Part shown: positions 1 to 64,000 of the stretch, piece after piece
Layout of the letters: each line of letters starts with the position of its first letter
Numbering within the stretch: position 1 is the first letter of the stretch
Source: an uncultured Acidobacteriota bacterium
Lineage (GTDB): Bacteria; Acidobacteriota; UBA6911
DNA length: 64,000 nt
NCBI GenBank assembly: GCA_963827655.1
Contig: CAWHCF010000052.1
Coordinates: 32,001 to 96,000 of the forward strand
Direction of reading: 5' to 3'
Translations under genes and position numbers: made by a program
The notes under the pieces: generated by a model
The model's input: only the letters and a program-made list of their open reading frames with translations
Database searches by the model: none
What the model was told of the DNA's origin: nothing

Positions 1-1
1 C

Positions 2-664
2 GATGTGGTGGAGGCCCTCGGCATTCGAATCGACCTGACTCCAGAATCCGTCGCTCGTTGCATTGACGAGGTCGGAATCGGCTTTCTTTACGCGCCCCTG
101 CTGCACAGCGCGATGCGCTACGTTATGCTGGCGCGCCGGGAGATGAAAATACGGACCATTTTCAACCTGCTGGGTCCCCTCTGCAATCCTGCGTGCGCGA
201 CGGCGCAGGTTCTTGGCGTCTATCACGAGAAACTTACCGAAATGCTCGCGCAAGTGCTACTCGAACTGGGTACCCGCCGCGCCTTTGTCGTCCATGGTTC
301 GGATGGCCTCGACGAGATTACAATTACCGGCGAATCCAAGCTCTCCGAAGTCCGCGATGGTGACGTGCGGACTTACTATGTGGCGCCCGAAGATTTCGGT
401 TTACCCCGGGCGTCGATGCACGATATTCAGGGAGGCGACGCGCGGCGCAACGCCGAAATCATTCGAGAGATCCTTTCCGGAACCGAAAACGCCAGAAGCA
501 ATATCGTACTCTTGAACGCAGCCGCGGCCCTGGCCGCCGGAGGAAAAGCAAAATCGCTGCGCGAAGGAATCGACCAGGCGCGAACCTCCATTCATTCAGG
601 TCATGCGCTCTCGCGTCTCGATCAACTCATTGACTTTTCGCAGAAGATTGAAGCCCACCGCTAA
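2..664 (+). CDS. trpD: anthranilate phosphoribosyltransferase (5' partial)
   Basis: RTIFNLLGPLCNP, VVHGSDGLDEI, VLLNAAAAL motifs; runs off the window start. Confidence 0.95.
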   Translation, partial: DVVEALGIRIDLTPESVARCIDEVGIGFLYAPLLHSAMRYVMLARREMKIRTIFNLLGPLCNPACATAQVLGVYHEKLTEMLAQVLLELGTRRAFVVHGSDGLDEITITGESKLSEVRDGDVRTYYVAPEDFGLPRASMHDIQGGDARRNAEIIREILSGTENARSNIVLLNAAAALAAGGKAKSLREGIDQARTSIHSGHALSRLDQLIDFSQKIEAHR

Positions 665-683
665 GACGCAAAGACAGCTCCGC

Positions 684-1148
684 TCAGTTCCGCTCGACCC
701 TGATGCGACCCGCCGGATTCACCACCACTCGATAAAAGCCGGCCTCGCCTTGTAACACAAAGGTTCCGGCGGGGGCAGCATTGCCCCGGGGAAAGAAACG
801 AAGCGACCGGCCTGGCGAGCCGACAATGCGAACGCGCCCCGGAAAGTACCGAACCGTACTCAGGTATTGCTCGCCATTGCCGGGATCCGCCCAATAGAAA
901 CACCGGCCTTCCTGATCGATCTCAAAAACCAGCGAGGAGTTTGTCGCGACTGCATGCATCCTCCCCCACTGCAAGGATCGCTCCAGGAGCCGTGCGGCTC
1001 CCCAAAGAGTCCATTCACGGTGAAGCCGGTCGAGGCTCGGGACTGCGGCCGCCAGCAAAATGCAAGCCCCGGTCAGGACAATCGCCAGCTCGACGAGCGT
1101 AATTCCGTCGATGGTAGATTTCGGATTGTGGATTGCCGATCGAAACAC
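684..1148 (-). CDS. GspH/FimT-family pseudopilin
   Basis: type IV prepilin-like G|ITLVEL followed by a hydrophobic helix; C-terminal FFPRG..GT..VVVNPAGRIRV; GTG start uncertain. Confidence 0.8.
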   Translation of the reverse strand: MFRSAIHNPKSTIDGITLVELAIVLTGACILLAAAVPSLDRLHREWTLWGAARLLERSLQWGRMHAVATNSSLVFEIDQEGRCFYWADPGNGEQYLSTVRYFPGRVRIVGSPGRSLRFFPRGNAAPAGTFVLQGEAGFYRVVVNPAGRIRVERN

Positions 1149-1313
1149 GGGGCTCGATTTATCTCTGAAAGAACGTCCGGCCTCGCCGGGCTAATGCTGA
1201 AACTTGCCTGTCGCTCGCCCCGATCTCAGCCGAGGCGAACAACACTTCTAACGATCGTCAGCGATTTTGAGCGAAAAAAAATACTGCCCCAGAGCAGAAG
1301 CGCGAAGAAAAGG

Positions 1314-2159
1314 CTAGAATCGTTCTAATAGACGCGCGTGGTACCACCGAACGAAAGAGAGGCCAAAAAAAAGCGAGAAGGCGGCGCCGCCGCCAAGAAG
1401 GGTGCCGAAGGCAAGCTTGGTTTGAAGCGTTCTACCCTTAAAAATAATCAGGAAGATTCCCAGAATGCTCCCCAACAGAGAACCGACAAAAATCGTAAGC
1501 AACGCCATGCGCCAGCCGAGGAAAGCTCCAACCATCGCCATCATCTTTACGTCGCCCAGTCCGAGCCCCGGTTTCTTGCGTACCATTTGGTAGACATAGC
1601 CCGTGATCCAGAGGATTCCGCCTCCCACCAGGGCGCCGAGGAGCGAGCCCGCCCACGGCAACAGAGTCTCAGGATCGACGCCCGGCAATGAAGCAGCGAT
1701 CCCGTACGAGACGGGGTCTTGAAACAGTGCTTCGGACTGAAACGGGCTCAGAAACACTCCGGCCACGATTCCGGGCTTGGTGACCTTATCTGGAAGCACT
1801 TGATGGTCGTAGTCGACAAACACGAGAACGATGAGAAGCGACAGGAACAGAGAGTTTACCAACGTCGGCGGAGTGAATCCCCACACTTCGAGGCAACCCC
1901 AAAAAGCCAGTCCGGTCAGAACCTCAACCAGCGGATAGCGGAACGAGATTGCCGATTTGCAGAAGCGGCACTTCCCTCTGAGAACCAAATAGCTCACGAG
2001 AGGGATATTGTCGTACGGGAGGACGGGTTTCTTGCAGTGGGGACATCGAGATCCCGGCGTGACGATCGATTCTCCCCCTGGGATGCGGTGAATGCAAAGG
2101 TTGAGGAAACTCCCCACGGCGAGGCCCAGGAGAGTGTAGAAGAAGGCAAAGGGGGACAT
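1314..2159 (-). CDS. pilD: prepilin peptidase/N-methyltransferase (A24A)
   Basis: GSFLN..IHRIP, CPHC and CRFC zinc motifs, GLGDVK aspartate motif. Confidence 0.93.
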   Translation of the reverse strand: MSPFAFFYTLLGLAVGSFLNLCIHRIPGGESIVTPGSRCPHCKKPVLPYDNIPLVSYLVLRGKCRFCKSAISFRYPLVEVLTGLAFWGCLEVWGFTPPTLVNSLFLSLLIVLVFVDYDHQVLPDKVTKPGIVAGVFLSPFQSEALFQDPVSYGIAASLPGVDPETLLPWAGSLLGALVGGGILWITGYVYQMVRKKPGLGLGDVKMMAMVGAFLGWRMALLTIFVGSLLGSILGIFLIIFKGRTLQTKLAFGTLLGGGAAFSLFFGLSFVRWYHARLLERF

Positions 2160-2170
2160 CCGGGTTTTTC

Positions 2171-2232
2171 TTGCGTCTTCGCGGCATGGCCGTCAACCGC
2201 CAGGACCGCGAAGACGCAAAGATTCGCCAAGG
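2171..2232. repeat. 9-mer-unit palindromic element
   Basis: perfect 14 bp arms TTGCGTCTTCGCGG (2171-2184) / CCGCGAAGACGCAA (2206-2219). Confidence 0.85.
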
Positions 2233-2240
2233 ATTTCCGC

Positions 2241-3995
2241 CTACTTCAGTACCGGAACCTGTTCCGAACTCGTCTTGGCGATCTCGAAATCGTTGAATTC
2301 AAGCAGGGTGTACATTGCCTTCTGGAGGTCAATCACCGACTTCTTGTAGGCAATGAGGGTCTGCAGCTCTACACCCTGAGCTACGGACAGCTGTCTCTGG
2401 CGGTCCAGCACTCGGAAGTTCTCACTCAGACCAGCCTGAAAACGCTTGGTCTCACCGTCAAGTTGCTGCTCGGCGAAATCGCGCGCGACCTTGGCGGTCT
2501 CGACCCGCTTCTCGTTCGTTTCTATCGACTGGATCGCATTCCGCACGTCGACAATAACCTTCTGCTCAATCCCCTTCCGATTCATCAACATCTGCCGCTT
2601 TTCAATTTTTGACTGAGCCAGCGACGATTCGACTTCCCGGTTCTTCAGAGGAATCTGAACCTTGAATCCAACCGCCCAGTTCATGAACCCACCGGTAAAG
2701 AGCAGCCCGTAAGCGTTTACCGGGCCGCCTATGAAAATGGGATCGATCGTCGCTCTTCCCCTGGTGGATCGGGGAAACGCAGTTGGGCGGTACCGGCAAT
2801 GATCCGTTCGGGCTCGCACCGGGCAAGCCAAGCTTTGAGGACCTGCTACGCCGACAGTTCCAAAAGAACCCACCAGATCGAACATCCATTTCTTCTGGTC
2901 CACATCCAGGTGGTAACTGACCTCATTCTTCTCCAGTTGGGTGGCAAGCTGTTCGAGTTCCGGACGATTCTGCATCGCCGTATCTATAGCTTGATCGAGT
3001 GGAACCTTCGTTTCCTTGAACTCCGGCGATTCGGTCGGAACAATCGTCTGGTGCCATATGTCGGCGTGACGGTCGTTCGAGATCAGGGCGCGCAGGCCGT
3101 TCTGAACCGTAAAGATTCTTTCCTCGGAAGCAATCATCTCCTGTTCGCGGCTGGCGACTTCGGCCCGCGCCTCCGTTATCCCGATGGGAGCGAGAGTGCC
3201 GATCTCGACTTTCTTCTTGTTGTTGTCCAGCTGAATCTGCGCAAGTTTCACCGACTCGCGTTTGATCTCGTAGTCGCGAATGGCGGCAACCAGGTCCCAG
3301 TAAAGGCCCTGGATCTGTGCGACAGTGTCGGTGACCTTCTGCTTGAACTGGCTGTCGTTAATCTTCAGGTCCAGGTTGACCAGCTTGATGTTGGAGCGGA
3401 TCTCGTCGGTGCGTCGATTCCTCCAAAGCGGTTGAGTCGACCGAATCGTGAGGGCGCATTGTACTGCGGGTTAAACAGGGCGAACGCCTGGTTTGTATTG
3501 AGCCCGTCCGGAATTCCAATCTACCTGGAAGCCTCCCCCGGTAGGGATGTTCTGCAGAAACGAGAAATTCCAGTAAAACCGATCGAACTGGTTGAAGTTC
3601 GAACCCGCCGCAGCGTGTTGTCCAACCTGGTATTGGGAGACTGGCTCGACGTTAACGCCGAAACCCACATTCAATGCCGGGTCGTATCGTCCATGAGACC
3701 CGATTACCTTCTGTCGGTACATCTCCTCATTCGTATCCGATATCGCTATATCCAGATTATTCTGAAGGGCAAGTTTCGTCAGGTCCCTGAGTGAAAGGCG
3801 AAGGGCGGTTCCTTTCTTTTCGGCCTGCTCGATCGGACTCAGGGGCACGCTTTGCTCCTGAGCCGGTTCCTGGGTCGCCGGCCGAGCGGGTTCCTGAGCC
3901 ACCGCCGGCAGCGAAGCCGAAAAGAACAGGCACAGAATCAACATCGCCGCTGTTTGGGACACAGCGTGACGCCCATAAGGGGAACGATTCGTCAT
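2241..3995 (-). CDS. TolC-family outer membrane efflux protein (frameshifts near 3505 and 3455)
   Basis: signal peptide, LSLRDL..ALQNNLDI, YWDLV, AMQNRPEL, RFQAGLS repeats; ORFs 3471..4052 and 2241..3251 join through short frame changes. Confidence 0.8.
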
Positions 3996-4310
3996 AAAAA
4001 ACTCCTTGCAAAAACCTAGGGTAATTCGTTTTAGCGCGCCAAATGAGGTCAAGACACAATACGACGCCGGTACTTCAAATGTTTCATAAACAACGAGCAG
4101 ATTTTTCGATCTCGAATTGCGGGGTTGCGAACCTGAAATCCCAAAGCGAGTGGGCTGCCAAACACACCGAAGCCAACAGCAATCTATTTTCTGGAACTCA
4201 ACAGAAGAACGCGAACCAATCGCGAACGACCGACCAGCTACTCCCGAATCTGGATCGGTTGAACCGGCGCGGACGCGTTCGCCCGATCCAGAATCCGCAA
4301 TACGAAATCG

Positions 4311-5381
4311 TCAAGGCTGCGACGGAGGAGCAGGATCGCCAGGGCGCTTCAGCGTAGGCCGGCTCTTTTTAGGATCGGGACCTTCTCCACCATCATCGGG
4401 TTCAGCTGGATCGGTTGGGCTCCCATCAGTATTGGTACGCCGCTTCAGGGTAGGTTTCTTCTGATCAACAGCCGTGCTTGCGACTCCCTCGCCCTTCTGA
4501 GCATTGTCGATGGCCAGCAGCCGCGCCTTCACTCGATCGAATTCGGACGTGTTCATGACATAGTTGTCCTTCTCGGGAAGGAAGCGCTGCTCATCCATGG
4601 CAAAAGCGATGCGATCGAGCGTGTACGGATGCGTTCTAAAAAAGCCTGCCATCCTGCCGGGCTTGCTCTTCTCCTGCTCTTGAAGTTTCTCGAAGAACGA
4701 GATGAATGCATTGGGATCGTAGTCCGAATTCCAGAGGTACTGAATGCCGAGCTGATCGGCCTCTCTCTCCGATTCGCGCGTAATACCGAGCAGTTCCAGA
4801 TTGATGCCCAGTCCGAGCGCGTTCTGCATCGCGACCTGCGTCCAGTATCCGCCGATGAAAAGGGCCGGGATCGCAGCGATCTGAAGAATCTGCGCCTTCG
4901 ACATACGCTCCGTGGCGTGTCTCGCGGCAACATGCGAAATCTCATGGGCCATGACGCCTGCCAGCTCCGCCTCGTTCTCGGCTGCCAGGATCAGTCCCTT
5001 GTTCACGTAGAAGTAGCCGCCGGGAAAGGCGAAGGCATTGACCTCGTCCGTGTCGACAACCTTGATGTGAAACGGAACCTTCGCGTCTGAGTGTTTGACG
5101 ATGTTCTGTCCAACTCGATCGATGTATTCCGAGATCACGGGGTCCTCAACCAGCCGCGCGGTCTGTTCGAACTGGGCGGCTACCTGAGCTCCGAGAGCAA
5201 TCTCTTTCTCGAGCGACACAAAGTTGGGGAATATGGCCCAGACCTTACCCGTGATACTGCGGTTGCCAATGTTTTCCACATCTGAGTGCCGTCGGTCGGC
5301 GGCATAGGTTGGGAAAGCAGTAACCACGACCATCAAGGCCGCGAGCCCCTTCACAACTGCTCTTTTACCCACCAGCTTCAT
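4311..5381 (-). CDS. M48 family zinc metallopeptidase (BepA/YfgC-like)
   Basis: NAFAFPGG, ELAGVMAHEISH, EREAD, RTHP motifs; signal peptide. Confidence 0.9.
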   Translation of the reverse strand: MKLVGKRAVVKGLAALMVVVTAFPTYAADRRHSDVENIGNRSITGKVWAIFPNFVSLEKEIALGAQVAAQFEQTARLVEDPVISEYIDRVGQNIVKHSDAKVPFHIKVVDTDEVNAFAFPGGYFYVNKGLILAAENEAELAGVMAHEISHVAARHATERMSKAQILQIAAIPALFIGGYWTQVAMQNALGLGINLELLGITRESEREADQLGIQYLWNSDYDPNAFISFFEKLQEQEKSKPGRMAGFFRTHPYTLDRIAFAMDEQRFLPEKDNYVMNTSEFDRVKARLLAIDNAQKGEGVASTAVDQKKPTLKRRTNTDGSPTDPAEPDDGGEGPDPKKSRPTLKRPGDPAPPSQP

Positions 5382-5504
5382 AGAACCTCCAACCAGGAGA
5401 GTTGTTTTGCCGCCCGATGCCCGCTAATCTCAGTAAGCGAACAGTTTCGAAATCCACCGATTCAAAGGCCTTAGATGCCTCGACACGGAGAAAGTCTCAT
5501 TGCA

Positions 5505-5533
5505 ATATTAGGCCCGTCCCGGAATAGTGTCAA
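5505..5533 (-). promoter_or_regulatory. sigma70-type promoter for the M48 peptidase gene
   Basis: TTGACA-17 bp-TAATAT on the minus strand. Confidence 0.6.
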
Positions 5534-5688
5534 CTAATAGAACTGTTTATCTTGGGTTTTTGGGTTGTGATTGTCCAGGGTCATACAATCCGCCGGAATA
5601 ATAACGATAGAACTGTTACTTTGGGTTCTGGGTTCCGATTGTCCATGGTCACTCAATCCGCAATCTGCAATCCGCAATCCGCAATCGA
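5519..5688 (+). repeat. imperfect ~70 bp tandem duplication followed by a (CAATCCG)x5 heptamer array
   Basis: CGGAATA..ATAGAACTGTT..TTGGGTT.TGGGTT..GATTGTCCA.GGTCA..CAATCCGC occurs at 5519-5593 and 5594-5661; heptamers at 5654-5688. Confidence 0.8.
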
Positions 5689-5697
5689 AAGGTTCTC

Positions 5698-7287
5698 ATG
5701 AAGATTCTGACGGCACAGCAGATGGGCGAGGTGGACCGGCGCAGCTGGGAACTTTACCGCATCCCTACGCTACTCCTGATGGAGAACGCGGGGCGCGCGG
5801 TAGCCGATGAACTTGAAAAGGCGCTGTCCAGACTGCCCGGCAAATCGGTCTATGTCTTCTGCGGCAAGGGAAATAATGGCGGCGACGGCCTGGTGGCAGC
5901 GCGATACCTGGCGCTGAGAGGTGGCCGTCCGGAGGTATTCATGTTCTGCGACCCCGCCAACCTGAAAGGGGACGCCCTGGCAAACTGGGAGATGGTCCGC
6001 TCCCTCGACCTCAAGACCGTAATTCTCCCAAGGGCCACGGATGTCTCGGCACAGCTCAAGAAGCTGAAATCTCCGGACGTGATCATCGACGCGCTCTTTG
6101 GCACGGGTCTCTCGAAGCCGATCGGCGCGGACTACCGGCGCCTGATCGACTGGGTGAACAAATCGGAGCCTGTATCCTTTATCGTCTCCGTCGACATACC
6201 GTCCGGGCTTTTTTCCGATTCCTCTGCGGTTCCGGGGCCCGCGGTCAAAGCGCATCTCACCGTCACTTTCACGGCGCTCAAGCCTGCTCTCCTCCTGCCG
6301 CCGGCTGCGGATCGCGCCGGAAGAGTCGTAGTCGCCCCGATCGGCTCCCCCTCCACGCTGCTGCAGAATCCCGAGTATCGAATGAATCTGATCGATGCGC
6401 ACCAGGCTCGAGGCGCGCTCCCTCCGCGCGCACGGGATAGCCACAAGGGAAGTTTTGGGCACGTGTTCGTGGTCGCGGGTTCGCGCGGAAAAAGCGGCGC
6501 TGCCCTGATGACCGGCCTTGCGGCATTACGCTCCGGAGCCGGGCTGGTCACCCTGTTTCTTCCCGGCAGCCTCCAGAAGGACGTAGTCGGGAAGGTTCCC
6601 GAACTCATGACGGAATCCATCCCGGAGACCCCGGAGGGAACGGCCCATGCGTCGGCGGCGGAGGTGCTTCTTAAACGGGCGGCGGAGGCGAACGTCCTGG
6701 CCGTCGGGCCTGGAATGACCACCAACCGTTCGACCCAGGAACTCATTCGTACCCTGGTTCAACAATCTCCGATTCCCGTGGTTCTTGACGCCGACGGTAT
6801 CAACGCCTTTGCGGGGAAACACGAGAACCTGCGTAACCGGAACGGACAGCCCGTAGTAATCACCCCTCACCCCGGTGAGATGGCGCGCCTTCTAAAAACG
6901 ACCATAGCGCGCGTGCAAGCCGATCGGATTGAAACCGCGCGAGCGTGTTCCCAAACATCCGGAGCATTTTCGATTCTGAAGGGGTTTCAGACCGTTGTGG
7001 CGACCCCGACGGGGCAGATATTTATTAACAACACGGGAAATCCCGGCATGGCTACCGCGGGAAGTGGCGACATTCTGGCCGGAATACTGGCGCGTTTCGT
7101 CGCCGGCTGGAGTCGCCGTTTCGGCGGCGCAGATTTGATGGCGCTGGCGGACCACGTTTCAGCCGCGGTTTACCTTCATGGAGTAGCCGGAGACCTGGCA
7201 GCGGAGCAGAAGGGAGTCGAGTCGATGATTGCGACGGATCTTCTTGCCCATCTTCCTGAGGCGTTCAAGAGGGTGGTTTCGGAATGA
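5698..7287 (+). CDS. nnr: bifunctional NAD(P)H-hydrate epimerase/dehydratase (YjeF)
   Basis: LMENAG, GKGNNGGDG, DALFGTG, HKGSFG, LDADG, TPHPGEM, GSGDILAG. Confidence 0.95.
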   Translation: MKILTAQQMGEVDRRSWELYRIPTLLLMENAGRAVADELEKALSRLPGKSVYVFCGKGNNGGDGLVAARYLALRGGRPEVFMFCDPANLKGDALANWEMVRSLDLKTVILPRATDVSAQLKKLKSPDVIIDALFGTGLSKPIGADYRRLIDWVNKSEPVSFIVSVDIPSGLFSDSSAVPGPAVKAHLTVTFTALKPALLLPPAADRAGRVVVAPIGSPSTLLQNPEYRMNLIDAHQARGALPPRARDSHKGSFGHVFVVAGSRGKSGAALMTGLAALRSGAGLVTLFLPGSLQKDVVGKVPELMTESIPETPEGTAHASAAEVLLKRAAEANVLAVGPGMTTNRSTQELIRTLVQQSPIPVVLDADGINAFAGKHENLRNRNGQPVVITPHPGEMARLLKTTIARVQADRIETARACSQTSGAFSILKGFQTVVATPTGQIFINNTGNPGMATAGSGDILAGILARFVAGWSRRFGGADLMALADHVSAAVYLHGVAGDLAAEQKGVESMIATDLLAHLPEAFKRVVSE

Positions 7288-7829
7288 AGAGACAGCCAAG
7301 AAGGGCGGAGTCCGAATCACGCACCTCCCCCATTCTCATCAGCCGTTCTCCGGAGGAAACCCACAATCTTGGCTTTCAAATCGCTCAGGATTTGCCGGTT
7401 CCTGGTATAGTATTGCTCCGAGGTTCGCTGGGTACGGGAAAAACGACGCTGGCTCGCGGAATCGCCTGCGGTCTCGGTCTCGACGATCCGACGGCCGTCA
7501 GCAGCCCTTCCTTCACCCTGGTCAATACCTATCAGGGACGCTGCCCGATCTACCACGTGGATTTGTTTCGGGTACAAAGTGAGAGGGACCTCGAAACTGT
7601 TGGAATAAGCGAATTCCTGGGGGAAAGGGGCGTCACTATTGTTGAATGGGGCGAGCGCATAACGTTCCCTTTACGCAACGATGTGGTCATCGAGATCGAG
7701 GATGCCGGCGGGGATACCCGTCACCTCAGGATCCATAAGGCAGGTTCGGAAAGACGAAATAGAAAGAAATCGTCCCGGGATGCGTCCAAGAATCGTGCGC
7801 GTTCCAGGCACGGGAGGCGAACACTATGA
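7284..7829 (+). CDS. tsaE: tRNA threonylcarbamoyladenosine biosynthesis ATPase TsaE
   Basis: GSLGTGKTT, SPSFTL, HVDLFR, IVEWG; follows nnr. Confidence 0.93.
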   Translation: MKRQPRRAESESRTSPILISRSPEETHNLGFQIAQDLPVPGIVLLRGSLGTGKTTLARGIACGLGLDDPTAVSSPSFTLVNTYQGRCPIYHVDLFRVQSERDLETVGISEFLGERGVTIVEWGERITFPLRNDVVIEIEDAGGDTRHLRIHKAGSERRNRKKSSRDASKNRARSRHGRRTL

Positions 7830-8734
7830 AACGGCCACTGTCAGGGATCTTCCCACCCATCACGACTCCCTTCGATGCCGACGGCGAGATACAAGTCGAT
7901 CGTTTCAAGGCTAATCTCGAGCGATGGTCTGAGTTTGGCCTGGCGGGCTTGACCGTTCTCGGATCCAACGGAGAAAGTCCTTTCTTGTCGGATGACGAAA
8001 AGCTGCTCCTGGTGCGAGAGGCGCGCCCCCTGATCGGCCAGAACAAGATCATGATCGTAGGGGCGGGCAGGGAAGCCACTCGGGCAAGCGTACAGTTCAT
8101 ACGCAAGATTGCAGACCTGGGAGCCGATTACGCCCTGGTAGGCACTCCGTGCTATTTCAAGTCGAGCATGACGGATGAGGCTCTGTTCGCTCATTTCTGG
8201 AGCATTGCCGACAGGTCCCCGATTCCCGTCCTGATCTACAACGTGCCGCAGTTCACAGGCGTAAACACCAGCGCCGGCCTGATCGAACGACTTTCCAAAC
8301 ATGAATCTATTGCGGGCATCAAGGAGAGTTCCGGAAATCTTGTGCTGCAAGCCGACATCCGGCGCCGCACGCCGGAACGCTTCCAGCTTCTGGTAGGCTC
8401 TGCGGCGACTCTGCTGCCAAGCTTGATTCAAGGAGCGAGCGGGGGAGTGGTGGCGATTGCCTGCGCCCTTCCTGGACCGACCGTTGATCTCCACCGCGCC
8501 TTTGATGCGGGCGACTGGAAAAGAGCCGCCGAATTGCAGCGACTCTTGATTCCTCTTGCAACCGCGGTTACAACCCAGTATGGAATCGCGGGGTTGAAAG
8601 CCGCCATGGATCTGGCCGGTTTCTATGGTGGAGAGCCGCGGGCGCCGCTGCTTCCCCTCGGTCAATCAGAGCGAGCCGCTTTGAAGTCGATTTTCCAGGC
8701 GGCCGGCGTGCTGGAAGTCGCCCAGCATGTCTAG
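7826..8734 (+). CDS. dihydrodipicolinate synthase-family aldolase (GSNGE type, HOGA-like)
   Basis: TPF, GSNGE, IYNVPQFTG, GIKESSG Schiff-base lysine. Confidence 0.85.
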   Translation: MKRPLSGIFPPITTPFDADGEIQVDRFKANLERWSEFGLAGLTVLGSNGESPFLSDDEKLLLVREARPLIGQNKIMIVGAGREATRASVQFIRKIADLGADYALVGTPCYFKSSMTDEALFAHFWSIADRSPIPVLIYNVPQFTGVNTSAGLIERLSKHESIAGIKESSGNLVLQADIRRRTPERFQLLVGSAATLLPSLIQGASGGVVAIACALPGPTVDLHRAFDAGDWKRAAELQRLLIPLATAVTTQYGIAGLKAAMDLAGFYGGEPRAPLLPLGQSERAALKSIFQAAGVLEVAQHV

Positions 8735-8755
8735 GCAGTTCGCCAAGCTGAATAC

Positions 8756-10279
8756 TTGAGAGTTCAAAATCTTCCTGGGTTTTCTAAGCTCCTAGCCGAT
8801 TATCTGGATCAGAGTCCGTCCATCCGCGCCTTCTTTCCTTGTCCTCTCAGCCGGGAATCACTCGTTTCCCACGCGGCCGAGATTCGTGCCCGAGCCTACC
8901 CGCGCGAAGAGATCTGCAAAGCGCTCGAAGATCAGGCAACCGAGTTTCGCAGCGGACCGAAGACGCGGGAGAATATCGCCCGGCTGCGAAGACGCGACAG
9001 CGTGGCCGTGGTCACGACGGCCTTTCCGGCATTATTTGGAGGGACCCTATCGGATTATCTGCAATGTCTCACCACCATCCGACTCGCCGATGCTCTGGAC
9101 CGGCAGGGTATTTCGGCAGTTCCCGTATTCTGGATCCGCCCCGAAACGACCCCGTCTGATCAGATCAGCTCGGTCCGATTGACCGAGGGAACGTGGCGCC
9201 TGGCCCTGGAAGGCGCTTCGAACGGGAACACTTCAGTCCCCCCGCAGATCAGCGGCCTGCTGGCCAGGCTCCGTGAGCTTGGTTCCGACAGAACCGAAGC
9301 CGGAGCCGAACTCCATGAGCTGCTCAGTGACGCGTATACTCCGGGGGTTCCCTTGTCGGTTGCGTTCGGACGCCTGTTGTCCGCTCTTATGGAGCGGTGG
9401 GGTCCGGTCCTGGTGGATCCGCGGAAAGCCGGGTTCGAGTCTCTGCACTTTCCGGTTTTGGACCGCTTTCAGCTAAACGCGAGGGAGATCGAATCTATCC
9501 TCGATTCCCGGCACGAACAAATATCTCGAGCAGGGTATTCGGTCGAGTGCCGCGGTTCCGATAATCAATCCTCGCTGGTTCGCAACCATGCCAGGTCCGG
9601 CTCCGACGACACCCATCAGCCGGAGAAGCCTGAGGAAAAGCTGGTCTTCAGTGGCGCCTTGCCCCCTATTCTCCAGCACTGGCTTCTCCCGGCCGTGGCA
9701 AGCGTAGCCGGGACGGACGAGCTGGATTGCCTTGCCGAGGCGATGCCCCTGTTTGATTATTTCGGACTGCAACCGCCGGTCGTCTGGCCCCGCGTCAGCG
9801 CGACAATCATGGACACGCGCACCAGAAAGATTCTGGAAAAATACCAGCTGCGTTTCGAGGACCTTTTCCACGGGCCTGAAGCGCTGCTGCAACAACTCCT
9901 GGACCGGAAGCTCAACCCCGATACGGTCGAGCGCTTCGACAGGCTCCGCGCCGAGGTGGAGAAGCGTCTGGGCGCGGTCGTGGCTGCCTTGCCGCCCGAG
10001 GACAAGAGCCTGAGCCCGGTCGTAGACACATCGCGCTCCAAGATCCTGTACCAGCTGGGAAAGCTCCAGGAAAGATTCGAAGCGGCGAGAACCCTGCGCA
10101 AGGAGGCCATGACCCGGCACCTGGATCGCCTGTGCAAGTCTCTGGCACCCGAGCGGCAGCTTCAGGAAAACATCGCGGGTGTGGAGTTCCTGCTTCGCTA
10201 CTCGCGCAGTCTTCTGACGGAACTATACGAAAAGATCGATGTGTGGAATCAAGAACACCAGATTGTCTCTATTGACTGA
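8756..10279 (+). CDS. bshC: BshC-like protein (bacillithiol cysteine-adding enzyme family), divergent
   Basis: SKLLADYL N-terminus, AVVT..LFGG, VPVFW, LLP..A.VAG..E, WPRVSAT, C-terminal coiled coil and P...LQE; adjacent to bshB1. Confidence 0.7.
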   Translation: MRVQNLPGFSKLLADYLDQSPSIRAFFPCPLSRESLVSHAAEIRARAYPREEICKALEDQATEFRSGPKTRENIARLRRRDSVAVVTTAFPALFGGTLSDYLQCLTTIRLADALDRQGISAVPVFWIRPETTPSDQISSVRLTEGTWRLALEGASNGNTSVPPQISGLLARLRELGSDRTEAGAELHELLSDAYTPGVPLSVAFGRLLSALMERWGPVLVDPRKAGFESLHFPVLDRFQLNAREIESILDSRHEQISRAGYSVECRGSDNQSSLVRNHARSGSDDTHQPEKPEEKLVFSGALPPILQHWLLPAVASVAGTDELDCLAEAMPLFDYFGLQPPVVWPRVSATIMDTRTRKILEKYQLRFEDLFHGPEALLQQLLDRKLNPDTVERFDRLRAEVEKRLGAVVAALPPEDKSLSPVVDTSRSKILYQLGKLQERFEAARTLRKEAMTRHLDRLCKSLAPERQLQENIAGVEFLLRYSRSLLTELYEKIDVWNQEHQIVSID

Positions 10280-10282
10280 GCC

Positions 10283-11011
10283 ATGCAGCTAGACATCCTG
10301 GCCTTTGGCGCGCATCCGGATGATGTCGAGCTCTATGCGGCCGGAACTCTGGCCAAGATGGCGGCGCGTGGTTATGCCACCGGGATAGTCGACATGACTC
10401 GCGGTGAACTGGGGACTCGCGGAACGCCGGCGCTGCGGGCCCGCGAAGCCAGGGAGGCCGCGCGGGTTCTCGGGCTCAAGGTCCGCGAGAACCTGGGACT
10501 CCCCGATGGCAGAATTCCGGTTACGCCACAATCCCGTCTCCTGGTGATTCGGATGCTGAGGAAGTACCGACCTGAAGTAGTGCTGGTGCATCATTGGGAC
10601 GAACGGCATCCCGATCACACCAGCACCAGTCACCTGGTCACCCAGGCGGCGCACCACGCGGGCCTGGCAAAAATCCAGACCGGGCAGAGACGGTTCCGCC
10701 CCAACTCCATTCTCTATTACATGCTGCCGGCTCATCAGCTTCCAAGTTTTGTGGTCGATGTCTCGGATTTCACCGAGCAGCGCCAAGCGGCAATTCGAAG
10801 CTACCGATCCCAGTTATTCGACCCTGAGAGGCGCGAACCTGCCACGTACCTCAGCCATCCCGACTTCTTGACACAGGTGGAAAACATTCACTCCTACTAC
10901 GGCGCGCTGATCGGGAAGGCCAGAGGAGAAGGGTTTTATACCAGGGGCATACTGGAAGTACTCGACCCGGTCGATTTTTTCAAGCAACAGGCAAGGAACC
11001 GGTTACGATAA
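10283..11011 (+). CDS. bshB1: bacillithiol biosynthesis deacetylase BshB1 (PIG-L family)
   Basis: DILAFGAHPDDVEL, TRGELGTRG, RHPDH, SQLF. Confidence 0.9.
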   Translation: MQLDILAFGAHPDDVELYAAGTLAKMAARGYATGIVDMTRGELGTRGTPALRAREAREAARVLGLKVRENLGLPDGRIPVTPQSRLLVIRMLRKYRPEVVLVHHWDERHPDHTSTSHLVTQAAHHAGLAKIQTGQRRFRPNSILYYMLPAHQLPSFVVDVSDFTEQRQAAIRSYRSQLFDPERREPATYLSHPDFLTQVENIHSYYGALIGKARGEGFYTRGILEVLDPVDFFKQQARNRLR

Positions 11012-11113
11012 AGAACACGTTATAAGCGAGGCGCTTTACGTCAGTATCAAGAAGATTTACGATAGAAAAGCTTGAGGAATGGTTTCCGGAACAGACCTAG
11101 ATTTTGAGGCACT

Positions 11114-11681
11114 ATGACGAGATTGATGTTGTATACCGTGGTGCTGGCGTCGCTCCTGCAGCTGAACCCGCCGCTCCTCTTCCGCGGCGACAGTCGCCGC
11201 CCTGACTCTCGATACTCTGATTGAGAAATCAGAATACGTGGTCTACGGGCGCGCCGTTGGAACCAGGAGTTTTTGGGATCCGGCGACCAGCACCATCTGG
11301 ACGGAGACGGAGCTTCTGGTTTTCGACGGCGCAAAGGGCCGGGCGGGGAAAACGATCTTGATAACGGAGCCCGGCGGAGTTCTTGGAGACATAGCGCACC
11401 TGTTCCCGGGTATGCCGAGGTTTGTCGGCGGCGAAGAAGTGGTGCTCTTCTTGTACAGCGCCCCTGGGAACCGAATACGGGTGCTCGGGTTGCGGCAAGG
11501 TGTCTACGACGTGCTTCGCGACCGGGATTCGGGAGAGAGAATCGTACGTCCGGCGGTCGAGCACCCCGAGTTGATCGTTCCCGACCATCGGATAGCTTTA
11601 CGTTCGGACCCCGGACAGTCAAGGCCCAGGCGATTGAGTGAATTCCTCGACTCCGTTCGCGAGAGGGTTTCGAATCGATGA
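11114..11681 (+). CDS. secreted hypothetical protein (frameshift near 11180), coupled to the matrixin gene
   Basis: ATG at 11114 with a signal peptide; the other frame continues SAATVAALTLDTLIEKSEYVVYGRAV..PGG..PRF..GEEVVLFL..GLRQG; ATGA overlap with the next gene. Confidence 0.7.
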
Positions 11682-14386
11682 GCGACCGCAGTAGAGTGCG
11701 CAGCTGTTTACGATGGCTCCTCCTGCTCCCGATTTCTGCAGGGATCGCCGGTTCCGTCTTCGCCTATGTTCCGATTCGTTGGGGATCCAATGGGGTTCGC
11801 GTGACCGTACCCCTGAACCGGTTCCCGCTCCAGTTTCAAATCAGCGAGGCCACCGCCAAGGGAACTGCTAACCTGGCGCCGGGGAGTGAAGCGTTAACGG
11901 CCTTCAGGGCCGCGCTGGGCGCCTGGCAGAGCATTCCGACCGCCTCAATACGATTTGCCGATCTTCAGTTTACCTCCATGGAGTCGTCAGATTCGCGCGA
12001 TGGAACCACTCTGATCACAATGGCCGACACGCCGGCTAACACGGAAGTCGTGGGGGGTGCCAACGGCGCATTGGCGGTTACGCGTCTGGTTTTCGATACG
12101 CGCACCGGACGAATTCTTGAAAGCGACATAGTATTCAATCCGAAAATCAAGTTCTCCACCAACCTGGAGCCCGGCACTTACGATTTGCAGGCGGTAGCAA
12201 CGCACGAGGTCGGTCATGCCCTCGGTCTCGACCACGGACCGGCCCAGAATGACACGATGTTTTGGAGCACGCGCGAGCGGCGATTCTTCCCTCGAAATCT
12301 ATCAGTGGACTCCACGGCATTCGCGAGTTCGACCTATCCGAGCAACCCGCCTGCAGCTGCGCTCGGGAGTATATCCGGGCGCGTTACCTCAGACGGACAC
12401 GGGGTCTTCGGAGCCTCCGTGACTGCGGTCGACACGGAGCACAACCTGGTTTACACGGCTCTAACGGAGCCCGACGGAAGCTACGTCATAGCCGGTCCCA
12501 TTAGCGGCAAGTATGTGATTTATGCGGAGCCGCTGGATGGCCCGTCAGGACTGAACAGCTTGTTGGCGTCAGGAACCGACGCTTACTACAAGGACATCAA
12601 CACTTCGTTCAAAACGACTTTCCGCGAGGGTCTGGAAAGCGTTGTGCCGGGCAAATCCGCCGTTGATCTTTCGGTTCCCGGCGGCTCCGCCGCCCTCAAC
12701 ATCAATCGAATGGGGCGAGGCGATCCCAATACAGGATCTGGTTTTCTGGGTGTCGGGGCGGTCGAGGTCTACCCAGGAGAGAACGTGAGTCTTTGGATCG
12801 GCGGCCCCGAAACCTGGCTGGCCGCGAGCATCGACGATATAGCAATCCTTGGCACGGGTGTGACCATAGATCGTTCCAGAGGTCTGGGTCTTCTCAAAAC
12901 ATCCAGCGGTACCAACGCCGGTCTGGCGGTTTCGATTCGCGTGGCTCCCGATGCAGCGCCGGGTCCGCGCACGGTCACCATCCGGGCAGGAGATGAACGG
13001 GTAGCGAGCACCGGAGGCATCGTGGTGACCGCGCGCAGCCTTCCGGTTCGCACGCTATACATTCCATACCTCTTCTCAAGTCCCGAACAGTACACGGGTA
13101 TGGCGTTGGCCAACCCCTCATCCACGCCGGCCGTTGTGCGGGTTGTGAGCAAGAACAATGATGGAAACTTGATTCACGGCCAGGACGCGATTGTTCCAGC
13201 CGAACTGAGTATCGCCGCCGGAGCCCAGATTGCAAGACTGGAACGCCAGCTCTTTAACCTGCCCGCTTCGACCCAGCAGACGGGTTCCATGACCATTGAA
13301 TCTGACAGCAGGGATCTGCAAGGCCTCTTCTTAACGGGCCATCTCAATGGCTCCTTGATGGATGGCGCCGAGGCCTTCACCCGCGCTTACCGGGAGCTTT
13401 ACTTTACCGATGTTCTGCAAAACTCGAATACCGCCACCGAGATCCATCTGATGAACGTCAAGACTGAAGCGCTCAAGGTCGACCTTCTCCTGATGGGCTC
13501 GAACGGGGGGGTACTGAGCGCGGTAACGCGCACGATTCCCGCAGGAGGGAAGATCGGGGAAACGATTTCAACTATCTTCTCTTACGGCGCAGAACTCTCT
13601 TCGGCTCACGTGAAAGCTGTTGCTCCGGAAGAGGCCCTCGCCGGATTCGAGCTTATCCGCCAGAGCGACACAGTCTTCGGCGTCAATGCTCAGCCCCCCG
13701 AAAACGCAGCATCCATGCTCCACGCCGCTCAGCTGGCGGCGGGAACTCTGGGAGTGAACTACAGCACAAGGTTCAACATCATAAACGTGGGCGACGCTCC
13801 TGCCGCAGTCGCGTTCACGGTGTTCGACAACAGCGGGCAGATTCTGCGCTCACCCGGCGCCGATACCACCAGGACGATAGCGCGAGGGGGAAACCTGAGT
13901 TTTGACGCGCAGTCGTTCTTCGGACTCGCCGGCAGCCTCCAGGGTTATGTCCGCATCGCCGCCCAATCAGGCTCCAAGTTACTCGGCAGCATCGTTTTTG
14001 GCGACCGCGACCCTACCCGGGGCCGTGTGAGTTTTGGCGCTTCGCTTCCACTCGCGAGCGCCGGATCCACTTCCTTCTTGTTTTCACAGGTGGCTCAAGT
14101 TTCAGGCATGTACACCGGCGTCGCTCTCCTCGCGCTGGAAGGGGGCGACGTCACGGTGGATGTTTTCCGGGAAGATGGTACCCGCAGCGGAACCAGGTCG
14201 TTCACGATGGCGGCTGGATCGCGGATGATTTCGGTTCTGGAAGACCTCGTTCCGACTACAAGAAACCAGTCGGGTGGTTATGTCAGGATCACATCGTCCA
14301 AACCGGTGATTGGATTCGAGCTCTTCGGTTCCAGCGATGGGCGGTTCCTTTCCGCCGTTCCGCCGCAGAGGACCGGAAGTCCCTAA
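11678..14386 (+). CDS. secreted matrixin (M10)-family metalloprotease with carboxypeptidase-regulatory-like and repeated beta-sandwich domains
   Basis: signal peptide; ESDIVFN; HEVGHALGLDH zinc motif and DTMF Met-turn; GSISGRV..GASV..T..DGSY domain; repeated YTG.AL.N units. Confidence 0.85.
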   Translation: MSDRSRVRSCLRWLLLLPISAGIAGSVFAYVPIRWGSNGVRVTVPLNRFPLQFQISEATAKGTANLAPGSEALTAFRAALGAWQSIPTASIRFADLQFTSMESSDSRDGTTLITMADTPANTEVVGGANGALAVTRLVFDTRTGRILESDIVFNPKIKFSTNLEPGTYDLQAVATHEVGHALGLDHGPAQNDTMFWSTRERRFFPRNLSVDSTAFASSTYPSNPPAAALGSISGRVTSDGHGVFGASVTAVDTEHNLVYTALTEPDGSYVIAGPISGKYVIYAEPLDGPSGLNSLLASGTDAYYKDINTSFKTTFREGLESVVPGKSAVDLSVPGGSAALNINRMGRGDPNTGSGFLGVGAVEVYPGENVSLWIGGPETWLAASIDDIAILGTGVTIDRSRGLGLLKTSSGTNAGLAVSIRVAPDAAPGPRTVTIRAGDERVASTGGIVVTARSLPVRTLYIPYLFSSPEQYTGMALANPSSTPAVVRVVSKNNDGNLIHGQDAIVPAELSIAAGAQIARLERQLFNLPASTQQTGSMTIESDSRDLQGLFLTGHLNGSLMDGAEAFTRAYRELYFTDVLQNSNTATEIHLMNVKTEALKVDLLLMGSNGGVLSAVTRTIPAGGKIGETISTIFSYGAELSSAHVKAVAPEEALAGFELIRQSDTVFGVNAQPPENAASMLHAAQLAAGTLGVNYSTRFNIINVGDAPAAVAFTVFDNSGQILRSPGADTTRTIARGGNLSFDAQSFFGLAGSLQGYVRIAAQSGSKLLGSIVFGDRDPTRGRVSFGASLPLASAGSTSFLFSQVAQVSGMYTGVALLALEGGDVTVDVFREDGTRSGTRSFTMAAGSRMISVLEDLVPTTRNQSGGYVRITSSKPVIGFELFGSSDGRFLSAVPPQRTGSP

Positions 14387-14458
14387 TCACCGACAAGACT
14401 CAAAGGCGCAGAGCGATCTCGGGGATCGTGATCAACTGAACTCGGAGAACTTTAGTAC

Positions 14459-14469
14459 TGTGCTATAAT
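14459..14469 (+). promoter_or_regulatory. extended -10 promoter for the sugar transferase gene
   Basis: TGTGCTATAAT about 30 bp upstream of the ATG. Confidence 0.5.
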
Positions 14470-14499
14470 CGTGCCCCTTTTTCGGGGTCGCCGGTTGTC

Positions 14500-15942
14500 A
14501 TGTTCCGAGCACACGCGAAGCTGATCACTGCTCTTCAGTTTTTCACCGACCTTTTCCTCTCTGCCGCGGCGTTTGCCCTGGCGTATTTCACGCGGACCCA
14601 CTTGGCCAAGGTGGTCCCACCGGGTTTGGAGAGCCTGCTGAACCCAATTCTGAACCCCCTGAGCTCCTACATCTGGATCCTGCTTCTGGCGCTTGGCTGG
14701 TGGGCTGTATCGGCATACTCGCTCGGGCTTTACCGTCTTTCGATGCGTCGATCGTATGCCGAAAGAATCCGAACGGTTCTGGAAAGCTCCCTGGTGCTGG
14801 GTTTATTCCTGGGCTTTCTTTCTTTTGCCCTGAGGCTGAATGTCAGCCGGCCGCTCATTTTTCTTTTCGTATTCTATCAGGCTGTAATCCTGACGCTGGC
14901 GCGCCTGCTATTAGCTCTGCATGCCAAAGGGAGCGCGCACCCGTCGGAAGCTCAGCGGAATATTGTCATCGTGGGCGACGGCTCGAAAGCTCGTGAAATG
15001 GGAGCATTGATCTCGAGCTATTCAGACTGGGGACTTGGAATCCTTGGCTACGTCGCGGTAAATGACGCCGGTACTAGAAGGAAAAGCCGGCAAGACGACG
15101 TGTTGGGAACCATTTCCGACATTCCTCGGATCATCGCGGATAATGTGGTCGACGAGATTATTTTTGTCGGCAGCGAGCCCGGCGACCTGGGTTCGTTCGA
15201 GGACGTCCTGCTCGCCTGCCGGGAGCAAGGGATCAGGACGCGTCTGGCGGCGGATTTCTTCCCGGCCAAGGTGTCCACTGTCTCGATGGAGTTCCTCGAG
15301 AACGTTCCGCTGATCACATTCAGCACGACCCCCGACCACCCGCTCTCTCTTTTCGTGAAGCGCGCCATGGACGTGGTTTTTTCCATTCTTCTGCTGATGG
15401 CCTCGCTCCCCCTGATGATCCTGGTCGGGCTTCTGGTGAAACTGACATCCAAAGGTCCGATTATCTACAGCCAAGTCCGCTGCGGACTTTATGGCCGCAA
15501 GTTCGTGCTCTACAAATTCCGGAGTATGCAAGAGGGCGCCCAGGATGTGCTCTGGGAGATCAAGCATCTGAACGAAATGGACGGACCGGTCTTCAAGATG
15601 CGCTTGGACCCCAGGGTCACGGTTCTGGGCAGGTTCCTTAGAAAGTATTCGATCGATGAGTGGCCTCAGTTCTGGAATGTGTTGAAAGGGGATATGAGCC
15701 TGGTTGGGCCGCGCGCTCCCCTGCCGGAGGAAGTTCTAGAGTACACCCGGTGGCAGCGTCGGCGGCTCTCGGTCAAGCCGGGGATCACCTGCTTGTGGCA
15801 AGTCTCGGGGCGCAACGAGATCGATTTTCATGAATGGATGAAGCTCGACCTGCACTACATCGATAATTGGTCGCTACTGCTCGACCTTAAGATACTGTTG
15901 CGTACGTTTCCAGTGGTCCTTTTCGGCAAAGGAGCCCGGTAG
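14500..15942 (+). CDS. undecaprenyl-phosphate sugar-1-phosphate transferase (WcaJ/WbaP family priming glycosyltransferase)
   Basis: N-terminal TM helices; KRAMD, KFRSM, DPRVT, SIDEWPQFWNVLKGDMSLVGPR, KPGIT, DLHYI..WS. Confidence 0.93.
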   Translation: MFRAHAKLITALQFFTDLFLSAAAFALAYFTRTHLAKVVPPGLESLLNPILNPLSSYIWILLLALGWWAVSAYSLGLYRLSMRRSYAERIRTVLESSLVLGLFLGFLSFALRLNVSRPLIFLFVFYQAVILTLARLLLALHAKGSAHPSEAQRNIVIVGDGSKAREMGALISSYSDWGLGILGYVAVNDAGTRRKSRQDDVLGTISDIPRIIADNVVDEIIFVGSEPGDLGSFEDVLLACREQGIRTRLAADFFPAKVSTVSMEFLENVPLITFSTTPDHPLSLFVKRAMDVVFSILLLMASLPLMILVGLLVKLTSKGPIIYSQVRCGLYGRKFVLYKFRSMQEGAQDVLWEIKHLNEMDGPVFKMRLDPRVTVLGRFLRKYSIDEWPQFWNVLKGDMSLVGPRAPLPEEVLEYTRWQRRRLSVKPGITCLWQVSGRNEIDFHEWMKLDLHYIDNWSLLLDLKILLRTFPVVLFGKGAR

Positions 15943-15943
15943 G

Positions 15944-16009
15944 CCGATTGACGATTTACGATTGACGATTGGCGATTGGGTCAATCTGCAATCCGAAATC
16001 CGCAATCGG
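15944..16009. repeat. palindromic heptamer array (CGATTGA)x5 / (CAATCCG)x4
   Basis: between convergent genes; overlaps the 3' end of the ABC transporter gene. Confidence 0.85.
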
Positions 16010-17782
16010 TAGTTGGTCCTTGTACTGCAGTTGATACAGCTTCCAGTAAATCCCTTTCAGCTTGAGTAACTCCTGATGAGTCCCCATCTCGCGGATGCGG
16101 CCGCGATGAACAACGATGATCCGATCCGCACTCTGAATGGTTGACAGACGATGCGCAATGATGATGGAGGTTCGCCCGGCAAGGAGCTTTTCCAGAGCGT
16201 CGCGAATGAGGATTTCCGTATCGGTGTCGATACTGGAAGTGGCCTCGTCCAGGACCAGAATCTTGGGGTTGTGGGCCAGGGCCCGGGCAAATGCCAGGAG
16301 CTGTTTCTGTCCCACCGAAAGCGTGGCGCCTCGCTCTCCGACCTTGGCGCTGTAGCCTCCCTTCAGGCGCTCGATGAACCGGGAAGCATGGGCGGTCTCC
16401 GCCGCCCAACGGACCTGCTGATCCGTTATACGCTCGCTTCCGAGACGAATGTTCTCGGCTATGTTTCCGGAAAAGAGGAAGACATCCTGCAGCACGATGC
16501 CTACGGAACGCCGCAGACCCTGGAGGTTGTAATCGCGTATGTCGACGTTGTCGACCAGGATTTCGCCTTTTTGAACGTCGTAGAAGCGGCTCAGCAGGTT
16601 TATGATCGTGGACTTGCCGGCTCCCGTGGCCCCCACCAACGCGACCCTTTCACCCGGTTCGACCTTGAACGAAATGTCGTCTAGAACCGCGTCCCCGGGG
16701 TTGTAAGCAAAGCTGACCCCGCGAAACTCGACCCGTCCTTCCTGAATTGTGCTTGCTTTGGGCTCTGGCGGCGAGACAATCGCGGGAGGCGTGTCCAGCA
16801 GTTTGAAAATACGTTCTGAAGAGGCCATCGCCGACTGAAGAATGGTGTACTTTTCGCTCAGGTCTGAAATCGGACGAAAGAACCTCTCGGAATACTGAAC
16901 GAATGCAACCAGCGCCCCGAGTGTCAGAGTGCCCTCGAAGACCCGGAGCCCGCCGTACCAGACGATCAGGGCAATTGCCAAAGCTCCCAGCAGTTCGAGC
17001 AAGGGGAAAAAGACGGCATAGTAAAAGATTGATTGCAGGTTGGCATTCAGATGCTCGCGATTGATTCCGGTGAAGCGCGTGTATTGCTTTTTTTCCTGGA
17101 CGAACAGCTGCACGACCGAAGTCCCGGTGATGTTCTCCTGCAGAAAAGCGCTGATGCGCGCAATGGCCGTCCGCACACGGCGGAACGAGTCGCGTACCTT
17201 AAGTTTGAACACGAAGGTCACGAGAAAAAGCAGGGGAACGACGGAGAATATTGTCAGGGCCAGCTTGAAGTCGATCAGGAAAAGAATGACGACGATACCC
17301 GCGAGAGTGCAGACGTCTCCGAAGACGGAGATGACCCCCGATGTAAACAGCTCGTTCAACGTGTCGACGTCCGTGGTGACGCGCGTCATGAGTCGGCCCA
17401 CCGGATTTCGGTCGAAAAAAGCGACCTCCAGTCTCTGCAAGTGCCGAAACAGCTGCACTCTCAGGTCATACATGATTCTCTGGCCCATCAGGTTCATTAC
17501 CCAGGTTTGGCCAAAGCTAAGCGCAAAGACCGCGATCAATATCACGAGGTAAAGAGCCCCGATCCGGTTCAACCCGGCCAGGTCGCCGTTGCGAATATTC
17601 TGATCGATGGCGATCTTGGTCAGGTAGGGGGGAACTACGGCAAGAGACGAAGCGGCGATTATGTACAGTATGGCGAGCGCGGCTGATCTCCGGTAGGGCG
17701 CAACGTAGGTCAGCAGCCGCTTCATAAGACGGGCGTCATAAGCCTTGCCGAGTACCTGTTCCTCGCGATGATCCGGTTCCAT
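15956..17782 (-). CDS. ABC exporter, fused TMD+NBD (MdlB-like half of a heterodimer)
   Basis: GATGAGKS, LSVGQKQ, LVLDEATS, IAHRLST. Confidence 0.93.
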   Translation of the reverse strand: MEPDHREEQVLGKAYDARLMKRLLTYVAPYRRSAALAILYIIAASSLAVVPPYLTKIAIDQNIRNGDLAGLNRIGALYLVILIAVFALSFGQTWVMNLMGQRIMYDLRVQLFRHLQRLEVAFFDRNPVGRLMTRVTTDVDTLNELFTSGVISVFGDVCTLAGIVVILFLIDFKLALTIFSVVPLLFLVTFVFKLKVRDSFRRVRTAIARISAFLQENITGTSVVQLFVQEKKQYTRFTGINREHLNANLQSIFYYAVFFPLLELLGALAIALIVWYGGLRVFEGTLTLGALVAFVQYSERFFRPISDLSEKYTILQSAMASSERIFKLLDTPPAIVSPPEPKASTIQEGRVEFRGVSFAYNPGDAVLDDISFKVEPGERVALVGATGAGKSTIINLLSRFYDVQKGEILVDNVDIRDYNLQGLRRSVGIVLQDVFLFSGNIAENIRLGSERITDQQVRWAAETAHASRFIERLKGGYSAKVGERGATLSVGQKQLLAFARALAHNPKILVLDEATSSIDTDTEILIRDALEKLLAGRTSIIIAHRLSTIQSADRIIVVHRGRIREMGTHQELLKLKGIYWKLYQLQYKDQLPIADFGLQIDPIANRQS

Positions 17783-17787
17783 GCGCC

Positions 17788-19542
17788 TCAGACCGAAGCC
17801 AGTTCCTCTTCCAGCAGTTGCTTCTGGTAAAGGTCGGCGTAAATCCCTTGCCGCGCCATGAGCGACTCATGTGCGCCGCGTTCCACAATGGCGCCGTCCT
17901 GCAGCACGATGATCTGGTGGGCATTCCTGACTGTAGAGATGCGGTGTGATACCAGGATCGTGGTCCGCTCGCGCATGACCGCGGAGAGCTGGTTCAGAAT
18001 TTTTTCTTCAGTAAGGGTATCGACACTCGACAGGGCATCGTCCAGGACCAGGATCCTGGGCAATACCAGGACCGCACGGCTGATCGTCACCCTCTGCTTT
18101 TGCCCGCCCGAGAGAGTGATTCCCCGCTCTCCAACGACGGTTTGAAATTTCTGCGGAAACTGCTGGATGTCGTCTTCGATCTGGGAGACACGCGCGGCCC
18201 ACTCTACCTCGCGGTCTGGAACTTCAGGCTCGCGTCCGAAGACGATGTTGTCGCGGATAGTCTCCGAAAACAGGAAGCTCTCCTGGGTCGCGTAACCGAT
18301 ATTCTTGCGCAACTCGGACAGCGGCCACTGGCGCACATCTTTGCCGTCGATGAACACGGTGCCGGGAGGAGGATCGAAGAGTCGCGGCAGAAGATTAATC
18401 AAAGTCGATTTGCCGCTCCCGGTGTGACCCACGATCGCAAGGGTTTCTCCCGCGGCAACCTTGAAGCTGATGTTGTGCAAGGCGTAGCCCGACGCGTGGG
18501 GATATTGAAATGACAAATCGCGCACCTCGATCGCCCCCTCAATCTTCTCTGGCGCCGTGGCTCCGGGCGCGTCACGGATGCCGGGCGGCTCTTCCATGAT
18601 TTCCAGGATGCGCGTCATCGAAGCCGAGCCGCGCTGAAATATGTTTATCACCCACCCGACCGCAATCGTGGGCCACGTCAGCAGCGAAAGGTAGCTCATG
18701 AATGCCACAAACTCTCCGAGGGTGAGCCGGCCGGCGACAACTTCCCGCCCCCCCATCCACACGAGAGCGACCGATGACAATCCGATCAGCGCCGACATGA
18801 GAGGATAGAAGATTCCCCAAAGCCGGATCAGAGAGACATTCCTGCGGATATACTCCTGGTTCAGTCTTTCAAATTGGAGTAATTCGGATTCCTCCTGGGC
18901 AAATGCCTTCACGACCCGCACACCTGACAGGTTTTCCTGGACCTTGGCGCTTATCTCCGAGAGCTGCCCCTGGATTTCCTGGAATCGATCGTGAATTCTC
19001 TGGCCCAGTTTCTTCACCGTGACAGAAACGAGTACGAGCGGAAGATAGGCAAGCAGAGTCAGTTTCCAGTTGATGCTGATCAGAATCGCGCTGGCAACGA
19101 ATACGGTCACGATCGTATTCATCGAATACATGATTCCGGGGCCGAGCACCGAACGAACGGCGTTAAGGTCATTGGTCGCCCGCGACATGATGTCGCCGGT
19201 CTTATAGGCCTGAAAAAAAGACAACGGCATCTTTTGTAAGTGGGCGAAAAAATCGTTCCGGATCTCGTATTCGATGTCGCGGCTGGCGCCAATCAGGATC
19301 TTACGCATCCAGAAACGGAAGAAACCCTCAACCAGCGCGATCGCCAGGATCATGCCGGCGTACGGGAGAAGCTTTTCCGGAGCCAGCGACACTCGCAGGC
19401 TATCCACGACGTACTTCAACACCCATGGAGAAGCCATGCCGGCCATCACCGTCAACAGCACCATGAGAAAGCCCACGGCGAGACGGTGGCGATGGCGCGC
19501 CAGGTAGGGCGCGAGGTAGAGCAGACTGTGCCTTCGCTTCAT
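17788..19542 (-). CDS. ABC exporter, fused TMD+NBD (MdlA-like half with a degenerate Walker B)
   Basis: GHTGSGKS, LSGGQKQR, LVLDDALS, VSHRIST; start may be 19557 or 19569. Confidence 0.93.
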   Translation of the reverse strand: MKRRHSLLYLAPYLARHRHRLAVGFLMVLLTVMAGMASPWVLKYVVDSLRVSLAPEKLLPYAGMILAIALVEGFFRFWMRKILIGASRDIEYEIRNDFFAHLQKMPLSFFQAYKTGDIMSRATNDLNAVRSVLGPGIMYSMNTIVTVFVASAILISINWKLTLLAYLPLVLVSVTVKKLGQRIHDRFQEIQGQLSEISAKVQENLSGVRVVKAFAQEESELLQFERLNQEYIRRNVSLIRLWGIFYPLMSALIGLSSVALVWMGGREVVAGRLTLGEFVAFMSYLSLLTWPTIAVGWVINIFQRGSASMTRILEIMEEPPGIRDAPGATAPEKIEGAIEVRDLSFQYPHASGYALHNISFKVAAGETLAIVGHTGSGKSTLINLLPRLFDPPPGTVFIDGKDVRQWPLSELRKNIGYATQESFLFSETIRDNIVFGREPEVPDREVEWAARVSQIEDDIQQFPQKFQTVVGERGITLSGGQKQRVTISRAVLVLPRILVLDDALSSVDTLTEEKILNQLSAVMRERTTILVSHRISTVRNAHQIIVLQDGAIVERGAHESLMARQGIYADLYQKQLLEEELASV

Positions 19543-19674
19543 AGATGATTCGGGCATCAAGCCGACCACGTTAGCTGACGTGTTGCCAGAGACTCTGCCC
19601 CGCTTCGCGAGTCAGATTAATCGAGGAGACCGACGACCTTTAAGGCTGCGGTGGGAGGTGGCTTGCGAACCAAA

Positions 19675-20388
19675 TCAATTGAGATATCGCACACCGCGTC
19701 TGTCTTTGTAGGAAACGTGGTCCCCCTGACGCAACTTGAAATCGACCGAATAGCTTGTGAATTGACCGTTGAACTTGGGGTACGACACATGAAATTCGGA
19801 GATCGCGTCGGGAGAAATTACATCGAGGTGCATTCTCACAACTACGGTTTCGAGGAGGGTATTGTCGGCGGAATACAAGCGCACCGTGGCGTCGAGCTTT
19901 TCAACCGGCTCACTGCTGATATTTCGCACCACGCCGCGAATGTGCAAGTCATCGCCTTTTAGTTCATCTCCCAGATACAAGAGAGCAATCTTGTCCGATG
20001 GGAGATCAGCCGCTTTGGTGGCTCGCACCGTCTGAACCATCTTTTCCATCATGCTCTTGGGTAAAAGAAGGAGAACGAAGCCGGTCGCCACGAGGAGCGC
20101 CAGAAGAACCAGCGCCGCTCGAACGGCTCTGACCGCATAAGAAGGGGTGTCCGACAGCAGCTGAAACCAGCTTTCGGGCTTGCCTGAAGGTATCGGTTCG
20201 AGGTCGCGGTCTGAACCGGCTTGTTCATCTTCCCGGTGGAGCGTCACTGATTCGGGGGGAGGTGGCGCCGCACTGCTTTCCCTTCGCTTTCTCCGCTCGC
20301 GAAAAAAGTAAACCAGGGCGGCCACCCACGCCACAACAAGCGCCAGCGCCAGCAGAGAGATTCGAAATGAAGCAGGATCGCTCAACAC
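19675..20388 (-). CDS. membrane protein with a C-terminal FxLYD-like domain
   Basis: two TM segments; IRGVVRN...ATVRLYSADNTLL.. Confidence 0.65.
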   Translation of the reverse strand: MLSDPASFRISLLALALVVAWVAALVYFFRERRKRRESSAAPPPPESVTLHREDEQAGSDRDLEPIPSGKPESWFQLLSDTPSYAVRAVRAALVLLALLVATGFVLLLLPKSMMEKMVQTVRATKAADLPSDKIALLYLGDELKGDDLHIRGVVRNISSEPVEKLDATVRLYSADNTLLETVVVRMHLDVISPDAISEFHVSYPKFNGQFTSYSVDFKLRQGDHVSYKDRRGVRYLN

Positions 20389-20390
20389 AA

Positions 20391-20960
20391 CTATTGGGGT
20401 GGGCCCGTTGGACCAGGCCTTCTCCGTGGATTGACAGGCTGAGGGCTTTTGTCCCAGAAACCCTTCTTGCTTTCGTATTGCGGTTCGTTGCCCAGCAACT
20501 TCATGCTGATTTTACCCAGGATTCTCTTTTCGAAGACTCCTATTGATTCCAGGGGAAGCCATTTCTCCGTGCTGTCGAGATCCCGGTTGAGCCCCTCCAT
20601 CTTGGTCAGAACTGTAACCATAGTCTCGGTGGCGCTTACGATATCAAGCACCACTTCGGCGGAATAGCGCGCCTTCATCCACTGGCCACTGACCGTGTCC
20701 TTCTTGATAGCGACTTTGTCTACTTCTACCGAGGTCAGCGATCCGGTAATGAATTCGACCGGCTTCGTCAATATCTTACCGCCCGCACGGTCCTCCAACT
20801 GAATACTGAAATCCATCTCCTCCAGGACGCCGCGCGCGACCCTCCATACAATGTCAAACTTTGCCACAAATTTTACGGGATCCGGAAGCTCGGTTTTCTG
20901 AGGAAGGGCAGAGAGCGTGGGCGCCAGGAGTAAGGCTAACAAGACCAGCATACTTCGCAT
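20391..20960 (-). CDS. exported hypothetical protein
   Basis: signal peptide, SD AAGGAA, co-oriented with neighbouring genes. Confidence 0.7.
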   Translation of the reverse strand: MRSMLVLLALLLAPTLSALPQKTELPDPVKFVAKFDIVWRVARGVLEEMDFSIQLEDRAGGKILTKPVEFITGSLTSVEVDKVAIKKDTVSGQWMKARYSAEVVLDIVSATETMVTVLTKMEGLNRDLDSTEKWLPLESIGVFEKRILGKISMKLLGNEPQYESKKGFWDKSPQPVNPRRRPGPTGPPQ

Positions 20961-20994
20961 GGCGCATTCCTTGATCAATGAGGCGTACGCGCAG

Positions 20995-21023
20995 ATCGTA
21001 GCATCGGGTCAACCCTAAGTCAA
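20995..21023 (-). promoter_or_regulatory. sigma70-type promoter
   Basis: TTGACT-17 bp-TACGAT on the minus strand upstream of 20960. Confidence 0.55.
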
Positions 21024-21068
21024 GGAAGGTGCCCGTCGTGCACGCTGGATCGCGCCGCCCAGGCGTGG

Positions 21069-22091
21069 CTAGTGTCTCATCCCTTTTTGATACTGAGCCA
21101 CGGCCCGTGAATGAGACTCGAAGTCCCGCGAGAATTCGTGGGTGCCGTCGTTGCGCGAGACAAAGAAAAGATAATCCGTTCTGGGTGGCGCCAGGGCGGC
21201 CCTTAAGGACTCGGCGCCAGGATTGGCAATTGGCCCGGGCGGCAGGCCCGGATGGATGTAAGTGTTGTACGGCGAATCCATCACGAGGTCTCCCTTTCGA
21301 AGATTGCCGTTGTATTTTCCGGCGAGTTTCAGGGCGTAGATCAGAGTGGGATCGCAGGCCAGCGGCATTCCTTTCTCGAGCCGGTTGGTCAGCACTGACG
21401 CGACCAGGCCGCGTTCGGCCTCCAGGTTGGTCTCCTTCTCCACCATCGAAGCGAGGGTAACGATGGAAGAAACGCTCCCTCCTTGCGTAAGAGGTAACTC
21501 CGCAACCAGCTTGCCCAGGACTTCGCGAAACCGCTCCACCATCGCTCGCAGGATGTGTTCGGAGGTGACGTGCCGCGAGAAGCGGTAGGTTTCGGGAAAG
21601 AGATAGCCCTCGAGATCCCGGGCCTGGGAATCCAGCTCCTGGATCCAATCGGTTCGGCGAAGGGCGTTCTCCATTTCACGAAGATCTCCCAGCCCGCTCC
21701 GGGCGATCCATGCGATGGTTTCCCGCGCCGTCATCCCTTCGGGAATGGTGATGGAGAGAAAGAAAACGTCGCCGCGAATCAGCTTATCGGCAATCTCAAT
21801 CGGGGTAGCGGGAGAGTCGAAGCGATATTCGCCGGCTTGAAGGCGCCGGCCTGCGCCAGTCTGTCGAAGATGGAGAATGAAAGGAAGCCGATGACGGAGA
21901 ATGCCGGCATCCGTCAGCATGGTAGCAATTGCGGCGCTGCTAGCGCCGCGAGGGATATCGACAAAGGCTTCGGGGGCGCCGGCCCCATAATATGGCGTGC
22001 GCAGCTCCGAGCGGATCCACCAGAAGGCGAGCCCTGCCGCTGCAATAGGAACGATAAGACCGATAAGACATCCCAACAACCAGCGTCTCAC
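21069..22091 (-). CDS. mltG: endolytic transglycosylase MltG
   Basis: LQAGEY, TIPEG, LEGYLFPETY, LASMVEKE, SPYNTY..GLPPGPIANPG. Confidence 0.95.
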   Translation of the reverse strand: MRRWLLGCLIGLIVPIAAAGLAFWWIRSELRTPYYGAGAPEAFVDIPRGASSAAIATMLTDAGILRHRLPFILHLRQTGAGRRLQAGEYRFDSPATPIEIADKLIRGDVFFLSITIPEGMTARETIAWIARSGLGDLREMENALRRTDWIQELDSQARDLEGYLFPETYRFSRHVTSEHILRAMVERFREVLGKLVAELPLTQGGSVSSIVTLASMVEKETNLEAERGLVASVLTNRLEKGMPLACDPTLIYALKLAGKYNGNLRKGDLVMDSPYNTYIHPGLPPGPIANPGAESLRAALAPPRTDYLFFVSRNDGTHEFSRDFESHSRAVAQYQKGMRH

Positions 22092-22508
22092 TTAGTTCGC
22101 TCTCAGAAACCTTTCCAGAATAAAGGCCGCTGCGAGGGAATCGACCGTGCGGTACTTCCGCTGTTGTCGGGGACGCATTTCGTTCCACACCTCCTGGGCC
22201 TCGACGGTGGAAAGCCGCTCATCAACACCGCTGAGAGGCAATCCCAGTTCCTGTCGTAAGGCCGCCATAAAGCGCTCGACGCGGTTCGCAGAGTCACCGA
22301 AACTGCCATCCATATTCCGGGGTATCCCGACGACCAGGGACTGAATACGATTCTCTTCAATGACGGTTCTCAGTCTGGCGATGAGGTTTCGGCGACCGGT
22401 GTTTGGAATCGAAGCAAGAGGGCGCACCGTGACGCCCAGTTCGTCACAACACGCCAGCCCCACGTTCTTGGTGCCGTAATCCAGCGCGAGAACCTTTCCG
22501 CAGTGCAC
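22092..22508 (-). CDS. ruvX: YqgF/RuvX pre-16S rRNA nuclease
   Basis: LALDYGTKNVGLA, VVGIP.NMDG, DERLST, VDSLAAAFILE. Confidence 0.93.
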   Translation of the reverse strand: MHCGKVLALDYGTKNVGLACCDELGVTVRPLASIPNTGRRNLIARLRTVIEENRIQSLVVGIPRNMDGSFGDSANRVERFMAALRQELGLPLSGVDERLSTVEAQEVWNEMRPRQQRKYRTVDSLAAAFILERFLRAN

Positions 22509-22580
22509 TGACTCATTGGAACATATCGGTCACAACCCGTCAAGGCGGGCGCACGCAAGCGCTCCGTCTGATGTTTTTGG

Positions 22581-22621
22581 TCGGCAAATTGATTGCCGAG
22601 GGTTTAACCCTCCTATATAAT
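22581..22621 (+). promoter_or_regulatory. sigma70 promoter overlapped by two palindromic operator-like sites
   Basis: TTGCCG-17 bp-TATAAT; TCGGCAA-N5-TTGCCGA (22581-22599) and GAGGGTT-T-AACCCTC (22598-22612). Confidence 0.6.
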
Positions 22622-22655
22622 TCATCCGGTTTAAATACGGTTAGTGGGAGGAACG

Positions 22656-23913
22656 ATGTTCCACAAAGGCAAACTGGCTGTCTTCCTGGGCTCGGCGCTC
22701 ATTGTTCTCTACGGCGTGTCGGCGGCGTTCTACGGAAAGGTTGTGGCCAAAGATGAGGCTTACCGCGAGCTCACGGTGTTCATGGACGCTCTCCAGAAAA
22801 TTAGCAGTGATTACGTGGAGCCGCCCGATCTAAAGAGACTCCAGGAAGGCGCCATGCGGGGTTTGGTCGAAGCTCTCGATCCTTACAGCAGCTTCCTCTC
22901 CAAGGAACAGGCAGACGCCTTGAAGACCAGGCAGGCGAAGGGCGCCGCGGGAATTGGAGTGGTTCTGTCGAAGAGGGCAGACCTGATCTATGCCGTATCG
23001 GTTCAACACAACGGCCCGGCTGACCAGGCCGGCGTCCGTCCCGGCGATTACGTTGTGGCAGTTGACGGCACCGGTACCGAGGATCAAAGCATTCCGGAAG
23101 TGGAAAGCCTGATGCGCGGGCCTGAAGGCTCCAACGTGAAGATTACGGTGTTCCGGAGCTCCCGCTCCAAGCCTGTGGATATCGAAGTCAGTCGCAAACT
23201 GGATTCGCCTGCGTCGGTTGAGTCGCGTATGCTTGACGGAAATATCGGGCTGCTGGAAGCCTCGTCACTCAGCACAACATCGATCGACCAGATTCGGGTC
23301 AAGCTGAAGACGCTGATTTCGGCCGGCGCTCAGAAGCTGCTTTTGGATCTCCGTGATTGCGCCGAGGGTAAACCCTCAGAAGGCGCTGAGCTGGCAAACT
23401 TCTTCGTTCGCGAAGGCGTACTCTACTACAGCCAGAATCGCCGGGGGGAGAAAGTGGAAGAAGTAAAGGCAAACCCCGAAAAGTTCATTTCCGAACTTCC
23501 ACTGGTCGTCTTGATGAATTACTCGACTGCAGGAGCCGCCGAAGTTGCTATTGGAGCCCTCAAGGACCACAAGCGAGCGGTACTCGTCGGGGACAAATCA
23601 TTTGGAGTAGGTTCCTCTCAGACGCAGATTGCCTTGAAGAGCGGCGCGCTGCCTTATCATATCCCACGCAAAGATCTATACGCCTAATGGCAAGATCATC
23701 CAGGATGAGACGACGCGCAATACGGGCATCAAGCCCGATATTCAGTCTCCCGGTGACGAACGCCATCAAGACCTCCTGGTCGAAGCCTATTACGACGAAC
23801 ACGAAGACTCGGCAAAATACAGAAAGCTGCGCGAAAAGATCAGCCAGGAGCAGTTCCAAACCGCGATCGAGGTATTGAGCAAGGGCCAGGTTCCCGTGAA
23901 GCGTGCCGCGTAG
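22656..23913 (+). CDS. S41/CtpA-family PDZ protein, catalytic residues substituted (frameshift near 23655)
   Basis: DYVEP..GAMRGLVEALDPYS, PDZ domain, LLLDLRD; the shifted frame continues TAKIYTPNGKIIQ..GIKPD to TAG at 23913. Confidence 0.8.
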
Positions 23914-23985
23914 TGGCGTTCTCGCATGGCCTCCTTCGTGTTCCGCAGCGTCACCGCGACCAAGCCGAGATTCGGATGAATCGTA

Positions 23986-24015
23986 TTGACACTATTTCGG
24001 CCTTTTTGGTAGTCT
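23986..24015 (+). promoter_or_regulatory. promoter for tRNA-Val / thrS operon
   Basis: TTGACA-18 bp-TAGTCT with an extended TG. Confidence 0.55.
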
Positions 24016-24030
24016 AAGTCCTTATTTTTT

Positions 24031-24105
24031 AGGCGCGTAGCTCAGGGGGAGAGCACTTCCTTGACACGGAAGGGGTCAGCGGTTCAAATCCGCTCGCGCC
24101 TACCA
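24031..24105 (+). tRNA. tRNA-Val (GAC)
   Basis: acceptor stem AGGCGCG/CGCGCCT, anticodon arm CTTCC-TTGACAC-GGAAG, T-loop GGTTCAAATCC, encoded CCA. Confidence 0.97.
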
Positions 24106-24265
24106 AAGACAGCCCGCGCTTCAAGAGCGAGTATTTGGGCAGCAATTCTAATGAACGCCACGCGGCAAATCCAACTTGATCTTCCCACCGCATTCACTTT
24201 TTGATGCTAAGGAATTGAGTGTCGACCGCAGTCTCTGGAACAGAGCAGAGGCCGATTCTTGAACT

Positions 24266-26062
24266 ATGGGACTTAAAATTCGATATGCCGACGGAAAGGT
24301 CGGCGACGTAGTCGATCCGGGCGACGCTCTCGAAATCTACCGCCACAGCGCCTCGCATTTGATGGCTGCTGCGGTGAACAGCCTCTTTCCCGGCACCCAT
24401 CTTGGGATCGGTCCCGCGATCAGCGACGGTTTTTTCTATGACTTTGAGCGAGCGGAGAGCTTTGTCGAGGAAGATCTGAAAAAGATCGAAGAGCGGATGA
24501 AGGCGCTGGTAAGGGAAGACCTCCCCTACGAACCTTCGATCATTTCAAAGTCCGAAGCTATCGACTACTTCTCACGACTGGGAGAACACCTCAAGGTTGA
24601 ACTGATCCAGGAAAAGGCCGGCGAGACTCTGTCCTGCTATCGATTGGGCGATCTGGTTGACTTTTGCACCGGCCCGCACGTCTTCTCGACCGGACGCATT
24701 CATCCCGACTCGTTCCACGTTCTGAGTCTGGCCGGCTCGTACTGGAAGGGAGACGAGCGCAACGAGCGCCTGCAGCGAATCTATGGCACTGCATTCTTGA
24801 CGCCGGAGGATCTGAAGGCCTATCTGACCCAGCTCGAGGAGGCCAAGAAGCGCGACCACCGAAAACTGGGCCGCGAGCTGGATCTCTTCAGCATCTCGGA
24901 TGAAGTCGGAGCCGGACTGATTCTCTGGCACCCCAAGGGAGCCGGCATCCGGTCGATAATCGAAGACTTCCTTCGAAAAGAACTCACCCGCTCCGGCTAC
25001 GACATGGTGATCACCCCCCACATCGCGCGGAACACACTGTGGCGGACTTCCGGGCACTACGACTATTACCGGGAAAACATGTACGTGCTGGACATCGATG
25101 ACGAAGAGTTCGTGCTCAAGCCGATGAACTGCCCGGGGCACATTCAGATTTATCAATCCAGGATGCGGAGTTACCGGGATCTGCCCCTGCGATTCGCCGA
25201 GTTCGGCACCGTCTATCGATACGAGAAGAGCGGCGTCCTCCACGGGATGCTGCGTGTGCGCGGTTTCACGCAAGATGACGCCCATCTGTTCACGACCCGC
25301 GAGCAAGTTTACGACGAGATCTCGGCCTGTCTGGATCTGGTGCTGCTGGTCATGAAAAGCTTCGGCTTCGACAAATACAACGTGGAGCTCTCAGTCCGCG
25401 ACGAGAACAAGAAGGGGAATTACGCCGGGAGCGAAGAGGATTGGCAAATGGCCGAAGCGGCGCTGATGCAGGCGATGCGCGCCAAGAACATGGACTGGAC
25501 CCGGATGGAGGGTGAAGCGGTATTCTATGGGCCGAAAATCGACGTCAAGCTGATCGACGCCATAGGTCGCCCATGGCAATTGTCGACCGTGCAGTTCGAC
25601 TTCACCTTGCCCAAGCGATTCGAACTGGCCTACATCGGCCCCGACGGCCAGCCTCACCAGCCCGTCATGCTCCACCGGGCTCTGCTTGGGTCCGTGGAGC
25701 GTTTCATGGGGGTACTCATCGAACACTATGCCGGCGCGTTTCCGATCTGGCTGGCTCCGGTCCAGGTCGTGCTCATACCCATTTCAGAACGGCATCAAGA
25801 GCACGCGCGCGCGGTCAAGCAAAAGCTTCAGGCCGCCGGACTGCGAGTGAAACTCGACGATCGAAGCGAAAAGATGGGTTATAAGATTCGCGAAGCTCAA
25901 ACTCAGAAGATTCCCTATATGCTGGTGATCGGCGATAAGGAGATCGAATCGGGACAAGTCTCGGTGCGGAATCGCTTCAATGGTGACGAGGGGAGTGAAC
26001 AGCTGGACAGCTTTACCAAAAAGGTTGCGGAATTGGTAGAAACCAGGGCGGTACGGCCCTGA
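24266..26062 (+). CDS. thrS: threonine--tRNA ligase (no N-terminal TGS domain)
   Basis: HSASHLMA, DFCTGPH, RDHRKLG, KPMNCPGH, RVRGFTQDDAH, FYGPKID. Confidence 0.97.
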   Translation: MGLKIRYADGKVGDVVDPGDALEIYRHSASHLMAAAVNSLFPGTHLGIGPAISDGFFYDFERAESFVEEDLKKIEERMKALVREDLPYEPSIISKSEAIDYFSRLGEHLKVELIQEKAGETLSCYRLGDLVDFCTGPHVFSTGRIHPDSFHVLSLAGSYWKGDERNERLQRIYGTAFLTPEDLKAYLTQLEEAKKRDHRKLGRELDLFSISDEVGAGLILWHPKGAGIRSIIEDFLRKELTRSGYDMVITPHIARNTLWRTSGHYDYYRENMYVLDIDDEEFVLKPMNCPGHIQIYQSRMRSYRDLPLRFAEFGTVYRYEKSGVLHGMLRVRGFTQDDAHLFTTREQVYDEISACLDLVLLVMKSFGFDKYNVELSVRDENKKGNYAGSEEDWQMAEAALMQAMRAKNMDWTRMEGEAVFYGPKIDVKLIDAIGRPWQLSTVQFDFTLPKRFELAYIGPDGQPHQPVMLHRALLGSVERFMGVLIEHYAGAFPIWLAPVQVVLIPISERHQEHARAVKQKLQAAGLRVKLDDRSEKMGYKIREAQTQKIPYMLVIGDKEIESGQVSVRNRFNGDEGSEQLDSFTKKVAELVETRAVRP

Positions 26063-26108
26063 GGCCGGCGCGAATTGCCGGTTGACACGCTTCCAAAGGA
26101 GGTTCCCA

Positions 26109-26663
26109 ATCAAACAAATACGGGTTCGGGTTAACGAAATGATCCGGGCTAAGGAAGTCCGCGTGGTTGACGAGGAAGGGGGACAGGTTGGAATCATGAC
26201 TCCTGAACAGGCCCTGGCGGTGGCCCAGGAGCGCAACCTGGATCTTGTGGAGGTCGCCCCGTCGGCCAATCCCCCGGTTTGCCGGATCATGAATTACGGC
26301 AAATTTCAGTACCAGAAGAGCAAGCGGGCTCACGAAGCGCGCAAGCATCAGAAACAAGTGGTGCTCAAAGAGGTCAAGTTCAGGCCGAAGACCGAGGAGC
26401 ACGATTACCAGTTCAAGAAAAACAATATCGTGCGGTTCCTTGGAGAAGGGAATAAGGCTAAAGCAACCGTCGTGTTCCGCGGGAGAGAAATGACCCACCA
26501 GGAAATCGGTCGCAGGCTGATGGAGCGATTGGTGAACGATCTAAAGGAAATCGCCGAGGTCGAGAGGCCGCCGAAGATGGAGGGTTATAGTCTCGTGACT
26601 ATATTCATGCCCAAGAAGATCGGCACTCACGCCGGGGGCATCGTGACAGGAGAAGTTCAGTGA
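26109..26663 (+). CDS. infC: translation initiation factor IF-3 (non-canonical ATC start)
   Basis: [33 protein letters not shown]; SD AAAGGAGG 6 nt before an in-frame ATC. Confidence 0.93.
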
Positions 26664-26854
26664 GAAAACGCAAGACGAGCAAGAGTGCGGCCAAGCGGTT
26701 CAAAGTGACTGGCACCGGAAAAATTCTGCGCCGGCACAGTCATGCCCGGCACATATTGACCAAGAAGTCCCGCAGACGGGTTCGAAAGTTGACTTCCGTG
26801 GCACTGGTGAGCCGGGCGGACAAGCCCCGTTTGAAAAAAATGTTAAACATCTAA
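26660..26854 (+). CDS. rpmI: 50S ribosomal protein L35
   Basis: [23 protein letters not shown]. Confidence 0.95.
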
Positions 26855-26936
26855 TCCTGGTGCAGTCGCATCCTGGGGTCCATGGGAATAACCAGAATGA
26901 GAGGCGAAGCGCATCGGGTGAATCAGAGGTAAAGCA

Positions 26937-27299
26937 ATGCCGAGAGTGAGACGAGGAAACAAGCGGGTCCAGCGGCGAAAGAAGATCCTGAAGCTGGCCA
27001 AGGGATTTCGCCTGACCAAGAGTAAGTTGCACAGGTCGGCAAAGGAGTCGGTAGATCGCGCGCTCAGGTTTGCCTATCGCGACCGGCGCACCAAGAAGCG
27101 CGACTTCCGGCGGCTTTGGGTCATTCGCGTGGCGGCCGCGGCTCGACAAAACAATTTGTCGTACAGCAAATTCATGAGCGGCTTGAAAAAAGCCAGCGTC
27201 GCGATTGACCGCAAGATTCTCGCCGACATAGCGGTCCGAGATCCCGAAACTTTCAGCCGCCTGAGTGAAACCGCCAAAGCGGCGCTGACCGCGGCCTGA
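26937..27299 (+). CDS. rplT: 50S ribosomal protein L20
   Basis: [26 protein letters not shown]. Confidence 0.97.
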
Positions 27300-27328
27300 C
27301 CGATTGTTGTGACACCCGATTATCAAAC

Positions 27329-27362
27329 CGCCCGGCGCGCTGCGAGGCCGGGCGTTTTTGTT
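27329..27362 (+). terminator. intrinsic terminator after rplT
   Basis: CGCCCGGC/GCCGGGCG stem followed by TTTTTGTT. Confidence 0.65.
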
Positions 27363-27399
27363 CTATTCATCGCGAAGAGAGCCGAAGTTGGAAACCGCC

Positions 27400-28455
27400 A
27401 TGACTGATCCAATTGAAGATCTTCGTCAGGAATTCGAGCAGGAGCTTCAGAACGCGTTCGCGATGGAGACTTCGGCCGATAATCCCGTCTCTGTCCTCGA
27501 GCGTTTGACGAATCTCCGGAACACGTGGCTGGGCCGGGAAAAGGGGAGAGTCACGACGGCGATGAAGCTCCTCAGGGAGATGCCGAAAGAAGAACGGCCG
27601 GCGTTCGGACAGGCGATGAACCAGCTGCGCGAGGATGTGGAACAAAGATTGACCGGCGCGCTGGAAGGGTTGCGCCGCCAGGCAAAGCTGGCCGACATCG
27701 CACGAAGCCGAATCGACGTGACTCGTCCCGGCTTTCCCTTTGCCGTCGGCTTCCGGCATCCCATCAAGCAATTGCAAGCCGAGATCGAGCAGACCTTCGT
27801 CAGCATGGGTTTCAGGGTCTTTGATCTGCCGGAGATCGAAGATGAGTACCATAACTTCGAGGCGCTCAACATGCCGCGCAATCACCCGGCGCGCGATTCT
27901 CAAGACACCTTTTATCTCGATCAGTCAAAGCTGCTGCGCACCCATTGCTCCACGGTTCAAGTCCACGCAATGAAGACCATGAAGCCGCCTATCCGGGCGG
28001 TTACCACCGGCAAGTGCTACCGCAGGGACCCGGCCGACGCCACCCACTCGCCGATGTTTTACCAGCTGGATGTGCTCGCGGTCGATCGGGGAATCACGAT
28101 GGGCGATCTGAAAGGCACGCTTGAGATATTTCTCAGGAAGATCTTCCATCCGGACATCAGAATGAGACTGCGCCCGGGGTTTTTTCCCTTCGTGGAACCA
28201 GGGGCCGAGGTAGACATCAGTTGCATCTTCTGCGACGGCAAAGGCTGTCGGATTTGCAAGCAGAGCGGCTGGATCGAAATTCTGGGAGCCGGCATGGTGC
28301 ACCCCAAGGTCTTGCGCATGTCCGGCGTGGATGACGCGCGCTACAGCGGTTTCGCGTGGGGAATGGGAATCGATCGCGTTGCGATCATCAAGTACGGAGT
28401 GGACGACATCCGTCTTTTCTTCGAGAACGATCTGCGGTTCCTTGCGCAATTCTGA
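27400..28455 (+). CDS. pheS: phenylalanine--tRNA ligase alpha subunit
   Basis: HNFEALN..HPARDSQDTF, LLRTH, DATHSPMFYQ, FPFVEP, GFAWGMG. Confidence 0.97.
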   Translation: MTDPIEDLRQEFEQELQNAFAMETSADNPVSVLERLTNLRNTWLGREKGRVTTAMKLLREMPKEERPAFGQAMNQLREDVEQRLTGALEGLRRQAKLADIARSRIDVTRPGFPFAVGFRHPIKQLQAEIEQTFVSMGFRVFDLPEIEDEYHNFEALNMPRNHPARDSQDTFYLDQSKLLRTHCSTVQVHAMKTMKPPIRAVTTGKCYRRDPADATHSPMFYQLDVLAVDRGITMGDLKGTLEIFLRKIFHPDIRMRLRPGFFPFVEPGAEVDISCIFCDGKGCRICKQSGWIEILGAGMVHPKVLRMSGVDDARYSGFAWGMGIDRVAIIKYGVDDIRLFFENDLRFLAQF

Positions 28456-28460
28456 CCCCG

Positions 28461-30518
28461 ATGAAAATCAGCGTAGCCTGGCTAAGAGAGATGGTAGAGA
28501 TCCCCGAGAGCCCCGAGGAGCTGCGCGAGCCCCTTTCGAGGCTCGGCCTGGTCGTGGAGTCCCTCACCCGGCATGGCGACGATTCCGTTCTCGAAGTTGA
28601 AGTCACCTCCAATCGACCCGATTGCATGAGCCATCTCGGCATCGCGCGCGAGCTCTCGGCTTTCTATCGCCGGCCGCTCAAGAAACCGGCCGGCGGCGGC
28701 CAAGCTTCGCCTGTCCCGTGAAGTGATTCCCTGCACGATCGAGATCGAAGACCCTGGGCTTTGTCCGCGGTACACCGGACTCGTGATGGATGGAATCCGC
28801 GTGGCTCCATCTCCCGCCTGGATGCAGCGACGGCTGGAGGCAGCCGGGATGCGGCCGTTGAACAACCTCGTCGACATCACCAATTACGTGCTGCTCGAGC
28901 TCGGGCACCCTCTGCACGCTTTTGATTTCCTGCGACTGCGGGGGGAAAGATTGTGGTGGCGCGCGCCCAACCGGGACAGAAGCTGACGACGCTGGACGGC
29001 GTGGAACGGGAGCTCGACCCCGAGATGCTCATGATCAACGACGCTCAGGGACCGGTGGCCATCGGGGGCGTGATGGGCGGACTCGATTCTGAGATCACCG
29101 ATCGAACCCGCACCGTCCTGCTCGAATGCGCTTACTTTCAGCCCGCCTCGATTCGCCGGACGGCGAAAAAACTTGGCCTCGCGACCGAGGCGAGCTATCG
29201 CTTCGAAAGAGGAGCGGACTGGGATGACACGATTTCGGCCATCACGCGAGCATCCCAGCTTATTCAAGAACTCGCGGGGGGTCACGTAGCGGGGAGTCTG
29301 CGGGACATCTATCCCAGGAAACTCAGGCCAGCCAGGCTCAGGCTGCGCCGCAGTCGCGCCGAAGCCCTCCTGGGCGTGAAGTTGAAGGATAGCTTCATCG
29401 CGTCGACGCTAAGACGCCTCGGGTTCGAACCGGTCGCCAGATCTTCCGGCGTCTGGAGCGTGACCTGCCCGACCTATCGAGCCGACATGGAACTCGAGGC
29501 CGATTTGATTGAGGAGGTGGCTAGATTCCACGGTTATGACGATATCCCAGCCACTTTCCCGGGCGCCCAAACCTCCGGCCTTGCCTCACCCGTCTACCCC
29601 GTCGAAAGCGCGACCCGGGGCATTCTCCTCGGCCTTGGTTACAGCGAGAGCGTACACCTCAGCTTTGCGGGTCAAGGCGAGCACGTCGAGTTTGGAGGCA
29701 ATGACGGCGACCGCGTCGTCATCAAGAACCCACTGACGGAAGAGACCCAGTTCCTGCGCGCCACTCTGGCTTCGGGATTGGTTCGGACTGCGAAACACAA
29801 TTTCAACCACGAACAGCGGGATGTCAGGATCTTCGAGATCGGCAAGGTGTATCGGCTCGATTCGAACGGGCGTCCCAGCGAGCGTGCGGCGCTGGGAATC
29901 CTGGGGGCTGGCGATTTCGCAGGTCGTAACTGGCATCACCCGGGCGGCAGCTACGATTTTTTTCATCTGAAGGGTGTCATAGCCGCTTTGCTGCGAGGCC
30001 TGCGCAGTCTGCCCTGGGAAATGGTCCCGGCGCCGGAAGTTCCGTGGTTGAATCCGGCTAACGCCGCTGCTCTGATCATCGAGGACAGGCGGGTTGGATT
30101 TGCGGGTTCACTCCATCCCACGCTGGAAGAGCAATACAAACTGAAACAACCCGTGTTTGTGGCTGAGATTGATTTCGAGCGGCTCTCACGCAGCGTTTTT
30201 ACCCCGGTGCAATACCAGACTCTGGCCAGGTATCCCGTCGCGCAACGTGATCTCTCCGTGATCGTCTCTCGGGACATTCCGTATCGAGATCTTCGACTGG
30301 GCATTCTGAACTTGCAGATCGCGGAGCTGATGTCGGTCGATCTGGTCGACGTATATGAAGGCGAAAAGATCCCAGCCGGCAAGCTCAGCTTGACTCTGCG
30401 CTTTGTCTTCCTGGATCGCGAGAAGACCCTCACTGTTGACCGGGTTCAGAGCTTCAGTGATAATGTTGTGAATTTTCTCCGTACGAACTATGGCGCAGAG
30501 CTCCGAAGGCTGGTATGA
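28461..30518 (+). CDS. pheT: phenylalanine--tRNA ligase beta subunit (short form; frameshifts near 28690 and 28945)
   Basis: [58 protein letters not shown] spread over three frames. Confidence 0.9.
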
Positions 30519-30793
30519 GTGAGAGCGAAACCCAATGGCAACCCACAGGACTCGAGCGTTTTGCTCATCTTGAGGATAAGATCCACCGGATCGTGGAAGC
30601 GCTCAAGGGCATGCGCCACGAGACCGAGGCCCTTCGAGTCGAAAACCAGAAATTAAAAGCTGAAATCGAGAAACTGCGCAAGAAAGAATTGACCCATCAC
30701 GAGAGTCTGGCCCATCTTCAGAAGGAACGAGAAGCGTTGCGTGAACGAGTCGAGAAAGCCTTGAGCCTCCTGGCCACGGTCGAGATGCGTTAA
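30515..30793 (+). CDS. zapB: ZapB-like coiled-coil cell division protein
   Basis: LEDKI..LR.EN..L..ERE.LRERVE coiled coil; lies between pheT and zapA. Confidence 0.7.
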   Translation: MSESETQWQPTGLERFAHLEDKIHRIVEALKGMRHETEALRVENQKLKAEIEKLRKKELTHHESLAHLQKEREALRERVEKALSLLATVEMR

Positions 30794-30836
30794 GACGGGA
30801 GGCTGTTTGTGACCGGTACCTCAACGAGGACCTCCC

Positions 30837-31130
30837 ATGAGCAACGTACAACCCGCTGTTCTGAATGTCAGAATTTACGACCGGGAATATGCGCTGCGCA
30901 CGAGCGGTGATATCGAACGCTTGAGAAATCTGTGCTCGGGCCTGGACAAGCGCATGCGAGAAGCAGCCTCGCAGTCGGGATCGGTCGACACCTTGAGAGT
31001 CGCGATCCTCGCCGCCGTGAGCCTGATGGAGGATCTTGCCCGCGCGCACGAGGAACTGCGAAAAATTGACGAGTCCGTGGGCCGGCGCTCCCTGGAGTGC
31101 GTCTCGATTCTGGATCGATTCCTGAGCTGA
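30837..31130 (+). CDS. zapA: cell division protein ZapA
   Basis: VRIYDREY.L...LDKRMR...DTLRVAILAA. Confidence 0.9.
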   Translation: MSNVQPAVLNVRIYDREYALRTSGDIERLRNLCSGLDKRMREAASQSGSVDTLRVAILAAVSLMEDLARAHEELRKIDESVGRRSLECVSILDRFLS

Positions 31131-31210
31131 GTACAGCATCTCACCTACGTGACGATCTAGCTTAGTCTGTTGTTGCGGTTGAAGCGCATGTTACCCGCAA
31201 TAAACCCTGC

Positions 31211-32670
31211 TCACTGGAAGTTCTCCACCAACATCAGGTCGTCGATGGAGGAGTCAATTCGGGAATAGAAGATCGTGCGGCCGTCCCGAGATGCGGTAAG
31301 GCCGAGGTATACATTGCCGAGATTGTGCGCCACCGTCGTGGACCTGCGGGTCGCGAAGTCGAAGTACTGAAGCCGTGTCTCACCCGAGGGCCGGTCGATA
31401 TAGAGATTGCCTCCCTCGCCCGAGGGTCGGTCGATATAATAAATGCCTCGGTTGAGCACAGCGAAAGCTCCTAGAACAACGCTGTCCAGCAACTTGAGCG
31501 GAACGCCGCCGGAAGTGGGCAGGCGCCACAACGGGCTCGGTGTGTCCATCCTCTCGTTGTAATAGACGTAAGTGCCGTCGGGCGACTCGAAGGCCGCGAA
31601 TCCACCGTTGTTTGTGACTTGGCTGGCATTCCCGCCGGATGCCGGCATTTTCCATATCTGACGCTGTCCTGTACGGGTCGAAGTGAAATAGATCGACTTG
31701 CCGTCCCGCGAGAAACTGGGTCGGAAATCGGAGGCGGGATGAGAAGTTAGGTTCTGTGGCTTACCACCCGCGGCGGGAATAACGTAGACCTCAAACTGCC
31801 CTTCGGGATTGGATTGGAACACAATCCGTTCGCCGTCGGGAGACCAGCGGGGGGCGCCTGAGATTGCACGCACGAAGGTGAGCTGGACGGCATTGGACCC
31901 GTCAGGATCGGCCAGCCAGATTTCCCATTCTCCGGAACGATTCGATGGAAAGGCCACCCGGCGGCCGTCGGGAGAAAGGTGGGGGGTGGACTCGCTTCTC
32001 GTCGAGGAGATAGAGACGACCGGCGGCGCGGAGGCCGTCGCGCCTGGAGCGGAGGTCTCGACACGCCAGATATTGGAGTCCTGGAAACTGCGAACGTAGA
32101 CCAGACGAGACGGCAGCCCGGGCCGGGGGCGCGAAACTACCGGCATCAGACCGTCCTCGCCTACAAAAGGCAACCTGGCTGGTGTGGTTTCGCCGCCATC
32201 TTTATCGGCAACCACCAACCTCCAAAGATTTCCCCGGAGACTACCTCCAGCGGTGGAAAAGAGAATCTCTTGACTGCCGGGCATCCACGTGGGGTAGCCC
32301 GCATCCAGCGTGGCCGGCGTGAGCCGCTGCGGCTCACCTGCGGGGATCACGCCCTCTTCGCAGCGGAAGCCGGTAAAGCTCAGCATTTTCGAGGCTGCCG
32401 ACGGCGGTAGACCAGCCACCTGCCGTCGGGAGAAATGGTTGGGTTGGTGTCGCCAAACGCAGGGGGTTGCGGATTGGTCAACTGCCTTTTCTCTCCGCTC
32501 TCGAGCGCAACGACGAACAAAGCAGCCGGCTTGCCCTCACCCGGGGAGTCCGTAACAATCAAACAGTTGCTGTCAGGACACCAGGCAAGATACGGCGGAA
32601 TGATGAAGTAGGTGTCGCGTACGCGGATCTCGGCCAATTTGCGCTCCGGACCGCCCAGTGGCGGGATCGC
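31211..32670 (-). pseudogene. 5'-truncated TolB/PD40 beta-propeller gene (C-terminal part of a kinase- or wHTH-PD40 protein)
   Basis: repeated SPDG WD40-like units and DDLMLVENF C-terminus; frameshift near 32400; no native start, the reading frame begins inside a palindromic repeat. Confidence 0.7.
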
Positions 32671-32734
32671 CTTCGTGTCTTCGTGGTTAGAGCTTTCTAA
32701 CAAATACCGCGAAGACGCGAAGAAACACCAAGAA
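32671..32734. repeat. 9-mer-unit palindromic element (CTTCGTGTCTTCGTGGT...ACCGCGAAGACGCGAAG)
   Basis: 17 bp inverted arms at 32671-32687 and 32706-32722 with 2 mismatches. Confidence 0.85.
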
Positions 32735-32758
32735 TCCTGCCCAAAAAGCAATACAAAA

Positions 32759-33541
32759 CTAATCGGCCGAAACATTCACCCGGACAATCGAGTCGGCGCG
32801 GCCGCTCTGCTCGTCGATTTCTATCACGGCGCCGCATAGCCGCGGATTGCCGGTGGCCGGCTCCAGGCGCACAGGCATCTGGCGGATGAAGCGCTCCAGC
32901 GCGAGGTCCGGTATCGAGCCGATGACCGAGTCATAGGGTCCGGTCATGCCAAGGTCGGTTATGTATGCGGTCCCTTTTGGAAGGAGCCGCTCATCGGCGG
33001 TCTGCACGTGAGTGTGAGTGCCGACCACGGCGCTGACCCGGCCGTCAAAATACCAGGCGAAAGCCTGCTTTTCGGAAGTGGCTTCCGCATGGAAATCGAC
33101 CACGATGACCGGGGTTTCTTTGCGGATTTGTTCAACCGCCGCCTCGCCGACAGTGAAAGGGCAATCAAGCGTGGGCATGAAGACACGGCCCTGAATATTA
33201 AGCACGCCCACTCGAACTCCGCAGCGGGTATTTCCGATGAAGATTCCAGTTCCGGGCGCGGAAGGCGGATAGTTTTGAGGGCGCAACAGCCTGGGTTGTT
33301 CGCTCAGGTAGGGTATGATCGCACGCTTGTCCCAGATGTGGTTTCCGCTCGTCATAAGATCAATCTCGGATCTCAGCAGCTCGTCGGCGATTTCGGGAGT
33401 TATGCCGAAGCCGGCGGCGGCGTTCTCAACGTTGGCCACACAAAAATCTATGCGTAGCTGCTGAATGAGACCGTGCAGCTTCTGCTGGATGAGCCGGCGG
33501 CCAGGCTTCCCGAAAACATCGCCGATAAAAAGGATGCGCAT
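32759..33541 (-). CDS. ymdB: YmdB-family metallophosphoesterase
   Basis: GDVFG..G, NVENAAAG.G, TSGNHIWD, DFHAEATSEK, GTHTHVQTAD, TDLGMTG. Confidence 0.92.
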   Translation of the reverse strand: MRILFIGDVFGKPGRRLIQQKLHGLIQQLRIDFCVANVENAAAGFGITPEIADELLRSEIDLMTSGNHIWDKRAIIPYLSEQPRLLRPQNYPPSAPGTGIFIGNTRCGVRVGVLNIQGRVFMPTLDCPFTVGEAAVEQIRKETPVIVVDFHAEATSEKQAFAWYFDGRVSAVVGTHTHVQTADERLLPKGTAYITDLGMTGPYDSVIGSIPDLALERFIRQMPVRLEPATGNPRLCGAVIEIDEQSGRADSIVRVNVSAD

Positions 33542-33560
33542 AGGTCACGTGAAAACAAAA

Positions 33561-33743
33561 CGCCCCCGCGCAGCCGTGTGACATGGTCTATTTGAACCTG
33601 AAATCCAGGTGGGTGTCCTGCGCCCCGCATCAGGCAATCAAGTTCCCGAAGGAAAGACTGCTCACCGCCGAGCGACTCGGACTCCCATTCAAATAGATGT
33701 TGGCTCAAATATGTGATGCCATCACCAACATTGCAGGGGCGAC
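33561..33743 (-). ncRNA. ssrS: 6S RNA
   Basis: minus strand CGCCCCTGCAATGTTGGTG..TTGAGCCAAC..GGGAG..CACCCACCTGG..AGGTTCAAA..GCGCGGGGGCG with complementary ends; ~180 nt; directly upstream of ymdB. Confidence 0.85.
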
Positions 33744-33747
33744 GCTC

Positions 33748-33777
33748 ATGATAGCCGGAAGGCGCTGGAACGGTCAA
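33748..33777 (-). promoter_or_regulatory. ssrS promoter
   Basis: TTGACC-18 bp-TATCAT immediately upstream of the RNA. Confidence 0.65.
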
Positions 33778-33789
33778 GGAACCCGCCCG

Positions 33790-33868
33790 CTTCGCGCCCT
33801 TAGCGTCTTCGCGGTCACTTTTGTGCACCAGCACTAACCGCGGAAGACATACAGAAGACGTAAAGAAG
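33790..33868. repeat. 9-mer-unit palindromic element
   Basis: CTTCGCGCCCTTAGCGTCTTCGCGGT...ACCGCGGAAGAC..GAAGACGTAAAGAAG. Confidence 0.7.
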
Positions 33869-33870
33869 GC

Positions 33871-36846
33871 TTACGAAACTCGGACGGCGGGACGACTTTT
33901 CTCGCTTTTCTTTAGATAGTCCTTCAAGAACTGGCCGGTATAGGAGCCGCGGGCTTGCAACAGGTCATCCGGAGAACCTTCAAAGACACTCCGGCCCCCC
34001 TTCGCCCCCCCTCGGGTCCAAGGTCAATGATCCAGTCGGCGGTCTTGATCACATCGAGGTTGTGCTCGATCACGATCACCGAGTTGCCGGCAGCTGATCA
34101 GCTTGTCGAAGGCGGAGAGGAGCTTGCGGATGTCGTCGAAGTGCAAGCCGGTCGTCGGCTCGTCAAATATGTAAAGCGTGTTCCGGGTGGCCTTCCTGGA
34201 AATAAAAGAGGCCAGCTTGATCCTCTGAGCCTCGCCTCCCGAGAGCGCAGTAGCGGACTGGCCCAGACGAAGATAACCTAATCCGACTTCCTCCAGAACC
34301 TTGAGCTTGCGCGTCAGCCTCGGATTTCCTGAGAAGAAGGCGATTGCTTCGTGAACAGTAAGATCAAGGACATTCGAGATATTCTTTCCCTTGTACTTGA
34401 CGTCCAGAACGGAGCTCTTGAAGCGCGTTCCCTTACAGTCTTCGCAGGTCAGCTCCACATCAGCCAGGAATTGCATCTCGACCGTGATGGTGCCGCTGCC
34501 CTGGCAGGTTTCGCAGCGACCCCCGGCGAGATTAAATGAAAAGTGGCCCGGTCCCAGGTTCCGGGCATGAGCGTCGCGAGTACCGGCGAATATGTCGCGG
34601 ATGTCCTCAAATGCCTTTACATAAGTTACCGGATTTGACCGCGGCGTCCTTCCGATGGGAGACTGGTCGACCAGCACAGCATCCGTGATGGTCTCCGCGC
34701 CGCTGATCGAATGGTACCCATCGGCCGGATCCTTTCTTTCCCCCTTGGCCCTTTTTACCGCGAGGTAAAGAATATTGTGCACCAGGGTCGACTTTCCGCT
34801 GCCGCTGACACCGGTCACGCAGACAAACATGCCTAGAGGAATCCGGATATCGAGGTTTTTCAGGTTATGTTTCTGGGCTCCCCGCAATTCCAGGTAACGG
34901 CCATTGCCCTTACGCCGGAATAGTGGAGTATTTATCTTCAGCTCTCCGCTCAGGTAACGCCCGGTCAGAGATCTGGGTTCTTGCAAAATGCCGTCGTATC
35001 TTCCCTGAAAAACAACCTCGCCTCCGGACTCGCCGGCCCTGGGGCCGAGATCGATCAGGTAATCCGCCGAACTCATGATCTCGGCGTCGTGCTCTACCAC
35101 CAGCACCGTGTTCCCCAGTTGTTTGAGATTCTTGAGTATTTCCACCAGGCGCTGGCTATCGCGAGGATGGAGGCCGATGCTGGGTTCGTCAAGTACGTAC
35201 AGCGTCCCCACAAGCGTGGATCCCAGCGACGTAGCCAGCTGTATCCTTTGCGATTCTCCCCCCGAGAGCGAAGAGGAGAGACGATCAAGCGTGAGATAGT
35301 CAAGCCCCACCCTGATCAGCAGGTCCAGGCGATACCGAATTTCATCGAGAATTCTCCCGGCGACCGAAATCTGGTGAGTCGAAAGGTTCACTTCCCGGAA
35401 GAACTGCGCCGCGTCGGCGATCGTCAGCCGCGCAATCTCAGGAAGGCGCTTGCCTCCGACGACGACGTCGCGGGCGGCCGGGCACAATCGTTCACCCCGG
35501 CAGCTCAGGCAGGTCGTGTAGCCCCGATACCGGCTGATAAAGATGCGCACGTGCATCTTGTATTTCTTTTCTTCCAGGTGATTGAAGAAGCCAACGATGC
35601 CTGGAAAGTCCCCGCTACCATTAATAATCGCCTCCTGTGATTCCCGGGGAAGATCGGACCAGGATGTCCCAACGTCTATTCCGCGTTTTCCCGCGAATTT
35701 CAGCAGACGTTGCTGAAAACCGCGATAGCGCGGCTTGTTCCATGGGTCGATCGCGCCTTCTTCCAGGCTTTTACTCTGGTCGGGAATGATCAGATCCAGG
35801 TCAAGCGTCATGGTGTTCCCAAAGCCCTGGCAGTTCGGGCAGGCGCCGAAAGGGTTATTGAACGAGAACAGACGGGGCTCAGGTTCTGAATAGGAAAGAT
35901 GACAGAGCTGGCACTCAAACCTCTCGCTGAACTTGACCAGGATACCTGCCGGATGCTCGACCCAGCGAACCTGCGGGAAATGCTCCTTCAGCATCTGCTG
36001 GGTTTCCTGCGGAGACGGCGTCAGCAAGACCAGCTCGATCCGGCCTTCCCCTTCGCGTCCGCAAAGCTCCAGGGAATCAATCAGCCGCTTCCGAATGTCC
36101 GGCTTGACGATCAGCCGGTCGACCACGACATGAGCTTCCTTGCGTGCACTGCGCTTCAGAGTTTCAAGTGCCTCCGCCAGGTCGACCAGCCGGCCGTCGA
36201 TCAGCAAGCGCACAAATCCTTGCTGTTGTAACCCGGGGAGCATGACGGCCAGTTTCTCTTCGGGTTTTTGATCTCGGGTGGCGCTCAGCACCCGCCCCGC
36301 CGGCCCTTGGCGCTTGCCTCCAGGCTTGCGTACCGGCGCGCGTCCAGCCTCGAGCGAAAGAGGAAAACAAAGATAAAGCCGGGTTTCTTCCGGCAAATCC
36401 ATTACAAAGTCTGCGATCTTCTCGGGGGTGTCCTTCTCGACGCGGCGGCCGCAGGAATGGCACACGGTGACTCCGATCCGGGCATAGAGCAGCCGGAGGT
36501 AATCGTTGATTTCGGTGACCGTCCCTACGGTTGACCGCGGATTGCGTGTGTAGTTCTTTTGGCGGATCGCCAACGCCGGGCAGATTCCCAGGATGTCATC
36601 CACTTCCGGCTTGCTGATCCGCTCCAGAAACTGGCGCGCGTATGCCGAAAGCGATTCCACGTAACGTCGCTGCCCCTCGGCGTAGAGCGTGTCAAAAGCA
36701 AGAGTACTCTTGCCGCTGCCGGACACACCGGTAACCACGGTAAGCGAATTGAGAGGAATCTCAACCGTGATGTTCTTCAGGTTGTGAACTCTGGCGCCGA
36801 CTACGACAATGCTGTCTTTCGCCGGCTCGGGGTCGAGTGGAGTCAT
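33871..36846 (-). CDS. uvrA: excinuclease ABC subunit A (frameshifts near 34095 and in G runs near 34000)
   Basis: two GVSGSGKS Walker A motifs, zinc fingers, LSGGE signatures; the tail [35 protein letters not shown] lies in shifted frames ending at 33871. Confidence 0.92.
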
Positions 36847-36857
36847 CCGCAGCCACA

Positions 36858-36936
36858 TTTCTTCGAGTCTTCGTGCCTTAGCGGTCGGGTTCTGGTCCCG
36901 CGCATTGACTACGAAGACACGCACACACCAAGAAAA
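36858..36936. repeat. 9-mer-unit palindromic element in the uvrA leader
   Basis: TTTCTTCGAGTCTTCGTGCCTTAGCGGT...ACTACGAAGACACG..CACCAAGAAAA. Confidence 0.7.
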
Positions 36937-36942
36937 CGAAAA

Positions 36943-37002
36943 ATGTTATTTTTGACGGTCCGGCTTGTCAACTTGATATTCCGGAAGCGGCGATGACATA
37001 AT
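36943..37002. promoter_or_regulatory. back-to-back divergent promoters (uvrA and the 37011 gene)
   Basis: minus: TTGACA-17-TAACAT (36943-36971); plus: TTGATA-18-CATAAT (36973-37002). Confidence 0.6.
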
Positions 37003-37010
37003 CCGCTCGA

Positions 37011-38030
37011 ATGGAATCTCCAGCTATTCAAATCAGCGCAGTCAATCCAGCCATAGGAGTCGCCGGCGGGGAAGTAGGAATCCAGGGCAGCGGATTTCGG
37101 CCGGGCCTTCCTGGATCGATCAAAGTCCTGTGCGGCGAAATCGAGGCGCATATCGTCTCCGCGTCCGAAGAGTACGTCATCATTCAACTGCCCGAGAGCC
37201 CGAGTGCTCTCGGAATCACACTGAGGGTAGGAGACAAGAGCTCCGCGCTGTTTCCTTTTAGCTTCGCGGCCAGGCTGGCGACTGGGCTGCATCCGGTCAC
37301 GAACCCGCTGATCGCGCCCGACGGCACAATCATAACGACGATCAGCGGCGCTCGCGGGCAGCAAACCCCTCAACCGCTCGTGCGCATCACCCAGTCGGGA
37401 GAAAAAGTCCCGTTTCCGTGCGAGATCATGAATCCCACGGGGCTTGCTTTCGGGCCTGACGGCCAGCTTTATGTTTCAAGCCGCGCCGATGGCGCTGTCT
37501 TCTGTTACCGGGATTTCCAGAATCTGGAAGTGGTCGCCGATGATCTTGGCGTTCCATGCGGATTGGTCTTCAATTCAAAGGGTTTCCTCTTTGTGGGGGA
37601 CAGGTCGGGCAGGATCTACCAGCTGGATCTTGCGACCGGAAAGAAGGAGTTCGCTTCGCTGCCCCCCAGCGTTTCGGCTTACCACCTGGCGATCGACGCC
37701 CAGGATCACCTTTACGTCAGCGGGCCGACTCTAGCCACAAGGGATGTGCTCTACAGGGTCACACCGGATGGCCATGTCGAGACCCTCGTGCAGGGTCTGG
37801 GCCGTCCTCAGGGAATGGCGGCGCTCTCAGACGGCACCCTTCTGCTGGCCGCATCCTACGGCGGCAGCAAGGGCGTTTTCAGAATCTCCGCACGCGAGGG
37901 GAAAATCGAACACTACATCGCAGCGCCGACCCTGGTCGGGGTGGCGGTTTCGGGAGGAGACGTCGTTCTGGCAGACAATTCGTCGGTTTACCGCGTCAGG
38001 TTAGACGGTGCTTCATCGAGACCTTCGTAG
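37011..38030 (+). CDS. IPT/TIG plus SMP-30/NHL beta-propeller protein (gluconolactonase-like)
   Basis: ISAVNP..G..GGEV.IQGSGF TIG motif; NPTGLAFGPDG and RPQGMA repeats. Confidence 0.8.
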   Translation: MESPAIQISAVNPAIGVAGGEVGIQGSGFRPGLPGSIKVLCGEIEAHIVSASEEYVIIQLPESPSALGITLRVGDKSSALFPFSFAARLATGLHPVTNPLIAPDGTIITTISGARGQQTPQPLVRITQSGEKVPFPCEIMNPTGLAFGPDGQLYVSSRADGAVFCYRDFQNLEVVADDLGVPCGLVFNSKGFLFVGDRSGRIYQLDLATGKKEFASLPPSVSAYHLAIDAQDHLYVSGPTLATRDVLYRVTPDGHVETLVQGLGRPQGMAALSDGTLLLAASYGGSKGVFRISAREGKIEHYIAAPTLVGVAVSGGDVVLADNSSVYRVRLDGASSRPS

Positions 38031-38047
38031 GAACAGGCAACCACCAA

Positions 38048-38113
38048 GACAGAAGTCAGAAGTCAGGAGTCAGAATAATTCTGGCTTCTGGCTCCTGGCT
38101 TCTTGCTTCTGTC
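38048..38113. repeat. palindromic heptamer array (AGAAGTC)n / (TTCTGGC)n
   Basis: GACAGAAGTCAGAAGTCAGGAGTCAGAA..TTCTGGCTTCTGGCTCCTGGCTTCTTGCTTCTGTC between convergent genes. Confidence 0.85.
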
Positions 38114-39250
38114 ACGCAACGCTTCCATCAGGATGCGGGGAGAGTGGATCAGCAGCTGCTTTCGCAGGGCGTCGTAGCCATCGGCACCGCAGATAAGATT
38201 GTCGGTCAATCGTTGCACCGTCGGACTAAGGCGGGTGATCTGGACGGCGCGCGTGGTGAAAGAACCGAAGAGAAACCTCCCGCCGTAAAAATGGTCTCGC
38301 CATTTCGCCGCGCGTTCGAGCTCGGCGCCGAAGTCCTGTCTCCAGACCGCTTCATACTCCAGAGGATCGTCGCTCAGCCTCGATTGCGCCAGAAGCTCAG
38401 CCGAGCGCAGCGCAAAATAGATTCCCTCGGCGGTAATGGCGTCGGCAAAACCCGCGGCGTCGCCAAGCAGCGCCCAGTTGCGGCCGCAAATCCTTTGCCG
38501 CATTAGACTCTCGCGGCTCAAACAAGGAATTCGTGCCGCATAGAAGTTCATGTCGCGCCCCGCGCCCGGGTAGTTGCGCACAATGAATTCGACCACGCGT
38601 TGTCGTAGATCCCGGGCATTGGCAGAAGGAAGCCGTCGCAAGATGCCGACCGACGAGTGGTCGACGCGGGGAAAAGACCACAGGTAACCCTGAAACCCCG
38701 GCTCCTGAAACAGAGCCAGAGCCGTGTCCCGATGGTACAGTCCTGGGAGATAGAAACCCAGGGCCAGTGAGAGATCGCCGGCTGAATATTTTCCGGCGGT
38801 CACAGCCCTTACCGAACTGCAGGCGCCATCCGCGCCCACCAGAAACGATACTTCGTATTGCCCCCGGTGAGTCGAGATGGCCCACGCTTCCCCAACAGGG
38901 GTAAAACCCGTAGCCCTTTCGGGAATGAATCGCGCGCCCGCTTGCATGGCCGCATCGCGCAGCGACAGATCAAGCGTCGCGCGGGAGAAGATGTAGATGG
39001 GCCGCCGGAGCGGCAGCTCGGCGGCGCGTCCGTCCTTCGTAGTCATTCGCAGAGTGCGAATCTCCGTGTGCGGCAGCGGGTGTTCGCGAAACCACGAGAT
39101 TCGACGCAAAGCCTTCGAAGTCACTCCGCCTCCGCAAGGCTTTTCTTTTTCCGTGCTCCCGTCGAACAATAAGACCTCGTGTCCCAAACGAGACAGAAGC
39201 AAGGCGGCGTACGAACCCGCCAGCCGGCCGCCAATGATTCCGATTCGCAT
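38063..39250 (-). CDS. geranylgeranyl reductase-family FAD-dependent oxidoreductase
   Basis: IIGG..AGS, EKPCGGGV, VGADG, GYLWSFP, LLGDAAGFADAITAEGIYFA. Confidence 0.88.
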   Translation of the reverse strand: MRIGIIGGRLAGSYAALLLSRLGHEVLLFDGSTEKEKPCGGGVTSKALRRISWFREHPLPHTEIRTLRMTTKDGRAAELPLRRPIYIFSRATLDLSLRDAAMQAGARFIPERATGFTPVGEAWAISTHRGQYEVSFLVGADGACSSVRAVTAGKYSAGDLSLALGFYLPGLYHRDTALALFQEPGFQGYLWSFPRVDHSSVGILRRLPSANARDLRQRVVEFIVRNYPGAGRDMNFYAARIPCLSRESLMRQRICGRNWALLGDAAGFADAITAEGIYFALRSAELLAQSRLSDDPLEYEAVWRQDFGAELERAAKWRDHFYGGRFLFGSFTTRAVQITRLSPTVQRLTDNLICGADGYDALRKQLLIHSPRILMEALRDRSKKPGARSQNYSDS

Positions 39251-39368
39251 ACCCGGCACTATACTCGCAAATCTCCCGCTGCGGCGCGTGTTTCACAGCT
39301 CCCCTTGCCTCTCGGCGGCTACGGGGGCCACGCACTGCGAAGGACGCGACAGAATCACGACGCGGCTA

Positions 39369-39433
39369 GCCACGGATTCCACGAATTTCATGAAATCTAA
39401 ATTGGCTCTGTGGAAATTCGTGGAATCTGTGGC
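39369..39433. repeat. 9-mer-unit palindrome (CACGGATTC/CACGAATTT variant)
   Basis: GCCACGGATTCCACGAATTTC...GAAATTCGTGGAATCTGTGGC. Confidence 0.85.
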
Positions 39434-39544
39434 GGCTGCTTTCGCTCTCTGCTCGTGGAGAATCTTGCCCGGAAAACAAACCGGTTTTCCCTTGTTATAC
39501 TAAAGAAAAGATAAGTTACTGCTCTGCTATAGTAACTTCGTTCT

Positions 39545-40681
39545 ATGGATGGCTCTCGCGACCCGATCTCTTTCAGCTTCAAAGTCCTCCAGAAAGATTC
39601 AGGCACCTCGGCCCGCCTGGGCATTATCCGGACGGCTCACGGAGATGTTCAGACGCCGGTCTTCATGCCGGTCGGGACCGCGGGCGCGGTCAAGGCCATG
39701 TCGCATGAGTGGCTGGAAATGCTCGACGCCCAGATTATTCTGGCCAACGCGTATCACCTGTATCTGCGTCCCGGTCACGCTCTCATCGGGCGCTTGGGTG
39801 GGCTCCATCGCTTCATGTCATGGAAGAGGCCCATCCTGACTGACAGCGGTGGATACCAGGTCTACAGCCATCGGGAGCTCCTCAGGATAAACGAGGAGGG
39901 AGCCTCGTTCCGGTCTCATCTTGACGGAAGTCCTCATCTCCTGACCCCGGAGAGCGTCGTAGACATCCAGCAGGCCCTGGGATCCGACATTCTCATGGTT
40001 CTGGACGAATGCACACCCTATCCCTGCAGTCACGCCGAAGCGGAGCGCTCGATGGAGCTTTCAATGCGCTGGGCCAGAAGGGGCCTGGCCCGCTGGCATC
40101 AGACGGGTGACGGGTCTCAAGCACTGTTTGGCATCGTGCAAGGGGGGATCTACTCGGACTTGAGACGTCGGTCAGTGGAGACTCTGCAGGAAATGGGCTT
40201 CCCTGGGATTGCCGTGGGTGGCCTGAGCGTGGGAGAGCCCAAAGACGCGATGTTCGAAACCCTGGGTCACACTGCGCCACTGCTCCCGTGGGACAGGCCG
40301 CGCTACCTGATGGGGGTGGGCACACCGAAAGATCTGGTCCGCGCCGTGGCCTGCGGCATCGACATGTTCGATTGTGTCCTGCCGACGCGAAACGCGAGGA
40401 ACGGTTGCCTTTTCACGAGCCAGGGACGAGTGTTGATAAAAAACGCGCGCTACGCTGAAGACGATCGAGCGGTAGACCCCGGCTGTTCTTGTCTTGTCTG
40501 TCGCAGGTATTCCCGGGCCTATCTGCGTCACCTGTTCATGTCCGGCGAGCATCTTGCCGCCATTCTGAACACGTTTCACAACCTCGCCTTTTATCTTGAC
40601 ACCGTACGGGAAATAAGGGAGTCTATCGCGTCCGGTACTCTTGGTAAGTACTTGGAGGAAATGGAGAAAAGGCCCGATTGA
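39545..40681 (+). CDS. tgt: tRNA-guanine transglycosylase
   Basis: TPVFMPVGT, ILTDSGGYQV, GIVQGG, GGLSVGE, DMFDCVLPTRNARNG, CSC..C and HN zinc site. Confidence 0.97.
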   Translation: MDGSRDPISFSFKVLQKDSGTSARLGIIRTAHGDVQTPVFMPVGTAGAVKAMSHEWLEMLDAQIILANAYHLYLRPGHALIGRLGGLHRFMSWKRPILTDSGGYQVYSHRELLRINEEGASFRSHLDGSPHLLTPESVVDIQQALGSDILMVLDECTPYPCSHAEAERSMELSMRWARRGLARWHQTGDGSQALFGIVQGGIYSDLRRRSVETLQEMGFPGIAVGGLSVGEPKDAMFETLGHTAPLLPWDRPRYLMGVGTPKDLVRAVACGIDMFDCVLPTRNARNGCLFTSQGRVLIKNARYAEDDRAVDPGCSCLVCRRYSRAYLRHLFMSGEHLAAILNTFHNLAFYLDTVREIRESIASGTLGKYLEEMEKRPD

Positions 40682-40784
40682 GGGATGCGTTCCCAACGTC
40701 GGCTGTTCCAAACTGCATCCTGCGATCGCGTTAGCTCTTGGGTCTGCCAACCACGACGTTTCTGGAAAGGATCAATCGGAATCG

Positions 40785-41123
40785 ATGGGTTTCCCCGCAC
40801 TAGCACAAGCTGCAGTCCCCGAAATCGTGATACAGATGGCTCCGTTTCTTCTTATCGGAGTAATTTTCTATTTTCTACTCATAAGGCCTACGCAGACCAG
40901 GCAGAAGAAGCTGGATGCTCTCATCACAGCTCTCAAGAACGGCGACAGAGTCATTACAAACTCAGGCATCTACGCCGTCGTGGCGGGAGTTAAAGATACA
41001 ACCTTTATTCTCAAGATTGCCGACCAGGTGAAGATCGAGATCTCAAAAAACGCCATCGCCGGGCTCCAGTCTATAGAAGAGCCCGCAGCACCTAAAGCAC
41101 ACTCACCCAACGTCGGACGGTAA
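40785..41123 (+). CDS. yajC: preprotein translocase subunit YajC
   Basis: FYFLLIRP.Q..QK..LKNGDRVIT.SGI; follows tgt. Confidence 0.92.
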   Translation: MGFPALAQAAVPEIVIQMAPFLLIGVIFYFLLIRPTQTRQKKLDALITALKNGDRVITNSGIYAVVAGVKDTTFILKIADQVKIEISKNAIAGLQSIEEPAAPKAHSPNVGR

Positions 41124-41321
41124 GCTCGTCGAAACGATCGACAAGGCCTTGACCATGCAAGAGACACCCGCCGTATTCGCGTTTTCACGGCGGCTTTTCG
41201 AACTGCTCCTTGCCAAGCGAAAGGTTAAGGCTTTATCGATGTGTTTTGCAGGGAACTTCCGAGTGTGGGCGGGGTCCAATAACTTCGCAGAAGAAGTCTG
41301 GGTGGTCGATTGCGAAAGTGC

Positions 41322-41400
41322 TCTTAGTGTTTCTTCGTGTCTTCACGGTCAGCGCAACAGATAACAGACAGGACACAAAAGACACGAAGAAACACCAAGA
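41322..41400. repeat. 9-mer-unit palindromic element
   Basis: arms TCTTAGTGTTTCTTCGTGTCTT and AAGACACGAAGAAACACCAAGA, 21 of 22 complementary. Confidence 0.85.
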
Positions 41401-41478
41401 AATCCGTTCTTGTCAGTCAGGTGTCACTTGGAGGCCCGGAAGGTGTGGAATCTACAGGGATGCAGGGGCAAAAACTCC

Positions 41479-41508
41479 TTGACAGGTTTTGCGGCGCGAG
41501 ATTAAGAT
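41479..41508 (+). promoter_or_regulatory. promoter of the tonB-exbB-exbD operon
   Basis: TTGACA-18 bp-TAAGAT. Confidence 0.55.
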
Positions 41509-41580
41509 CGCGTCCTCTGTTTTCGGCGCCGCAAACACCCCACTTTTCAAGCACCAAAGGGCCGTCCACGAGGGGGAAAA

Positions 41581-42336
<756 letters not shown>

Positions 42337-42370
42337 ATTGATTTAACTCGCACCGGAGATTACAAATTTT

Positions 42371-43051
42371 ATGGGACAAATGAACATAGTTGAATTGTGG
42401 AACGCGATGGGCTGGATAGCCAAAGGCGTCGTTATCATTCTGGCCATCATGTCAGCCTATTCGATCAGCGTGATGATCGAACGGTGGATAACCTATCGCC
42501 AGGCGCGGCAGCAATCCCGCGTGTTTACTCCCGCTGTTGCGGAATGCCTCAAGGAGGGAAAGATCGATGAAGCGATCGCCCTCGGCGAGCAGAACAACAA
42601 GAGCCATCTGGCCAAGGTGCTGATAAGCGGATTACACGAGCTTCAGGCGCACTCCAGGAGCAAGGAAATCCCAGGGGAGACGATTGAAGCGGCCAAACGG
42701 GCACTGGATCGAGCCACGGCGATCGGAATCGAGGACCTCAAACGAGGCCTGGGCGGCCTGGCAACAATCGGTTCGGTGGCGCCTTTCGTCGGTTTGTTTG
42801 GAACGACTATCGGGATCATCAACGCTTTCCAGGGAATGAAGACTGAGGAAACCGCCGGAATTGCCGCGGTCGCCGGCGGGATTGCGGAAGCGCTGGTAAC
42901 AACGGCTTTCGGGTTGTTCGTGGCGGTCCCGGCCGTCATGGCCTTCAACTGGTTCACGAACAAAATAGAAACCTTTACCGTGGAAATGGACAACTCGGCT
43001 TCGGAGCTGATTGACTATTTCCTCAAGAGGCGGGGGCAGCTAGGTGGCTAA
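42371..43051 (+). CDS. exbB: MotA/TolQ/ExbB proton channel protein
   Basis: LATIGSVAPFVGLFGT, GIAEALVTTAFGLFVAVPA. Confidence 0.9.
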   Translation: MGQMNIVELWNAMGWIAKGVVIILAIMSAYSISVMIERWITYRQARQQSRVFTPAVAECLKEGKIDEAIALGEQNNKSHLAKVLISGLHELQAHSRSKEIPGETIEAAKRALDRATAIGIEDLKRGLGGLATIGSVAPFVGLFGTTIGIINAFQGMKTEETAGIAAVAGGIAEALVTTAFGLFVAVPAVMAFNWFTNKIETFTVEMDNSASELIDYFLKRRGQLGG

Positions 43052-43463
43052 GCGAGGATTAGGGATAAGCAACGTCACGGCCGACATCAATGTTACGCCG
43101 ATGGCGGATATCATGCTGGTGTTGTTGATCATCTTCATGATCACGACGCCGCTTCTGCAATCCGGTATCACTGTGAATCTTCCCAAGGCCAAAAACCCGC
43201 TGGACGCGCCCGATGCCGACAGCAAAGACGCCGTGATCGTGGCGCTCACGCGGGAAGGCCGGGTTTATCTCGCCAAGAACCCTATCACTGAGGATGAGTT
43301 GATGACGCTTCTCACGGAACGCTTCACGGGCGAGATGAACAAGACGATGTTCCTGAAGGCCGATCAGGCAGTTGCCTATGGCCGCGTGGTGCAGATCGTC
43401 AACCAGTGCCGGAGGGCCGGAGTCGAAAAGATCGGGCTCATGGCCGAGAAGGAAAAACAGTAG
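43044..43463 (+). CDS. exbD: ExbD/TolR family protein
   Basis: INVTPMADIMLVLLIIFMI, V.LP, KAD..V.YG. Confidence 0.9.
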   Translation: MAKRGLGISNVTADINVTPMADIMLVLLIIFMITTPLLQSGITVNLPKAKNPLDAPDADSKDAVIVALTREGRVYLAKNPITEDELMTLLTERFTGEMNKTMFLKADQAVAYGRVVQIVNQCRRAGVEKIGLMAEKEKQ

Positions 43464-43493
43464 TTCCGTTGTCGCGCCGAGGAGAATTCTCCT

Positions 43494-43910
43494 ATGTCAA
43501 TGGCAGTTGGTGGGAAGAAGGGTCCGAAAGCGGATATCAATATCACCCCGTATATTGATATCCTCCTGGTACTCCTGATCATCTTCATGGTGATAACTCC
43601 CGTCCGCCAGATGGATCTGGACGTCAAGGTGCCCCAGCCTCCACCGCCGGGACAGGAAAATGCACCGCCCGATCCCAGCGTGATCGTGGTATCGGTGGGA
43701 GAGAGTGCCAACATCACGATCAATCAGGACCCTGTCGATATCACGGCTTTAGGTCCTAAGCTGCAGGAAATCTACAGCGCTCGAGCCAACAAGAATATGT
43801 TTATCAGCGCCAGCCCCAAGCTTCCTTATGGCGACGTCGTCAAAGTTATTGACATCGCCAAAGGCGCTGGAGTAGGCGATGTAGGCCTGATCCTCGAAGA
43901 AATCAGGTGA
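43494..43910 (+). CDS. exbD: ExbD/TolR family protein (second copy)
   Basis: INITPYIDILLVLLIIFMV, LPYGDVV. Confidence 0.9.
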   Translation: MSMAVGGKKGPKADINITPYIDILLVLLIIFMVITPVRQMDLDVKVPQPPPPGQENAPPDPSVIVVSVGESANITINQDPVDITALGPKLQEIYSARANKNMFISASPKLPYGDVVKVIDIAKGAGVGDVGLILEEIR

Positions 43911-43949
43911 TCTAAGCTCGATGTGCTTATCACAAATTCGGAGGCTTTG

Positions 43950-44744
43950 ATGAGGTTCACGCGCAAAGGTGTCGCCCTTCTGTGTCTGGCGGCGGCTGTG
44001 CCTCTCTCGGGATGCAACTTTATTACTAAGTTGAAGGCGAGGGACAGCCTGAACAAAGGTGTAAGAGCCTTTACCGAGCAAAAGTATGAGCAGGCGGCAG
44101 AGTTTTTCAACGAATCGATAAAGCTGGATCCTGACTTTCAGGTTGCGCGGATGTACCTGGCGACGACCTACACTTCACAGTTCGTGCCTGGGTCGACTGA
44201 CCCCAAGAGCAACGAGATGGCGGAGAAGGCCGTTTCGACCTTCCAGGAGGTCCTGGAGAAGGAGCCGGACAAGGGTAATCAAAACGCCAAGAATGCGATG
44301 CTGAGCATCGCCAGTCTTTTTTATCAGCTGAAGAAGTACGACGAATCGAAACAGTGGTGCCGCGAGATTCAGAAAGTGGATCCCGACAACGCGGAAGCGC
44401 TCTATCGGATCGCAGTCATCGATTTCGATCAGTCTTTGAAGAGAACCGGACTCCAGGGCGAGAACGTCGAATTCCTCAAGCAAGCAGAAAAGGACGAGAC
44501 GCTCGGGATGATTGAGGAGGGGTTGAAGGCTCTCGAGAAAGCTATCGCAATCCGACCTGATTACTTCGATGCCATGGAATACCAGAACCTGCTGTGGAGA
44601 GAGAAGGCTAAGTTCGAGAAGGATGAAAAGGCAAAGAACGAGTTGATCCGGCAGGCCGATCTGGTCGCCCAGAAGGCTCTGGCGCTCCGATTGAAGGCCC
44701 AGGAGGAAGAGGCAAAAAAACCCAAGAAACTTGCCACCAAGTAA
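43950..44744 (+). CDS. TPR-repeat lipoprotein
   Basis: lipobox LSGC; TPR units (A..LDP, EA.Y, AIAIRPDY.DA). Confidence 0.85.
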   Translation: MRFTRKGVALLCLAAAVPLSGCNFITKLKARDSLNKGVRAFTEQKYEQAAEFFNESIKLDPDFQVARMYLATTYTSQFVPGSTDPKSNEMAEKAVSTFQEVLEKEPDKGNQNAKNAMLSIASLFYQLKKYDESKQWCREIQKVDPDNAEALYRIAVIDFDQSLKRTGLQGENVEFLKQAEKDETLGMIEEGLKALEKAIAIRPDYFDAMEYQNLLWREKAKFEKDEKAKNELIRQADLVAQKALALRLKAQEEEAKKPKKLATK

Positions 44745-44768
44745 AAGTTGCGATAGGGCTCGTTCGCG

Positions 44769-44796
44769 AAGGGGGCTTTTTAGCCCCCTTTTTTTT
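44769..44796 (+). terminator. intrinsic terminator
   Basis: AAGGGGGCT-TTTT-AGCCCCCTT followed by a T run. Confidence 0.85.
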
Positions 44797-44829
44797 GCCA
44801 GCCGGACGGTGATTCGGACGATCTCTTCA

Positions 44830-44975
44830 GGGTCTGATGAGGCTGGTTGCAAAAGTCGCCGGGCTATATGTGCGGACGGGCTCATCAAGCCCGTCCGGCT
44901 CCCTAGTGGCACGAGAGCCTTCTTGAGGCGTAACTCATCGCGATACGGCATGTACTTGCGACGGGTCTGATGACC
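44830..44975 (+). mobile_element. MITE-like element copy 1 (REP-like internal hairpin)
   Basis: GGGTCTGATGAGGCTGGTTGCAAAAGTCGC..ATGTGCGGACGGGC..GCCCGTCCGGC shared with 52435; degenerate inverted end near 44952-44975. Confidence 0.55.
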
Positions 44976-45259
44976 CTTGCGCCACATAAGGCTTGTCGGA
45001 AGAGTGCTCATGAGCCACCGTCCAGGCAGAGCTGAGTATCGGAGGTTACGACGGCCTCCGGAGGCCCATCCCGGGCCAATTTCGGAACCTGGTCAAGCCA
45101 GCGATCTGGCATTATCCCGCCCCCCGCCGCTGGCGCAGCACGGCAGTCATGCTGCGCGGTTGGGCCGGCGTTCACTTCACCCGAAACTAACGCATGGCCG
45201 CCGGCGTACTTTCCTCAATGCTCCCCTTTCTCTATAATGTGGCCGAGAACACACTTCCT

Positions 45260-47425
45260 ATGATTCGCTACGAGGATCTGGCGGAAAAGGTATCTCGATA
45301 CCATTCCGCAGCTGCGCTGGAGCTGATCCAGCGCGGTTATGTCGTGTCGGCGAAATTCCATAAAGGACAGGTGCGGATGAACGGCGAGCCCTACCTGACT
45401 CATCCGCTTGAAGTGGCTAACATTCTCGCCGAGCTCAGGCTTGATGCAACAACCGTCACCGCAGGTCTGCTTCATGACGTTCTCGAAGACACACTCGTCT
45501 CGCCCGAGGAGCTGAGGAAACAGTTCGGCGACGAGGTCTATCAGATTGTCGATGGCGTCACCAAGATTTCCCAGGTCCAATTCACCTCCAGACATGAAAA
45601 GCAGGCTGAGAACTTCCGCAAGATGCTTCTGGCCATGGTCGGCGATATCCGAGTCCTGTTCGTCAAGCTTGCCGATCGGTTGCACAACATGCGCACTCTT
45701 CAGTACCTTCCACCTGATCGCCGGGAACGAATTTCCCTGGAGACCCTGGAGATCTATGCTCCCCTGGCTCACAGGCTGGGTATGGCCAAGATCCGCGGGG
45801 AACTGGAAGATCTGGCCTTCAGTTTCCTGGACCCGGTGGCCTATCAGAATACGGTGGCGCTGATTGAAGCTCGGCGCGCGGTGAGCCAGACCTTCATCGA
45901 AGAAACCAAGAAGGTCATTGCCGACGAACTGGCCGAGCACAAGATTCCGGCACGGCTCGAGAGTCGTATCAAGCGGATCTATGGCGTTCACCAAAAAATG
46001 CGGCGTCAGAAAATCAGCATCGACGAAGTCTTCGATTTCATTGCCATCCGAGTGATCACGGATACGGTAAAGAATTGCTACACGACGTTGGGAATTCTGC
46101 ACAATCTCTGGAAACCGGTTCCCGGCCGCATCAAAGATTACATCGCCATCCCGCGGCCGAATCTCTACCAGTCGCTGCACACGTCGGTGATTGGCAAGAA
46201 TGGACAGCCGTTTGAGATCCAGATCCGAACCCAGGATATGCACCGGATCGCGGAGGAGGGAATCGCGGCTCACTGGAAATACAAGGAAGGGAAGTCCGGC
46301 GTCGCCGATGATGAAGAACAATTTCGCTGGTTACGCCAACTCATCGATTCGCACCGTGAGATCAGCGACCCGCGCGAGTTTCTCAGCAGCCTGAAGGTCG
46401 ATCTTTATCCCGAAGAAGTCTACTGTTTCACGCCGATGGGAGAAGTAATCACGCTGCCTCGCGATGCGACGCCGGTCGACTTTGCTTACGCCATCCACAC
46501 CCAGGTAGGACATCACTGTGTTGGAGCCAAAGTTAACAATCGGATCGTCTCGCTGCGGCACAAACTGAAAAACGGCGAGATCGTCGAGGTCCTCACCTCC
46601 AAAGACGCGGGGCCATCAAGGGACTGGCTTTCGTTCGTCACGACGGCTCGCGCACGCAATCGAATCAAACACTACATCAACCAGAAGGAAAGGGAAGACG
46701 CCGCGGAGCTAGGCAAGAAACTTCTCGAGAAGGAAGCCCGCAAATTCAAGTCGACCTGGAAGAAGGTGCTGGGCAGAGAGGAACTGACGGGAGTCTTGCA
46801 GGACCACGGTATCCCGAAAGTAGAGGATGTCTACCCTGCGGTAGGTTTCGGGAGAATCGCTCCCCGCCAGATTCTGAGTCCGCTCTTTCCTGACGTTGAG
46901 CCTCCGCCGGAAAGAGGGAAAACGAAGCCTTCCGCCCTGGTATCGGCCGTGAACAAAGTTCTCGGGAGGCAGGAGTCTCCCATAACGGTGAAAGGGGAGG
47001 ATGGATTGCTGGTATACCGCGCCAAGTGCTGTAACCCGATTCGAGGCGACGAAATCGTCGGCTACATCACCCGCGGAAAAGGAATTTCAGTCCATGCGAC
47101 CAGCTGTCCCAATCTGGTCAATCTCCTCGGTTCGGAGCGCACCACTGAGGTCGAATGGATCGACGTGCCCGGCGAGGAGGTATTCACGGTGAAGCTGGCT
47201 ATTTCAGTGGAAGACCGGCAGGGGATGCTGGCCGATATTACCGCTGCGGTCGCCAACCTCAAGGCCAACATCCGTGAATCACGTTCACGGACGGGGGACG
47301 ACGGCAAGGGTTCGGTTGACCTCACCGTAGACATCAACGACACAAGACATCTGCAGAGAGTAGTTCAGGTCCTCAAAGGAATCCGTGGTATTCAGGACGT
47401 AGAAAGAGTCTCAAGACTACCCTGA
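45260..47425 (+). CDS. rel: bifunctional (p)ppGpp synthetase/hydrolase (RelA/SpoT)
   Basis: HP.EVA and LLHDVLED hydrolase motifs; RIKDY; YQSLHT; EIQIRT; GIAAHW.YK; TGS, CC and ACT domains. Confidence 0.96.
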   Translation: MIRYEDLAEKVSRYHSAAALELIQRGYVVSAKFHKGQVRMNGEPYLTHPLEVANILAELRLDATTVTAGLLHDVLEDTLVSPEELRKQFGDEVYQIVDGVTKISQVQFTSRHEKQAENFRKMLLAMVGDIRVLFVKLADRLHNMRTLQYLPPDRRERISLETLEIYAPLAHRLGMAKIRGELEDLAFSFLDPVAYQNTVALIEARRAVSQTFIEETKKVIADELAEHKIPARLESRIKRIYGVHQKMRRQKISIDEVFDFIAIRVITDTVKNCYTTLGILHNLWKPVPGRIKDYIAIPRPNLYQSLHTSVIGKNGQPFEIQIRTQDMHRIAEEGIAAHWKYKEGKSGVADDEEQFRWLRQLIDSHREISDPREFLSSLKVDLYPEEVYCFTPMGEVITLPRDATPVDFAYAIHTQVGHHCVGAKVNNRIVSLRHKLKNGEIVEVLTSKDAGPSRDWLSFVTTARARNRIKHYINQKEREDAAELGKKLLEKEARKFKSTWKKVLGREELTGVLQDHGIPKVEDVYPAVGFGRIAPRQILSPLFPDVEPPPERGKTKPSALVSAVNKVLGRQESPITVKGEDGLLVYRAKCCNPIRGDEIVGYITRGKGISVHATSCPNLVNLLGSERTTEVEWIDVPGEEVFTVKLAISVEDRQGMLADITAAVANLKANIRESRSRTGDDGKGSVDLTVDINDTRHLQRVVQVLKGIRGIQDVERVSRLP

Positions 47426-47488
47426 TTCGAGTCTTTTGGGGCTTCTGATTGTCCGCGTGGTAACCGTCAGGATGCAAAGAGGTCAGGC

Positions 47489-47680
47489 CTAGATGGCTTT
47501 TCGCACTTTACCGGAACGGAGGCAGCGTGTACATACACGAACCCGCTTGACCGCGCCCTTTTCCATGATCCTGACACTTTGAAGATTCGGGTTAAACTGG
47601 CGCGAGCTCACGTTGTGTGCATGGGAAATGGTGTGGCCAAACACCGGGGTTTTCGCGCATACATAACATTGTCTGGGCAT
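47489..47680 (-). CDS. rpmB: 50S ribosomal protein L28
   Basis: C.VC.K.P.FG..ISHAHN..R.F.PNLQ..VCTRCLRSGKV. Confidence 0.95.
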   Translation of the reverse strand: MPRQCYVCAKTPVFGHTISHAHNVSSRQFNPNLQSVRIMEKGAVKRVRVCTRCLRSGKVRKAI

Positions 47681-47709
47681 TGTCGGTTCCAAGGTGAAAA
47701 AAGAGCGTG

Positions 47710-47738
47710 ATAATACCAGTCCGACGACTGCCAGTCAA
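47710..47738 (-). promoter_or_regulatory. rpmB promoter
   Basis: TTGACT-17 bp-TATTAT on the minus strand. Confidence 0.65.
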
Positions 47739-47808
47739 CCTGGTGTCTTCGAGTCTTCGTGGTTAGGGCTACGAAACAAGTACCACCAGGACACCAAGAA
47801 CACTAAGA
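47739..47808. repeat. 9-mer-unit palindromic element
   Basis: CCTGGTGTCTTCGAGTCTTCGTGGT...ACCACCAGGACACCAAGAACACTAAG. Confidence 0.8.
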
Positions 47809-47820
47809 TTCAAGGTCTTC

Positions 47821-49236
47821 TTGATTGACCGACGAAGCTCTATTCCGGCACGAAAGGTGAACTATCGACTGCCCTTGCGCATCGCTCATGCTTCGAGTGT
47901 CTGGATCCTCCGCTTCCTCAAATCGACCGACCTCCTGATTCTGAGTTTTGCCGGGGCGATTCTGGCGGGCTCAATCATCTTGATGCTGCCCCAGAGCACG
48001 ACCGGAGGCAGTCTCGCGTTCATTGACGCTCTCTTCACCGCGACGTCCGCTGTCTGCGTCACCGGGCTAACCGTGGTCGACACCGGAACGACTTTCACCC
48101 GGACTGGGCAGATCGCCATCTTGAGCCTGATCCAGCTGGGCGGCATGGGCATCATGATGTTTTCGGTCGTGCTGCTGCTGCTCTCGAGACATCGCATATC
48201 AATCAGGGATAAACTTACTATCCAAGATACTTTATCTCCATATAGCTCAGGTCAAATATCCAATCTGGTAAAGCAGATTTTCTTGACTACCGTGGCGATG
48301 GAGTCGATTGGAGCCGTACTTCTCTGGGTATGCAGCGCGGACCGGAATTGGTTCGCTTCGGTTTTTCACGCCATCTCGGCTTTCTGCAATGCAGGATTCG
48401 GGCTGCAACCCTCCGGTTTCATGGATCCCCGGAACAACCTGGGCATCAATTTGACGCTTTGCATGCTGATGGTGCTGGGAGGGTTGGGCTTTTTCACCTG
48501 CGCCGAACTGGCCCGGCTGCTGAGGCCGAAGGTCCGTGAGCGTCTCAGCTTGCACACGCGCCTGGTTTTGGTCGTGACTCTTGCCCTCCTTTTCGGAGGC
48601 GCTCTCTGTTTCTATGCTTTTGAGAGCAGGAACGCACTCGCTTCTGAAGGTGTCCGCCGTGGTCTTCTGCTGTCGTTCTTCCAATCGATTACGGCTCGAA
48701 CGACCGGCTTCAGCGCCGTCGATCTGCGCACGTTGACGAATGCAACCCTTTTTCTGATGATACTCCTGATGTTCGTAGGAGCCTCGCCAGGATCAACGGG
48801 CGGCGGTATCAAGACCTCAACCCTGGGCGTTTTGATCGCGATGGCTCGGAGCAGGTTGCGGGGTGAAGTTAACGTGAGTCTTTTTCGCCGGACTATCCCT
48901 GACAGCACCGTCTCCAAGTCGCTGTCGGTTCTGGTGCTCGCATTTACCATCGTTACCTTCGCGGTGCTGGCTCTGGCCTTGGTGGAACTGGGGTTCGAAC
49001 CTTACACGCAAAGTTCAAGGCAGTTCATCGAAGTGTTCTTCGAAGTGGTTTCGGCCTTCGCCAGCTGCGGCCTGAGCACCGGCATAACCCCGCATCTCAG
49101 CCGTCTTGGAAAGTTGATTCTGATTTTGGTAATGTTTGTCGGACGAGTCGGGACCTTGACCGTTGCCACGGCCGCGGGGCGCGGCCTGGGTCGAGTAAAA
49201 TACCGGTACGCCGAAGAAAACGTCATGATAGGATGA
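47821..49236 (+). CDS. ktrB: Ktr/Trk potassium uptake membrane subunit
   Basis: SAVCVTGL, SAFCNAGF, RTTGF, GSTGGGIK, GLSTG; start uncertain. Confidence 0.9.
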   Translation: MIDRRSSIPARKVNYRLPLRIAHASSVWILRFLKSTDLLILSFAGAILAGSIILMLPQSTTGGSLAFIDALFTATSAVCVTGLTVVDTGTTFTRTGQIAILSLIQLGGMGIMMFSVVLLLLSRHRISIRDKLTIQDTLSPYSSGQISNLVKQIFLTTVAMESIGAVLLWVCSADRNWFASVFHAISAFCNAGFGLQPSGFMDPRNNLGINLTLCMLMVLGGLGFFTCAELARLLRPKVRERLSLHTRLVLVVTLALLFGGALCFYAFESRNALASEGVRRGLLLSFFQSITARTTGFSAVDLRTLTNATLFLMILLMFVGASPGSTGGGIKTSTLGVLIAMARSRLRGEVNVSLFRRTIPDSTVSKSLSVLVLAFTIVTFAVLALALVELGFEPYTQSSRQFIEVFFEVVSAFASCGLSTGITPHLSRLGKLILILVMFVGRVGTLTVATAAGRGLGRVKYRYAEENVMIG

Positions 49237-49262
49237 CCTGGTTCAGGAGCAGGAAGGACAAA

Positions 49263-49925
49263 ATGCGAAGATTCGCAGTGATCGGCGCGGGGACTTTCGG
49301 CTCTGCGGTAGCTGAGACGCTCTCCGAGGGACGCAATGTCGTGATCGTCATTGACACTGCGCCGGAAAAAGTCCAGGCGCTCCAGGGATTCGCGTCGCAG
49401 GCGGTCCAGGCCGACGCAACCGATCTGGAGACGCTAACCGCCCTCGGCGTGAACGAGGTCGACTGTGCCATTGTCAGCCTGGGCGAAAAAATCGACCTGA
49501 GTATTCTGGTCACCCTTCACCTCAAGGAGATGGGAGTGCCTGAAATCGTGGTCAAGGCGACAACTCCCGAGCATGGCAAGATACTCCGACTCATCGGAGC
49601 AACCGAGGTTGTTTTTCCAGAGAAACAGATGGCCCAACGCGTAGCCCGTCGATTGAGCGCTCCCCACGTATACGATCAGATTCCCCTTGCTGAAGATCTC
49701 TCGGCCCTGGAAGTCATCGCGCCCCCCAAGTTGGTAGGAAAGACGTTGAAAGATCTTCGGCTGCGCGATCAATACCACGTAAATCTGATCGCGGTCCGGG
49801 AACCCAACGGAAAGGGAGAGATGCGCACCATTATCCCTAAAGCGGAATTTCAGATCCGGCCCGGCCACATTCTTGTGGTCGTGGGTATGGACTCTGATAT
49901 CGAGCACTTCAAGAGTATCAAGTAG
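49263..49925 (+). CDS. ktrA: Ktr/Trk NAD-binding regulatory subunit
   Basis: FAVIGAGTFG Rossmann fold, V.FPE..MA, TrkA_C domain; alternative start 49233. Confidence 0.9.
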   Translation: MRRFAVIGAGTFGSAVAETLSEGRNVVIVIDTAPEKVQALQGFASQAVQADATDLETLTALGVNEVDCAIVSLGEKIDLSILVTLHLKEMGVPEIVVKATTPEHGKILRLIGATEVVFPEKQMAQRVARRLSAPHVYDQIPLAEDLSALEVIAPPKLVGKTLKDLRLRDQYHVNLIAVREPNGKGEMRTIIPKAEFQIRPGHILVVVGMDSDIEHFKSIK

Positions 49926-50001
49926 GCTCCTCCGATTGCCGATTCGCTTTAATGAAACCTCAGTGACAACCTCGTTCAATCCGTCATTGATCTGAGGATT
50001 T

Positions 50002-51168
50002 ATGCCGCAGCCGGTCATAATAAGCGCCTGTCGCACACCGATCGGAAGCTTCATGGGCGCGCTGGCGTCGTGTAAGGCCACGGAGCTCGGAAGCCTGGTC
50101 GTGAGGGAAACCATTCGACGGGCGGGCGTGAATCCGGCTCAGGTCGACGAGGTGATTCTGGGAAACGTCATCAGCGCAGGTCTCGGGCAGAATCCGGCCC
50201 GGCAAGCAGCCCTCCGTGCCGGCATTCCTTCTTCCGTTGGCGCGCTGACCATCAATAAGGTATGCGGATCCGGTCTTAAGGCTGTCATGCTGGCCGCCCA
50301 GTCGATCCGGCTGGGGGAAACCGACGTCTGCATCGCCGGCGGCATGGAGAGTATGTCTAACGCCCCGTATCTGCTTTTTCAGATGCGCGGCGGCGCGCGG
50401 ATGGGAGACTCGCCGGCCGTGGACTCTCTGATTCATGACGGGCTGTGGTGCGCGCTTGAGAACTGTCATATGGGCGGCACGGCCGAATGGGTGGCCGAAA
50501 AGTATGGCATTACCAGAGAGCAGCAGGACGAGTACGCTTTCCATAGTCACATGAAAGCCGTCGCCGCGACCGCGAGCTGCCAGTTCAGGCGCGAGATCGT
50601 TCCCGTGACAACAGGAACAGAGGAGTTTGCGAAAGACGAACGCCCTCGCCCCGAAACCTCGATCGAGGCGCTCGCCCGGCTCAAGCCGGCGTTTAAAAAG
50701 AACGGGACTGTGACCGCGGGAAATGCTCCCGGCGTGAATGACGGGGCAGCGGCGGTCCTGGTTACTTCGGAGGAAAAGGCCGCCAGCCTCGGCCTTAGAG
50801 TCATGGCCCGAATAGCAGGTCAAACATTCAGCGGCGTTGACCCTTCAATGGTGATGATGGCTCCCGTTCCAGCCTTTCGCAAGCTCTTGAGGACTACCGG
50901 GTGGACCGTTGACGACATTGATCGCATTGAGTTGAATGAGGCTTTCGCCGTACAAGCCCTGGCGGTGACGCGCGATCTCGGCCTCGATCCCGCGCGCGTC
51001 AACGTGCGCGGAGGCGCCGTCGCACTGGGGCATCCGATAGGCGCGAGCGGCGCCAGGATCCTGGTGACGCTCCTTCATGCCCTCGAGGATTCGGGTGGGA
51101 ATCGCGGGGTGGCCATGCTGTGCATGGGAGGAGGCAATGGGCTGGCCCTGGCCGTGGAGCTCGTGTAG
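50002..51168 (+). CDS. atoB: acetyl-CoA C-acetyltransferase (thiolase)
   Basis: [32 protein letters not shown]. Confidence 0.93.
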
Positions 51169-51363
51169 ATTTTGTGGCTCAATCCTTTGTTTCCTGGTTA
51201 GATCATAGGAGCGTTTTCTTGGGCGCTTAGCGAAACGTTCAAACCATGTTGTCGTTCACATGGGGCCTTTCGTTCGGGGCGAGGTCCCCGAACGAACCTT
51301 AGCGTCTTCGCGTCCGTAAGAGCGAGGAGAGGTATCATTCAAGTCGCGCAGAAGGGACAAAAG

Positions 51364-52407
51364 ATGGCAGAGGATAGAAATAGCAAAAACAGGGCGATCG
51401 AAATGGCCTTGACCCAGATTGAAAAGCAGTTCGGGAAGGGATCTATCATGCGGCTGGGTGACCGCGGCGACACGACCGGAGTCCAGTCCATTTCGACCGG
51501 TTCGATTTCCTTCGACGCGGCGCTGGGAGTTGGGGGCTTTCCGAAAGGAAGGGTGGTCGAGATTTACGGGCCCGAATCGAGCGGGAAAACAACCATCGCT
51601 CTGCACGCCATAGCGCAGGCACAGAAAAACGGCGGGTCCGCGGCCTTCATTGATGCCGAGCACGCAATGGACGCTGCTTACGCAAGAATGCTCGGAGTCA
51701 ATACCGACGACCTTCTCGTGTCGCAGCCCGACAGCGGTGAGCAGGCCCTCGAAATTGCCGAGGTTCTGGTTCGCAGCGGTGCCATCGATATCCTGGTGGT
51801 GGATTCCGTAGCCGCGCTGGTTCCAAAGGCGGAGCTTGAAGGCGAGATGGGTGACTCCCTTCCCGGGCTTCAGGCCAGGCTGATGTCCCAGGCCCTGCGC
51901 AAACTCACGGCAATCGTCTCGAAATCAAACACTTGTCTGGTTTTCATCAATCAGATTCGTGAAAAGATTGGCGTGATGTTTGGTAATCCGGAGACCACGA
52001 CCGGTGGGCGCGCGCTGAAGTTTTACGCCTCGGTCAGGGTGGATATCCGCCGTATCGGGGCGATCAAAGAAGGGGATGTCGTAGTCGGCAGCCGAACCAG
52101 GGTAAAAATCGTAAAGAACAAGATGGCTCCCCCGTTTCGCGAGGCCGAATTCGATCTCATTTACAACCAGGGAATTTCATACGAAGGTGATCTGCTGGAC
52201 CAGGCCGTTGAGAAACGACTCCTTGAAAAGAGCGGCGCCTGGTTCGCATACAAAGGAGAGCGGCTCGGACAGGGCCGGGAAAACGCGAAACAGTTCATCC
52301 GAGAGCACCCCGATGTCGCCAAGGCCCTGGACCTCAAATTGCGCGAGCTGCTGGGACTGACCAAACCCGCTCCCGCGGTCGCTGACGTAAAGAGCAAGCT
52401 GGGTTGA
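51364..52407 (+). CDS. recA: recombinase RecA
   Basis: [45 protein letters not shown]. Confidence 0.98.
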
Positions 52408-52434
52408 GGGCAAAGTCAACGTCGTTCCACGCGC

Positions 52435-52643
52435 GGGTCTGATGAGACAGTTGCAAAACTCGCTGCCGATACATGTGCGGACGGGCTAGGCCCGTCCGGC
52501 CCCCGGCGGATTACCGAACTTTTGGTTGCGGATAGCGAGTCATCAACTTCGACGCGCCACGTCAGCCGATGGCCCGTCGCCATAGGGTCTCGTAAGGAAA
52601 TCGCCAAATACGGGGAATCGAGTTTGCGCAGACGCATCAAGCC
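52435..52643 (+). mobile_element. MITE-like element copy 2
   Basis: GGGTCTGATGAGACAGTTGCAAAACTCGC..ATGTGCGGACGGGCTAGGCCCGTCCGGC matches 44830; degenerate inverted end near 52620-52643. Confidence 0.55.
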
Positions 52644-52845
52644 TGTCTGGCGCCCGAGGCCCAATGATCCTCTTTAAGGGTAAATCGTTCATCGCTATTT
52701 GAGCGCCGAAAGGTGCGCCACAGGGTGCTCCAGTCGGCCGAATCTCGGATCGCTGGTCTGGCAGATCGATGCCCACGCCACGACCCTGTTTAACAGCTCG
52801 AGCGAGCTTGGGAGAGCTAGCGGCACGTCTGAATCACAGAGCACC

Positions 52846-52874
52846 TTCAATCTGCAAGTCGAAGCAGGTAAAAT
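52846..52874 (+). promoter_or_regulatory. rnpB promoter
   Basis: TTCAAT-17 bp-TAAAAT, 7 nt before the RNA. Confidence 0.55.
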
Positions 52875-52881
52875 AGCCAAG

Positions 52882-53245
52882 TCGGAGTCAGCCAGGCAAT
52901 CGCGGTCCGTTAACGCGGACCGAGGAAAGTCCGAACTCCACAGGGCAGTGTGCCTCGTAACGCGAGGGAGGGGCGACCCTACGGAAAGTGCCACAGAAAA
53001 CATACCGCCTCCACTAAACCGGAGGTAAGGGTGAAAAGGTGCGGTAAGAGCGCACCGCGCGGCTGGTAACAGGCGCGGCACGGTAAACCCCACACGGAGC
53101 AAGGTCAAATAGAAAAGCGATTGAGGGCGGCCCGTCCGACGCTTTTGGGTAGACCGCTAGAGCCCTGGAGCGATCCAGGGACGAGATGAATGATTGCCGT
53201 CTCTGCTCCGCAGAGAAACAGAATTCGGCTTACGGCTGACTCCGA
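52882..53245 (+). ncRNA. rnpB: RNase P RNA (type A)
   Basis: GAGGAAAGTCCG, GGAAAGTGCCACAGAAAA, GGTAAGAGCGCACC, GGTAAACCCC, ACAGAATTCGGCTTA; P1 helix TCGGAGTCAGCC/GGCTGACTCCGA. Confidence 0.97.
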
Positions 53246-53254
53246 TCTTTCCTT

Positions 53255-54073
53255 TCACGGATACGATTCCTTTAGCTTTCCGGAAACCTTCCCGAGACTC
53301 GCCTTGGCCTCGAATTGAACTGGAAGCCGGCGATGATCGGTAGTAAGCCAGATTCTGAACTCACCCCCCGCCCTGAATAAACCTCCAAGAACCGCGACGG
53401 TATTGATTCTCCAGGTCTCGTAACTACCCTTCGGGGTCTCGATGACCTCCTTGGTCTCGACCCGAGCCACGACCTCTTTGACACGGTCATTATCCCCCAC
53501 CAGCGAACGATGGCTGATCCCGGCGCCGAGTTCTCGACGGCGCACTGAATAAAGGGCGGAGAAAACGTCCTGAACACACTCCGGTATGTCCTCGACCAGT
53601 TCATCGCGCCTCATCTTGGGAGGAACCGCTGCCACATCTACTTCGCGGATGTGCAAGCTCTTCTTCTCGGGATGGTAGACGACGTCAATATCGCGCTTGC
53701 GCTTTCCCTCACGCACTTTCTTGGTCACGCTGAAGGTGCAGAGCGTTTCAGCATCGGTCAGAAATTCAAAGTGATCGTCGATTTTCACTCCGGCCAGTTT
53801 AACCAGGGTACCACTCGAACGGGCATTAAAGATGATCTTGATCGCTTTCTTGTCTTTGTGGAGCGTCTCCCCGGCGACACTCAACTCCGCTTCTCCCGCA
53901 TCCATGGTTGGCAGAAAGAACAGATACCACGGAGGGCTCCACTCCACGTGATACACCAGTTTTTCTCCCACGGCGAAGGGCATTGAACCGGTCGCGGCGG
54001 GAGGCGGTTGTGATTGGGAGGCGGCGTTTCCCAGCAGCAACAGCGCCGCGACTGCGCTCCGTACAGCGGTCAT
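53255..54073 (-). CDS. DUF3108-like exported protein
   Basis: signal peptide; PFAVGEKLVY.V.W; QDVFSALY; E.I.TP.G.Y; IWLT.D..RLPV. Confidence 0.75.
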   Translation of the reverse strand: MTAVRSAVAALLLLGNAASQSQPPPAATGSMPFAVGEKLVYHVEWSPPWYLFFLPTMDAGEAELSVAGETLHKDKKAIKIIFNARSSGTLVKLAGVKIDDHFEFLTDAETLCTFSVTKKVREGKRKRDIDVVYHPEKKSLHIREVDVAAVPPKMRRDELVEDIPECVQDVFSALYSVRRRELGAGISHRSLVGDNDRVKEVVARVETKEVIETPKGSYETWRINTVAVLGGLFRAGGEFRIWLTTDHRRLPVQFEAKASLGKVSGKLKESYP

Positions 54074-55122
54074 CGCGGGTCTCTCGCTCTGGCTAACCGG
54101 CGCGTCACGGCACTGAAGACCTCTTCCACCGAAATATCCATGCATTCATTCTGAGTCGGGCAGCTCCGGCCGTAGCAGAAGCTGCAAGGAAGCAGATGCA
54201 CCACGACTTCGTCATGCTGCGATAGCGGCCCGTTCCGAACCGGTGAGGTCGGGCCGAAGACCCCGACCACAGGGGTTCCCAGCATTGACGCAAGATGAAA
54301 CGGGCCCGTGTCTCCTCCGATCACCAGCCGCGCTCCCTGGTAAAGCGGAATCAATTGGCGGAACGGGACCGAAAACTGCCGGGGTGGCGCCCCCGTGCAG
54401 TGACGGCACATCTCTTCGAACAGCGGCTCTTCGCCGGGCCCTGTGGTCACGACCACGCCCAGCTTCAATTCCTCCTGGATGCGCGACGCCAGCGCTCCGT
54501 ATTTCGCCGCATTCCATCGCTTGGTCGGCCAACCACCCCCCGGATTGATGACGACATACTCGGAGAGTCGGTCGACCCGAAGCCGCGCCAGTATTGTATC
54601 CCGATCGTCATCACTAACGCTGAGCGGGAATGGTCCCGAACTCGCAATTCCTCCGGCCGCGCGCGCAAGCTCCTGGTTAAGCCGCGTCACATGAGTCTGC
54701 TGCGCCGGCGGTCTCAGGTAATGATGATAAAACCAGTGAGCCGGACGCTCGCGGACGAGCTCTCGAGAAAACCCCATTCGGACCTTGGCGCCTGTCAGGT
54801 AAATCAAAAAGGCCGTCTTCAGAAGGCCCTGGAAATCGAGCGCAAGATCGTAGCGGCGGGCGCGCAGTTTGCGGATCAACCGGCCGCATTGGCGCCAGGC
54901 ATCGAGACTCCAGGGTCGGGAACGTAACGACTTTGTGTCGAGCACCATCAGCTGGTTGAGGCCGGGAAGCGCGGCCAGCAGAAATTTCATGCGCTTTTCA
55001 ACCAGCCAATCAATCTCAGCCTCCGGAAAGGCGGCGCGCAGGCTTTGGAAGGCGGGAAGCGTATGCAGAATGTCGCCCAGAGAACTCAGACGAACTACCA
55101 GGATCTTGCGCGGGAGACTCAT
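54070..55122 (-). CDS. waaC: LPS heptosyltransferase I (GT9)
   Basis: ILVVRLSSLGDILH, DFQGLLK, NPGGGW..KRW, GGDTGPFHLA. Confidence 0.88.
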   Translation of the reverse strand: MSLPRKILVVRLSSLGDILHTLPAFQSLRAAFPEAEIDWLVEKRMKFLLAALPGLNQLMVLDTKSLRSRPWSLDAWRQCGRLIRKLRARRYDLALDFQGLLKTAFLIYLTGAKVRMGFSRELVRERPAHWFYHHYLRPPAQQTHVTRLNQELARAAGGIASSGPFPLSVSDDDRDTILARLRVDRLSEYVVINPGGGWPTKRWNAAKYGALASRIQEELKLGVVVTTGPGEEPLFEEMCRHCTGAPPRQFSVPFRQLIPLYQGARLVIGGDTGPFHLASMLGTPVVGVFGPTSPVRNGPLSQHDEVVVHLLPCSFCYGRSCPTQNECMDISVEEVFSAVTRRLARARDPR

Positions 55123-55694
55123 AGGTTTCGCTTCGCCAGGATGGTCTCGATCAGGTCCCGCGTGGAATGCCTCTTGGGGTCTCCCACGATGGCCACGCTT
55201 CCTCCGTATGAGCGGACGGTTTCTCGTTCCGGCACGGTGTCGCTGCTGTAGTCGGTTCCCTTGGCATGAATGTCCGGGGTCAGCTGCAACAGGATGTCAT
55301 CGACGGTGGGAGCGTCGAAGATCGTAACGTAGTCCACGCATTCGAGAGCCCCCACGATTTCTGATCTTTCGTCCTGGGACTGCAGCGGCCGTCCGGGTCC
55401 TTTAATCCGGGCAACCGAACTGTCGCTATTAAGCGCGACTACCAGGACATCACCGAGCGCCTTCGCCTCGCGAAGGTATCGCGTGTGTCCGACATGAATC
55501 AGATCGAAGCAGCCGTTGGCCAGGACGACCCGGCGTCCCGCAGCGCGCAGGCTTGTCACAAGCTGCTTCAATTCCGACACGGTCTTCGATTGCTTGCGGA
55601 TCGCGGATTGCAGATAATCATGGTCGTCACCAAGAAACTCGCTTGCCGATGGAGACGCGAAGACATCCAAGCGCAATTCAATCCGCAACGGCAA
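55119..55694 (-). CDS. rfaE2: D-glycero-beta-D-manno-heptose 1-phosphate adenylyltransferase (RfaE2/HldE domain II); start uncertain, possibly fused to the upstream kinase
   Basis: ANGCFDLIHVGH..YL..AK..GD.LVVALNSD.SV..KGPGRP, HAKGTDY, HST. Confidence 0.88.
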   Translation of the reverse strand: MPLRIELRLDVFASPSASEFLGDDHDYLQSAIRKQSKTVSELKQLVTSLRAAGRRVVLANGCFDLIHVGHTRYLREAKALGDVLVVALNSDSSVARIKGPGRPLQSQDERSEIVGALECVDYVTIFDAPTVDDILLQLTPDIHAKGTDYSSDTVPERETVRSYGGSVAIVGDPKRHSTRDLIETILAKRNL

Positions 55695-56743
55695 GTCCTG
55701 GTTGATGGCGGCTCGAAGTTCCTCGGGGTCACTGTAGCCGTGCCTCGCTTCATGACAACGATACCCCCTGCGTAATTGGCGAGTCGCGCAGCTTCCTCCG
55801 GAGACCCGCCGCAGGCAAGAGCCAGAGTGAAGACGGCAATGACCGTGTCGCCCGCCCCGGTAACGTCCGCAACTTCATCGGTCCCGAAAATCGGGATATG
55901 GGTCGGAGGGCGGCCCGCCTCCAACAGCGTCATGCCGAAGCGGCCCTGAGTAACCAGAAGGTGGGCGAGTCGTTGCTTCCGAATTACCCGGCGGCCCGCC
56001 TGTTGCAGGAGCCGCGCGTTGGAACCAATTGAAACGCCCAGCGCGGACTCGAGCTCGGTTATGTTAGGCGTGATCGACGTTACGCCTTTGAACCCGGTCA
56101 TTCGGAACCTGGAATCTGCCACCACTGGAATGCGATTCTGCGCTGCCACCCTGGTCGCGGTTTCAACCAGCGACGGCGTGACGCAGCCATAACCGTAGTC
56201 GCTCAAGACAATGCCGTCCACGGAGCTTAACCTGGCGCGCAGCCGTCTCTCGGGAATTCGAAAATCAGAATCGAGTTCCGCGGCACGATCCACCCTGACA
56301 ATCTGCTGCCGAGAAGAATGGAGCGCCCCAGCCAGAATTCGCGTTTTGACGGGCGTCGCGTACGATTCGAGTCGCTGGACATCATCGACATCGGCGCCTT
56401 TGTTCGCGAGCGCCTCCACAAGAATTCGTCCCGATTCGTCGTTCCCGACCGCCCCTTCCATCCTGACATGGCATCCGAGATCGAGCAGGTTATTGGCTGC
56501 GTTAGCTGCTCCCCCGGGAATGGTGATCAGATCGCGATACTGTAGAACCAGGACCGGAGCTTCGCGTGAAACGCGCGCAATCTCCCCGTAGAGAAACTGA
56601 TCGGCAATGAGATCGCCCGCGACCACCAGGCTCCGGCGCGAGAACTGGTCCAGGATACGAAGCAGCCGGTCGCGCAAGCCTGCACTTGCGGCAACACCGG
56701 CTTTACCCTTTCGTTGCGGGAGAGGGGCCAACCGCTCCTTCAT
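55568..56743 (-). CDS. rfaE1: D-glycero-beta-D-manno-heptose-7-phosphate kinase (RfaE1/HldE domain I); probable frameshift near 55725
   Basis: RVSREAPV, GGAANAA, SDYGYG, TPN..E, DVTGAGDTV, AN.AGG.VV.KRGTA. Confidence 0.88.
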   Translation of the reverse strand: MKERLAPLPQRKGKAGVAASAGLRDRLLRILDQFSRRSLVVAGDLIADQFLYGEIARVSREAPVLVLQYRDLITIPGGAANAANNLLDLGCHVRMEGAVGNDESGRILVEALANKGADVDDVQRLESYATPVKTRILAGALHSSRQQIVRVDRAAELDSDFRIPERRLRARLSSVDGIVLSDYGYGCVTPSLVETATRVAAQNRIPVVADSRFRMTGFKGVTSITPNITELESALGVSIGSNARLLQQAGRRVIRKQRLAHLLVTQGRFGMTLLEAGRPPTHIPIFGTDEVADVTGAGDTVIAVFTLALACGGSPEEAARLANYAGGIVVMKRGTATVTPRNFEPPSTRTCRCGLNCAWMSSRLHRQASFLVTTMIICNPRSASNRRPCRN

Positions 56744-56768
56744 TTTGCTCTCCTGACGCGACGACTGT

Positions 56769-57362
56769 TCAATCGTCAATCGTCAATCGTAAATCGTCAA
56801 TCGCGATGATCCATTCTGCGGCATCGGATAGGTCGCGCGCTACGTAATCAGGCTGCCGGCTCCACGTCTGCTTGTCGCTGGAGTACTCCCCTTCGCCGTA
56901 ACCGGAGAGGACGAGGATAGAGCGCGCCCGGGCCCGAAATCCCGTTTCCAGGTCACGGTAGCGATCGCCGACCATGAAACTGGCGGCGAGGTCCACGTCA
57001 AACTCGCGGGCCGCCCGCTCGAGCATTCCAAGGCCTGGCTTGCGGCAATCGCATTGACGCCGATACAAGCTGACGGTGCCCTCGGGATGGTGCGGGCAAT
57101 AGTAGATGGCGTCCAAATAGGCGCCTTCCCGTGCCAACTCCTGTCGCAGCTTGGCGTGAATCCTTTGAACCACCTCTTCAGAAAAGTATCCGCGAGCGAC
57201 TCCTGATTGGTTCGTCACCAGGATAACCCGAAGCCCGGCCCGGTTGAGCCTTCGGATGGCTGGAGCCGCGCAAGGGTAAAGTCTGAAGCGCTCCACCTGA
57301 TCGATGTAGCCAGTCTCCTCACTGACCGTGCCGTCGCGATCGATGAAGACAGCCTGGCGCAT
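56769..57362 (-). CDS. gmhB: D-glycero-manno-heptose 1,7-bisphosphate phosphatase
   Basis: FIDRDGT, VTNQSGVARG, CPHHP..CDCRKP, MVGD. Confidence 0.93.
   Translation of the reverse strand: MRQAVFIDRDGTVSEETGYIDQVERFRLYPCAAPAIRRLNRAGLRVILVTNQSGVARGYFSEEVVQRIHAKLRQELAREGAYLDAIYYCPHHPEGTVSLYRRQCDCRKPGLGMLERAAREFDVDLAASFMVGDRYRDLETGFRARARSILVLSGYGEGEYSSDKQTWSRQPDYVARDLSDAAEWIIAIDDLRLTIDD
56770..56803. repeat. (CAATCGT)x5 heptamer array
   Basis: overlaps the gmhB 3' end. Confidence 0.85.
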
Positions 57363-57374
57363 CGAAACCCCCAC

Positions 57375-57465
57375 ATCGATTTACGATTGACGATTGACGA
57401 TTGTGGGTGCCGCCTCTCCGCGCCGGTTCAAATCGTCAATCGTCAATCGTCAATCGTAAATCGAT
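57375..57465. repeat. perfect 29 bp inverted repeat made of CGATTGA heptamers
   Basis: ATCGATTTACGATTGACGATTGACGATTG (57375-57403) and its exact reverse complement (57437-57465). Confidence 0.92.
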
Positions 57466-58548
57466 CAGAAATCCCCGCGGTTCCCGGTCGAGCTGTTTCA
57501 CCGCCACGCTCAAAACCTGCTCAACTGAAATGCGGGTCATACAGCGAAAGTCAATCGGGCACTCGCGCAGGAAACAGGGGCTGCACTCTACCGCTTGCTT
57601 GATCACATGAGCGCGCGGGCTGAATGGCCCGGTGGCGGTTTCACTGGTCGATCCAAAGATCGCGATTTGCGGCACGTCAAGCGCCGCAGCCAGGTGCATG
57701 GGGCCTGAATCATTGGTAATGAACAAGCTGCAATCCTTGATGAGAGCCATCAGCTGGCCTAATGAAGTCAGGCCCGAGCATACGACCGGCGTGTGCCGCA
57801 TCTGGCCGGCGATCTCCCGGGCCAGGTGGCGTTCATCAGCGGCTCCGAAAATGAGGATCTTGGCCCCGCGCTTTTCCGCCAGCTCGTCGGCCACGCGGGC
57901 ATACCGGTCTGTGAGCCATCGCTTGGCCCAGCCATAGGCTGCGCCCGGATTCAGCCCGATGATAATCTGACCTGGCAAGGCGCCGCTTTTGGTGAGCAAT
58001 TCCCTTGCCGCCGCGGCGTCCGCGTCCCTCACTCGGACGTCGACCGAAGGGCGATACGCGCCGTTTCGCCACGGCGTGCCAGGCAAGAGTCCCGCACCCG
58101 AGAGGATACCGAGATAGTAGTAGATCTGATGGACCTTGAGCACGTCGGGGTCGATCTTGCATCGGTGAGTAAGAAACAGACCTCGACCGTCGCGCGTGTA
58201 GCCCAGTCGCTGGGGAATGCCCGCCCACCAGGCGATCAGGGCGGCCTCCATCGCGTTTTGAAGAAGTATCGCCAGGTCGAATCGCCTCTGTCGAATCTCG
58301 CGTACGATTCTTCTCAGGCCGCTCCAGCCCTGGTGCGCTCCACGCTTGTCATACTCGATAATCTCGTCAACAAAATCGACGGCGGAATATACATCCTTCA
58401 CCCAGGGCCGTACCAGGAGGGAGACCTCCGCCTGTGGAAAAAGACGGCGGATCTCCTTCAACGCAGGCACGGACATGACGGCATCACCGATCCAGTTGGT
58501 GCCTCGAACCAGGATTTTCCGCACGCGTCCGGGCTCAATCGGTCTCAT
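57436..58548 (-). CDS. waaF: LPS heptosyltransferase II (GT9)
   Basis: ILVRGTNWIGDAVMS, NPGAAYG.AKRW, TNDSGPMHLAAA, CSPC..RECP. Confidence 0.92.
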   Translation of the reverse strand: MRPIEPGRVRKILVRGTNWIGDAVMSVPALKEIRRLFPQAEVSLLVRPWVKDVYSAVDFVDEIIEYDKRGAHQGWSGLRRIVREIRQRRFDLAILLQNAMEAALIAWWAGIPQRLGYTRDGRGLFLTHRCKIDPDVLKVHQIYYYLGILSGAGLLPGTPWRNGAYRPSVDVRVRDADAAAARELLTKSGALPGQIIIGLNPGAAYGWAKRWLTDRYARVADELAEKRGAKILIFGAADERHLAREIAGQMRHTPVVCSGLTSLGQLMALIKDCSLFITNDSGPMHLAAALDVPQIAIFGSTSETATGPFSPRAHVIKQAVECSPCFLRECPIDFRCMTRISVEQVLSVAVKQLDREPRGFLIDLRLTIDD

Positions 58549-59599
58549 TTGGACTTTCAATCAGCGTTCCGACGATTCGCTGAAAGACTTCCGGCTCATG
58601 CATGCGGGTCGATTGCACCGACACCAGAAGAGGAAACTCCGGCGCCGCGGATAACTTCACCGCGTCTTTTTCGGTCGTGATCATCGCTTCGGCTCGACTG
58701 CTTCGAGCCTCCTTGACGCACTGGACCAACGCCCGTGGGCTCAACGGTTGATGATCGCGAAAAAACCGGGTTCCCACGATGCGCACGCCGAGAGTCTTGA
58801 TATCGTCGCGAAACCGCTCCGGATTTCCTACCGCGGCGACCAGAAAGGCCGAACCGGGATTGCTGTTGTTTCCGGTTATCCGTGAAGTGCTCCAGCGCTC
58901 ATACGGGACAAGGGCGTCCACCCTCTGAACACAATGCAGGATCTGGGCCCTGGGATTGATTTCTCTCACGGAAGCTTCCAGCGGATCGGCGCTCCCCTGG
59001 TAACGTCCGTTAATAAGAACAACCTGGGCGCGCTCGAGACCCGTCAGCGGCTCGCGCAGCGTACCGCGGGGGAAGACGCGATTGGCGGAGAGCGGCTGTG
59101 CGCGATCGACCACTACTATGTCGAGGTCACGGTGGAGCTTTCGATGCTGGAAACCGTCGTCCAGAATGAACACCGCATCGGGTCTTTGCTCGAGGACCCT
59201 TTGTCCCGCGGCCCGTCGGTCTTTAGATACTCCCAGCCATATTGCAGGCACGCGGCGGCGAACCAGAGCCGGTTCATCGCCGGCGCGCCGGACGAGATCC
59301 GAGACTTCGTCTTCAGGGCCAAATACCTGGATCCTGTCCCGGGAGTGTCTGCCATATCCCCGGCTCAGAAGCGCCGGGGCAGCGTTTAGCTTGCCCAGGA
59401 GCTCGGCCAGGTAGATGGCCAGCGGAGTCTTGCCGGTTCCGCCGAGTGTCAGATTGCCGATGCTGATGACCGGCCGGGGCAAGCGAGTCTGACGCAACCA
59501 CCCTGAGGCATAAAGTTCGTTGCGCGCCCGCACGATGGCTTCGAAGACAAAGCTCGGAACCGACAGGTAGGGTGACGGGGTCGCCGAAACAAAGGACAT
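58535..59599 (-). CDS. lpxK: tetraacyldisaccharide 4'-kinase
   Basis: ISIGNLTLGGTGKTP, LSRGYG, GDEP, LDDGFQH, TTEKDAVK. Confidence 0.95.
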   Translation of the reverse strand: MSFVSATPSPYLSVPSFVFEAIVRARNELYASGWLRQTRLPRPVISIGNLTLGGTGKTPLAIYLAELLGKLNAAPALLSRGYGRHSRDRIQVFGPEDEVSDLVRRAGDEPALVRRRVPAIWLGVSKDRRAAGQRVLEQRPDAVFILDDGFQHRKLHRDLDIVVVDRAQPLSANRVFPRGTLREPLTGLERAQVVLINGRYQGSADPLEASVREINPRAQILHCVQRVDALVPYERWSTSRITGNNSNPGSAFLVAAVGNPERFRDDIKTLGVRIVGTRFFRDHQPLSPRALVQCVKEARSSRAEAMITTEKDAVKLSAAPEFPLLVSVQSTRMHEPEVFQRIVGTLIESPNETD

Positions 59600-59605
59600 G
59601 CGTGA

Positions 59606-60883
59606 TTATGGAATACCGGAAAGAAGAAAATCCATGGTGTTATCGGTCGCCCCCTGGTTTTGCCTGAAGGTGCTGGCAGCGCGCTGCCCGAGGATATTCC
59701 GAGCCCTGGTATTCCGGAGAAGCTCAATCAAGGCGCCAGGAAGTGATTCCAGAGTGGACTGGCGGGCTGCCTGCTCGTGCAAGAAAACCCGGGCTATCTC
59801 CCTGAAATTCGACATTTCCGGACCAAAGATGATGGCCTTGCCGAATGCGGCCGGCTCGAGCGGATTGTGTCCCCCGTGAGGAAGAAGGAAACTGCCTCCG
59901 ACTACAGCCACGGTTGCGAGAGAATAGACCGCGCGCAGCTCGCCAATGGTATCGAGCAGCACGACGTCGGCTGATAAACCGCCGTCCAATTCGGTGCGGC
60001 GCGCGAAGGCCACGCCAGAGCCTTTGAGAAGATCTGCTACTTCGTCGAATCGTTCAGGATGACGCGGGGCCAGAATCATGCGGGCGTTAGAAATCGTCTG
60101 CCGCACTTTACCAAATGCCGCCAAAAAGTGCGGCTCTTCTCCCTTCATGCTGCTTCCCACCACAATGGTGACCACCCCTTGATCCAGGCGCAGGGTCGAT
60201 TTGATCTTTGACAGCAAGTCGCGGTGCGGTTCCAGTTCGGGTATGGGGAAGTCGAATTTGAGGTTCCCTGTCACTCTGACCCGCCGCTCCTCGGCCCCCA
60301 GTTCCAGGAAGCGGTTCTTGTCTTCATGGGATTGTGTCCCGATCACCGTCAGGTGGTGGAGCATGCTGCCGGCCAGCATCTTGAGGCGCCGGTAGCGCCG
60401 CAGCGACCGGTCGGAAATTCTCCCGTTGGCAACGAAGACCGGAATCTCCTTTCGCGCGCAGGCTCTGAGGAAGTTCGGCCACAATTCCGTTTCCATGAGG
60501 ACAACGGCGCGCGGCTCCACTCTCGAGAGAAACCGCTTGACGCTGAAGTTCCAGTCAAAAGGGAAGTAGAAGACATCGGCCGCGGGCGACAGTTCTTTCC
60601 GGGCCAGCGCCTGGCCCGTCAACGTAACGGTAGAGCAGACAACCGGAAGCTGCGGCCGCGTCTTCTGGAGAGACAAGACCACAGGTTTGGCCGCCAGGAC
60701 CTCACCGACCGAGACACAATGGATCCAGAGAGGTCTCTGCCCGGGATGCGCATCCGGAAGCTTCAAGCCCAGCCGCTGTCGGAAGTTGGCTATGTACTTC
60801 TTCTCCCTGATCGCCTTATATATCCAGTAGGGAGAACCGACCAAGGCTGAAACGGTGAGAACCAGAGAGTACAGGAAATACAT
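59606..60883 (-). CDS. waaA: 3-deoxy-D-manno-octulosonic acid transferase
   Basis: WIHCVSVGE, ETELWPN, NGRIS, GNLKFD, PRHPERF, DTIGEL, GGHNPLEP. Confidence 0.95.
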   Translation of the reverse strand: MYFLYSLVLTVSALVGSPYWIYKAIREKKYIANFRQRLGLKLPDAHPGQRPLWIHCVSVGEVLAAKPVVLSLQKTRPQLPVVCSTVTLTGQALARKELSPAADVFYFPFDWNFSVKRFLSRVEPRAVVLMETELWPNFLRACARKEIPVFVANGRISDRSLRRYRRLKMLAGSMLHHLTVIGTQSHEDKNRFLELGAEERRVRVTGNLKFDFPIPELEPHRDLLSKIKSTLRLDQGVVTIVVGSSMKGEEPHFLAAFGKVRQTISNARMILAPRHPERFDEVADLLKGSGVAFARRTELDGGLSADVVLLDTIGELRAVYSLATVAVVGGSFLLPHGGHNPLEPAAFGKAIIFGPEMSNFREIARVFLHEQAARQSTLESLPGALIELLRNTRARNILGQRAASTFRQNQGATDNTMDFLLSGIP

Positions 60884-60972
60884 GGCAGTAATAATTCCTT
60901 AATCGAGGCGCAAATGCTCTCGCCCGCATATTCTAATCAGGACCTCACCCCGTGGAAACATTTGCGTTTCGC

Positions 60973-61026
60973 TCTTCTTGGTGTGTTACTTGACGCGCCA
61001 ACCACGAAGGCGCGAAGACACCCAGG
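60973..61026. repeat. 9-mer-unit element abutting cassette A
   Basis: TCTTCTTGGTG...AACCACGAAGGCGCGAAGACACCCAGG. Confidence 0.65.
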
Positions 61027-61035
61027 GCAGGATGT

Positions 61036-61338
61036 GTGCTTAACCGTTTTGGGAACCGTCCTCGTTCCCGTTCCCGTCCACGTTCCCGATCAATCGACGT
61101 CGAGGCGCTTGGTGAGCTTAATCAACATCGACACGACGCGTTCGAGCATCGCCTTGCTGGCGCGCATCGATAAGCTTGAGCCATACGCAAACGTCAAGTA
61201 TGACTGCGGACTCGGTCGCTGGCCCAGCGGGGCTGAGATAATAGCGGCGCAATCGGCATTACTGTAGGATGCCGCCGGGAAAACGGGAACGGAAACGGGA
61301 ACGTGTACGAGGAGGGAACCCCCAGTTTGGTTAAGCGC
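61036..61338 (-). mobile_element. TIR-bounded cassette A with a degenerate C-terminal half of a four-helix-bundle protein gene
   Basis: ends GTGCTTAACC / GGTTAAGCGC; subterminal GGGAAC hexamer arrays; remnant RRYYLS..ATESA.ILDVC..LKLID..KAMLERVVSMLIKLTKRLDVD*. Confidence 0.75.
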
Positions 61339-61376
61339 CTAAGGCCAGGATCGTCCCCTTTTGGTTAATTCCCGGC

Positions 61377-61387
61377 TGTGCTAAACT
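61377..61387 (+). promoter_or_regulatory. extended -10 promoter for the aminotransferase gene
   Basis: TGTGCTAAACT. Confidence 0.45.
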
Positions 61388-61447
61388 TCGCGTCTTTCAT
61401 CGATGAGAAGCGGGCGCCCGCGCGCTTCTCCGTGAGGGAACGGATCC

Positions 61448-62620
61448 ATGAAGCCAATCGTTAAACGCCGCGTGTTCACGCCAGGTCCCACCCCGTTGCT
61501 GCCGGAAGCGATTTTGCCGGCACTGGTGGCGCCCATGCATCACCGGAAGGGGGATTTCAAGGCGCTCTTTCGTGAGGTGCAACAGGGCCTCGGACAAGTC
61601 TTCAAGACACGAAACGAGATCCTGCTCCTAGGTTGCTCCGGAAGCGGGGCCATGGAAGCTGCCATGACCAACCTGCTGGCTCCCGGACAGAAGGCCGTCG
61701 TGGCGGTTGCGGGAAAGTTCGGCGAGCGCTGGATGGAGCTGGCTGAAAAATTCGGCGTCCGAGCTGAAGTGGTGAAGGTGCCCTACGGCCAGTCAGTGAC
61801 GCCAGACCAGATTTCCGCCGCGCTGTCTAAAGATCCTGAGATCAGCGCCGTTTTTGTCCAGGCCACAGAAACATCCACGGGCGCCCGAATGGATATTGAA
61901 AGAATCGGAGCCCTGGTCAAACGCCAGGAAAACACCCTCCTCGTGGTCGACGCTATAACGGGCCTGGGAACGTCGCCCCTGCACACCGACGAGTGGGGGC
62001 TCGACATCGTCATTGGCGGATCTCAAAAAGCGTTCATGGTTCCTCCCGGGGTTGCGATGATGTCGGTCAGCGCGAAGGCCTGGAAGCAGATTGAGAAATG
62101 TGCTCGCCCTCGCTACTACTTTGACCTCGTGCGCGAACGGGCGGGGCAGCGAGAGGGCCAGAGCGCATTTACGCCATCCATATCCATCATTCAGGGATTA
62201 AAGGCTTCGCTTGATCTCATCCTTAAGGAAGGTGTGGATGGTCTGGTATTCAACGCCTCGCTGCAGGCGGGCGCTACGCGGGCGGCCATTACCAGCTGGG
62301 GGATGAAAATATTCCCGGACTGCCCCAGCGACGCGACTACCGCGTTCGTCCCGCCGTCGGGACTCAGCGCCGCCAAGGTGCAGTCGCTCATGGAAGAAAG
62401 GTTTGGCGTATTGATAAGCGGTGGTCAGGGAAACCTCAAGGGAAAGCTTCTCCGGATCGGTCACCTGGGCTACTTCGACTTTCTGGAAACGCTCGGGATG
62501 ATCGCATGCCTTGAACTCTCCTTCGTGGAGGCGGGCGCAACCATCGAGCTGGGCACCGGAAGCCGGGCTGCCGTTGAATACTACCGGCAAGCAACGGGAG
62601 CAGGACGCCCAGGTGCTTGA
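61448..62620 (+). CDS. class V PLP aminotransferase (alanine/serine-glyoxylate family)
   Basis: FTPGPT, SGSGAMEAA, GKFGERW, ETSTG, VDAIT, GSQKAFMVPPG, RIGHLG. Confidence 0.92.
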   Translation: MKPIVKRRVFTPGPTPLLPEAILPALVAPMHHRKGDFKALFREVQQGLGQVFKTRNEILLLGCSGSGAMEAAMTNLLAPGQKAVVAVAGKFGERWMELAEKFGVRAEVVKVPYGQSVTPDQISAALSKDPEISAVFVQATETSTGARMDIERIGALVKRQENTLLVVDAITGLGTSPLHTDEWGLDIVIGGSQKAFMVPPGVAMMSVSAKAWKQIEKCARPRYYFDLVRERAGQREGQSAFTPSISIIQGLKASLDLILKEGVDGLVFNASLQAGATRAAITSWGMKIFPDCPSDATTAFVPPSGLSAAKVQSLMEERFGVLISGGQGNLKGKLLRIGHLGYFDFLETLGMIACLELSFVEAGATIELGTGSRAAVEYYRQATGAGRPGA

Positions 62621-62887
62621 GAACTGGGGATTCCCTCCTCGTACACGTTCCCGTTTCCGTTCCCGTTTTCCGCGGTATTCTATAGCAATGCCATTTGATC
62701 ACGAGCGTCTCGACGTCTACCAGGTGGCCCTGGACTTCCTGCTGCTGGCCGGTGAAGCCAGTGAGCACCTGCCACGAGGGCGCAGCCACCCATCAGACCA
62801 GCTGACGAGGGCATCCAGCTGACGTCGATCGATCGGGAACGTGCACGGGAACGGGAACGAGGACGGTTCTCCAAAACGGTTAAGCAC
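62613..62887 (+). mobile_element. TIR-bounded cassette B with the N-terminal half of a four-helix-bundle protein gene
   Basis: both arms match cassette A in inverted orientation; ends GTGCTTGA / GGTTAAGCAC. Confidence 0.78.
62688..62822 (+). pseudogene. truncated four-helix-bundle protein (23S rRNA IVS / bAvd-like family), N-terminal 44 aa
   Basis: MPFDHERLDVYQVALDF...LPRGR...DQLTRASS*, the characteristic family N-terminus. Confidence 0.8.
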
Positions 62888-62927
62888 CCCTAAGGCCCTT
62901 TGGGGCCTTTAGTAGTGGATTTGTCTT

Positions 62928-64000
62928 ATGACAAGGATCCTGATCCTGGAAGAAATAGCGCCGGCCGGGCTCGACCTGCTCAAAGCTGAGCCAAGCTTTG
63001 ACGTGCAGGAACTCTACGACGAGGACACCGGCAAGATTCAGCAGGCCCTCGCCGAGGCTGAAGTCCTGGTGGTTCGCAGCCGTACCAAGGTCACGGCCCA
63101 GCTGCTCGAAAGCGCCCCGAAGCTCAAGATCGTCGGTCGCCCGGGAACCGGGGTGGATAACGTCGACGTCCCTGCGGCCACTCGCCGCGGCATCGTAGTC
63201 ATGAACACGCCGGCAGGAAACAGCATCAGCGCTGCCGAACACACCATGGGACTCCTGCTCGCGCTGATGAGGCGAATTCCTCAGGCCGATTCCTCGATCA
63301 AGCAAGGAAAATGGGAAAGGCAGCGGTTTATTGGAACCGAACTGGACGAAAAAGTACTGGGCGTCATCGGCTACGGCAAGATCGGCATCGAGGTGGTGAA
63401 GCGCGCCCAAAGCTTCAGGATGAGGGTTGTGGTGTTCGACCCATACGTTTCCGACGCGCTAGCCCGGGACCATAACCTCCGCATGGTCAGTCTGGAGGAG
63501 CTTCTGGCGGAATCGGACATCGTGACACTGCATTGCCCGTTGACCGCAACGACCCGAAAGCTCATCAACACCGGCACGCTTGCCATGATGAAAGATGGCG
63601 CCTGCCTGATCAACGCCGCCCGAGGAGAACTGGTCGACGAAGGCGCGCTGCTGAACGCGTTGAAATCGGGAAAGCTGGCCGGAGCCGCCCTGGATGTCTT
63701 TGCCAACGAACCCAAACCCGACCCGGAGCTGGTCAGACTCCCGAGCGTCATCGCCACGCCCCACATCGGAGCCTCGACCGTCGAGGCCCAGGAGAAGGTA
63801 GGAGTAGATATTTCGATCCAGATCCGGGACTACTTCCGGGATGGGATTGTCCGGAATGCGGTTAATTTTCCCTCGGTTTCGCTGGCAGAATATCGCAGGC
63901 TGGCGCCCTATCTCGAACTCGGGGAGCGGCTGGGAAGTTTCGCCGGCCAGATCTGCAACGGCAGGATGGAGGAAGTGACGGTTCGCTACTACGGCGAGCT
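62928..64000 (+). CDS. serA: D-3-phosphoglycerate dehydrogenase (3' partial)
   Basis: VVRS.TKVT, GTGVDNVD, NTPAGN..SAAEH, GYGKIG, INAARG, ALDVF..EP, TPHIGAST.EAQ. Confidence 0.95.
   Translation, partial: MTRILILEEIAPAGLDLLKAEPSFDVQELYDEDTGKIQQALAEAEVLVVRSRTKVTAQLLESAPKLKIVGRPGTGVDNVDVPAATRRGIVVMNTPAGNSISAAEHTMGLLLALMRRIPQADSSIKQGKWERQRFIGTELDEKVLGVIGYGKIGIEVVKRAQSFRMRVVVFDPYVSDALARDHNLRMVSLEELLAESDIVTLHCPLTATTRKLINTGTLAMMKDGACLINAARGELVDEGALLNALKSGKLAGAALDVFANEPKPDPELVRLPSVIATPHIGASTVEAQEKVGVDISIQIRDYFRDGIVRNAVNFPSVSLAEYRRLAPYLELGERLGSFAGQICNGRMEEVTVRYYGE

Follow-up and report, generated by a model that had tools for sequence, protein, structure and literature searches.

Two likely dead copies of an IVS-type four-helix-bundle cassette bracket an aminotransferase gene in an uncultured Acidobacteriota bacterium

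Results

Two inverted cassettes with hexamer-array arms flank an aminotransferase gene

The window (the whole 64,000-nucleotide stretch of DNA that we analysed) contains a serC-like, class-V aminotransferase gene that is bracketed by two inverted cassettes only 1.3 kb apart: cassette A (61036-61338, minus strand) and cassette B (62613-62887, plus strand, 275 nt; Table 1). Cassette A lies in the spacer from which a Kdo-transferase (waaA-like) gene and the aminotransferase gene diverge, and is oriented towards the Kdo-transferase gene; cassette B is in the aminotransferase-serA spacer, directly at the end of the aminotransferase gene. In a repeat search, the arm pairs of these cassettes were the longest inverted repeats of the whole window. 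One pair, I1, matches the 3' arm of A with that of B (61047-61101 and 62821-62875; 55 nt, 93% identity), and the other, I2, matches the 5' arms (61278-61327 and 62622-62671; 50 nt, 98% identity). When the reverse complement of A is aligned with B, both arms run identical throughout and the interiors are unalignable.

Table 1. Positions of the aminotransferase gene and of the parts of cassettes A and B in the window
Feature	Position	Strand	Remarks
Class-V aminotransferase (serC-like)	61448..62620	+	PF00266 E 3e-24; upstream of serA-like dehydrogenase (62928 onward)
A 3' arm	61036..61101	-	Terminus GTGCTTAACC 61036-61045; GGGAAC-type array 61058-61088 (GTTCCC on + strand); I1; tandem-repeat rows; pairs with A 5' arm
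A decayed four-helix-bundle remnant	61093..61259	-	Start codon 61257-61259, deletion junction directly after; stop 61090-61092
A 5' arm	61278..61338	-	Hexamer array 61281-61303; outer terminus GCGCTTAACC 61329-61338; I2; tandem-repeat rows; fold
B 5' arm	62613..62671	+	Degenerate terminus GTGCTTGAG; hexamer array 62646-62668; I2; tandem-repeat rows; fold
B truncated four-helix-bundle gene	62688..62822	+	Residues 1-44 (MPFDHERLDVYQ...DQLTRASS), then TGA
B 3' arm	62821..62887	+	Hexamer array 62834-62859; outer terminus GGTTAAGCAC 62878-62887; I1; tandem-repeat rows; fold

Within each cassette, the two arms form an imperfect inverted repeat based on GTNCCC/GGGNAC hexamers, with outer parts of the forms GYGCTTAACC..AACTGGGG and CCAAAACGGTTAAGCAC. 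The array core, GTTCCCGTTTCCGTTCCCG (19 nt, at most 3 mismatches), matches the window eight times, always inside one of the four arms, against a chance expectation of 0.01, and none of 100 shuffled sequences reached eight matches. The 10-mer GTGCTTAACC by itself (at most 1 mismatch) is not significant, as its five matches compare with 1.93 expected and 4/100 shuffles reached five; three of the five are cassette termini. The arms match the preliminary description, which had given these cassette coordinates, near-identical 5' and 3' arms and mutually inverted hexamer arrays. It had also assigned the same termini to both cassettes, which is accurate for A and for the downstream end of B, whereas the upstream terminus of B is degenerate, with 2 nt missing relative to A (GTGCTTGAG versus GCGCTTAACCAA). 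Both cassettes have terminal inverted repeats, as MITEs and DNA transposons do, consisting of GYGCTTAACC termini and ~50 nt of paired arm. No clear direct repeat that could represent a target-site duplication was seen flanking A or B by inspection, and an empty site would be needed to define exactly where the elements end.

Each cassette is predicted, in minimum-free-energy and centroid folds alike, to form one long hairpin whose arms pair with each other as far as the outer termini. The fold of A (-137.5 kcal/mol, z -5.64) was equalled by 0 of 100 shuffles and that of B (-118.7 kcal/mol, z -3.58) by 0 of 200, and the predicted stem of ~55-60 bp encloses the open reading frame in both, as the terminal inverted-repeat stem of an intervening sequence (IVS) does. 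Arm duplex energies showed no consistent strand asymmetry across six elements, so a role at the RNA level is not favoured over one at the DNA level. An Rfam search of 60800-63000 returned no match at E values up to 1, and a scan for promoters and terminators gave nothing above shuffles near the cassettes and no terminator-like site. The window also holds many further intergenic hairpins with stems of tandem 6-8-mers, one of which folds far better on one strand than on the other (-45.1 versus -35.3 kcal/mol).

The last two codons and the stop codon of the aminotransferase gene (TGA, 62618-62620) fall within the 5' terminal repeat of B. The stop codon had been attributed to the end of B; it does lie in B, though in the upstream (5') terminus and not at the downstream end. 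The nearest aminotransferase orthologue (P0121) is 98% identical, has 388 aa and ends in ...QATGVSRP, while the protein encoded in the window has 390 aa and ends in ...QATGAGRPGA, making the orthologue two codons shorter in this protein-level comparison. Its shorter C-terminus would fit a recent insertion of B. The consequence at this locus is small, namely two pseudogenes and a change of two amino acids at the C-terminus of the aminotransferase. No transposase or recombinase was found among the 62 window ORFs scanned against Pfam.

A and B hold different parts of the same gene

Cassette B encodes residues 1-44 of a 118-aa four-helix-bundle protein of the PF05635/TIGR02436 family. By blastp, these 44 aa are 86% identical to one relative (P0241) and 82% identical to three others (P0242, P0243 and P0247), and B was also detected by tblastn with the protein of an intact cassette from another Acidobacteriota genome (L010; E 7e-13) and by a subfamily HMM (E 6.6e-16, model positions 7-64). 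The deletion in B fuses codon 44 to the last few codons of the gene (GACGTCGAT). Cassette A corresponds to the other end of the protein: frame 1 (61121-61252) covers residues 62-93 and frame 2 (61093-61197) covers residues 97-118 of the 118-aa relatives, and since the remnant is readable in two frames, A is also frameshifted. Blastp against P0242 and P0247 gave two matches, one of 42 aa (62-64% identity) and one of 21-23 aa (86-87%). With the L010 protein as query, tblastn gave E 6e-5, and the subfamily HMM gave E 5.6e-4 and 0.066. The gene's start codon (ATGCC) and its final codons survive in both cassettes.

The preliminary description had placed the gene in the four-helix-bundle family and split it into an N-terminal part in B and a decayed C-terminal part in A, and the blastp matches to PF05635 members and the frame map support both statements. 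The two parts are indeed complementary, as it had claimed, but they do not abut, because neither A nor B retains residues 45-61 of the 118-aa relatives. Profile searches of the separate pieces, which are short, found nothing in the general libraries: neither the B peptide nor either frame of A matched a Pfam or NCBIfam family at E values up to 10, and the assignment comes from the subfamily HMM and from BLAST to bona fide members. Two of these members, P0242 and P0247, are the closest full-length relatives of the fragments; they match PF05635 at E 7e-21 and 2e-22, respectively, and their nearest solved structure is 2gsc_A (XCC0516; E 4.5e-8).

P0241 is itself a frameshifted, near-full-length relative, and its out-of-frame tail matches the peptide read from the ATG frame of A at 15 of 18 residues. 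Because this single relative is 86% identical to B and its tail matches A, A and B descend from one close lineage. An intact bundle ORF of ~110-130 aa is present in neither cassette, as B stops after 44 codons and A is without residues 2-61 and frameshifted. Both gene copies are pseudogenes that no longer encode a protein, and their decay by different internal deletions, as had been proposed, is paralleled by similar derivatives elsewhere (L044/L081 and P0254; see below).

Intact cassettes and deletion derivatives occur in other genomes

We scanned genome contigs with a degenerate array pattern of 20 specified bases, which proved too permissive and matched at least 121 loci. Among the matches listed, most are plain hexamer arrays devoid of a four-helix-bundle remnant, many of them from actinobacteria and other groups, short GTTCCC/GGGAAC hairpins without a gene are common in other phyla, and a four-helix-bundle remnant stands beside the array only in L010, L039/L040, L118, L044, L081 and L030. 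The outer GTGCTTAACC..AACTGGGG termini occur at none of the loci among the matches listed (at least 121), where the source genome is also absent, and blastn-short of both cassettes against these loci matched the arrays only, never the outer termini. Two copies are known in this genome, both in the window. Sorting the scan loci into coding and intergenic by their longest open frame was abandoned, as 69 of 78 fell 'inside' a frame of at least 200 aa, a measure that is useless in high-GC DNA.

The preliminary description had envisaged an intact unit consisting of an arm, a ~120-aa gene and a second arm, and such cassettes, with a gene of ~118 aa and of the same build as A and B, exist in L010 (Acidobacteriota) and in L039/L040 (a 'delta proteobacterium' MAG), the latter enclosing a transposase-like fragment. 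The L010 and L039 proteins match PF05635 at E 6e-19 and 1e-22 and TIGR02436 at E 1e-18 and 2e-21, respectively. The intact cassettes occupy unrelated housekeeping-gene contexts, and the neighbours of the L010 cassette are a RecA-like gene on one side and, on the same strand, an impB/mucB-family gene on the other. In one Planctomycetota MAG, two cassettes on different contigs (L044 and L081) have the identical internal deletion at unrelated loci; they are 87.1% identical over ungapped columns (189 identical columns out of 242, with 25 gapped), and their flanks match at only 28 of 57 and 18 of 42 positions. A further derivative, P0254, has its N-end fused to its C-end.

Traces of the arms are also visible in the homologous proteins. 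C-terminal (G[TNS..]) repeats of at least three units are found in 90 of the 120 closest homologues, and 16 of the 120 have an N-terminal extension of at least 12 aa, which contains RS, VP or FP repeats in 14 cases. These C-terminal tails and N-extension repeats are translated hexamer arrays, which ties this four-helix-bundle clade to flanking arrays across the family. Period-2 repeats of other kinds are present in 46 of 147 more distant representatives. The family is very large, with one PF05635/TIGR02436 member retrieving 5825 representatives at 50% identity (E up to 1e-3). A plasmid collection yielded just three distant four-helix-bundle genes (38-39% identity), all on cyanobacterial plasmids, and its DNA gave no match to cassette A.

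Discussion

The cassettes resemble 23S rRNA intervening sequences and foldback elements

To our knowledge, the PF05635/TIGR02436 family has no established function outside diversity-generating retroelements (DGRs). The family is related to the DGR accessory protein Avd, according to the available text of PMC10053308. A DGR was considered for this locus and rejected, since there is no reverse transcriptase and no template/variable repeat in the window (no RT domain in 56 large window ORFs and no fitting direct-repeat pair near the cassettes). Unlike intact members of the family, the window has only two broken, non-overlapping pieces.

The closest parallel is with the IVSs of 23S rRNA genes. As the accessible part of PMC4990558 describes it, the Coxiella IVS measures 428-444 nt, its S23p ORF is enclosed by a 28-bp stem of terminal inverted repeats, and RNase III excises it; that text terms it selfish, suspects horizontal transfer, describes its ORF as being in reductive evolution, and gives RNase III excision from the transcript as known for the Coxiella, Leptospira and Salmonella IVSs. 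Like the 23S rRNA IVSs of Coxiella burnetii and Leptospira (~430-500 nt) in that account, the cassettes have a PF05635 gene in the loop between stem-forming inverted repeats, and the ORF decays. Unlike the IVSs in the same account, the copies in the window lie between or at the end of protein-coding genes and not in rRNA, their arms are tandem hexamers and about twice as long, and two copies, with deletion derivatives, stand side by side. No insertion into a 23S rRNA helix is present here, as the flanking genes encode the Kdo-transferase, the class-V aminotransferase and the serA-like dehydrogenase.

Eukaryotic Foldback/Galileo elements have long terminal inverted repeats built of short tandem repeats. 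The cassettes share with MITEs and foldback elements their long inverted arms with short tandem repeats and the apparent propagation of deleted, non-autonomous copies (L044/L081). They differ in having prokaryotic hosts and a four-helix-bundle gene as sole cargo, with no transposase gene or target-site duplication identified in the window. Our literature search found no report describing such a bacterial foldback-type four-helix-bundle element.

Origin of the paired cassettes

Taken together, our data make it likely that A and B are both dead copies from a single lineage of IVS-type selfish four-helix-bundle cassette with foldback-like arms. On this reading, the cassette is the same kind of selfish insert as that found in 23S rRNA genes, in a widespread and apparently undescribed hexamer-arm form. 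Its mobility is supported indirectly, by the presence of one derivative at two unrelated loci in another genome, by the unrelated contexts of the intact cassettes and by the shorter aminotransferase orthologue. Against this reading weigh the lack of further copies with these outer termini among the scan matches listed, of an evident target-site duplication and of a transposase or recombinase among the 62 window ORFs scanned, the failure of Pfam and NCBIfam to recognise the fragments, the lack of consistent strand asymmetry in the arm duplex energies of six elements and the predominance of plain arrays among the matches listed.

The complementary halves could instead have come from one ancestral cassette split by a single rearrangement, an inversion or inverted duplication with its breakpoint in the gene. 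In favour of such a split, the retained parts of the gene body do not overlap (residues 1-44 versus 62-118), and the copies are inverted and 1.3 kb apart. One breakpoint, however, would leave one arm per half, and A and B each have a 5' and a 3' arm as well as a start codon (ATGCC) and the final codons of the gene (GACGTCGAT). Residues 45-61 are also gone from both copies, and comparable independent internal deletions occur elsewhere (L044/L081, P0254). We therefore reject the single split on anatomical grounds and regard it as highly improbable. That the two cassettes form a functional invertible or composite unit, with arm-to-arm recombination inverting or carrying the aminotransferase gene so that it acts as a switch or a composite transposon, is suggested by the 50-55-nt inverted repeats (93-98%) bracketing the 1.3-kb gene. 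Yet no recombinase or transposase is nearby, the aminotransferase gene runs in the same direction as the serA-like gene downstream of it, as in an operon, and the closest aminotransferase orthologue appears to be without the B junction. The last point suggests that A and B inserted separately and do not travel as one unit, and we consider an invertible or composite unit very unlikely.

A third view holds that nothing here is mobile and that the hairpins serve the host in regulation or structure, as REP-like or terminator-like stabilisers of RNA, with gene remnants as incidental filler. It draws on the many other tandem-repeat intergenic hairpins of the window, on the strand-biased folding of one of them, as expected of an RNA element, and on the gene-less GTTCCC/GGGAAC hairpins that are common in other phyla. 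We consider it unlikely, because the interiors of A and B are clearly pieces of a four-helix-bundle gene, intact units of gene plus arms lie in unrelated surroundings in other phyla, another genome has one deleted derivative at two loci, and the vicinity of the cassettes has no terminator-like site and no Rfam match.

If A and B are dead copies of a selfish cassette, as we favour, then the intact form would have consisted of a ~118-aa PF05635/TIGR02436 gene inside imperfect inverted arms of ~60 nt, with a GTNCCC array facing a GGGNAC array. One copy would have inserted in the Kdo-transferase/aminotransferase divergent spacer and the other at the end of the aminotransferase gene, where the terminal repeat of B would then have provided two codons and the stop. 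Internal deletions would then have removed different stretches of the gene from the two copies, with A gaining a frameshift as well. We infer that spreading takes place at the DNA level, with the cassette as the unit, and that mobilisation in trans is possible, because deletion derivatives get copied; the cassette would then resemble a MITE or foldback element moved by an enzyme acting in trans. Purely by analogy with the 23S rRNA IVSs, read-through transcription by the host could allow the paired arms to form a long dsRNA stem that is cut by RNase III. The insert would then be lost from the transcript, which is how operons could tolerate it. The remaining effects of the copies in the window would be two large hairpins and the two-amino-acid change in the aminotransferase.

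Wider implications

A broader proposal, which we offer as speculation and judge unlikely, is that an undescribed class of prokaryotic foldback element has as its cargo, and perhaps as its working part, the orphan PF05635 four-helix-bundle genes found in soil and sediment phyla. The pentameric four-helix-bundle protein would recognise the hexamer-array arms, full-length cassettes would seed gene-less hairpins (in Acidobacteriota, Planctomycetota, Myxococcota and others), and the 23S rRNA IVSs, and possibly Avd, would be domesticated or specialised offshoots. Independently of that proposal, our results indicate that a whole clade of four-helix-bundle genes travels in hairpin cassettes with lineage-specific hexamer arrays and that the cassettes decay to gene-less hairpins, which provides a very large protein family with a concrete, testable nucleic-acid partner. 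They also link rRNA intervening sequences, orphan four-helix-bundle genes and the tandem-repeat hairpins that abound in Acidobacteria-like and Planctomycetes-like genomes, which are usually treated apart. For annotation, the cassettes make false small ORFs and extend or terminate neighbouring genes, and they probably break metagenome assemblies.

Two arm-bounded cassettes in core chromosome

A repeat search identified the arms of cassettes A and B, which lie on either side of a class-V aminotransferase gene, as the two longest inverted repeats of the whole 64-kb window. The near-identity of their 5' and 3' arms reported in the preliminary description was borne out, as was its layout of the region when the sequence was read. 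When A and B are brought into one orientation and aligned, their arms are identical (to the extent given in the table) and their interiors unrelated. The arms of one cassette are imperfect inverted repeats of each other, and by inspection the pattern TCCTCGTnCnCGTTCCCGTnnnCGTTCCCG fits all four; the array core, with up to three mismatches allowed, occurs eight times in the window, always within the four arms (0.01 expected). The 10-mer terminus alone was not significant; it has five near-matches, of which three are cassette ends. Folding predicts a single long hairpin for each cassette, with one arm paired to the other as far as the outer ends (A, -137.5 kcal/mol, z -5.64; B, -118.7 kcal/mol, z -3.58). 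The arm duplex energies showed no strand bias that would discriminate between action as RNA and action as DNA, and neither A nor B has a visible target-site duplication.

The window is ordinary core chromosome, with genes that include recA, thrS, infC, pheST, uvrA, tgt, relA/spoT and LPS-core genes, and no transposase, recombinase or reverse transcriptase was found among the 56 large window ORFs scanned. C(CC)TAAGGCC follows both cassettes on the plus strand and may represent either a favoured target or a terminal repeat that extends further outwards; after B it belongs to a small hairpin (AAGGCCC TTTG GGGCCTT) that lies shortly before serA.

Positions of cassettes, arms, neighbouring genes and hairpins (window coordinates unless a scan locus, L, is named)
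Feature	Position	Remarks
tRNA-Val (GAC) gene	24031-24105	single; in 578-nt gap upstream of thrS
Kdo-transferase gene (PF04413)	59606-60883	minus; start faces cassette A
Cassette A	61036-61338	between Kdo-transferase and aminotransferase genes
Class-V aminotransferase gene (PF00266)	61448-62620	
Cassette B	62613-62887	between aminotransferase and serA-like genes
serA-like 2-hydroxyacid dehydrogenase gene	62928 onward	
Inverted arm pair 1	61047-61101 / 62821-62875	55 nt, 93%
Inverted arm pair 2	61278-61327 / 62622-62671	50 nt, 98%
C(CC)TAAGGCC	62888-62912; 61339-61350	
CGATTGA / CAATCGT hairpins	1109-1142; 5654-5686; 15945-16007; 56769-56803; 57375-57465	tandem heptamers
CTTCGYG / CGCGAAG-type hairpins	2205-2234; 32671-32735; 33800-33870; 41322-41402; 47747-47800; 60965-61025	intergenic; last copy immediately outside cassette A
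AGAAGTCAG / TTCTGGC hairpin	38046-38111	between convergent genes
Intact cassette locus	L010:2255-2770	Acidobacteriota MAG
Locus with transposase-like fragment	L039:4990-5860	minus-strand view
Nested arrays	L076:4990-5460; L016:4990-5410	no gene
Short hairpin	L102:290-430	Coxiellaceae MAG; no gene

The cassettes carry different remnants of a four-helix-bundle gene

The HMM check proposed in the preliminary description failed with Pfam and NCBIfam, which did not recognise the short peptides, but succeeded with a subfamily HMM and with full-length relatives. The subfamily HMM, built from 120 homologues, matched B with E 6.6e-16 (model positions 7-64) and A with E 5.6e-4 (positions 85-120) and 0.066 (positions 112-136). 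When longer proteins were searched with the 44 residues of B, 69 relatives emerged from 79 candidates; among those listed, PF05635 is present in all but one, and most have a length of 116-120 aa. Over residues 1-44, B shares 86% identity with the database protein P0241 and 82% with P0242, P0243 and P0247. In A, frame 1 corresponds to residues 62-93 of P0242 and P0247 (62-64% identity, 42 aligned positions) and frame 2 to residues 97-118 (86-87%), through the common C-terminus KRLDVD. P0242 and P0247 match PF05635 with E 7e-21 and 2e-22, respectively, and their closest solved structure is XCC0516 (2gsc_A). Comparison with these two proteins confirms that B holds the N-terminal part, and A a decayed C-terminal part, of a four-helix-bundle (4HB) gene; the part in A has one frameshift, and residues 45-61 are absent from both.

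That A and B are halves of one split cassette is very unlikely, since the start codon and the last three codons are present in both. They are, therefore, separate cassettes, each with its own internal deletion, in agreement with the mode of decay originally proposed. P0241, a near-full-length relative, is itself frameshifted, and 15 of 18 residues of its out-of-frame tail match A's ATG-frame peptide, which ties A and B to one close lineage.

The aminotransferase ends in ...QATGAGRPGA, and its last two codons and TGA lie within the terminal repeat of B, which thus supplies the stop codon, as had been claimed. The closest orthologue, P0121 (98% identity, 388 aa), ends in ...QATGVSRP; more distant orthologues have 383-386 aa, and the names of the best matches point to Acidobacteria/Terriglobia. 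The comparison with P0121, made at the protein level only, is consistent with B having inserted at the stop codon after the two strains diverged.

Related cassettes occur in other genomes

A genome-contig scan with a degenerate array pattern returned at least 121 loci, the source genome not being among these, and the outer termini of A and B were found in none of them. L010 is an intact cassette, composed of an array, a 126-aa 4HB ORF (PF05635, E 6e-19; TIGR02436, E 1e-18) and an inverted array, flanked on the same strand by a RecA-like gene and an impB/mucB-family gene. An intact 4HB gene, 72% identical to that of L010, is present in a 'delta proteobacterium' MAG (L039/L040); between this gene and the 3' array lies what we take to be a transposase-like C-terminal fragment (...IKDLKRALKADRLSCHRFWANQFRLLLHAAAYVLMYMLRR...). 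In a Krumholzibacteriia locus (L118) the 3' part of a 4HB gene is followed by an array. The cassette gene has the orientation of the adjacent gene in all four cases judged: that of B runs the same way as the aminotransferase and serA genes, that of A as the Kdo-transferase gene, that of L010 as the neighbouring genes and that of L039 as the Na+/H+ exchanger gene upstream of it. Shared orientation in this small sample (n=4) would suit reliance on host read-through transcription.

Two contigs of one Planctomycetota MAG (L044 and L081) each contain an element of ~240 nt whose arrays enclose 'M(N/T)FDHER' joined to '..LRVVSMLTR..'. The alignment of the two elements has 242 columns, of which 25 are gapped and 189 identical (87.1% of the ungapped ones), whereas their flanks match at only 28/57 and 18/42, indicating that a deletion derivative was copied to a second locus. 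P0254 is a further derivative in which the N-terminal end is fused to the C-terminal end.

Many scan loci are gene-less GTTCCC/GGGAAC hairpins (from Holophagae, Thermoanaerobaculia, Longimicrobiales, Coxiellaceae, alphaproteobacterial and 'delta' MAGs), some of them nested with other tandem-repeat arrays, and most of the remainder are plain arrays, many actinobacterial. At L076 and L016, outer GTTCCC/GGGAAC arms surround nested arrays of other short tandem repeats (among them CGCAGATTA, GGAATC and GGCAGTT), which gives the impression that one hairpin element has inserted into the next. The arms of the L102 hairpin start with TCGTACACGTTCCCG..., the lead-in of the window's 5' arm (96.6% over 29 nt).

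Arrays accompany the gene across the 4HB family

A search with the L010 protein gave 3109 proteins at E <= 1e-3 from 3130 candidates, mostly from very short contigs, as would be expected if repeated elements break assemblies. Among the 120 best of these homologues, 90 have C-terminal (G[TNS..]) repeats of at least three units, which are the translated GGGNAC array, and 16 have an N-terminal extension of at least 12 aa, with RS, VP or FP repeats, the translated GTNCCC array, in 14. With P0242 as query against 1.84 billion 50%-identity representatives, 5825 proteins were found at E <= 1e-3 and 1562 at E <= 1e-10. Period-2 repeats of at least four units are present in 46 of 147 matches (150 listed, three with earlier ids excluded); their kinds vary (GH, GK, GT, PE, RA and VP among them), and different lineages thus seem to carry different hexamers. 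About 40 further listed matches, together with P0315, P0316, P0327 and P0329, have ~245-330 aa and two stretches matching the 118-aa query, and are tandem double four-helix-bundle proteins.

In the lineage of the window, translation stops ahead of the array (KRLDVD, then stop), and in others the stop codon lies beyond it, which makes it most likely that the arrays function as nucleic acid and not as protein tails. In the sub-clade of L010, P0001-P0007 and P0113, the ORF starts upstream of the 5' array (in L010, behind an AAGGAG motif) and crosses it as a conserved Arg/Ser-rich N-terminal extension (M..RSRSR.RPRSRWNESGTTVFDHERLD...), such that the array may truly be translated there.

Similarity to 23S rRNA intervening sequences

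Of the systems described so far, the 23S rRNA intervening sequence (IVS) comes closest. It comprises 428-444 nt, with terminal inverted repeats that form a 28-bp stem enclosing an S23p (PF05635) ORF, is excised by RNase III, and is viewed as selfish and horizontally acquired, with a decaying ORF (PMC4990558). PF05635 is related to Avd, the accessory protein of diversity-generating retroelements (PMC10053308). A and B share with the IVS an inverted-repeat stem around a PF05635-family ORF; unlike the IVS, they sit outside rRNA. Based on this likeness, we interpret both as defunct copies of a cassette of the IVS type outside rRNA. By analogy, the arms in any read-through transcript would form an RNase III substrate, and the L044/L081 pair suggests that the cassette may spread at the DNA level, in trans. 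The literature searched, which was thin on subscription journals (absence is thus unproven), contained no account of PF05635 cassettes whose inverted arms are hexamer arrays, nor of deletion derivatives of such cassettes. Already known are the gene family, the IVS concept and decay of the MITE-like kind; what is new is the setting outside rRNA, the foldback-like form of the arms and the breadth of the gene-array association.

Other hairpin families in the window

The tandem heptamer arrays fold strongly at 57370-57470 (-51.3 kcal/mol, z -6.8) and 15940-16012 (-31.5 kcal/mol, z -4.7), and they run into the ends of two minus-strand ORFs (56769-57374 and 57436-58560) that both end in ...DLRLTIDD. 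Folds of the CTTCGYG / CGCGAAG type are weak (z -1.7 at 60960-61030; z -2.75 at 32668-32740). The hairpin between convergent genes pairs ~4 copies of AGAAGTCAG with ~4.7 copies of TTCTGGC, and its G-U pairing is confined to the plus strand (-45.1 kcal/mol versus -35.3 for the minus strand), suggesting a strand-specific element that acts at the RNA level.
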